Virus record (IMG/VR): IMGVR_UViG_3300040985_000156
Coordinates: 1-30,283 of that record
Strand: one strand, 5' to 3'
DNA length: 30,283 nucleotides
From: a virus
Taxonomy: Duplodnaviria; Caudoviricetes
How positions within the stretch are numbered: position 1 is the first letter of the stretch; the number at the start of each line of letters is the position of its first letter. This document shows, in pieces, positions 1 through 30,283 of this stretch. Position numbers and translations under genes: made by a program. The notes under the pieces were generated by a model that saw only the letters and a list, made by a program, of their open reading frames with translations, had not been told where the DNA came from and did not search any database.

Positions 1-217
1 AGCTCTTGGGGATCTCAAACTGCGCCTTGATAAGAACCTTGCAAGGCTTCTCTGTCGGTTCCAGATCGTGCAAGGCCATATAGTCAGACGCAGCCGCAGC
101 CAGCTTATGCTCAAACTTGCGCGTTTTCTCAGGAGTGTAAACCCTGCCGATTCGTGTGAACCTCGGCCGACCTTTCCCGATTGGCTGACCGTACATGAAA
201 ATGGTGACGCCCTTCAT
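1..217 (-). CDS. rusA: RusA-family Holliday junction resolvase (N-terminal part, runs off the left window edge)
   Basis: Manual translation, not in the ORF track: MKGVTIFMYGQPIGKGRPRFTRIGRVYTPEKTRKFEHKL... contains the RusA-type GKGRPRF..G..YTP.KT motif. ATG at 217 overlaps the upstream TGA (ATGA). Confidence 0.85.
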   Translation of the reverse strand, partial: MKGVTIFMYGQPIGKGRPRFTRIGRVYTPEKTRKFEHKLAAAASDYMALHDLEPTEKPCKVLIKAQFEIPKS

Positions 218-459
218 ATGCGGTTCAACCAGGTCTCAATGTCTGTCTGATCTGCATCATCATCAGCAATCACGCCCACGTCATCCAAGATAGCTTCGAG
301 GCTTACCGACTGATTCAATCCTTCTGCTATCAGATCCACAGCCAAACGGCTTTGCGATATCCCCTGACTATGTGAAGCGGCATCTAAACGAGACTTGAGG
401 CCGACCGGCAAACGCACCACCAGCGCTTGTTTGGGTTCGCCCTTGCTTTGATACTTCAT
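214..459 (-). CDS. Ribbon-helix-helix (Arc/CopG-like) DNA-binding protein
   Basis: LVVRLPVGLKSRLDAASHSQGISQSRLAVDLIAEGL fits the RHH strand-helix-helix pattern, followed by an acidic tail. ATG at 459 is preceded by AGGA. First gene of the leftward unit. Confidence 0.75.
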   Translation of the reverse strand: MKYQSKGEPKQALVVRLPVGLKSRLDAASHSQGISQSRLAVDLIAEGLNQSVSLEAILDDVGVIADDDADQTDIETWLNRI

Positions 460-507
460 TTTCTTTTCCTTTGTTTTCAACGGCTTGTAACTATATTCAC
501 CTAGTCT

Positions 508-523
508 GTTAAATAAATGTTAA
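508..523 (-). promoter_or_regulatory. CtrA-type binding box (TTAA-N7-TTAAC)
   Basis: Minus strand reads TTAA-CATTTAT-TTAAC. It sits at the -35 position relative to a candidate leftward -10 TATAGT (490-495). Confidence 0.6.
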
Positions 524-530
524 TAACCTA

Positions 531-559
531 TTGACCTTGATGTGATATCACCTTAACTA
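531..559 (+). promoter_or_regulatory. Candidate rightward sigma70 early promoter with a palindromic operator in its spacer
   Basis: TTGACC (531-536), 17-bp spacer, TAACTA (554-559). Perfect palindrome GTGATATCAC at 542-551. AGGAG RBS before ATG 594. Confidence 0.5.
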
Positions 560-593
560 TTAATCAACAACAACGCAACAGGAGAATAAGACA

Positions 594-929
594 ATGAACA
601 ATGCATCAGATTATAACCTGGACGCAATGGTAGCATCATGGGCGGTCGAGATCTTTGAGCAAGTAAACGATATCGACGACGCGCACGATCTAGCGTCACA
701 ATATGCAGACGGTAGCGAGTGGGTGATCTATCACTACAAGTCACACGAACTTTGCTTGAACTGCAACACGGACAACGGCGAGATGCAGTTCAAGGATTGC
801 GGCATTTCAGACGGAGCAACATACAACTCCATCGGCTCAATGATTGCATATTTCGAGATCGAATCACGCCTAAACGCAGCAATTCAAACACTGTTCGAAA
901 TGGCAGAAGAAATAGAGGAAGCAGCATAA
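594..929 (+). CDS. Ocr-like (T7 gp0.3-like) acidic DNA-mimic anti-restriction protein
   Basis: 111 aa with about 22 D/E versus 3 K/R. DIDDAHDLASQYAD / GEMQFKDCGI / IAYFEI..AEEIEE align by eye with T7 Ocr DTDDLHDAIHMAAD / IDLEFEDSGL / RIYEQL..LEEVEE. First early gene. Confidence 0.65.
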   Translation: MNNASDYNLDAMVASWAVEIFEQVNDIDDAHDLASQYADGSEWVIYHYKSHELCLNCNTDNGEMQFKDCGISDGATYNSIGSMIAYFEIESRLNAAIQTLFEMAEEIEEAA

Positions 930-1228
930 TGAAAGATTCAGTTTACAGAATAAACATGAACACGATTAGCTTTAAGGCTTTCTGCGCCCTCCAAGAACTA
1001 GACAAAAGCTTTATAGGTTCGCCGGAATATTTAGGCATTGCCTATTTTTGGGGAAGCAATGGTTGCAAGTATTATTTGCGCGAAGCCTCAGTTGCTCAAC
1101 GCCGCAGGGTTCACCATCTTTGGGTCAAGGCGGGCCTAGATTTGGCTGGGGAAACTTTGGAACATTACAAGATCATTCAACAAGTAACAAAATTAGCAGT
1201 GCCAACAACAAGGGAAGAGCTACAATGA
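929..1228 (+). CDS. Hypothetical early protein (99 aa, MKDSVYRIN...)
   Basis: TAATG overlap with the previous stop and GAGG RBS. It is the 3' part of track ORF 719..1228. Confidence 0.7.
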   Translation: MKDSVYRINMNTISFKAFCALQELDKSFIGSPEYLGIAYFWGSNGCKYYLREASVAQRRRVHHLWVKAGLDLAGETLEHYKIIQQVTKLAVPTTREELQ

Positions 1229-1311
1229 AGGACTTTATCAAAGATTCAATCGGCGCATTTTCACTGGTTGCCATCATTTACATGGCGCTAGTTTTCACAG
1301 GGGCAATGTGA
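1225..1311 (+). CDS. Small single-TM membrane peptide (28 aa)
   Basis: MKDFIKDSIGAFSLVAIIYMALVFTGAM, coupled by overlaps to both neighbours. Confidence 0.6.
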   Translation: MKDFIKDSIGAFSLVAIIYMALVFTGAM

Positions 1312-1526
1312 TGGGCAAAGTGAATGCGCTATTTCAAGACGCCATCGAACGTATGTCGGAGATCTGCCCAGAATGTGACGGTGACGGGTTGGTTGTTGTG
1401 GAAATCTACAGACCGCAAAGCTTTGATCGTGATGTCGGGTTCATAGATTGCGAAGATCCAAGGCAGTGCGAACGATGCGCCGGCGAAGGTGTGATATTTA
1501 AGGAGGACGACGACGATGAATATTAA
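1311..1526 (+). CDS. Small zinc-finger protein (DnaJ-type CxxCxGxG pair)
   Basis: CPECDGDG and CERCAGEG motifs, acidic C-terminus. Confidence 0.75.
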   Translation: MGKVNALFQDAIERMSEICPECDGDGLVVVEIYRPQSFDRDVGFIDCEDPRQCERCAGEGVIFKEDDDDEY

Positions 1527-1842
1527 TAGCGTAAACATTAAAAAGATGCACCACCGCAACGCGGGAGACACCGAGATCGCGGCGGCGCACCAGGTGTCCA
1601 AGCGGGTCGCAGGGAAGAGACTGCAAACCTTGCAAACGCTGTTTACCCTGATGGGAGGCACAGGGGAGCAGGTCGCGCTTGCCGCCAAGATGCCTATCAC
1701 TAGCACAAGACCACGCTTAACGGAACTGTTAGAGATGGGCCTGATCGAAGACACAGGGCGCAGAGCAAAGAACGAATATCAAAACAACGAGATTGTTTGG
1801 GCAGTCACAGCGAAGGGGCAGCAATATGTATATCAAGTTTGA
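1516..1842 (+). CDS. Winged-helix DNA-binding protein
   Basis: TGEQVA...ITSTRPRLTELLEMGLIEDTG...IVW wHTH pattern. AAGGAGG RBS. Confidence 0.7.
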   Translation: MNINSVNIKKMHHRNAGDTEIAAAHQVSKRVAGKRLQTLQTLFTLMGGTGEQVALAAKMPITSTRPRLTELLEMGLIEDTGRRAKNEYQNNEIVWAVTAKGQQYVYQV

Positions 1843-2311
1843 AGAAATCAAAGCCATGAGCGACCAGATCCGGTTGCTTGTTGACGACGATCAAGACACC
1901 TTTCTCGACACGCTAGACGGCGAGACCAACGCAATGGACATCTTGGGGCTGTTGGTTCAAGAGCGCGCCGAGTGCAAGGCGAATGAAATTGCCATGAAAG
2001 ATCTGGCCAAAACCTATTCGCAGCGGTCGCAAAGACTAGCATCAAAACAAGATGCGATATCAATCACGATTGGCCACTTGCTAGACGCAATGGGTGAGAC
2101 CAAGATCCAGCACCCAATCGCCACAGTGAGCCGTACAAAGCCACGGGCCAAGCTTGTGATAGTAGACGAGGCTGAGATACCCAGCCAGCTTGGCACATTC
2201 ACTTTTAAGCCAGATCTAAAGGCAATCAGAAATCAGATGGACGATGGCGAACTTGTGCCAGGCTGCAAAATGACAATAGGCGATGCCTCAATAAGCGTAA
2301 GGATAAAATGA
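1826..2311 (+). CDS. Siphovirus Gp157-family (Mu Gam-like) protein
   Basis: DTLDGE, a long coiled coil, then IVDEAEIP...PDLKAIR...GELVPG...ISVR, typical of Gp157. Adjacent to a putative annealing protein. Confidence 0.8.
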   Translation: MYIKFEEIKAMSDQIRLLVDDDQDTFLDTLDGETNAMDILGLLVQERAECKANEIAMKDLAKTYSQRSQRLASKQDAISITIGHLLDAMGETKIQHPIATVSRTKPRAKLVIVDEAEIPSQLGTFTFKPDLKAIRNQMDDGELVPGCKMTIGDASISVRIK

Positions 2312-3042
2312 TGAACGAACTAATTAAAGCAATGGCAGAGGTAAACGACCTCAACAGATCCCATGGGGTCGTGCAGCGAGGCGGAAAGAAATACACGGAA
2401 GTATTCGTGCGCGTCGAAGCATTCCGCAAAGCATTCGGAACAGATCACGGAATCAACACGGATGTGATGGCCGACGATGGCAAGCGCGTAGTCATCAAGG
2501 CGGTGATCACCAACAGCGCCGGCATGATTGTAGGCTCTGGCATGGCGGAAGAGATCCGAGGTCAAGGCAATGTAAACAAGACAAGCGCACTAGAAAACGC
2601 AGAGACCAGCGCGATCGGTCGGGCATTGGCCTCACTTGGTCTACATGGTGGCACATACGCCAGCTTGAACGAGGTCGACGCAGTACCACGCAAAGCAGCA
2701 GCGCAACAACAGGCTAGTTCTACGCAGCCGGCACCAACACCGCCACCAGCACCGTCAGCAGATCTTGTCCCACTCAAGACGCACCTGGGCAAAGAGCTAC
2801 GCCAGACAGAGCATCAGGATTTCGCTGTCAGCCTGATTAAAATGTTCCAGGTCTACGCAAACACCACGCAGGACAAAGATGGCAATGAGGTTGAGCCACG
2901 TAAGCGTATGACTTTGATGCGTGAGCTAAAGGAACACAACGCAGACGCGATAGCTGCAATCAGTGAGGGTTTGCAGGATCAAGTCGAGAAGGCTTACCTC
3001 AAGAACATTAAATCTCTAGGAGCGCAGCTTAAAAATGACTGA
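2308..3042 (+). CDS. Putative single-strand annealing protein (Rad52/Sak-like)
   Basis: GKKYTEV..RV..FR and SALENAETSAIGRAL motifs, then a Pro/Ala linker and a helical C-terminal domain. Follows Gp157. Confidence 0.6.
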   Translation: MMNELIKAMAEVNDLNRSHGVVQRGGKKYTEVFVRVEAFRKAFGTDHGINTDVMADDGKRVVIKAVITNSAGMIVGSGMAEEIRGQGNVNKTSALENAETSAIGRALASLGLHGGTYASLNEVDAVPRKAAAQQQASSTQPAPTPPPAPSADLVPLKTHLGKELRQTEHQDFAVSLIKMFQVYANTTQDKDGNEVEPRKRMTLMRELKEHNADAIAAISEGLQDQVEKAYLKNIKSLGAQLKND

Positions 3043-3241
3043 AGCATGGGATGAAATGACGGAGCGTCACAAGCAGGAGCGTATTGATCTTGTAAAAGTC
3101 TGGGCCCTGACTAAGACCCAATCGGAAACAGCAGATATATTGGGCGTCAGTAGGCAGAACTTAAATATGTTTGGCGCTCGAAGCGGAATAACCTGGGCAA
3201 TCAGAGGGAAGAAAAAGAAAAATGAATCAACATCTAAGTAA
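3035..3241 (+). CDS. Small HTH DNA-binding protein
   Basis: TQSETADILGVSRQNL helix-turn-helix and a basic tail. Confidence 0.7.
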   Translation: MTEAWDEMTERHKQERIDLVKVWALTKTQSETADILGVSRQNLNMFGARSGITWAIRGKKKKNESTSK

Positions 3242-3929
3242 GTGTATTAACGCGGCTGAAATGGGCCTGACTCAAACGCAAACAGCAACCCTTTTAGATA
3301 TTCCCCGCAGTGCGGTCAGAGAACTAGCACAGAAATACGGACTAAAATTCTTAAATCCAAACAGAAGTTTGAGCAGGAGACAAAATGAAAACAGAGCCAC
3401 AGATAGCAATCGAGCGCTGCCAGAGACTGATAAAGATAATGATCTCGAAGCCAAGCAACACAAGCAGGTACAATCTAAGGCAGGAGCTAGAAGAAATACT
3501 TTCGTTGCTGGAGATAGCACAAAGACAGTAGCGGAGATCTTATCAAGTAAAATTCCAGAGCACGAAAAGTTTGAACTTATCTACGCAAAGAAAATCATGC
3601 TGTTCGAGCAGGGTCGCATGAGTAAAATCAACCGGCAAACGCTGCGAGAGGAGAGGCTTTACACCATAGATACCGCAGAAAGCCGCAGAATAATTAGGGA
3701 CCGTGAGGAAAGCTTGCACAAGCGCAGCTTAATCTTAAACGGAATGAGGTACGATCAGAACCGGTTTGCATCAGAGATAGCGGTGAAGGCAGATCTGCCC
3801 GTCAAGTCGTGCGCCCAAATGCTAGATGTAATGTTTAGAGAAAACCTAATCGACCGCATTCAGGTTAGAGATGGCATAGGAAAAACAAGAACCAAGATGG
3901 TTTACAAATATAGGAGGCTACCAAAGTAA
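3222..3929 (+). CDS. Protein with an N-terminal HTH and a C-terminal winged-helix-like domain
   Basis: GLTQTQTATLLDIPRSAVRELA at the N-terminus. ASEIAVKADLPVKSCAQMLDVMFRENLI near the C-terminus. Confidence 0.6.
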   Translation: MNQHLSKCINAAEMGLTQTQTATLLDIPRSAVRELAQKYGLKFLNPNRSLSRRQNENRATDSNRALPETDKDNDLEAKQHKQVQSKAGARRNTFVAGDSTKTVAEILSSKIPEHEKFELIYAKKIMLFEQGRMSKINRQTLREERLYTIDTAESRRIIRDREESLHKRSLILNGMRYDQNRFASEIAVKADLPVKSCAQMLDVMFRENLIDRIQVRDGIGKTRTKMVYKYRRLPK

Positions 3930-4027
3930 TGACTGAACATGACTACGACAACGGCTACCGTGAAGGTATGCAGAAGATGCGAGACCTAGCCCAAGCCAGT
4001 ATTGATGAGATGGAGGGAAAGCAATGA
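3929..4027 (+). CDS. Small hypothetical protein (32 aa, MTEHDYDNGYREGMQ...)
   Basis: TAATG overlap, AGGAGG upstream, ATGA coupling downstream. Below the ORF-track length cutoff. Confidence 0.55.
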   Translation: MTEHDYDNGYREGMQKMRDLAQASIDEMEGKQ

Positions 4028-4125
4028 ATAACAGGGGAATGATTGTCAGCGTGCAATTCCAAGCTGGCGAGTTTCGCGGTGATTGGAATACAGAGTTGCG
4101 CGATAAGGAGAGTTCGGATGGGTGA
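4024..4125 (+). CDS. Small hypothetical protein (33 aa, MNNRGMIVSVQF...)
   Basis: GGAGG RBS and ATGA overlap. Fills the gap in a coupled operon. Confidence 0.45.
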   Translation: MNNRGMIVSVQFQAGEFRGDWNTELRDKESSDG

Positions 4126-4486
4126 TAGTGCGCGACCTAAGTGGGATTACAAGATTTCCGAAGAGAGGGTTTGGAGGTTGCGAGGCAGCATAAAGAAGAT
4201 CACCCATCACTGGGAATTGACTGGCGCTGATACATCCCGCAACTGGCTTGAATTTCATCCAGAGGACGATGGAAAATTCAGGGCACCGAGTGGGTGGGAC
4301 GAATTGTTTGAGTTTCGCCCAGATCATCGCGGCCTGATTTCACCGAACTACAAGGGGCATGCTGCCTGCAAGAGGCTTGATGAAATCAAGGCGTGGGAAA
4401 AGCAGAACGCCAACGACATAGCGGAATTGAAACGCCTTCAAGCAAAGCTGGGCTTGAGCGATAAGGAGGAGACCTCCAATGACTAA
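4118..4486 (+). CDS. Hypothetical protein (122 aa, MGDSARPKW...)
   Basis: AAGGAG RBS before ATG 4118. Ends with a ...ELKRLQAKLG motif and an 8-nt overlap with the next gene. Confidence 0.7.
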   Translation: MGDSARPKWDYKISEERVWRLRGSIKKITHHWELTGADTSRNWLEFHPEDDGKFRAPSGWDELFEFRPDHRGLISPNYKGHAACKRLDEIKAWEKQNANDIAELKRLQAKLGLSDKEETSND

Positions 4487-4664
4487 ACTCGAAGAACTGA
4501 AGGCTGCTCGGGAAGCTGCTAGGGCTGATTATGATGCTTTGGATGATGCTTTGGATGATGCTTTGGATGCTGCTAATGGTGCTCGTGATGTTTTGGATGC
4601 TGCTGAGGCTGCTGAGGCTGCTTACCACGACGAACTGAAGGAACAGGAGAACTCTGATGACTAA
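4479..4664 (+). CDS. Ala/Asp-rich helical repeat peptide, MTKL family copy 1
   Basis: MTKLEELKAA...AYHDELKEQENSDD, strong RBS AAGGAGG, paralog of 4877..5137. Confidence 0.75.
   Translation: MTKLEELKAAREAARADYDALDDALDDALDAANGARDVLDAAEAAEAAYHDELKEQENSDD
4531..4566 (+). repeat. 12-bp tandem repeat ATGATGCTTTGG x3 (in-frame, encoding DAL-D units)
   Basis: Three perfect copies read directly. Confidence 0.9.
4642..4660 (+). repeat. 19-bp direct repeat AACAGGAGAACTCTGATGA, copy 1 (RBS plus start junction)
   Basis: Identical to 5500-5518. Confidence 0.9.
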
Positions 4665-4884
4665 GATGAAAACAGAGAGACTTGTTTTTAACAATGCGTA
4701 TGGCACCCCAAAGTCATCTGTCTTGGACATCCATATGGACGGTGTGTTTATGGTTTGCCAGTGGTACGCGAGTTTTTGGGCAGGAGATTTATACACGGTT
4801 ACATTAAATGGGCGTAACATCCCGTTAGATCTCAACGGAGAACCACAATTGGCAGATCTTAAAGGAGCGCAGGACAATGACTAA
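4657..4884 (+). CDS. Hypothetical protein (75 aa)
   Basis: AGGAG RBS and 8-nt overlaps on both sides. Confidence 0.7.
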   Translation: MTKMKTERLVFNNAYGTPKSSVLDIHMDGVFMVCQWYASFWAGDLYTVTLNGRNIPLDLNGEPQLADLKGAQDND

Positions 4885-5137
4885 ACTTGAAAAACTAAAG
4901 GCTGCTGCTGAGGCTAAGCTGGATGCTGCTTGTGGTGCTGTTAGGGCGGCTACTGAAGATGCTCGTGATGCTGCTTGTGCTGCTTATGAGGCTGCGAAGA
5001 GGGCTGCTCGGGTTGCTTATTCCGATGCTATTGATGCTGCTATTGATACTCGTGATACTGAGCTGGATGCTGCTTGGGATACTTACTACACCGAGCTAGA
5101 TAAGATACAAGAGGAGAAACAGAATGATTTACTATGA
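4877..5137 (+). CDS. Ala/Asp-rich helical repeat peptide, MTKL family copy 2
   Basis: MTKLEKLKAA...WDTYYTELDKIQEEKQND, paralog of 4479..4664. Confidence 0.75.
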   Translation: MTKLEKLKAAAEAKLDAACGAVRAATEDARDAACAAYEAAKRAARVAYSDAIDAAIDTRDTELDAAWDTYYTELDKIQEEKQNDLL

Positions 5138-5432
5138 AGCAAAAGATTTTCCGGTTGATGGCCTGGAAGCAACTGGAGATGATGTAAAGGTTCACGTCCC
5201 CAAAGGGGCCGAATGGCGCTCTTATAATCTGTTTGGCGATCAAGACGGTTCCATAATTGTTGATGGCGCTGGTGTTGGCAATGCATATCGCGTTGGAGAT
5301 GGCAAGGGAGATGCGTATCGCTATGGCAAGGGTGCTGGCGGTGCGTGGCGCTATGGCGAGGGCCATGCGTGGCGATGGGGTGCTGGTAATGGCGGTGCGT
5401 ATCGCGATGGTGAAATTGAGGAGGACGAATGA
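5124..5432 (+). CDS. Gly-rich repeat protein (about 10-aa GxGxGxA[YW]Rx repeats, probable beta-solenoid)
   Basis: GAGVGNAYRV GDGKGDAYRY GKGAGGAWRY GEG-HAWRW GAGNGGAYRD. GAGGAG RBS. Confidence 0.75.
   Translation: MIYYEAKDFPVDGLEATGDDVKVHVPKGAEWRSYNLFGDQDGSIIVDGAGVGNAYRVGDGKGDAYRYGKGAGGAWRYGEGHAWRWGAGNGGAYRDGEIEEDE
5136..5161 (+). repeat. 26-bp direct repeat GAAGCAAAAGATTTTCCGGTTGATGG, copy 1
   Basis: Identical to 5444-5469. Confidence 0.9.
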
Positions 5433-5523
5433 TGGTCAATATAGAAGCAAAAGATTTTCCGGTTGATGGATTGGGATGCTTACACAGCTGAACTAAACAA
5501 ACAGGAGAACTCTGATGAGTAAA
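5429..5523 (+). pseudogene. Chimeric remnant: start of a Gly-repeat paralog fused out of frame to the end of an MTKL-family paralog
   Basis: MMVNIEAKDFPVDG matches the N-terminus of the 5124 gene and stops at 5491. Another frame reads WDAYTAELNKQENSDE*, matching the C-termini of the 4479 and 4877 genes. Confidence 0.65.
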
Positions 5524-5640
5524 CTAGCTACATACATAATATATAAGGCGATTGTATGGATGGCCAGTTTAATCAAACTGTGGCGCAATCTGGTAAACGC
5601 TTCAACCAACTATAGACCCTGCAAACCAATCCCGTGGTAA
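5515..5640 (+). CDS. Possible 41-aa peptide (MSKLATYII...), overlapping structured element 1
   Basis: AGGAG RBS and an open frame, but it may be an accidental ORF following the repeated junction. Confidence 0.3.
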   Translation: MSKLATYIIYKAIVWMASLIKLWRNLVNASTNYRPCKPIPW

Positions 5641-5684
5641 GTGCAAAGACGAAAGCTGTTGTTAAGGTTAAGCCATCCATACAA
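5552..5684. ncRNA. Candidate structured RNA 1 (multi-branched, closed by a 13-bp perfect stem)
   Basis: TTGTATGGATGGC (5552-5564) / GCCATCCATACAA (5672-5684). Inner hairpins CAGTTT-AATC-AAACTG and ACCA-ATCCCG-TGGT, plus a tRNA D-arm-like TGGCGCAATCTGGTAAACGC. Confidence 0.5.
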
Positions 5685-5691
5685 AAGTTCG

Positions 5692-5755
5692 TGTGGTCAG
5701 GTTGTTAGATTCCATCAACGCACTCTATCAAGTGTTAAAAGAAAACCCGACCACA
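5692..5755. ncRNA. Candidate structured RNA 2 or terminator-like element
   Basis: TGTGGTCAGGTT (5692-5703) / AACCCGACCACA (5744-5755), 11 of 12 paired. Inner hairpin GCACT-CTATCA-AGTGT. Confidence 0.4.
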
Positions 5756-5760
5756 AGTAT

Positions 5761-6216
5761 TTATACCATCAGCTCGAAGTGAGGTCCATCAATAAATGGA
5801 CGACGGCCCTGTGATCTACGCAAATCAATGTAAGCGTTCATTGCTTCTTCCATCGTGCCATCCCAAGAACCGATGTCATCAATCTGCCATGCTGCACCCC
5901 AGCGAACCTTGCAGCCAACAGCGTTAGCTCCCTCTTTCATGGCGTCAGCAAGATCATCATAGACGTTAAGCTCCCATGACCCACGCCCACCAATGTAAGC
6001 CATAAGATCAACGGCGTTGCCGTCTAAGTGCTTGGACTTCATAGTCTGTGACGCACCCTTGGCCACTAGCTCTTTCTGCATTTCAATTGTTCTCATGCCT
6101 TGGATGACACCGAAGTCTATCTTGGTTGCTGTGATAGCGTGCTTGACGACAGCAACTAGCCGCTCGTCAACACCTTCCAACTTATCAAGGCTGCGCTGTG
6201 ATAATTTAAAGCTCAT
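5761..6216 (-). CDS. Endolysin, peptidase M15 (L-Ala-D-Glu endopeptidase type)
   Basis: SQRSLDKLEGV, GMRT..Q, SKHLDGNAVDL (Zn ligands H, D), WGAAW and DGPHFEL. Confidence 0.92.
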   Translation of the reverse strand: MSFKLSQRSLDKLEGVDERLVAVVKHAITATKIDFGVIQGMRTIEMQKELVAKGASQTMKSKHLDGNAVDLMAYIGGRGSWELNVYDDLADAMKEGANAVGCKVRWGAAWQIDDIGSWDGTMEEAMNAYIDLRRSQGRRPFIDGPHFELMV

Positions 6217-6557
6217 TTCTTAAACCCTTTCATGGTTCTTATGCCGAAGCTGGCGGCAATACTTGCATACATGGCCCACTGAAACCAGCTTGGCGCTCGC
6301 TCAAGGTTGGCAAATCCCTCAGCCATGTACGGCTGCAGCGGAGGAATGAAGCTGCCTAACACTATGATAATAAAGCATATTGTCCACGCTTCATCCTTCC
6401 AACTGTCCTTGCTGGCCTCGATAGCTGCTTGCTCCCAAGAGATTTCACCAGTGGCGATTTTCATCTTGGTTTCAGCTTCTGCTGCTTTAACCTTTGCCTT
6501 GCTGTCTATCTGTGCTGTCACCAGCCCAATAACACTGCTTGCTATCTGCCCAATCAT
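6213..6557 (-). CDS. Holin-like membrane protein (3TM-holin-like)
   Basis: SWKDEAWT, hydrophobic segments and a C-terminal ASFGIR. Directly upstream of the endolysin with ATGA overlap. Confidence 0.7.
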   Translation of the reverse strand: MIGQIASSVIGLVTAQIDSKAKVKAAEAETKMKIATGEISWEQAAIEASKDSWKDEAWTICFIIIVLGSFIPPLQPYMAEGFANLERAPSWFQWAMYASIAASFGIRTMKGFKK

Positions 6558-6853
6558 TGGCCTTTCCCCATGTTAGTAAAGCCGTAGTAAGCACCAACGA
6601 TAGCTGCGATAGACACATAGTAAATGTTACTCATGCTCGACAGCATCTGGCTAGCCTGCGGTAGTCCCATCCATTCAGCGAAGACAACACCGAAGGGGAA
6701 CACAAGCATCCCTGTCAGTGAGAACCAAGCCATGCGGCGCTGCGCATCCCGCTTAGCGTCAGCGTCTTCCATCTTACGGCGACGATCCTCGAGCATAATC
6801 TCACGCTCTTCCGGATCAAGCACCCCGTTCCCATTCAAGTCATACTCATTCAT
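6554..6853 (-). CDS. Two-TM membrane protein with an N-terminal EF-hand-like loop (holin/antiholin-like)
   Basis: DLNGNGVLDPEE 12-residue EF loop, QRRMAW followed by a TM segment, second TM ending in GAYYG. Confidence 0.65.
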   Translation of the reverse strand: MNEYDLNGNGVLDPEEREIMLEDRRRKMEDADAKRDAQRRMAWFSLTGMLVFPFGVVFAEWMGLPQASQMLSSMSNIYYVSIAAIVGAYYGFTNMGKGQ

Positions 6854-7266
6854 AGCGGTTTTCCTAACTCATCTATGGCGTCCCACGTACTGTCGAGGTC
6901 TGCCTTTAATTGTTTCAGCTTATCGTCGATGCCATCAGTAATTAGCTCGGCGCGTTCGACCTTGCTGCGGAGATCAAGCAACGTCTTCTGTTGCTCAAGG
7001 ATACTCACCATCTGTGTACTGATCTGAGATAGTTGAGTATTTAATCCAGCCACATTGTTCTCACCGATGGTTTGCTCAAGTGCCTGAATCCGTGAGGTTG
7101 CTGCGATAACTTCGTTGACAGATTTTTCCACTCCCCAGAAACGATTAACCACATCGTACCCGTAGTAAATACCACCACTAAGAGAGCCAAGAAGAGGAAG
7201 GGCAGCAGCAAGATACACTCCCTTAAACGTAAACCCGCCAACCTTGAGTTCTGTTTCATCCGCCAT
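6850..7266 (-). CDS. Membrane-anchored coiled-coil protein
   Basis: One N-proximal TM (VYLAAALPLLGSLSGGIYYGY) followed by about 95 aa with a heptad pattern. Confidence 0.75.
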   Translation of the reverse strand: MADETELKVGGFTFKGVYLAAALPLLGSLSGGIYYGYDVVNRFWGVEKSVNEVIAATSRIQALEQTIGENNVAGLNTQLSQISTQMVSILEQQKTLLDLRSKVERAELITDGIDDKLKQLKADLDSTWDAIDELGKPL

Positions 7267-8029
7267 ACGCTATGCCTGCGCTGTAGATGTCGTCCGCAGT
7301 TTTAAACTCGCCACTCAAGAAGCCTTCAAACCCAACAGCAGCCCAGCCATTGTTCTGATTAGTGTAGAAATCCATAAGCAAGAGGTCGGATGTGGCGTCG
7401 TAAGTTACGGTGTTGTACGAGGCTACCGAGATATTGTTCTGCGCAGCCCAGTTATCAGTCCAAGATGTGATCTGCGTGTTGTTAGACGCAGCTAGGAAAC
7501 CAGCCGCCTCCTGCGCATACGCCTCCACATCAGCCAGCGCTGTGTTGTATTCCTCAACATCCGCGTCCGTGACGGACATATCAGTGGTGGAGACCGCTTG
7601 CTGCACGTCCATTTGCTCTTGAACAGTATCAGCCTCCGCAGCCATCTCAGCTACCGCACCGACAGTTGCAAACGTAGTAGTCGCATCGACCAATGCATCA
7701 ATTGCCACCGACATATTATCCAGAGCCAAATCAGCTTGGTCCTCTAGCAGCATGGACGTGTTGTAATACTGGGCGCTCTGCACATCAGTTAGCGCGTCGT
7801 TGTATGCAGACACCATTTGAACATTCAACTGAGCCGCTGTGATCGACCCGTCAGGTGCAATGCCGCCGATACCGGCGTAGTAATTAGCCCCCGTTGCCAG
7901 TGTCCGTGATAACCTCACTTGATCCATCAGGTTGTCCGCTGCTGTTGCCAAGTTGCTGATTGTCTGGTCCGCTACGGCGGCGGAACCTGTCAGACAAAGA
8001 AGGCTGGTTCCGATTACTTGCTTCCACAT
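7256..8029 (-). CDS. Secreted acidic alpha-helical protein of unknown function
   Basis: Signal peptide MWKQVIGTSLLCLTGSAAVA|DQ with AAGGA RBS. The mature chain is Ala/Asp-rich and nearly free of K/R. Confidence 0.75.
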   Translation of the reverse strand: MWKQVIGTSLLCLTGSAAVADQTISNLATAADNLMDQVRLSRTLATGANYYAGIGGIAPDGSITAAQLNVQMVSAYNDALTDVQSAQYYNTSMLLEDQADLALDNMSVAIDALVDATTTFATVGAVAEMAAEADTVQEQMDVQQAVSTTDMSVTDADVEEYNTALADVEAYAQEAAGFLAASNNTQITSWTDNWAAQNNISVASYNTVTYDATSDLLLMDFYTNQNNGWAAVGFEGFLSGEFKTADDIYSAGIAYGG

Positions 8030-8615
8030 CAGGTAAGTCCTTTCCAATCATAAGTATTGCGTTCCAAAACGCTGTGCTCTCGCTGTACCCAACAACGAAT
8101 AGAGAAGGGTTGGACCTATACTTAACGAAAGCATCGCGTCCAATTAGCAATCGACCTGTAGCCACATCCATAATGGGGCAAGGTGTATTGGCTAATGCCA
8201 TAGCTCTGAACACGCGAGGCTCAGAACACATTACTGAAATACCAGAGACCTGCAGGCCCAGTCCACCAACAGCTTGCGGTGCGCCCATCAGCCTTGCGTC
8301 TTTACGCCTGTTGCATTGCTTGTCTTGCTCCATCGTCCCCTTGGCTATGCCAAACAAACTAACTTGGAATCCCTGTGAAGTGGGGATCAAGCAACTATCG
8401 TTACCTCCACCGCCCATCATGGTAGGTGCCATAGCTGTAGGTACAGGATTGCCCGTAACACCCTGCCCGCCGTTGTTGGTTACAGAGTTAGAGGTGTTGT
8501 TACTGTCAACATTAGAGCCAGCACCGATGTTGGTGTTGAGGTCTCCGTTAATATCTTGGGCAAAACATGGAGATGCCAGCAATATTATGGATAAGGCAAC
8601 GCGCTTAATTCGCAT
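7884..8615 (-). CDS. Secreted Cys-containing protein of unknown function
   Basis: Signal peptide MRIKRVALSIILLASPCFA|Q, Asn/Ser-rich linker, PVPTAMAP, then SC...C..RK...MC...TPCP. GGAGG RBS. Confidence 0.8.
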   Translation of the reverse strand: MRIKRVALSIILLASPCFAQDINGDLNTNIGAGSNVDSNNTSNSVTNNGGQGVTGNPVPTAMAPTMMGGGGNDSCLIPTSQGFQVSLFGIAKGTMEQDKQCNRRKDARLMGAPQAVGGLGLQVSGISVMCSEPRVFRAMALANTPCPIMDVATGRLLIGRDAFVKYRSNPSLFVVGYSESTAFWNAILMIGKDLPDVEASNRNQPSLSDRFRRRSGPDNQQLGNSSGQPDGSSEVITDTGNGG

Positions 8616-8824
8616 TGGACCTCCAGAACGTCTCTTATCTTAGCGTCATGGCACATAATAACGAGACCAGCATCGGGATACCCCATATTAGCAAGCGTCT
8701 CTGCATTTTTTCTAGCTTCACAAACTGCCTCACCCATACACACTGAAGGAAAAAGCATAGGGGTCTGGTTGTCTACCGTAGTGCAAGCGCCGAGAGCAAG
8801 CACAGGCAGTAGACGAATAATCAT
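8585..8824 (-). CDS. Small lipoprotein
   Basis: Lipobox LALGA|C at residue 14 and four further Cys. ATGA overlap with the upstream gene. Confidence 0.75.
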   Translation of the reverse strand: MIIRLLPVLALGACTTVDNQTPMLFPSVCMGEAVCEARKNAETLANMGYPDAGLVIMCHDAKIRDVLEVQCELSALPYP

Positions 8825-9015
8825 CCGACCTTCATCAAGACAGCAAAGAGAAGGCCGATAATAGAACCGGTAGCAGCAAGCATGATACTTTCCATGCGCT
8901 TAACCCGACCAAATAAATCTTTAAACTGAATCTTAACTTCAGTTTTTATGGCGATGACCTCTTTCTCAAGTCCATCAATGCGCTCATGCGCAGAAGCTAC
9001 CGTTCTCTTATCCAT
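8821..9015 (-). CDS. XhlA-like small membrane protein (coiled coil plus C-terminal TM)
   Basis: AHERIDGLE...RVKRMESIMLAATGSIIGLLFAVL. GAGG RBS. Confidence 0.65.
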   Translation of the reverse strand: MDKRTVASAHERIDGLEKEVIAIKTEVKIQFKDLFGRVKRMESIMLAATGSIIGLLFAVLMKVG

Positions 9016-9028
9016 TCTTTAACCTCAG

Positions 9029-9442
9029 TTACGGCTCAGTGGGCCAAGTTATTGTATTCGGGAAACCAGCTTGCTGCGGTACACCCAAGAGGTCTGTACG
9101 ATACGTGGTCCACTCAGTCTGCTTGGCTGCTGTTAGGTCAGCCCAACGCAAAGAGTTTGACACCAATGGGTCAACAACTGTGGCTAGGATGTTGTCACGT
9201 TTAGCACGGGCTTGTGCTGCTGTAGATGCATCTAGCTCTGCCTGAGTAGGGGCAACGTAGGCTGTGAAGTTAGAACCAATGAGAGCCATGACTTCTGCGT
9301 TGTCGATGGTTGTGTCAGTGTCGTAGTCTGTCAACAGGTAAGGTATCCAGCCGTAGTCTGGGTGATTAATCTCAACGTTGATGCTAGTGTTAGCTGCGTT
9401 CATTGATTGTGCGTTACGTACTTCTGTAATTGTAATGTTCAT
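9029..9442 (-). CDS. Tail fibre assembly chaperone
   Basis: EINHPDYGWIPY N-domain and RAKRD.IL...W..YR.DL..VPQQAGFP..ITWP C-domain. TAATG overlap. Confidence 0.85.
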   Translation of the reverse strand: MNITITEVRNAQSMNAANTSINVEINHPDYGWIPYLLTDYDTDTTIDNAEVMALIGSNFTAYVAPTQAELDASTAAQARAKRDNILATVVDPLVSNSLRWADLTAAKQTEWTTYRTDLLGVPQQAGFPNTITWPTEP

Positions 9443-9924
9443 TAGGAAATCCTTACCCATAGTCCTGGCATGCCCTTACCATTGGCCGCACCTGCGCCGC
9501 CCAAGTGCCTCCAAGTGCCCGATACAGATGTTTGGTTAGGTGACTGGTTCCAGCCATTATCATAAAATCCTTGCCCACCATATGCATCAATATTACTAGT
9601 AATTGCAAAAAGACTTGATGCAGTAACATCTAGGTTATAATCTGTTGAGTTTGCGGGCCTACCCCAGATGTGAGTCCCAACAGCACCGAAGGTTGTACTA
9701 GCACCAACACCAGTCAGGGCAGAACCATCAATAGCTGGTAATGCTCCTGTAAGGTTAGCTGCTGTTAAAGATGATGACGACTGCAAGGCTGTATTTGCCA
9801 AGGCACCCTGTGCTGCTGTAGCCAAGCCAGTCAAAGAGGAACCATTGCCTGTCATCCCATTGGGAAAGTCGGGTGCGCCTGAGCCAGCTTCGTCTGTGAT
9901 TGTATCTACTTTGATTGTACTCAT
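9442..9924 (-). CDS. Short tail fibre / receptor-binding subunit
   Basis: MSTIKVDTI anchor, ATAAQGALA stalk motif, GALPAIDGSALTG, and a C-terminal GAVGT...GTWR..G...LWVRIS tip. Confidence 0.75.
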   Translation of the reverse strand: MSTIKVDTITDEAGSGAPDFPNGMTGNGSSLTGLATAAQGALANTALQSSSSLTAANLTGALPAIDGSALTGVGASTTFGAVGTHIWGRPANSTDYNLDVTASSLFAITSNIDAYGGQGFYDNGWNQSPNQTSVSGTWRHLGGAGAANGKGMPGLWVRIS

Positions 9925-11147
9925 TAGACTACCTCCTCGCCAATAAGGGTTACAGTTGTTCCGCCGTCCATAGTGTAGAACTCATAGGTGTGCCTTTTAT
10001 CAATAGAGAGTGCCTGTGCGGGAGTATTCTCAACAGAGGCTGGAAGGGTTACTGTTGAGGCAGTGCCTAGGCCATACTCAAGAATACTATCAACCCCACT
10101 ACCTGCAATGTACATCTTTGTACCATCAGGTTTGAAGAATACACCGTGAGGGTATGACTCTTGAAAAGCTAAAGAGAAGTTCTGTAAGTAGGCTGCTGTA
10201 GAGACATCCCAAGCTGTGCCTAAGTCATACTCACTAACAGTACCTGTGAGACTACCTACCATATACATCTTTAAGCCATCAGGTTTGAAGAAGACACCTC
10301 TAGGGGCTGTATCTTGAGTAGCTACAGATTTAGCCTGTGAGAAAGAAGCTGTAGTTACATTCCAAGCTGTACTTAAGTCATACTCATTAACGTCATCTCC
10401 AGCAGTCCCTACAACATACATCTTAGTGCCATCAGGTTTAAAGAAGATACCTGTAGGGCTTGTCTCTTGATTAGATACAAAGAATAGCTGTAAGTAAGAA
10501 GCTGTAGTGACATCCCAAGCTGTGCTTAGGTTGTACTCATAAACAGCATCTCCGGTAGCACCTATCACGTACATCTTTGTACCATCGGGTTTAAAGAATA
10601 CACCATCGGGGTTTGCATCTTGAGTAGATACAGAGAAGTTCTGCAAGTAAGAAGCCGTAGAGACGTCCCAAGCTGTACTTAGGTTGTACTCGTTAACAGC
10701 ATCTCCAGCATTCCCTACCATGTACATCTTTGTACCATCAGGTTTGAAGAATACACCAGTTGGGGATGTCCCTTGAGTAACTACAGATTTAGCCTGTGAA
10801 AAGACTGCTGTAGTTGCATCCCATTCACCTGATAGACGAGATGGCTTAAAGCTATAACGCCAGTTAGCATTAGTAGGTACTGAAGCAAAACTAACAGTTG
10901 TGTTAGCTGTTAAGGCACCCTGACTAAAGAAGTTATAGGCTCCTACATCAAGTGAAGGTGTAGCACCTGACACAGCTACAGGCTTGAACGAGTCAACACC
11001 TGTAAGCCCTGAGCCATCGCCTGTAGTTGTAAGCAACTCACCAGCACTATCAGGCAGAGTGAGTGTACGGTTGGTATCACTGTCAGGGGCGGCAAGAGTG
11101 AACGTACCTGTCCCCGATGAATTAGGTGTTAAGGCTATCTTGCTCAT
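9924..11147 (-). CDS. Tail fibre / RBP with five beta-propeller (NHL/YVTN-like) repeats
   Basis: N-anchor SGTGTFTLAAP..NRTLTLPD and five 49-aa repeats P.G[VI]FFKPDG.KMY..G.....EY.L.TAWDV. Confidence 0.8.
   Translation of the reverse strand: MSKIALTPNSSGTGTFTLAAPDSDTNRTLTLPDSAGELLTTTGDGSGLTGVDSFKPVAVSGATPSLDVGAYNFFSQGALTANTTVSFASVPTNANWRYSFKPSRLSGEWDATTAVFSQAKSVVTQGTSPTGVFFKPDGTKMYMVGNAGDAVNEYNLSTAWDVSTASYLQNFSVSTQDANPDGVFFKPDGTKMYVIGATGDAVYEYNLSTAWDVTTASYLQLFFVSNQETSPTGIFFKPDGTKMYVVGTAGDDVNEYDLSTAWNVTTASFSQAKSVATQDTAPRGVFFKPDGLKMYMVGSLTGTVSEYDLGTAWDVSTAAYLQNFSLAFQESYPHGVFFKPDGTKMYIAGSGVDSILEYGLGTASTVTLPASVENTPAQALSIDKRHTYEFYTMDGGTTVTLIGEEVV
10070..10825 (-). repeat. Five diverged 147-bp coding repeats (propeller blades)
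   Basis: Recurrent TACATCTTTGTACCATC.GGTTT.AAGAA and CCCAAGCTGT blocks at 147-bp spacing. Boundaries approximate. Confidence 0.85.
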
Positions 11148-11404
11148 GCTGAAGGCTCCTGCGGCCAAGTGATTGTGTCGGGGAAACCAGACTGCGCAGG
11201 TACATCCCGTAGAGCCTGACGGTATGTTGTCATCTCTGCTGTCATCGTTACGTCACTGTTAGCTGTCCAGTCTGTTGCAGCTAGTAGATTGTCTCGTTTA
11301 CCACGAACCTCATCTTCAGTTGGGGGATGCTGTACGGTAACACCAAGGTGCTGCTCTTCTGTGACCTCAACAGACACCCCGTCTATAAAATGCGTGTATG
11401 TCAT
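11144..11404 (-). CDS. Tail fibre assembly chaperone (short form)
   Basis: VRGKRDNLLAATDW...YRQALRDVPAQSGFPDTITWP. Confidence 0.85.
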   Translation of the reverse strand: MTYTHFIDGVSVEVTEEQHLGVTVQHPPTEDEVRGKRDNLLAATDWTANSDVTMTAEMTTYRQALRDVPAQSGFPDTITWPQEPSA

Positions 11405-12135
11405 AGTTTGATCCCCCACACTTTGTAATAGCCTAACATAGTTCCAGTAGCTGAACCCCCTGCCGAAGTAGTAAAGTAGAAACTAGCATTTGCATTTACC
11501 TCTGAGAAACGCATAACTGCTTGGTTCTGAGTCAGGGCATAGGGTAGGTCATTTTTTAAAGCCATAATATTTGAATCAACTTGTGTAATCACAGAAGACT
11601 TATTTGCGTTGTATATGAAAACTTGTCCCTGCAAATAGCCACCAGTTGAAGCTGGGGCATTTCTAACACTAGCTATGAGTTGACTAGACTTCTCTAAAAC
11701 TGAAGAAGCAACTTGCGGATGGTCTCGTAGATAGAGGTACTCAGAACCCGTAATGGTTGTTGAGCTGCCATCACCAAGCCTCATATTAAAGTAGAGGTCC
11801 ATTGAGGTATTACTGTGTTTTACGTCATAAAGGTCTATGCAGATTACATCATACTCAGAATCTAGAGATAAGGTTACTGCCGATACACTTGAGAAATAAG
11901 TTCTGTCAGTTATAACAGAGGTGGCACCACCAACACCCGCAGCACCAAGAGCCGCCACGGTGGCAGCATCAACAGATGTAACCCCCGCAAGGGCGGGCTG
12001 CAAAGCTGTATCTGCTAAAGCACCTTGAGCAGCCGTAGCAATACCTGTAATGTTAGAACCGTCTAGGTCAGGTGCTGCTGCACTATCAATGTCAGGCGTA
12101 GTGATACCTGTTGATCCGTTTAATGTGATACTCAT
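11401..12135 (-). CDS. Tail fibre / RBP subunit
   Basis: MSITLNGSTGITTP anchor, ATAAQGALADTALQ stalk and a beta-rich C-terminal head ending YKVWGIK. ATGA overlaps. Confidence 0.75.
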   Translation of the reverse strand: MSITLNGSTGITTPDIDSAAAPDLDGSNITGIATAAQGALADTALQPALAGVTSVDAATVAALGAAGVGGATSVITDRTYFSSVSAVTLSLDSEYDVICIDLYDVKHSNTSMDLYFNMRLGDGSSTTITGSEYLYLRDHPQVASSVLEKSSQLIASVRNAPASTGGYLQGQVFIYNANKSSVITQVDSNIMALKNDLPYALTQNQAVMRFSEVNANASFYFTTSAGGSATGTMLGYYKVWGIKL

Positions 12136-13724
12136 AGTACGACCCACCTAGCTCCTGTTTCAATTGTAACTGAGACCCCAGCATCAATAGTGATAGGCCC
12201 AGTGGTCATGGCGTTCTTGCTTGCAGCTATTGTGTAGTTAGCTGTGACGTTCTGTTCGTTCTCATAAAAGATACCGTCTGCTGCACCACCGCCAATGCTG
12301 CCCCACTCGGTGCCGTTATATCCCTCAAAGGACGTATCGGTTGAGTTGAACCGCATAGCACCAGCAATCGGACCTGATGTTCGTTGGGCTGTTGTACCTG
12401 ATGGCAGGTTAGCTTGGCCTGTTGTAGCTGTAGCCTGTACTGACGCATCAGCCTTAACACCCTGTGCCGCCGTTGCATAGGCTGTAGAGTCAGTCGTGGC
12501 TGCGGAACCTAAACCTAAGTTAGTTCTTGATGTGGCTACGTTAGCCAAGTCAGACAGGTTGTTGGCTTGAAGCACCGCACCTGACAAAGAGGCATAAGCT
12601 GCAACCCACTGACTACCTGTATATACCTTCATCGCATCGTCTGTTGTATTGAAGTATAAAGCGCCTGAAACTAACGGATTACCGTCATTGTCAAGCGTAG
12701 GATCGGAAGCCTTGGCCCCCAGGTAACGATCATCAAAGCTATCAAGGGCAGCAAGTGCTGCATCCTTTGCGGCTTCCGATGCTGTAGCAGAGTTTGCACT
12801 TGCCGTGGCCGATGCAGCCGCCTCGCCAGCCTTAGTTGTTGCAATGCCAGCCTGAGTTGTTGCAGTAGAAGCGCTTGTCGCCGCGTTGCTTTCCGATGTA
12901 GAGGCATTGGTTGCGCTTGTTGCAGCTTCAGCAGCTTTGGTTGTGGCAGTTGCAGCATTTGCAGAAGCATTTTGAATGTCAGTAATATTTGCGGCAGCTG
13001 TATTTACAGAGGCAATTGATCCAGCAACAGTACCTATATCAGCACCATCAGCGGCGACCGTATTAATGTTTGATGTATTGCCGGCAACAGTTGTCACGTT
13101 TCCAGAGATACCGGAAACAGTGGTCACATCTGTGCGGATCGTATTGACGTTTGTAATCGCGTCAGTTGCAACCGTACCGTCTTGGATTTCTGCCAGCGTC
13201 TTAATGTCAGCAGAGATTGCCGCAATGGTATCGACATCCCCGATCTCTGGACCTGGCTCTGGGTCGCCTGTCGTAGCGTTAAAGCCAAGAACCGTACCCT
13301 TACGAGCATCCTTCAGAGGCAGCTCAAGGTCTGTGTAAACATCACCAGGATTAACGTACAGCCCACGGTTCAGCTTTTCATCAAGCTGTTGTGTCATAAT
13401 CACGTTACTGTCTAGCTGTTCATTCAAGCTAGAAGCTAGAAGATCACCGGCTGTAACGAAGTCTGTTGTACGGGAAAGCTCACGTCCACCAATGATCGTA
13501 AGAACATCAGATGCTATGAGAGCAGCAACCAAGGTAATAGATCCGGTCCCGTTTGCGTTAATACTTACCGAGTAATCCGCTGTCAGCGTTAGCTCCGTAG
13601 TCCCCTTAAAGACTGCGATATCACCACTGACTAAGATGTTGAATGTAAAGGCGTATGGCCCTGTTCCAGTATTACCTGTGAACTGAACGCGGCGCGTTAC
13701 TGGATTAATTGCAATATCACTCAT
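12132..13724 (-). CDS. Main tail fibre protein (T7 gp17-like N-terminal anchor)
   Basis: FTGN..TGPYAFTF, LNEQLD, TVAG.I..VN repeats, an Ala/Thr stalk, FDDRYLGAK.SDPT.DNDG, GTTAQR and IFYENEQ...GPIT. Confidence 0.88.
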   Translation of the reverse strand: MSDIAINPVTRRVQFTGNTGTGPYAFTFNILVSGDIAVFKGTTELTLTADYSVSINANGTGSITLVAALIASDVLTIIGGRELSRTTDFVTAGDLLASSLNEQLDSNVIMTQQLDEKLNRGLYVNPGDVYTDLELPLKDARKGTVLGFNATTGDPEPGPEIGDVDTIAAISADIKTLAEIQDGTVATDAITNVNTIRTDVTTVSGISGNVTTVAGNTSNINTVAADGADIGTVAGSIASVNTAAANITDIQNASANAATATTKAAEAATSATNASTSESNAATSASTATTQAGIATTKAGEAAASATASANSATASEAAKDAALAALDSFDDRYLGAKASDPTLDNDGNPLVSGALYFNTTDDAMKVYTGSQWVAAYASLSGAVLQANNLSDLANVATSRTNLGLGSAATTDSTAYATAAQGVKADASVQATATTGQANLPSGTTAQRTSGPIAGAMRFNSTDTSFEGYNGTEWGSIGGGAADGIFYENEQNVTANYTIAASKNAMTTGPITIDAGVSVTIETGARWVVL

Positions 13725-13749
13725 GTCGTTTTCCCGTTCATTTGTTCAC

Positions 13750-13778
13750 TCTATACCAGATTTCTTCCGACATTCCAA
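13750..13778 (-). promoter_or_regulatory. Candidate sigma70 promoter for the fibre/lysis genes
   Basis: Minus strand TTGGAA, 17 bp, TATAGA with a TGn extension, in the 60-bp intergenic gap. Confidence 0.45.
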
Positions 13779-13784
13779 TAAGTC

Positions 13785-16235
13785 TCATCGGAATCCGCCG
13801 CCTGTCTGAACAATACTTGATGGCGGTAGCCAATATGTTTGATCGTTCTGCGTCTTGGCGCGGCGTTCCATTCTGCGAAGATAACCTGGGTTTATGGATT
13901 CTTGCAGTTGATACCACACCAGATAATTCATTGCCTCTTTGGTGTAGAACAAATTGGCGAATGGGACATTGCCCTTTGCCAGCCTTACAAAATCACCACC
14001 AACATCTTCGCCACTTCTAAACTTTTGCGCGAGATCAATGCCTTGGAAAATTGTGCCTATTCCTGGCCCAGCGGCAGTTTCTAAAGTGCCGCCACCGTAT
14101 CTACTAGCCTCACCGAACAAGAAGTCACCGTATATGCCCAATCCACCGCCCTGTAACGCGGCAGCAAGAAAAGTTTCTGGGCTTGCGGGGCGCATTTCCC
14201 GACCCTTTGCTAGCTCCTTGAGCTGCATAACATAGTAACCCAAAAGAGTAGTACCAACTACAGTGTTTATTAAGCCAACATTAGCACCAACACCGCGCTG
14301 TAATTGCTCCTTAATAGACTTTGCACCATATCCATGGAGTTGTCGCCCAACACCCTTGGTTAATGCTGTCACACCAAACGACTTAAACATTCCCACAAAC
14401 CTGATCGCCTCGCCGCCCCTTGTGCCTGGACGATAACCACCCCTCATAATCGCACGTTCTCTTGCACCAGGTGACGGAACCGAAAAATCTGCCTCTGATA
14501 CTAAGAGAGCAAACATATTCTCCCTGATCTTAACATCTGGTATTTCACCAGGAATAAGATAAACGCGACCATCTGGACCTTTTTTCGCGCCCTTACGCGC
14601 AAGCTCCCAGCCCTTTTGATCTATGCCGTATGTATTAAGAATGCGACGAAGATCCTCTGGAACCTTATCATATCGCTTGCTAGCCTCACGGCCTAGATCG
14701 TTAGCAATCATTAGCGTTACGCCGCGCTTGTTGCTTTCCGTCCAAGGTTGCAGCAGGTTAAGCTTAAAGAACAAAGACATCATCTTAGATGTTTGGCCTG
14801 GCACATCATCGGCAGCATTAAAGCGAGACATGAAGTCACCTAGCTGTCCCTCTAGTCCAACCCCAAGGCGATCTGAAAACTCGCGCATTTCACCTTGGTT
14901 CATCCCCTTGAATACTGCCGACAATCCATCGCCCCAAGCATCCATCAAAGATCTGCCCTGATACATTCTGTTAGATGCAATAAACGCAACATCAGCCAAA
15001 GCAGATACCCAAGCGCCACCCAACTTTGCCATCGTCTGAATGGATCTAAAACCATGAAGCCATCTAGCAATGGGAGTGTGAGATCCAATATTTATATCTC
15101 CCGTCACCTCATCAAGAGCGGCTTGGAATGTAAGCGTAGAACTCCTTCGCTGAATCCTCTTTAATTTTGCTGGATCATTTCGGTATGTGTATTCCATGCG
15201 CTTAATTACGCGATCAACCATTGCTTGTGGGTTCGTTCCCAACATCTCCATAAGAGCAGTGGCTCTAGATGCTGATTGAATGTCTTGCAAAAAAGCTTCG
15301 CGCAATGACGCCTTGCCAAACTTTTGGTCGTAGTCGTACCAATCGTTAGGGCTTTTAAAAGTAAACACCCCAGACGCGCTTTCCTTTTTAGCAAGGTTGC
15401 CTGGTCCTTTAAATGCTTTGGAGATCTCTGTGCTGTCACCCTGTTTGCGAACACCACTAACGATTGCCTGATACGCACTATCAAGAAAACCGTCTATCCT
15501 ATCGGCAGCAATATCCATTTTCTCATAGTCAAGCTTGTCTCGAATGTATGCTTTCCACTCATCAATCCCAGCCTTAACAAGCCTCCGCTGATCGTGGCTT
15601 GCCTGGACAACACGACCCTCTTTTAATCTTATATAAGCACCAGCTTGGTTCTCACGCTGCAAAGCTACGCGTTGATACTTGAATAGTATTTTACCCAAAG
15701 CAACAGCATCAGCAGAAGCGCCAGGCACACCAACAGGAGACTTCATGTTTAAGTCACCAATTACATTAGCGACCTCTCTTTCAAAGTCACCTTTCATATT
15801 ATTAAACTGCACATTAAGGTTGGCTTTTTTTAAGTCAGCAGTCATTCCTCCAAGGTATGAGTTTACCAATCCAACAGTAATTGAATCAACAGAACGAGCA
15901 GATCCCTCAAATGGAGCATTAACCCCCACAAGAGGAGCCTCTAAGCCAAGAGAAGGATCTCCGACCATTTCGTCAGCCCGCTTAACAAGAGCCATTATCT
16001 TTTGCTCTTTCAAGATATTCATATATCGGTCGCGTTTTTCAATCTTTTTGGCAAGTTCGGCCTCTTTAGCCATGACCAAGCCACGATCAAATATTGCTGA
16101 TTCTATATTCCCCAGCGCACCCTCTGCTTGACGCGCCTTTTTTTCGGCATTTAGCTCAGTAAGGATTTCATCAAGCTGTTTATCACTCAATCGGCCCTTG
16201 TTTGCGTTATCAACAATTTTTAAACAATCTGCCAT
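13785..16235 (-). CDS. Internal virion (ejection) protein, large
   Basis: 816 aa helical protein starting MADCLKIV (TAATG overlap). Hydrophobic C-terminal region GGGLGIYGDFLF...PFANLFY...PGYLRR. Position before the fibre gene. Confidence 0.8.
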   Translation of the reverse strand: MADCLKIVDNANKGRLSDKQLDEILTELNAEKKARQAEGALGNIESAIFDRGLVMAKEAELAKKIEKRDRYMNILKEQKIMALVKRADEMVGDPSLGLEAPLVGVNAPFEGSARSVDSITVGLVNSYLGGMTADLKKANLNVQFNNMKGDFEREVANVIGDLNMKSPVGVPGASADAVALGKILFKYQRVALQRENQAGAYIRLKEGRVVQASHDQRRLVKAGIDEWKAYIRDKLDYEKMDIAADRIDGFLDSAYQAIVSGVRKQGDSTEISKAFKGPGNLAKKESASGVFTFKSPNDWYDYDQKFGKASLREAFLQDIQSASRATALMEMLGTNPQAMVDRVIKRMEYTYRNDPAKLKRIQRRSSTLTFQAALDEVTGDINIGSHTPIARWLHGFRSIQTMAKLGGAWVSALADVAFIASNRMYQGRSLMDAWGDGLSAVFKGMNQGEMREFSDRLGVGLEGQLGDFMSRFNAADDVPGQTSKMMSLFFKLNLLQPWTESNKRGVTLMIANDLGREASKRYDKVPEDLRRILNTYGIDQKGWELARKGAKKGPDGRVYLIPGEIPDVKIRENMFALLVSEADFSVPSPGARERAIMRGGYRPGTRGGEAIRFVGMFKSFGVTALTKGVGRQLHGYGAKSIKEQLQRGVGANVGLINTVVGTTLLGYYVMQLKELAKGREMRPASPETFLAAALQGGGLGIYGDFLFGEASRYGGGTLETAAGPGIGTIFQGIDLAQKFRSGEDVGGDFVRLAKGNVPFANLFYTKEAMNYLVWYQLQESINPGYLRRMERRAKTQNDQTYWLPPSSIVQTGGGFR

Positions 16236-18097
16236 TATGACCTCGCTAAGCAAACGGTTGCCGCCTCTGTAACTTCTACATAAGCTTGCGTCTGTGCCTC
16301 TATATTTTTTATACCATCAAGCTCTTCGATTTGATAATCAAGAAGATCCCCATCTTCTCGCATTTGCGCGATAATGGCCTCTTCCCTCATAATTATATCA
16401 TCAAGCTCAATATCGTCACCAACCGTATCAAAACGAGCAGCAGCCTCGAAGTCTGCTATTGGGTCATTGGTAATATCAGAACCATAACGCGCCAACTTTT
16501 CAGCATGAATGTTCTCAATAGATCTGGCAACATCGTGGTACGCATCAATAGCATCGTCACCAGTTTCATCCATGCGCTTAGAGATTGAAGCCACTTCTTC
16601 GTCTGAAAGGTTTGTAACTTTGTATTCCTCAAGGTCGGAACGAATACCGTCTCTGCGCCCAATCTCAGCGTCAGACCAACCTTTAGCCTTATTGTATTCT
16701 ATCCAATCTTGAGCGGCGTCCACGTCTTTCATTGAGAAGACAGGCTCTCCAGAGGCTTCCCGTCTAAGGGCTTCCATTAAAAGATCGGTGTCTCGCTCCG
16801 GTATGTATCCAGCCTCAAAGGCAGCAGCAGCCATGTCATCAAGATCGCTTCCGCTCTTAGGATTGCTGATTGAGCTAACTACACGCTTATTGTTTCTTGT
16901 GTAATCAGATCGCCCTTGAATATCTAAGTTCTGTATTTCCCCTCGGAACGTAGGGGACGTGTCGTTAATGCCGCCATTTTGCTTAATGAAGCTAAATAGT
17001 GTTTGCGGTTTTTTTGCAGACGGGGGAACGAGCATTTCTACCTGCACCGCTTGGTCTGTAACGTACTGGCGGATAGCCGTTTCGTATGTAATCTTGCCTC
17101 CCGTTATGCCATACATCTCACGGGTCTGCTTGACTGCACGATCAGCTTTAGCAAAAGCTTCGGCCTCGGTCATTCTTTTCGGTTCTGAAATAACAACCGC
17201 TTCAAGATCTGCCCTGACAGCAGCGTCTATCTCTATCGAATCAATAACGGCTTTCGCGTCAACATCAGCGCGACTAAGCATCCCAGCCACGGTGCCAATC
17301 CCGCCGCCCAGAAATAGGCCAGCGCCTACATTGAGCAAGGCTTCGCTCATCGTGTAATCAAGTTGCTGATCCTTGGATAAACCATAGTACAGAGGCTCAG
17401 TTAGCAAAGCGCCAGCAGTGCCTTCTACTGCTCCGACCCTAGCCCTACCACCCACGCGGCCAAATCTAGCTACAGACGCCGCCCTACCAGCAGGACCAAC
17501 AAACGGTATAAACATTGTCGCAACTTCTACTGGGTCTGTTGCTACCGCCAGCATTCCGCCGCCAAACTTTGCAATCCCAGCAGTAAACCCAGATGGACTG
17601 CGAGATGCTATGGCGTTCCGGACAACCTCTTCTTTCTTGCCAGCGTATAAAAGCTTGGCCTCTTCATCCGACATCACTCTGTCAAATTTAAGAAGGTCTC
17701 CATATTTCTCAGTAAGGCTCTCTGGGGTTTGAAGTCTGCCCTCATCAATCGCTTGCTGAAAGATAGATTCCTTTTGCGTATCTTTTTCCTGATATATCGC
17801 GTCTAGCTGAGAGGTGAGTTGTAATCGAAGAGCAGGATCTGTTTCTGTAGCAAGATCAAACTCTATTGCCTTTTGACGGCCAGCCCGATCCCGCTCTGCT
17901 TCAAAAAACTCTTGACGCTGAACATCAGTAATCGCACGGGAAGTCGCTCTGGTTTGCTCGAATGAGCGGGATATCAACTCGCCCGTCATTGGCGTTTGAA
18001 CGATCTCAGAAACAGCCCTGCCTAGAGAAACCCTTAACTCATCAGCGCCGACAGCGCGAAGCATTCTATTTTCTGTTTGGAGTGGGCGAGGCTGCAT
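16235..18097 (-). CDS. Internal virion (ejection) protein
   Basis: 620 aa with Gly/Ala-rich hydrophobic helices (DPVEVATMFIP, GAGLFLGGGIG). Located in the ejectosome block. Confidence 0.75.
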   Translation of the reverse strand: MQPRPLQTENRMLRAVGADELRVSLGRAVSEIVQTPMTGELISRSFEQTRATSRAITDVQRQEFFEAERDRAGRQKAIEFDLATETDPALRLQLTSQLDAIYQEKDTQKESIFQQAIDEGRLQTPESLTEKYGDLLKFDRVMSDEEAKLLYAGKKEEVVRNAIASRSPSGFTAGIAKFGGGMLAVATDPVEVATMFIPFVGPAGRAASVARFGRVGGRARVGAVEGTAGALLTEPLYYGLSKDQQLDYTMSEALLNVGAGLFLGGGIGTVAGMLSRADVDAKAVIDSIEIDAAVRADLEAVVISEPKRMTEAEAFAKADRAVKQTREMYGITGGKITYETAIRQYVTDQAVQVEMLVPPSAKKPQTLFSFIKQNGGINDTSPTFRGEIQNLDIQGRSDYTRNNKRVVSSISNPKSGSDLDDMAAAAFEAGYIPERDTDLLMEALRREASGEPVFSMKDVDAAQDWIEYNKAKGWSDAEIGRRDGIRSDLEEYKVTNLSDEEVASISKRMDETGDDAIDAYHDVARSIENIHAEKLARYGSDITNDPIADFEAAARFDTVGDDIELDDIIMREEAIIAQMREDGDLLDYQIEELDGIKNIEAQTQAYVEVTEAATVCLARS

Positions 18098-20433
18098 TAC
18101 TTATTTTCCTCAACAATTCGTTGAATATCGGAGGCGTATGGGTTGGCCTCATCAATTACAACGGCTTCCTCTACAGCTCTTCCAGCCTGTATTTGACCCT
18201 CCTGTGCATATCCCGCCGCTTCAACAGACATTTCACTTGAGCTATATAGCCTCTTTACCAAAGCTGGCAGCTCTGAAAACTTGACCTCAAATCCAGAGGG
18301 AAGCACCACACCGTTTATGTCATAGTGCAGACTTAGCCCATCTCCAGTGCTGTTGTTCAAAAACTTTCCAGTGGATGAAAGTGAAGCCAACGCAACAGCT
18401 TCATCAACAAAGTCTGGAGCAGCGGGTGAGTCCAGTGGCTCTATACCAAGTTGGCCGAGCGCGTCTCCAGCCATTAACATAGACACATTGTATCGAACGA
18501 CCTGTGGATCGAAATCCATTGGGACGACATAACGCCCACTCGTCTCTATAACTACTTGGTTGTACTCTGGTATTAAATCATTGATTGCGGATTCCACTGC
18601 GTCAGAAATATTGCCAACACTTCCGTTTTTCAACCTTGTAAAAGCAAGCTTCTGGGCCGTATTTACTTGCTGATTAAATATATCGTTAGCAACATTTCCG
18701 CCGCCACTCAGATATGCTTGCCGGTATTCACCCAGCACATCATTCATTTCAGTTATAACTTCATTTTTTGTCGTGTTTGGAAGACCCTCTAATATATTAG
18801 AAACCTCCATTAACGACATATCGACTAGCGCCTTTTGAACCGCAGGATTGTTTACATACATTGCCTGTACGTATTCTGGGCGCAGGCCTTGAGCGCGAAG
18901 CTCCTCTATAAACCGAGGAGAGTAATCACCAAGGCTATCAGTTATTTCATTGAAGGTTTGAGATGCAACATCAGAGTCAATGTTCTGTATAAAATTAACC
19001 AACTGAGCCGCCATTGACTTTGGCATGACGTTGCGGAGACCTTCTGGAACACCTAGATCGTCATACTGGCCATTCATAACGTCTCTTAGCATCAGCAGAC
19101 TTTCTGCTGCATCCTCTACTCTACCTCGCGAAAATTGTATTGATGTATTCTCAACAATGTCCCCTACAGTTTCATTTGTAGAAACAACGAATGATGCTGC
19201 ATCTTTTGTAATCTTGTCATTTCTTTCGGCAACGGACTGTTCCCAGGCTACAACCCTTTCTTGAGCCACAATTATATCTACTGGGCTTCCCTCAGATTTC
19301 GCTTGAATAAGATCCTCTTCAAGACCCCTTGCAATGATACCAATCTTGCTTCCGTCCATGTAAGCAAGAGCGCCCCTGTTAGCGGCGTCCTCTTGTGCGC
19401 CTTCCCAAGTTTCAGCCAAAGCATCGGCTTGCTCTTCTGGGAATACTGAAGCTATCACGGCTTCAGGAAACTGATAACCAGCGGGGACTTCACCCGTTAG
19501 AGCCAAAGCCTCCATTGCAGCGCTCAAGTCAGTAGTCGTTTCTGTTTGCGCAACGCCAATCTCACGGTCCAGCTTGCCCTGCATGGCGGTTACAAAGTTA
19601 AGGTTTGCTTCGTATGAAACTCCAGGAAGGGGACTTTCTTCGTACTGCTCAATCAATGAACGCTTCTCGTTAATTCCCGCAGCTTCATTAAAAAGATAAA
19701 CTCTGTTTTGACGAACAGCTACCTTCATGGTGCTATCTACAACCGTACGTGCCTTTTCGTCAGACACACCAAGCGCCAACTGGCTTTCCTGTAGCTTTTC
19801 ACCTGCCGCGACAAGTGACTCTTCAGTGGCTCCAGGCTGTGTTGCGCTATCAATTAGTGCTTGGGAACCCGCAGAAACAGTTCTGTTTACGGTTTGCGCC
19901 CAAGCTATTTTGGCCTTTTTAAATACAACTTCTGAATATCGGTTTTCATAGCTAGATGAAGACCCAGCAAGCCTAGCTCCAAGAACACCAGCAGCAACCG
20001 GATCAACAACCTCTAGTGAAGCTTTGTACCCGTCATTGATATCCTTCATTCTCGCTTGATATGTCGGCATAGACATATTTTCTTTGTCTGCCTCAAGAGT
20101 AAGCGCTTGCATATCTTGCGTGGCAAGCGTCTCGATTTCTACCACGGCAATTCTATTGGCAGCAGCGGCAGCAGCCTTTTCGGCAACGCCTCTAGGTCCG
20201 CCACCAGCTTCTATCGACTGAAGCGTAGGTATTGCGCCCTCTTCACGAACACGCTCTTCGCCACGCTCAACAGCTTTTTCTTCTGCCTTTTGAAATGCAA
20301 AGTTAGACATACGATCAAGTTGCTGAGAAAGCGTTTGATTTAGCTTTGCTTGCTCCCGAACATCAGCAAAGTCTAAGTTTTGCATCAGACGTGCCGTTAT
20401 GCCTGTGCGCTGATATCTTGGAAGAATAGCCAT
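18097..20433 (-). CDS. Internal virion protein (T7 gp15-like position)
   Basis: 778 aa acidic helical protein beginning MAILPRYQ. Follows the small gp14-like gene. Confidence 0.7.
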   Translation of the reverse strand: MAILPRYQRTGITARLMQNLDFADVREQAKLNQTLSQQLDRMSNFAFQKAEEKAVERGEERVREEGAIPTLQSIEAGGGPRGVAEKAAAAAANRIAVVEIETLATQDMQALTLEADKENMSMPTYQARMKDINDGYKASLEVVDPVAAGVLGARLAGSSSSYENRYSEVVFKKAKIAWAQTVNRTVSAGSQALIDSATQPGATEESLVAAGEKLQESQLALGVSDEKARTVVDSTMKVAVRQNRVYLFNEAAGINEKRSLIEQYEESPLPGVSYEANLNFVTAMQGKLDREIGVAQTETTTDLSAAMEALALTGEVPAGYQFPEAVIASVFPEEQADALAETWEGAQEDAANRGALAYMDGSKIGIIARGLEEDLIQAKSEGSPVDIIVAQERVVAWEQSVAERNDKITKDAASFVVSTNETVGDIVENTSIQFSRGRVEDAAESLLMLRDVMNGQYDDLGVPEGLRNVMPKSMAAQLVNFIQNIDSDVASQTFNEITDSLGDYSPRFIEELRAQGLRPEYVQAMYVNNPAVQKALVDMSLMEVSNILEGLPNTTKNEVITEMNDVLGEYRQAYLSGGGNVANDIFNQQVNTAQKLAFTRLKNGSVGNISDAVESAINDLIPEYNQVVIETSGRYVVPMDFDPQVVRYNVSMLMAGDALGQLGIEPLDSPAAPDFVDEAVALASLSSTGKFLNNSTGDGLSLHYDINGVVLPSGFEVKFSELPALVKRLYSSSEMSVEAAGYAQEGQIQAGRAVEEAVVIDEANPYASDIQRIVEENK

Positions 20434-20446
20434 ACTTTAACCTAAC

Positions 20447-20890
20447 CTATAATTGCCCTGCGGTATATGCAGCTTCGCCAAGCGTAGTAATAGCCTCGAC
20501 TTTACCGCGATACTTAGCAGTCTCACCGGCGCTCTTGTAAATGTAAGCTTGCTCGGAAGCTTGGCCTATTGCCATAGCTGCGTTATCAGCAGCAATATTA
20601 AACTCATCAACGCCCTGACCCATTGCAAATTGCTGCATGGTTGCAGCAGATCCGGATGTTGCATCAACGCCGCCAGCAGCAGCCCTAGATATGATGGCCG
20701 CTAATGTTTCATTTAATCGCCCTAAGGCGTCTGCACCTTTTTGCTTAAAACCAAGTGCCTCAGATCTGCCGCGAAGGTCAGCCTGTTCAGCTTGAAGGTC
20801 ATAGCCGCGTTGCTCTGCCTTACCCTTTTCGTAAGACGCTTTGGCGCTGAGAGCGCTGGTTCCAAGTGCGACCGCTGTTGCTACTTCCAT
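20447..20890 (-). CDS. Small internal virion protein (T7 gp14-like)
   Basis: Hydrophobic N-terminus, Ala-rich, AAAGGV...GS motif. Directly after tail tubular B. Confidence 0.7.
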   Translation of the reverse strand: MEVATAVALGTSALSAKASYEKGKAEQRGYDLQAEQADLRGRSEALGFKQKGADALGRLNETLAAIISRAAAGGVDATSGSAATMQQFAMGQGVDEFNIAADNAAMAIGQASEQAYIYKSAGETAKYRGKVEAITTLGEAAYTAGQL

Positions 20891-20893
20891 ATC

Positions 20894-23089
20894 TTAACTC
20901 CCCACGCTCAAACGGTACTCAAGACCTAGAACAATCATTTCCAATGGAACATTCTGGCTGATCGTAATCTGCCCCGTGCCGCTATAACCCAGCAAACCGT
21001 GCATTGTTTTAATGCCAGTGAACGGTTCAACCGGTGAATCAAGAACATTCTCGCCAAAGTTTCTGAATGAAACCTGCTTGCCGTTAATGGTCATATCCTT
21101 GGTGCTGTTTACAATCGCATCAACCTGGATAATCCGCTTCTTAAATCCCTGCACAGATCCAGACGACAGAACTGGCTCCGCTGGCATTGTCCTAGCAGTA
21201 ACCGTGTAATTCAATCCGACCTGATAACTTGACGTAGCAGGGGATGCAAAGGTGATTGTGTATGGCGAAGCGGGAACCGTCTGTGCTGGCTCCAGAATAC
21301 CGTCTCTGATGATCTGGACCGTTTCCCCTTGAAGCTGGTTCATGTTCACTGAGGAGGCCGCTCCTCCGCTCTTAACGCTATCCAAAGTCAAATCAGGCTC
21401 AAACTTCTCTAGCATGTAGTTGGCAGTGCCATTTATCGTGCGCTTAACGATTGCATAAACGTCTGCAACCTCTACGCCGACAGCTATGTACTCGCCATCA
21501 GTCACGAACCGGCTAGGCGCAATAACATTTTGCCCGACCAGGATGGAGTAAACCGCCATCGTGCCATCGTCACCGTTGACCACGAACAAGCGGTCGGACT
21601 CATCTGTAGACGCAGCCCTACGCGCAGCCATATCAACAGGGTTCTTGAGCAAGTGAGAGCTAAGAGCGGATATGTTCTGAACCTGGTAAGACGCTGTGGT
21701 GTCGCCAAACTGGAACACGTTGATTGATTTACCTTGACGCTGAATAAAGATTGACGCGCCGTTTAGCTCTTCAATCGGGATACCAGCCTTTGATCCCAAC
21801 CTTGTCTGAGGCCGAACAAAGAATGTTGATGGCGTAATCGGATCACCAGAGGTTTGCAAGATTACGAACTCACCACCGGTCGTAAAGATCCGGAAGTCAT
21901 TGCCTGAGAATAGATTAACGATAGTGTTAAGCTGGTTGGTGTTAATAGTGGCCTCAACACTCTCATCAGCAAGGCCAGTACCTGCGCTGAAATCAAAGTA
22001 GTTGATTACGCCAGAACCCCAGATTGTGTTGGGTCTGGACTTAGATCCACCAAAGTACAACCGGCCCTCATGGAATGCAGCAGAGCGTGGCCAGCCGCGA
22101 GTATTAGACCACACGTCTTCATAGCCATGTTCGCTTTCCCATTCACCGGCAAGAATCGCACCATCGTCAAAGAACGGAACTTCCACTACAGCCTTCATAA
22201 CTGTCGAAGATACATACTCAACATATCTAGCGCGACCGAATGTACTGGTTACTTGCAGATACTCATTAACAGCAGCAGGAGCAAAAGGCTCAACCTTATA
22301 CCCTGTGGTTGCATCTGGCGCTGTGGTCCAAGCGGGATAGACAGTCAGAACCTTTGTAGAAGCAACGAAGTCTTCAACATGGCGCGTCTGACCTGATCCA
22401 GTACCGGAAGTTAAAGTAATGAACATCCCGTTAGGCTGGTCATCCGCATAGGAACTAGAGGCCTTAACTGTAATTGTGTTCGCAGATCCAGCCTGTCCCG
22501 TACCTGTTTCGGTTGTTGCAGCAGACGCAGTGATCTCAATATTGCCCGAAGTGGCGCTGGGCGTAACCGTGAAGTCTGGCTGGTGCGTATCAAAGGCGTA
22601 AGGATACTGGGGAAGGTTGGTTATAGGCAGGTTTTCCAACGTCCAGTTTGTATCTGCATTGCGCACCAGGCGCTTGGTCTGGAGATCTTGATGGCAGAGA
22701 ATGAGCGTATCAACAGCCTGAGTATAATTAATCTCATCCAGCATAGCAGTCGTGATATCTGTAGCAGCCAGATAATCGTTGCCGCTTCCGTTTATGTTGG
22801 TCTGTAGAACGCCAGCCTTAAAGATATAAATGCGCTGAGTAACAAGCACGAGAAAATAGCTATCATCCACACTGAACTCAAACGGGATAACCTTAAAGTC
22901 TGTAAAGCTAGAGCCGAAGTCATGGATAAACTTAGACCCATCACGGCGACGAAACCCGCCCTGTGGCTGGATAATGACGTTAGTAGCTTCCTCAAGACCA
23001 TTCTTATATTGCTGTAGGTCAGTACGAGCGCGAATGAGAGGATCAAGCTCACCAACCGAGAAGTTGGTCTGGAACTGCATAATCCGCAT
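20894..23089 (-). CDS. Tail tubular protein B (nozzle, T7 gp12 / P22 gp10-like)
   Basis: QTNFSVGELDP, QGGFRRRDG, GWPRSAAFHEGRLYFGG, FIQRQG and VGLNY motifs. Confidence 0.88.
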   Translation of the reverse strand: MRIMQFQTNFSVGELDPLIRARTDLQQYKNGLEEATNVIIQPQGGFRRRDGSKFIHDFGSSFTDFKVIPFEFSVDDSYFLVLVTQRIYIFKAGVLQTNINGSGNDYLAATDITTAMLDEINYTQAVDTLILCHQDLQTKRLVRNADTNWTLENLPITNLPQYPYAFDTHQPDFTVTPSATSGNIEITASAATTETGTGQAGSANTITVKASSSYADDQPNGMFITLTSGTGSGQTRHVEDFVASTKVLTVYPAWTTAPDATTGYKVEPFAPAAVNEYLQVTSTFGRARYVEYVSSTVMKAVVEVPFFDDGAILAGEWESEHGYEDVWSNTRGWPRSAAFHEGRLYFGGSKSRPNTIWGSGVINYFDFSAGTGLADESVEATINTNQLNTIVNLFSGNDFRIFTTGGEFVILQTSGDPITPSTFFVRPQTRLGSKAGIPIEELNGASIFIQRQGKSINVFQFGDTTASYQVQNISALSSHLLKNPVDMAARRAASTDESDRLFVVNGDDGTMAVYSILVGQNVIAPSRFVTDGEYIAVGVEVADVYAIVKRTINGTANYMLEKFEPDLTLDSVKSGGAASSVNMNQLQGETVQIIRDGILEPAQTVPASPYTITFASPATSSYQVGLNYTVTARTMPAEPVLSSGSVQGFKKRIIQVDAIVNSTKDMTINGKQVSFRNFGENVLDSPVEPFTGIKTMHGLLGYSGTGQITISQNVPLEMIVLGLEYRLSVGS

Positions 23090-23090
23090 T

Positions 23091-23708
23091 TTAGTATCTC
23101 ACATCAATAAGGGCGTAGTCCTCAATAATCTCCGGTGGCTTGCCACGACCATCTATGTTCATCGCCTCACGCATCAATCCACCACGATTTGACTCGCCTG
23201 GAGATCCGTAAGCCAAAGCGCGGAAATAGTCTGACTTGCTGATTTGGTCTGTGATTGTAAATGCCAACTCCGCTGCCAGCGCAGAGCGCAACAGTCTCAC
23301 AAAGTAATTAGGCATTTTGCTCTCATCAACTGTGCCTTGATAGTCGATGAAGATCTTTTCAAAATTAGTATAAAGCTGATCCCCGTAGATCTCCCAGCCA
23401 TAACGAGTGGGGTTTTCGGATAGACCAGCACTTCTAAATACAGCTAGAACACCAGAGAGTAGATCGCCAGGTAGCTGATAGGCATACTTCCACTCATCAA
23501 TCGGGGCCGTAGACAGGCGGTTAAGCTGAACCTTCTTAACGCTCCAACTCCATTGGTAGTTTGAGAGGATCGAATCTCTGAGATCTGGATAAAGACGATC
23601 ACAAGCCTGAGCCGAATCAGACCCCTCCGTAAACGAAGAAATGGGCGAAGCGCCCAGCAGGATTAAAGCATCAGAACATATTGAAAGTGAAGTGTCGCCA
23701 GCAGCCAT
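23091..23708 (-). CDS. Tail tubular protein A (adaptor, T7 gp11-like)
   Basis: ICSDALILLGA.PI.S, W.W, YQLP.D and LAAELA motifs. Confidence 0.88.
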   Translation of the reverse strand: MAAGDTSLSICSDALILLGASPISSFTEGSDSAQACDRLYPDLRDSILSNYQWSWSVKKVQLNRLSTAPIDEWKYAYQLPGDLLSGVLAVFRSAGLSENPTRYGWEIYGDQLYTNFEKIFIDYQGTVDESKMPNYFVRLLRSALAAELAFTITDQISKSDYFRALAYGSPGESNRGGLMREAMNIDGRGKPPEIIEDYALIDVRY

Positions 23709-23729
23709 AACGGTTCTCCGTAAGAGGTG

Positions 23730-23757
23730 GAGAGGGCCAGTGCGAACCAGCCCTCCC
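23730..23757 (-). terminator. Hairpin after the capsid/decoration genes (weak terminator or stabilising stem)
   Basis: Minus strand GGGAGGGCTGGT-TCGC-ACTGGCCCTCTC, a 12-bp stem with G-U pairs. Poor U-tract. Confidence 0.55.
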
Positions 23758-23762
23758 TTTCT

Positions 23763-24002
23763 TTAGATTACTGCCGCTGTAATAACGCCAGCAGTGTTGG
23801 TTGCTACGAGCGTTTGACCGCCATCGCTACCGTATGTGTAGATCCAATCACCAGTAGTGATAAGAGCCTCAACTGTGTTGAAGTAACCGGAACCGGCAAT
23901 AGTAGCTTTGTTGTCACCAGAGGACTTGTAGCTATAGATTGCAGGAGCATTGCCGCTTTTAGAAGCGCCAACGGTTGACCAGTTTGCTGTTGCGAATGCC
24001 AT
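23763..24002 (-). CDS. Small virion protein, possible capsid decoration
   Basis: 79 aa immediately after the MCP with AAGGAG RBS. YSYKS.D..ATI..SGYFN...L..GD.I motif. Confidence 0.7.
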   Translation of the reverse strand: MAFATANWSTVGASKSGNAPAIYSYKSSGDNKATIAGSGYFNTVEALITTGDWIYTYGSDGGQTLVATNTAGVITAAVI

Positions 24003-24015
24003 GTTTCAGATCTCC

Positions 24016-24849
24016 TTATTCAGTACAAGAAATTTTAACGATGCCAGCACCGTCGATTGAAACAGAACCAGCAGAGAACATTGAGCTAACCAAGAACGAT
24101 GTCTTTTCTGGGATATAGTTGACTTCGGTTTTCTGAGCCATTGACTCAGCATAGCCCATTGCGTCTTTGTGCCAGGCGAAACAAGTACGAGTTGAAGGCT
24201 TAGGAATACCACCCTCATCACGATCACCAACTGTCAAGATGTTGAATCCCATGAATGTGTTGATTTCACCTTGGACAAGAGCCTTTACAGAAGCAAAGTC
24301 TTGGCTTGTGATTTCAGTTTCACCGAGCAAAGAATCTAGCTGAGAAGCATGCATAAGCAAGTTACGACCTTCAGAAGGTACGTTCTTCTCATTCATTGCC
24401 TTCGCAGTAGCGCGAAGTTTTTCGATGTTCATGTTTGTAGCTGCACCACCAATGCTTGTTGCAACGGCTGTTGTGCCGGTAGCAGCATTCAGAGCATCAA
24501 TCATAATCTGGTCCATGCGACGAGCAATAGACTTAGATACAACTTGAACCAATTCAGAACGCTCATCGAAGTTGATGTGTGACTGTTGGAAAATGTCTGA
24601 GTATTCCGCAGCAATGTAATCTTCCATTGTCGCAGTTACTTGGCCATATGTTACGTTAAGCGGTGTAACATCGGTTTGTGGTACGCGCAAAGTTGCTACG
24701 CCCTTACCGATTGTTGGGAACTTAACTGTGTTACCGGCTACGCCAGTACGAGTCCGCATTGTGCCGCGAAGCACAGATTCGGCTTGATACGCTTGCTTGA
24801 CCTCAGAATCGAAGAGATCAACAAAAGCTGTTGATACGTTAATCGCCAT
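24016..24849 (-). CDS. Major capsid protein
   Basis: MAINVSTAFVDLFDSEVKQAYQ, VKFPTIG, ARRMDQI and ALVQGEINTFMGF. GAGG RBS. Follows the scaffold gene. Confidence 0.92.
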   Translation of the reverse strand: MAINVSTAFVDLFDSEVKQAYQAESVLRGTMRTRTGVAGNTVKFPTIGKGVATLRVPQTDVTPLNVTYGQVTATMEDYIAAEYSDIFQQSHINFDERSELVQVVSKSIARRMDQIMIDALNAATGTTAVATSIGGAATNMNIEKLRATAKAMNEKNVPSEGRNLLMHASQLDSLLGETEITSQDFASVKALVQGEINTFMGFNILTVGDRDEGGIPKPSTRTCFAWHKDAMGYAESMAQKTEVNYIPEKTSFLVSSMFSAGSVSIDGAGIVKISCTE

Positions 24850-24980
24850 TAGCAAAACCTCATTTTGCGTTTCTATTAAACGCTTCCGTTATCCGAGGTT
24901 TCGGGCGGTCGCTTGCGCGTTATGGCCGCGCCAACCAGTAGATTACTACATCTAACGGGCCGAGCGCGGTTAGCCGTTAA
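24850..24980 (-). ncRNA. Structured 5' leader of the major capsid gene
   Basis: Five consecutive stem-loops on the minus strand between the promoter and the RBS (see findings). Confidence 0.6.
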
Positions 24981-24984
24981 AGGC

Positions 24985-25013
24985 AAAATACACGCAAGCG
25001 ATACTTATTGCAA
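24985..25013 (-). promoter_or_regulatory. Candidate sigma70 promoter for the capsid gene
   Basis: Minus strand TTGCAA, 17 bp, TATTTT, just downstream of the scaffold stop. Confidence 0.6.
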
Positions 25014-25017
25014 GACT

Positions 25018-25782
25018 TTAAGAGTTTTGCTGTGACTGAAACCATTTCTGTTCCATCTGGGTGCGCCATGCAGCATCGCTTTGCCAGCGCGGATCAGAGA
25101 TAGCAGTGTTAAGATCTTGCTTTGTCATGCTGGACTGCTGAACTGTAGGCTTGATAGGGATGTTCTCATTCGTAATCGCCTGGTGATACTTCAAAAATGC
25201 GTTGATAGCATCGGCATTATTCAGAGAATACGCTATAGCTTCACGCTCAGAGGGATTTAAAGGAGCCTTCATAAGCACTCGCTCTGTCATCTGGATCTTC
25301 TCAGAGGCATTTGCCCCAAGCTTTTCCATCTCCGCACGTTGATCGTACTGTACGCTTTCTTGCGCATCCTTAGATAGAGCTAAGACACGACCCGCCAGAT
25401 CCTCGAAAGCACCCTGGCTAATCCCATTCTCTTTAGCCCAATCCTGATATACGGCGACAGTCGGATCTTCAGAGTCCAAACCCTGATCCGCAAGTGCAGA
25501 TACATCATACTCTTCCGGTGCTTTATGTTTGCCGGACTTAAACTTCTTTTCAAGCTCCGCATAGCTTTTTGCAAGCTTTTCAACATCAGGTCCATCCTCA
25601 TCCCAAAACTTCTCAGGGTAATACTCTGGACGCTCTAACGGTCCATCATCGCTTGCAGCCTTCTCTTCACCTGGAGGCTGTTCGTGAACTGCAACAGGTG
25701 CGTCCTCTTGAGGAGCCTCTGGTTCTAGCACGTTAATCATTGGGCCATCAGCCGCTACTTCTTCTGCCATTGCTTCAGCCAT
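25018..25782 (-). CDS. Capsid assembly scaffolding protein
   Basis: Acidic, with RPEYYPEKFW, LAKSYAELEKK, APEEY and a C-terminal DPRW..D. Lies between portal and MCP. Confidence 0.85.
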   Translation of the reverse strand: MAEAMAEEVAADGPMINVLEPEAPQEDAPVAVHEQPPGEEKAASDDGPLERPEYYPEKFWDEDGPDVEKLAKSYAELEKKFKSGKHKAPEEYDVSALADQGLDSEDPTVAVYQDWAKENGISQGAFEDLAGRVLALSKDAQESVQYDQRAEMEKLGANASEKIQMTERVLMKAPLNPSEREAIAYSLNNADAINAFLKYHQAITNENIPIKPTVQQSSMTKQDLNTAISDPRWQSDAAWRTQMEQKWFQSQQNS

Positions 25783-26032
25783 TGTTTGACCTTCCTATTC
25801 TTTTTTCAATCATGCGAACCATTTCAGCCATGCCTGTTCTGACATAACCGAAACTCGCATCTTCACCTGGAATCCAAGTCGGTTGCTCAATCGTAACACT
25901 TCGCAAGTGACTCAGCACACGTTGCCCCTCAGTGCTTTTAAAGACCTTCCCATACAGGATATCTATATCAGCAGCCTTTGGGGCTTCGCTTGTCGCTTGG
26001 GTTAAACCTTCCCACCCATCGGGTGAACTCAT
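25775..26032 (-). CDS. Bbp19-like small head-module protein
   Basis: Y.KVF...EGQRVL..L.......P...G......G...MV..I pattern, immediately after the portal. Confidence 0.7.
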   Translation of the reverse strand: MSSPDGWEGLTQATSEAPKAADIDILYGKVFKSTEGQRVLSHLRSVTIEQPTWIPGEDASFGYVRTGMAEMVRMIEKRIGRSNNG

Positions 26033-27591
26033 TGCATCGCCTCCATTGTTGCTCCACCATCGTTAGCAGCAGGTGGCCCTTCTTCGGCCATTGCTTGTTC
26101 CTGCATCTGTTGCATCATCATTTCTTGCTCTTCCGGTGTGGTGAGCAATTCTTGTTTGATGTTCATTTTTTGCGCAATAAAAGCGGTAATCCTTGGGATC
26201 GACAGAGCCATCTGACCTTGCGGACCTAGAGAGTTAGCGATCTGCATGAACTGCACAATGTCATTAACCTCTTGAAGCTTCTGTGCTTGTGCGAGAGGCG
26301 CGACCGGTGTGACCTTAACCTCAACTCCGTTTACCTTGAGCGGTAGGTCGATGTAGCCAGCCTGATCCATCACGTAGAGAACGCGAGAAACCAAAGGAAC
26401 CATCGTTTCGTCAATCAATCGACCGAACGCAGAACCAAGATTGGACGCCAATTCGCGTGACCTTTCCGCAATCTCAGTAGCAGAACGAGCAGACATGTTG
26501 TCAGGCGGCAGCGTATCATCCATCAGGATCTTCTTGATGCTCATACGCAGATCATTCATTACGATCTGGCTTGTGTTGAAGTCACCGGCACGAGGCAATG
26601 GTGACAAAGATGGACCTTGTGCGCCACCGTTACGAGCAACACCAATGATTGCACCTGGCTGGATCTTGACGTTCTGAGGATTCAGAACCCCGTCATCAGC
26701 AGCAGTATAGACGCCAGAGATAGACAGGGAGGCGTTCTTCAACACCAACTCGACAGTCTTGTTCAGCGTCTTGATATCAGCAATCGCAGTAACCAGTGGG
26801 CCACGACCGTAGATCTCACCGGCAACCTTCATGTAACGCGCCACGATAAATGGCGAGGACTTCATGTTGCGGTAAACAAGCTCTTGTTTCTTGCCAGGCC
26901 AGATAACGTGGTAACAATAGATTGCACGTTCGTAGTCGTAGATCACCGCGTCCATCAGATCTATCTCTTTAGATGGTGAACGTGATATCGCCTCTGCTAA
27001 TTCTGGCGTGATTGTAGCGTCTGGATACTCTTGTGGTATTGCTTCAGCCTTCATGCGGATCTTGCGATACACATTATCGACGTTACCGAACGAGCCTTCT
27101 TCAATCGACACAAGGTACTGAGGGATCGGCGTAAAGCGAATGGGAGTAGCTTCATCACCTGGCGTAACCATCATAACGGCCGTACCAACACATAGGTCCA
27201 GCAAGAACTCACCCATTGCCAGGTCGAAGTTAGTCTGGCGCATAACCTCAAACATACGTGTAGTATATGCGTCTAACGCAGCTTGAGCCTGTGGAGTATT
27301 GGCTTCCGGAATACCGCTGCCAGTTTCCAAACGACACCACTGCTTTTGTGGCGGGAACAAACCGGCTTGGATACGGTTGGCAAAACGCTGCGTTGCAGAG
27401 ATAGCTGTGGAATCAAACACGCGACCCATCTTGCGTTGACCAGCAGTGCCGCCATCATAGTTGCCATCATACATGTTACGCTGTGGCAGAGCGAACTCAT
27501 AGCAATCTTCATAGATAGAGCGCCACTGATCCTTGCGGGATTGGGCCTTGGCCTCACGCTCCATGATATCTCTTACGTCTAGCCGAGCCAT
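26029..27591 (-). CDS. Portal (head-to-tail connector, T7 gp8-like)
   Basis: FDSTA, GTAVM, PFIVARY...GEIYGRGP and SATEI.ER motifs, Gln-rich C-terminus. Confidence 0.95.
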   Translation of the reverse strand: MARLDVRDIMEREAKAQSRKDQWRSIYEDCYEFALPQRNMYDGNYDGGTAGQRKMGRVFDSTAISATQRFANRIQAGLFPPQKQWCRLETGSGIPEANTPQAQAALDAYTTRMFEVMRQTNFDLAMGEFLLDLCVGTAVMMVTPGDEATPIRFTPIPQYLVSIEEGSFGNVDNVYRKIRMKAEAIPQEYPDATITPELAEAISRSPSKEIDLMDAVIYDYERAIYCYHVIWPGKKQELVYRNMKSSPFIVARYMKVAGEIYGRGPLVTAIADIKTLNKTVELVLKNASLSISGVYTAADDGVLNPQNVKIQPGAIIGVARNGGAQGPSLSPLPRAGDFNTSQIVMNDLRMSIKKILMDDTLPPDNMSARSATEIAERSRELASNLGSAFGRLIDETMVPLVSRVLYVMDQAGYIDLPLKVNGVEVKVTPVAPLAQAQKLQEVNDIVQFMQIANSLGPQGQMALSIPRITAFIAQKMNIKQELLTTPEEQEMMMQQMQEQAMAEEGPPAANDGGATMEAMQ

Positions 27592-27595
27592 TTAC

Positions 27596-27868
27596 TTATC
27601 CTTTTTTGTGACGATTGGCGAAGTTACGCGCCGCATCAACAGATCCAAAACCCCATGCTTTCAAGGCTAATGCCTTGCGGGTTGGTTCACCCTTATCATC
27701 CTTCATCGGACCTTTCATTCCAGCGAACCTAGCAGCAAAGCTAACACGCCGAGGATTGGTCCCTGTCTTTACAGGAGACTTTAGATTGCCTCCGTCTTTC
27801 TTTTCAAAGTGCTTGCGGCCAGCTTCATTGAGGCCACCCGCAGGGTTTTGAAACGCTTTCTTAACCAT
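27596..27868 (-). CDS. Basic conserved phage protein (DUF6321-like)
   Basis: GGLNEAGRK...NLKSPV...PRRVSFAARF.GMKGPMKD..G.PTRKALALKAW. Confidence 0.75.
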   Translation of the reverse strand: MVKKAFQNPAGGLNEAGRKHFEKKDGGNLKSPVKTGTNPRRVSFAARFAGMKGPMKDDKGEPTRKALALKAWGFGSVDAARNFANRHKKG

Positions 27869-27872
27869 GATA

Positions 27873-27995
27873 TTACTTCTTGGCTTTAGGCTTCGGTGTT
27901 TTCTTAGGTGCAACAACCTTAACTGGTGCAGCCTCCTTTACCATTACTGGCTTGGGACGGTTGTGAATGCGGGTGTCAGATTTAATTTGAGTCAT
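27873..27995 (-). CDS. Small Lys/Pro-rich peptide (40 aa)
   Basis: MTQIKSDTRIHNRPKPVMVKEAAPVKVVAPKKTPKPKAKK, with GGAAGG upstream. Fills the gap and is below the track cutoff. Confidence 0.6.
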   Translation of the reverse strand: MTQIKSDTRIHNRPKPVMVKEAAPVKVVAPKKTPKPKAKK

Positions 27996-28006
27996 GTTGC
28001 GCCTTC

Positions 28007-28366
28007 CTAAGTAAATAAAAGTTTCATTTTCTTGGCCATAGTCCCAGCAGCTTCATACTTTTTGCGCTGGGCCTGACCTTTCTTTTTACGAGCAGCAAGC
28101 TTTGCAGCCTTACGTGCAGCCACTTGCTCTGCAACCGTTGGGCCGCGAGGTGCAACAGCACCCCTAGTGTTCCTATCTCTGGTCTGGCGATCAAACTTTG
28201 CGTAATCGGCAGCAGCCTGTTTTGATTTTGCGGTTTTTGCAGCAGCGCCAGGCCCAGGAAGATAAGTGCCGCCACCAAGAGTTATCTTAATGGCCCTTCC
28301 AACAGACGCTATATCAGACTTAATCTGCTGGACCGGCGTTTTCCCCTTACTCCATTCTTGAGGCAT
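28007..28366 (-). CDS. Basic hypothetical protein
   Basis: 119 aa, K/R/A-rich, TAATG overlap. Confidence 0.7.
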   Translation of the reverse strand: MPQEWSKGKTPVQQIKSDIASVGRAIKITLGGGTYLPGPGAAAKTAKSKQAAADYAKFDRQTRDRNTRGAVAPRGPTVAEQVAARKAAKLAARKKKGQAQRKKYEAAGTMAKKMKLLFT

Positions 28367-28614
28367 TACTTGCCACCTCCAAGCTTATTGGTAGTCGCCT
28401 GATCCGGACCCTCCATACGAGCAGGAGAGAACAGCAAGCGCAAGCCACCGGTACGGCGCAAACGGCGGCGCTTCTGTGCGCCCTTCATCTCTGCCTTCTC
28501 CGAAGACTCAGCACGTTCCTCAGAACGAGCCGTTGCCGCAGAAGCAGCATTGGCCGACTCGACTTGAGCTACCGTCTTGGCTGGAGCCGATCCACCACCA
28601 AAAATACCTGACAT
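28366..28614 (-). CDS. Small virion-associated protein (T7 gp6.7/7.3-like position)
   Basis: MSGIFGGG N-terminus, RRR...G.R.L and C-terminal LGG, typical of pre-portal small ejected proteins. Confidence 0.65.
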   Translation of the reverse strand: MSGIFGGGSAPAKTVAQVESANAASAATARSEERAESSEKAEMKGAQKRRRLRRTGGLRLLFSPARMEGPDQATTNKLGGGK

Positions 28615-28615
28615 A

Positions 28616-29095
28616 TCAAAACCTCACCATCATGTAGTAGTCGGCCCCATCCGGACCATACTTTCTCATAACACTTTCTACCTCAAAACGCAGTGCTTTG
28701 GCAAACCTAAATGCGGTATCGTTATTGACGTTTACGCACATCTGTAACCTTTTTATGCTATAATCCCCGATTGCAGCATCGCTTAACTGACGTGCAGCCC
28801 TTATAACCGATATCGCATGACGGTCTATCTCTTGTCCAGGGATCAACCACATCTCTGATACGCCATCCCAGAACGGTCTAATGCCAAAAGCCGCTATGAC
28901 CTTGCCTCTACCGATACCAGCCCAGCTTGTTCCAACTGCCGCATGGTCCCAGACATAATCAATATAGTTTGGAATCACGTCTACGAAGTCGCTGTTTTCT
29001 TTTTTAAGCTTTATTCTGGTGAGGTGATCGTAAGTTAGCGGAACGATATGCTCATCGTGACCCATTCGCACCTGTGGAAGTTGAACAAGTGCCAT
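28616..29095 (-). CDS. GNAT-fold acetyltransferase-like protein
   Basis: GVSEMW, RLQMCV......A.RFAKALRFEVESVMRKYGPDGADYYMM. Confidence 0.75.
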   Translation of the reverse strand: MALVQLPQVRMGHDEHIVPLTYDHLTRIKLKKENSDFVDVIPNYIDYVWDHAAVGTSWAGIGRGKVIAAFGIRPFWDGVSEMWLIPGQEIDRHAISVIRAARQLSDAAIGDYSIKRLQMCVNVNNDTAFRFAKALRFEVESVMRKYGPDGADYYMMVRF

Positions 29096-30283
29096 CAGAA
29101 TACATCAAAATCTGTGCTGGCGTTGAAGGTCTGGCCACCGGCAAAGCTATTTCCGTAGGTTCCACGCCGCAATCGACGTTGCTCACCACCACCAAGCATC
29201 AGATATCCGAACGCATCCCCACAGTGGGAGTGTTCATTCTTCACCGGCGCGTCTTTAAAGCGATCCTGCCCAGCGCCCATAGAGACACGCTTGAAGAAAT
29301 AGCCACCGCTCAGAGATTTCCGCAACCGCAAGCACTTCTTGCTCACAAGCAAACCTGGCTTACCACCGACCAGCCGGTTCATAGGCGCAGCAGCAGCTTC
29401 ACGCCTTACATTGAAAGCGTTGCTATCTGTTGGTTGCGCCCGAAACCCAATAGATTGTAGGTGATCGAACGCTGTAACCTCATAGATCTCATCGCGTTTG
29501 TTACCAGCAGGATCTCCCCAGATCTGAACTTCAGCCTTATTAAAGCTTGCCGCGATCTTGGCTATTAACTCCTGCCCGAAACGCTCAAGGCCCATATCAA
29601 ACGTGACCAACTCATCTAGGATCTTCCAGGCACCACCGGATGTTCTCTGGCCAAAGATAGCAGCAGGGGTCAAACCAAAGTCAACGCCGATCTGTAGCGG
29701 GTATTGTGGGTCATACTTCACATCAGTAGACATCATTTCGTCGTCATACTCAGGCCACACCGGTCTGCCCTCTTGGACAAACGTGTACTTGCCTTCAGCG
29801 TAACATCGAATCCAATCGGCGTTCTTGCCGCCCAGCATCTGTTGGTAATAACCATCCGGTAAATGTGTCTTGTTCTCAGCAGACGGATTAACCATCCACC
29901 ACTTGCCACCGGAAAATATAAAATCATTTGCCTCTGGGTTCTCAGGCAGATCCTTTGCCGCCACCTCCAGCACCCCACCAGGCTGTCGATGAAAGGTCCA
30001 AGGGAACCGGCCACCGATCGGGTTCTTCTCTGAAAGCTCATGCCACCAGTGATCCGCATCTGGCGGGTTGGTGTCCATGATAATGCCGTACCATGACGCA
30101 CCACCGTCTGATTTCGTAGGGTAACGCCCCACGCGGTGAGTTAATCCGTCGATCACAGCCTTCGGAAGCTCCCTAGCTTCGTTCACCCATGCGCCGGTAA
30201 GCTCAAGTGACAACAGCTTTCGCACATCTTGCGGCGTAGAAAGGGCCATGAATATAACTTCGCAGTCAATCCCAGGCGCGTTA
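29095..30283 (-). CDS. terL: Terminase large subunit (N-terminus beyond the right window edge)
   Basis: Walker B-like AWVNEARE, DTNPP coupling motif, nuclease GVDFG and H..DA..Y. The frame stays open to the window end. Confidence 0.95.
   Translation of the reverse strand, partial: NAPGIDCEVIFMALSTPQDVRKLLSLELTGAWVNEARELPKAVIDGLTHRVGRYPTKSDGGASWYGIIMDTNPPDADHWWHELSEKNPIGGRFPWTFHRQPGGVLEVAAKDLPENPEANDFIFSGGKWWMVNPSAENKTHLPDGYYQQMLGGKNADWIRCYAEGKYTFVQEGRPVWPEYDDEMMSTDVKYDPQYPLQIGVDFGLTPAAIFGQRTSGGAWKILDELVTFDMGLERFGQELIAKIAASFNKAEVQIWGDPAGNKRDEIYEVTAFDHLQSIGFRAQPTDSNAFNVRREAAAAPMNRLVGGKPGLLVSKKCLRLRKSLSGGYFFKRVSMGAGQDRFKDAPVKNEHSHCGDAFGYLMLGGGEQRRLRRGTYGNSFAGGQTFNASTDFDVF

Follow-up and report, generated by a model that had tools for sequence, protein, structure and literature searches.

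Two-component spanins follow a typical gene order, with the o-spanin gene within, overlapping or directly after the i-spanin gene. Outer-membrane anchors of the OmpA type and of the trimeric-autotransporter type have a signal peptide, a low-complexity N-terminal passenger and barrel strands with a small-residue face; in trimeric autotransporters a C-terminal four-stranded anchor follows a coiled coil. The usher of chaperone-usher pili is an outer-membrane protein of about 800 aa. For spanins, the available part of PMC6139136 gives embedded, overlapping and adjacent i-/o-spanin gene architectures and, together with that of PMC6775973, describes the unimolecular spanin as one chain with a lipobox, a C-terminal TM helix and no periplasmic Cys; cobavirus spanins have a lipoprotein N-terminus and a C-terminal TM (PMC6775973). 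Phages also encode curli, for which lysis, import and sibling capture have been proposed as roles (PMC9004378 and PMC9599517, parts available).

Here we describe a locus of four genes, A-B-C-D, which shares single features with these systems but, by the features tested in its sequences, lies outside the spanin, chaperone-usher and autotransporter families. Our comparisons indicate that the cassette to which it belongs is real, widespread and undescribed in the literature searched; gene tables, supplements and virion proteomes of CRP-810, CRP-207 and the pelagiphages may bear on this point. The functions discussed below are predicted.

Gene content and genomic setting

The window analysed is the full 30,283-nt stretch of a linear virus record (IMG/VR IMGVR_UViG_3300040985_000156; completeness 92%). 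Pfam and PHROGs matches assign its minus-strand late region to the T7-like podovirus type, with the gene order portal, scaffold, capsid, tail tubes, internal proteins, fibres, A-B-C-D, two membrane proteins and M15-type endolysin. The virus is a marine podovirus. Its nearest cultured portal is that of Methylophilales phage MEP301 (64%), which has no cassette, whereas the nearest cassettes are found in Roseobacter phages. Comparison with close relatives showed that their slot is bounded upstream by a 64-aa membrane protein gene (8821..9015, minus strand). Downstream lie, also on the minus strand, the genes for membrane proteins of 99 aa and 114 aa and for the M15-type endolysin (5761..6853; Pfam, PHROGs). 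The endolysin gene, which the initial annotation had placed next to the module, was confirmed by a match to phrog_465. Neither Pfam nor PHROGs bears out the labels "XhlA-like" for 8821-9015 and "holin" for 6213-6557.

The four overlapped minus-strand ORFs were found where the initial annotation had located them; calculated from the coordinates, the overlaps with adjoining genes along the series are 4, 31, 146, 11 and 4 nt. Gene A (8585..8824, minus strand), identified by ORF and lipobox scan, encodes a 79-aa predicted lipoprotein with the lipobox LGA↓C at Cys14, Thr at position +2 and four further Cys. Gene B (7884..8615, minus strand), the fixed first gene of the cassette, codes for a 243-aa predicted exported protein, in which the ORF, model and alignment distinguish an N/S/T/G-rich linker, a PxxxAxAP segment, a Cys-clamped beta-hairpin and a helical body; it matches phrog_20531, a family of unknown function in PHROGs. 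Gene C (7256..8029, minus strand), the variable middle gene of this allele, encodes a predicted exported acidic protein with a net charge of -29. For C we used an ATG start preceded by a purine-rich site (257 aa), the alternative given by the ORF tool being a TTG at 8047. Its model is mostly helical, composed of helical hairpins and a C-terminal three-stranded sheet. The product of the fixed last gene, D (6850..7266, minus strand), is a 138-aa protein which by ORF and family alignment has an N-terminal predicted membrane helix, a coiled coil and a C-terminal KPL/NPL motif. The helix predicted for the window's D is weak, its best 19-residue Kyte-Doolittle value being 1.35 against a family median of 1.69. 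Of 83 D family members, 82 end in [NKS]P[LFM]. Export signals of A-D were judged by sequence inspection and hydropathy; an N-terminal hydrophobic stretch is present in 95 of 118 B homologues.

Values of dN/dS were 0.07-0.31 in 10 of 12 comparisons, dS being saturated in the remaining two. The same order, A-B-C-D, is found in ct7L0027 and in two Roseobacter phages, CRP-810 and CRP-207. In each of the 27 IMG/VR loci that were fetched with B, an A-like gene lies upstream of it. These comparisons indicate that A-D are real genes under purifying selection, conserved in their order. A and B align with each other (hhalign probability 97%, E 8.9e-11), and the B profile matches inside A at 8630-8722 (E 5.8e-8). 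By these alignments A is a hairpin-less paralogue of B, carrying B's helical core on a predicted lipid anchor.

Sequence searches of Pfam, PHROGs and the PDB returned no function for A-D. Three of 134 B rows matched PF21827, which we attribute to low sequence complexity. For C, the ESM Atlas gave no usable match, and fold searches returned generic helical matches only (best Z 6.3, rmsd 2.1, 61 aligned). The "lysozyme" label carried by D in CRP-810 and CRP-207 is unsupported by Pfam and PHROGs, and in the available main text of the CRP-810 paper (PMC11288001) the words "OmpA" and "lysozyme" are absent.

A B...D frame with an exchangeable middle

We compared 116 loci with a B match, picked by likeness to marine B types. 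A D homologue is present in 83 of them, including all 71 that have at least 4 kb downstream. In these 71 loci with enough flank, a figure that leaves out stand-alone B, B is always first and D last, and the genes between them vary. The first type of middle is C (24 loci). In the second (B-X-D) the middle is a single large protein, exported and with an acidic linker, for which the annotation in HTVC033P and MedDCM-OCT-S28-C10 reads "putative carbohydrate binding". The third consists of four genes and gives the six-gene allele B-F2-F3-F4-F5-D, with 43-52 loci for F3-F5. Homology of C to F2 and of F5 to B was ruled out by hhalign. Gene A was seen only with the C-type allele. What had initially been described as a four-gene module is conserved and, by prediction, envelope-targeted, as proposed, but its genes are not a fixed set of four: A-B-C-D is one allele of an optional, swappable cassette.

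The same slot was inspected in relatives of the window virus. From 22 relatives picked by portal, seven are at least 90% complete, and three of those seven carry B. In G002 and G004, two relatives whose portal is 94% identical, the slot is filled by the six-gene allele, bounded by the two genes that flank A-B-C-D in the window. Three others (G001, portal 99%; G006, 94%; G009, 86%) have no cassette, the slot being occupied by a 155-158-aa protein; in these a lipobox scan found no credible lipoprotein. The downstream genes corresponding to 5761..6853 are kept in the cassette-less relatives, with endolysin types that differ in G001 and G009. A more distant relative (G008, portal 76%) carries B-C-D without A, and the sequence of G012 ends within the slot. 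Near-identical phages thus show three slot states: A-B-C-D, the six-gene allele and no cassette. Nor did cassette genes appear in any of the 80 loci fetched by the window's endolysin (best 80 of at least 599), of which 49 extend upstream by more than 3 kb. Lipobox matches occurred in ten of these loci, in ORFs of 44-74 aa judged to be shadow frames. The absence of the cassette from close relatives and from endolysin-fetched loci indicates that it is optional.

This distribution bears on a virion role of the products as fibre, spike or ejection parts. Such a role would agree with the position of the cassette genes after tail-fibre genes in many genomes. We nevertheless regard it as scarcely credible, given the signal-peptide-like N-termini and the lipobox, the presence of one and the same cassette across T7-like podoviruses, a T4-like myovirus and further marine tailed phages, and its absence from the relative with a 99% identical portal.

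Part of the cargo may be pilin-like. The ESM Atlas match of F3 is an SCPU cluster (PF05229 on 15% of members; score 0.95, 177 shared features). No match for F3 or F4 came from Pfam or PDB profile searches. Besides this one Atlas lead, the assignment of F3 as a putative pilin-like protein draws on terminal motifs that we take to be characteristic. In the six-gene allele the SCPU-like subunit also adjoins what we presume, from a sequence motif, to be a half-chaperone-like neighbour, as in archaic Csu/SCPU chaperone-usher pili. The likeness to such pili is confined to this sister allele. The window's allele has no pilin, C and F3 scoring only 7% in hhalign and the C model being mostly helical; no usher-sized gene was seen in the cassette across 116 loci, and no usher Pfam match among the 42 window proteins. 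The genes F3-F4-F5 are present also on Nitratireductor and Hyphomicrobiales contigs, and a B match was found in none of 17 bacterial genomes carrying them.

Predicted structure and self-association of protein B

The B model was built from 134 rows (mean pLDDT 75.6). It comprises strands 76-85 and 88-97, forming a hairpin (76-97), followed by helices with invariant Cys130 and Cys146. The hairpin lies between invariant Cys75 and Cys101 (residues 75-101; 8313..8393, minus strand), as seen in the model and the column statistics, and the C-x25-C spacing of this pair is kept in 131 of 134 rows. On one face, positions 80, 82, 89, 91 and 93 are 91-100% G/A/S. The tip (83, 87, 88, 90) is hydrophobic and the base of the other face mixed, with 9-26% charged residues at outer-face positions 79, 81, 92, 94 and 96. 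As the outer face is only partly hydrophobic, the hairpin may or may not span the membrane fully. The N-terminal linker spans 15-184 residues, with a median of 67% N/S/T/Q/G (112 of 134 rows measured).

Four copies of B residues 52-200, a chosen number and not a measured stoichiometry, gave a predicted self-association score of 0.75, the best of three controls reaching 0.01. Among proteins of known structure, 20 of 30 solved as pairs and 1 of 23 solved as single chains attain the mark used for this score, counts that apply here only approximately. Contact agreement between runs was at least 87%, with pLDDT of at least 75. The contacts between copies use two different faces and include residues 78, 82 and 84 of one copy and 89-97 of another, and in the model helix 99-111 packs on the same helix of neighbouring copies. 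B is therefore predicted to self-associate head to tail with adjacent hairpins in contact, and the two contact faces together with the touching hairpins fit a ring with a shared barrel.

Rings of this kind might be open outer-membrane pores for nutrient import or export, as was proposed for phage CsgG. The predicted head-to-tail self-association and the G/S/A-lined hairpin face would suit a pore, and import is among the roles proposed for phage curli pores in the available part of PMC9599517. The packing of helix 99-111 against its neighbours' copies suggests a narrow axis, however, and no transporter or substrate gene is linked to cassette loci, so that we hold the pore reading to be very unlikely.

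Outer-membrane anchors of the OmpA and trimeric-autotransporter types resemble B in its predicted signal peptide, low-complexity N-terminus and small-residue hairpin face, and an OmpA domain occurs with B in one bacterium. B differs from them in that each chain contributes two strands, Cys residues clamp the hairpin, and a helical body follows it; compared with the trimeric autotransporters, the B model places a two-stranded hairpin centrally, with helices behind it. No sequence or fold match of B to solved outer-membrane anchors was obtained. Foldseek listed no solved fold at E 0.001, an absence that does not prove a new fold; the best PDB match by VIA was weak (Z 2.6, rmsd 4.6, 48 aligned), and the other matches were to uncharacterised viral proteins only.

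The B family extends beyond the cassette. One bacterial homologue of B, in Novosphingobium humi, carries an OmpA domain as fusion partner (PF00691, E 1.5e-17); this domain binds peptidoglycan. The fusion implies that B would have its helical end directed to the periplasm and its hairpin to the outer membrane. Ralstonia phage RSP15 carries B alone, beside tRNA genes, without other cassette or annotated lysis genes in 6-kb flanks. A sample of 401 genomes, drawn from the class to which a Nitratireductor genome belongs, gave three B matches; two of these are strong and alphaproteobacterial, with no other cassette gene in flanks of about 1.5 kb. The stand-alone B proteins of RSP15 and the two alphaproteobacterial genomes have a long Asn-rich (Q/N/S/G-rich) N-terminus.

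The fusion also speaks for a different role, in which nothing is displayed outside. The complex could reinforce the envelope by linking the outer membrane with either the wall or the inner membrane, or act in internal superinfection exclusion by blocking a periplasmic receptor or DNA-entry channel. Consistent with this, the cassette shares its optional nature with other moron genes, and C is strongly acidic. Yet the pilin-like and carbohydrate-binding-like middle genes of the sister alleles are left unexplained, and the late-gene position would be late for exclusion, which makes this role rather improbable in our view.

Lysis and surface display

The initial annotation had put forward the module as a possible stand-in for spanins. 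Its observation that no canonical spanin is present was upheld, none being found in the 92% complete record: a six-frame lipobox scan of the whole window left A as the sole candidate, and hence no Rz1-like gene was found. The locus shares with two-component spanins (lambda Rz/Rz1, T4 PseT.3/PseT.2; PMC6139136, part available) the i-spanin layout of an N-terminal TM and a predicted periplasmic coiled coil in D, the TM being stronger in the family, the Cys-bearing lipoprotein A with its o-spanin-type lipobox, for which Thr at +2 would suggest outer-membrane sorting, and the nearby lysis genes. It differs in that A lies 1.3 kb upstream of D, lipoprotein first, with B and C between them. A and D are also not an obligate pair: D travels with B, and A is missing in most alleles. 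From a unimolecular spanin, A differs by its four further Cys and the lack of a C-terminal TM. The hhalign probability of D against the Rz-like family was 89% (E 2.3e-6) at an identity of only 10%, A scored 2.7% against o-spanin-like proteins, and neither A nor D had a PHROG spanin match.

Linkage to lysis genes depends on the allele. Of the 23 C-type loci, 19 have a lysin within 3 kb, as do 8 of the 9 among them whose flanks are complete; the corresponding figures are 13 of 42 (4 of 15) for six-gene loci and 4 of 18 (3 of 6) for B-X-D loci. The lysin labels derive from 150 of the 204 cluster representatives and cover the plus strand only. The 23 C-type loci showed no Rz-like gene. Rz-like genes adjoin the six-gene allele in 4 of 42 such loci; in two (L075 and L061) an overlapping lipoprotein follows the Rz-like gene, the L075 pair matching phrog_739 and phrog_812. 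Mutual exclusion with Rz/Rz1, which had been proposed as a test, thus fails for the shared B-D core. Nor did the expected tie of homologues to lysis genes hold, as B occurs independently, within the flanks covered, in RSP15 and in bacteria, an outcome named beforehand as speaking against it. Position alone is weak evidence for a lysis role, since the stretch after the tail fibres appears to host other optional genes too. With Rz/Rz1-like pairs beside the six-gene allele, B also found alone, and three near-complete close relatives lacking both the cassette and a lipoprotein candidate, the cassette is probably not the missing lysis step.

A more limited part in lysis, with D acting as i-spanin and A and/or the B ring as its outer-membrane partner, seems possible but doubtful. 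The hydrophobic hairpin tip of B could then be a fusion loop, and C a chaperone or timer. The linkage of the A-B-C-D allele to lysins in loci without an Rz-like gene, the position of A as the only lipobox candidate, and the TM, coiled coil and Rz-like alignment of D all favour this reading, as does a C-terminal TM-like segment in 14 of 118 B homologues. In the portions of the sources available, a Cys-free i-spanin with a Cys-bearing o-spanin is described as common (PMC6139136) and about 15% of phages as lacking spanins (10.1101/515445). The reading is countered by the co-occurrence of the B-D core with Rz/Rz1-like pairs, the relatives that do without cassette and lipoprotein, the B-C-D allele of G008 without A, and the origin of A as a B paralogue unlike the o-spanins tested. 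The sparser lysin linkage of the fully flanked six-gene and B-X-D loci and the stand-alone B genes point the same way, and a pilin-like cargo would be of no evident use in lysis.

The inner-to-outer membrane complex suggested by the initial annotation is still the most natural architecture for the module. On the basis of gene content, homology and the predicted self-association of B, beyond which all is inference, we see about even chances that B and D build a trans-envelope anchor or display device, holding variable exported cargo at the outer membrane of the infected cell. B would leave by Sec, become disulfide-clamped and close into a ring. The hairpins of this ring would make up a short barrel whose lumen is lined by small residues and whose hydrophobic tip sits in the outer membrane; the helical body, as the OmpA fusion implies, would stay periplasmic. 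Lipoprotein A might seat or cap the ring, and D would span the periplasm and dock through its C-terminal NPL/KPL motif. The load would be C here, and a carbohydrate-binding-like or pilin-like protein in the sister alleles. More tentatively, and with some doubt, B could represent a new class of oligomeric outer-membrane anchor or export ring with two strands per subunit, tethered by D and displaying interchangeable adhesins, including usher-less pili. Several observations run counter to an anchor: the tight linkage of the C-type allele to lysins, with no Rz-like gene in its loci, the alignment of D with the Rz-like family, the charged positions on the outer face of B's hairpin, and the unlikeness of C to a pilin or known adhesin in fold searches and against F3.

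Purely by analogy with phage curli operons, a display device might benefit the phage through an altered infected-cell surface, either as a shield against competing phages or grazers or by sticking to new hosts before the burst. The curli/T8SS operons of pelagiphages and Melnitz (PMC9599517 and PMC9004378, parts available) likewise form an optional exported multi-gene module crossing marine phage families, with an oligomeric outer-membrane part, as is predicted for B, and a debated role as surface fibre, in import or in lysis. They differ from the present cassette, in which B has one hairpin per subunit and an inner-membrane coiled-coil partner in D. CsgG, CsgF and curlin had no Pfam match and were unlisted in the fold searches, although a family may be present without appearing in such a list.

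The B family is very abundant, with an estimated 8,100 or so IMG/VR stretches; clustering at 50% identity gave 389 clusters. If the cassette remodels the surface of infected cells, it matters for aggregation, superinfection and grazing among the phage-host systems that dominate the ocean, and if B is an anchor ring, it would be among the commonest phage-encoded surface machines of the ocean and a new secretion route. As a lysis device, it would bear on how phages without spanins breach the outer membrane. Cultured SAR11 and Roseobacter phages carry the B family, in genes labelled hypothetical, "OmpA family" or "lysozyme", and with cultured carriers such as CRP-810, CRP-207 and HTVC023P and the three-state slot of near-identical phages both readings are directly testable.

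Homologues of cassette proteins in other contexts

Homologues of B, the predicted exported Cys-hairpin protein encoded by the first cassette gene, were found outside the cassette both fused and as stand-alone genes. On a Novosphingobium humi plasmid, a B-OmpA fusion gene (L149:5422-6690) encodes a signal peptide, an S/T/N-rich region, the B core, a Pro linker and an OmpA domain. Such fusions may be the origin of the "OmpA family" label on gp53 of the Roseobacter phage CRP-810. ORF122 of Ralstonia phage RSP15 (L147:5374-6321) adjoins a tRNA cluster; it encodes B on its own, with a long N-terminus rich in Gly, Asn and Gln. In bacteria, two stand-alone B genes containing Asn-rich repeats (L325:1006-2064; L326:1135-2085) each have, as judged by eye, a response-regulator-receiver-like gene immediately upstream.

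Three middle genes of the six-gene sister allele, F3-F4-F5 (pilin-like, chaperone-like and Cys-hairpin/coiled-coil), and a similar set were located at bacterial loci (L132:3667-4955 and 4983-6357; L129:5049-6495; L146:5364-7216). The trio occurs on Nitratireductor and Hyphomicrobiales contigs, twice in tandem in Nitratireductor, and the similar set of Vibrio sp. WXL210 lies within an integrase-bearing element. No usher-sized gene was seen near the trio on the Nitratireductor and Hyphomicrobiales contigs; bacterial F3-F4-F5 possibly constitutes an usher-less pilus system.

For homologues of D, the membrane coiled-coil protein, in CRP-810 and CRP-207 (L001:7351-7773; L003:3292-3873), the label "lysozyme" has no family support.

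Membrane proteins at the cassette site

The window encodes a 99-aa protein (6554-6853) with two hydrophobic segments and, at its N-terminus, an EF-hand-like loop. Its family, found in 36 of the 116 B loci, is retained where the cassette is lost, and the protein may be a lysis regulator that senses calcium.

Where relatives lack the cassette, the slot holds a 155-158-aa protein (L311:75-542; L317:5447-5923; L321:6336-6809) with a hydrophobic N-terminal helix, a coiled coil and a C-terminal TM. A similar family, F15, adjoins the cassette in other loci. The slot protein is a candidate lysis-region protein in its own right.

Other genes of the window

A repeat-rich, beta-propeller-like fibre protein (9924-11168) is present in two copies in the cassette-less close relative G001. 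The window also encodes a small, basic DUF6321 protein (27596-27916).
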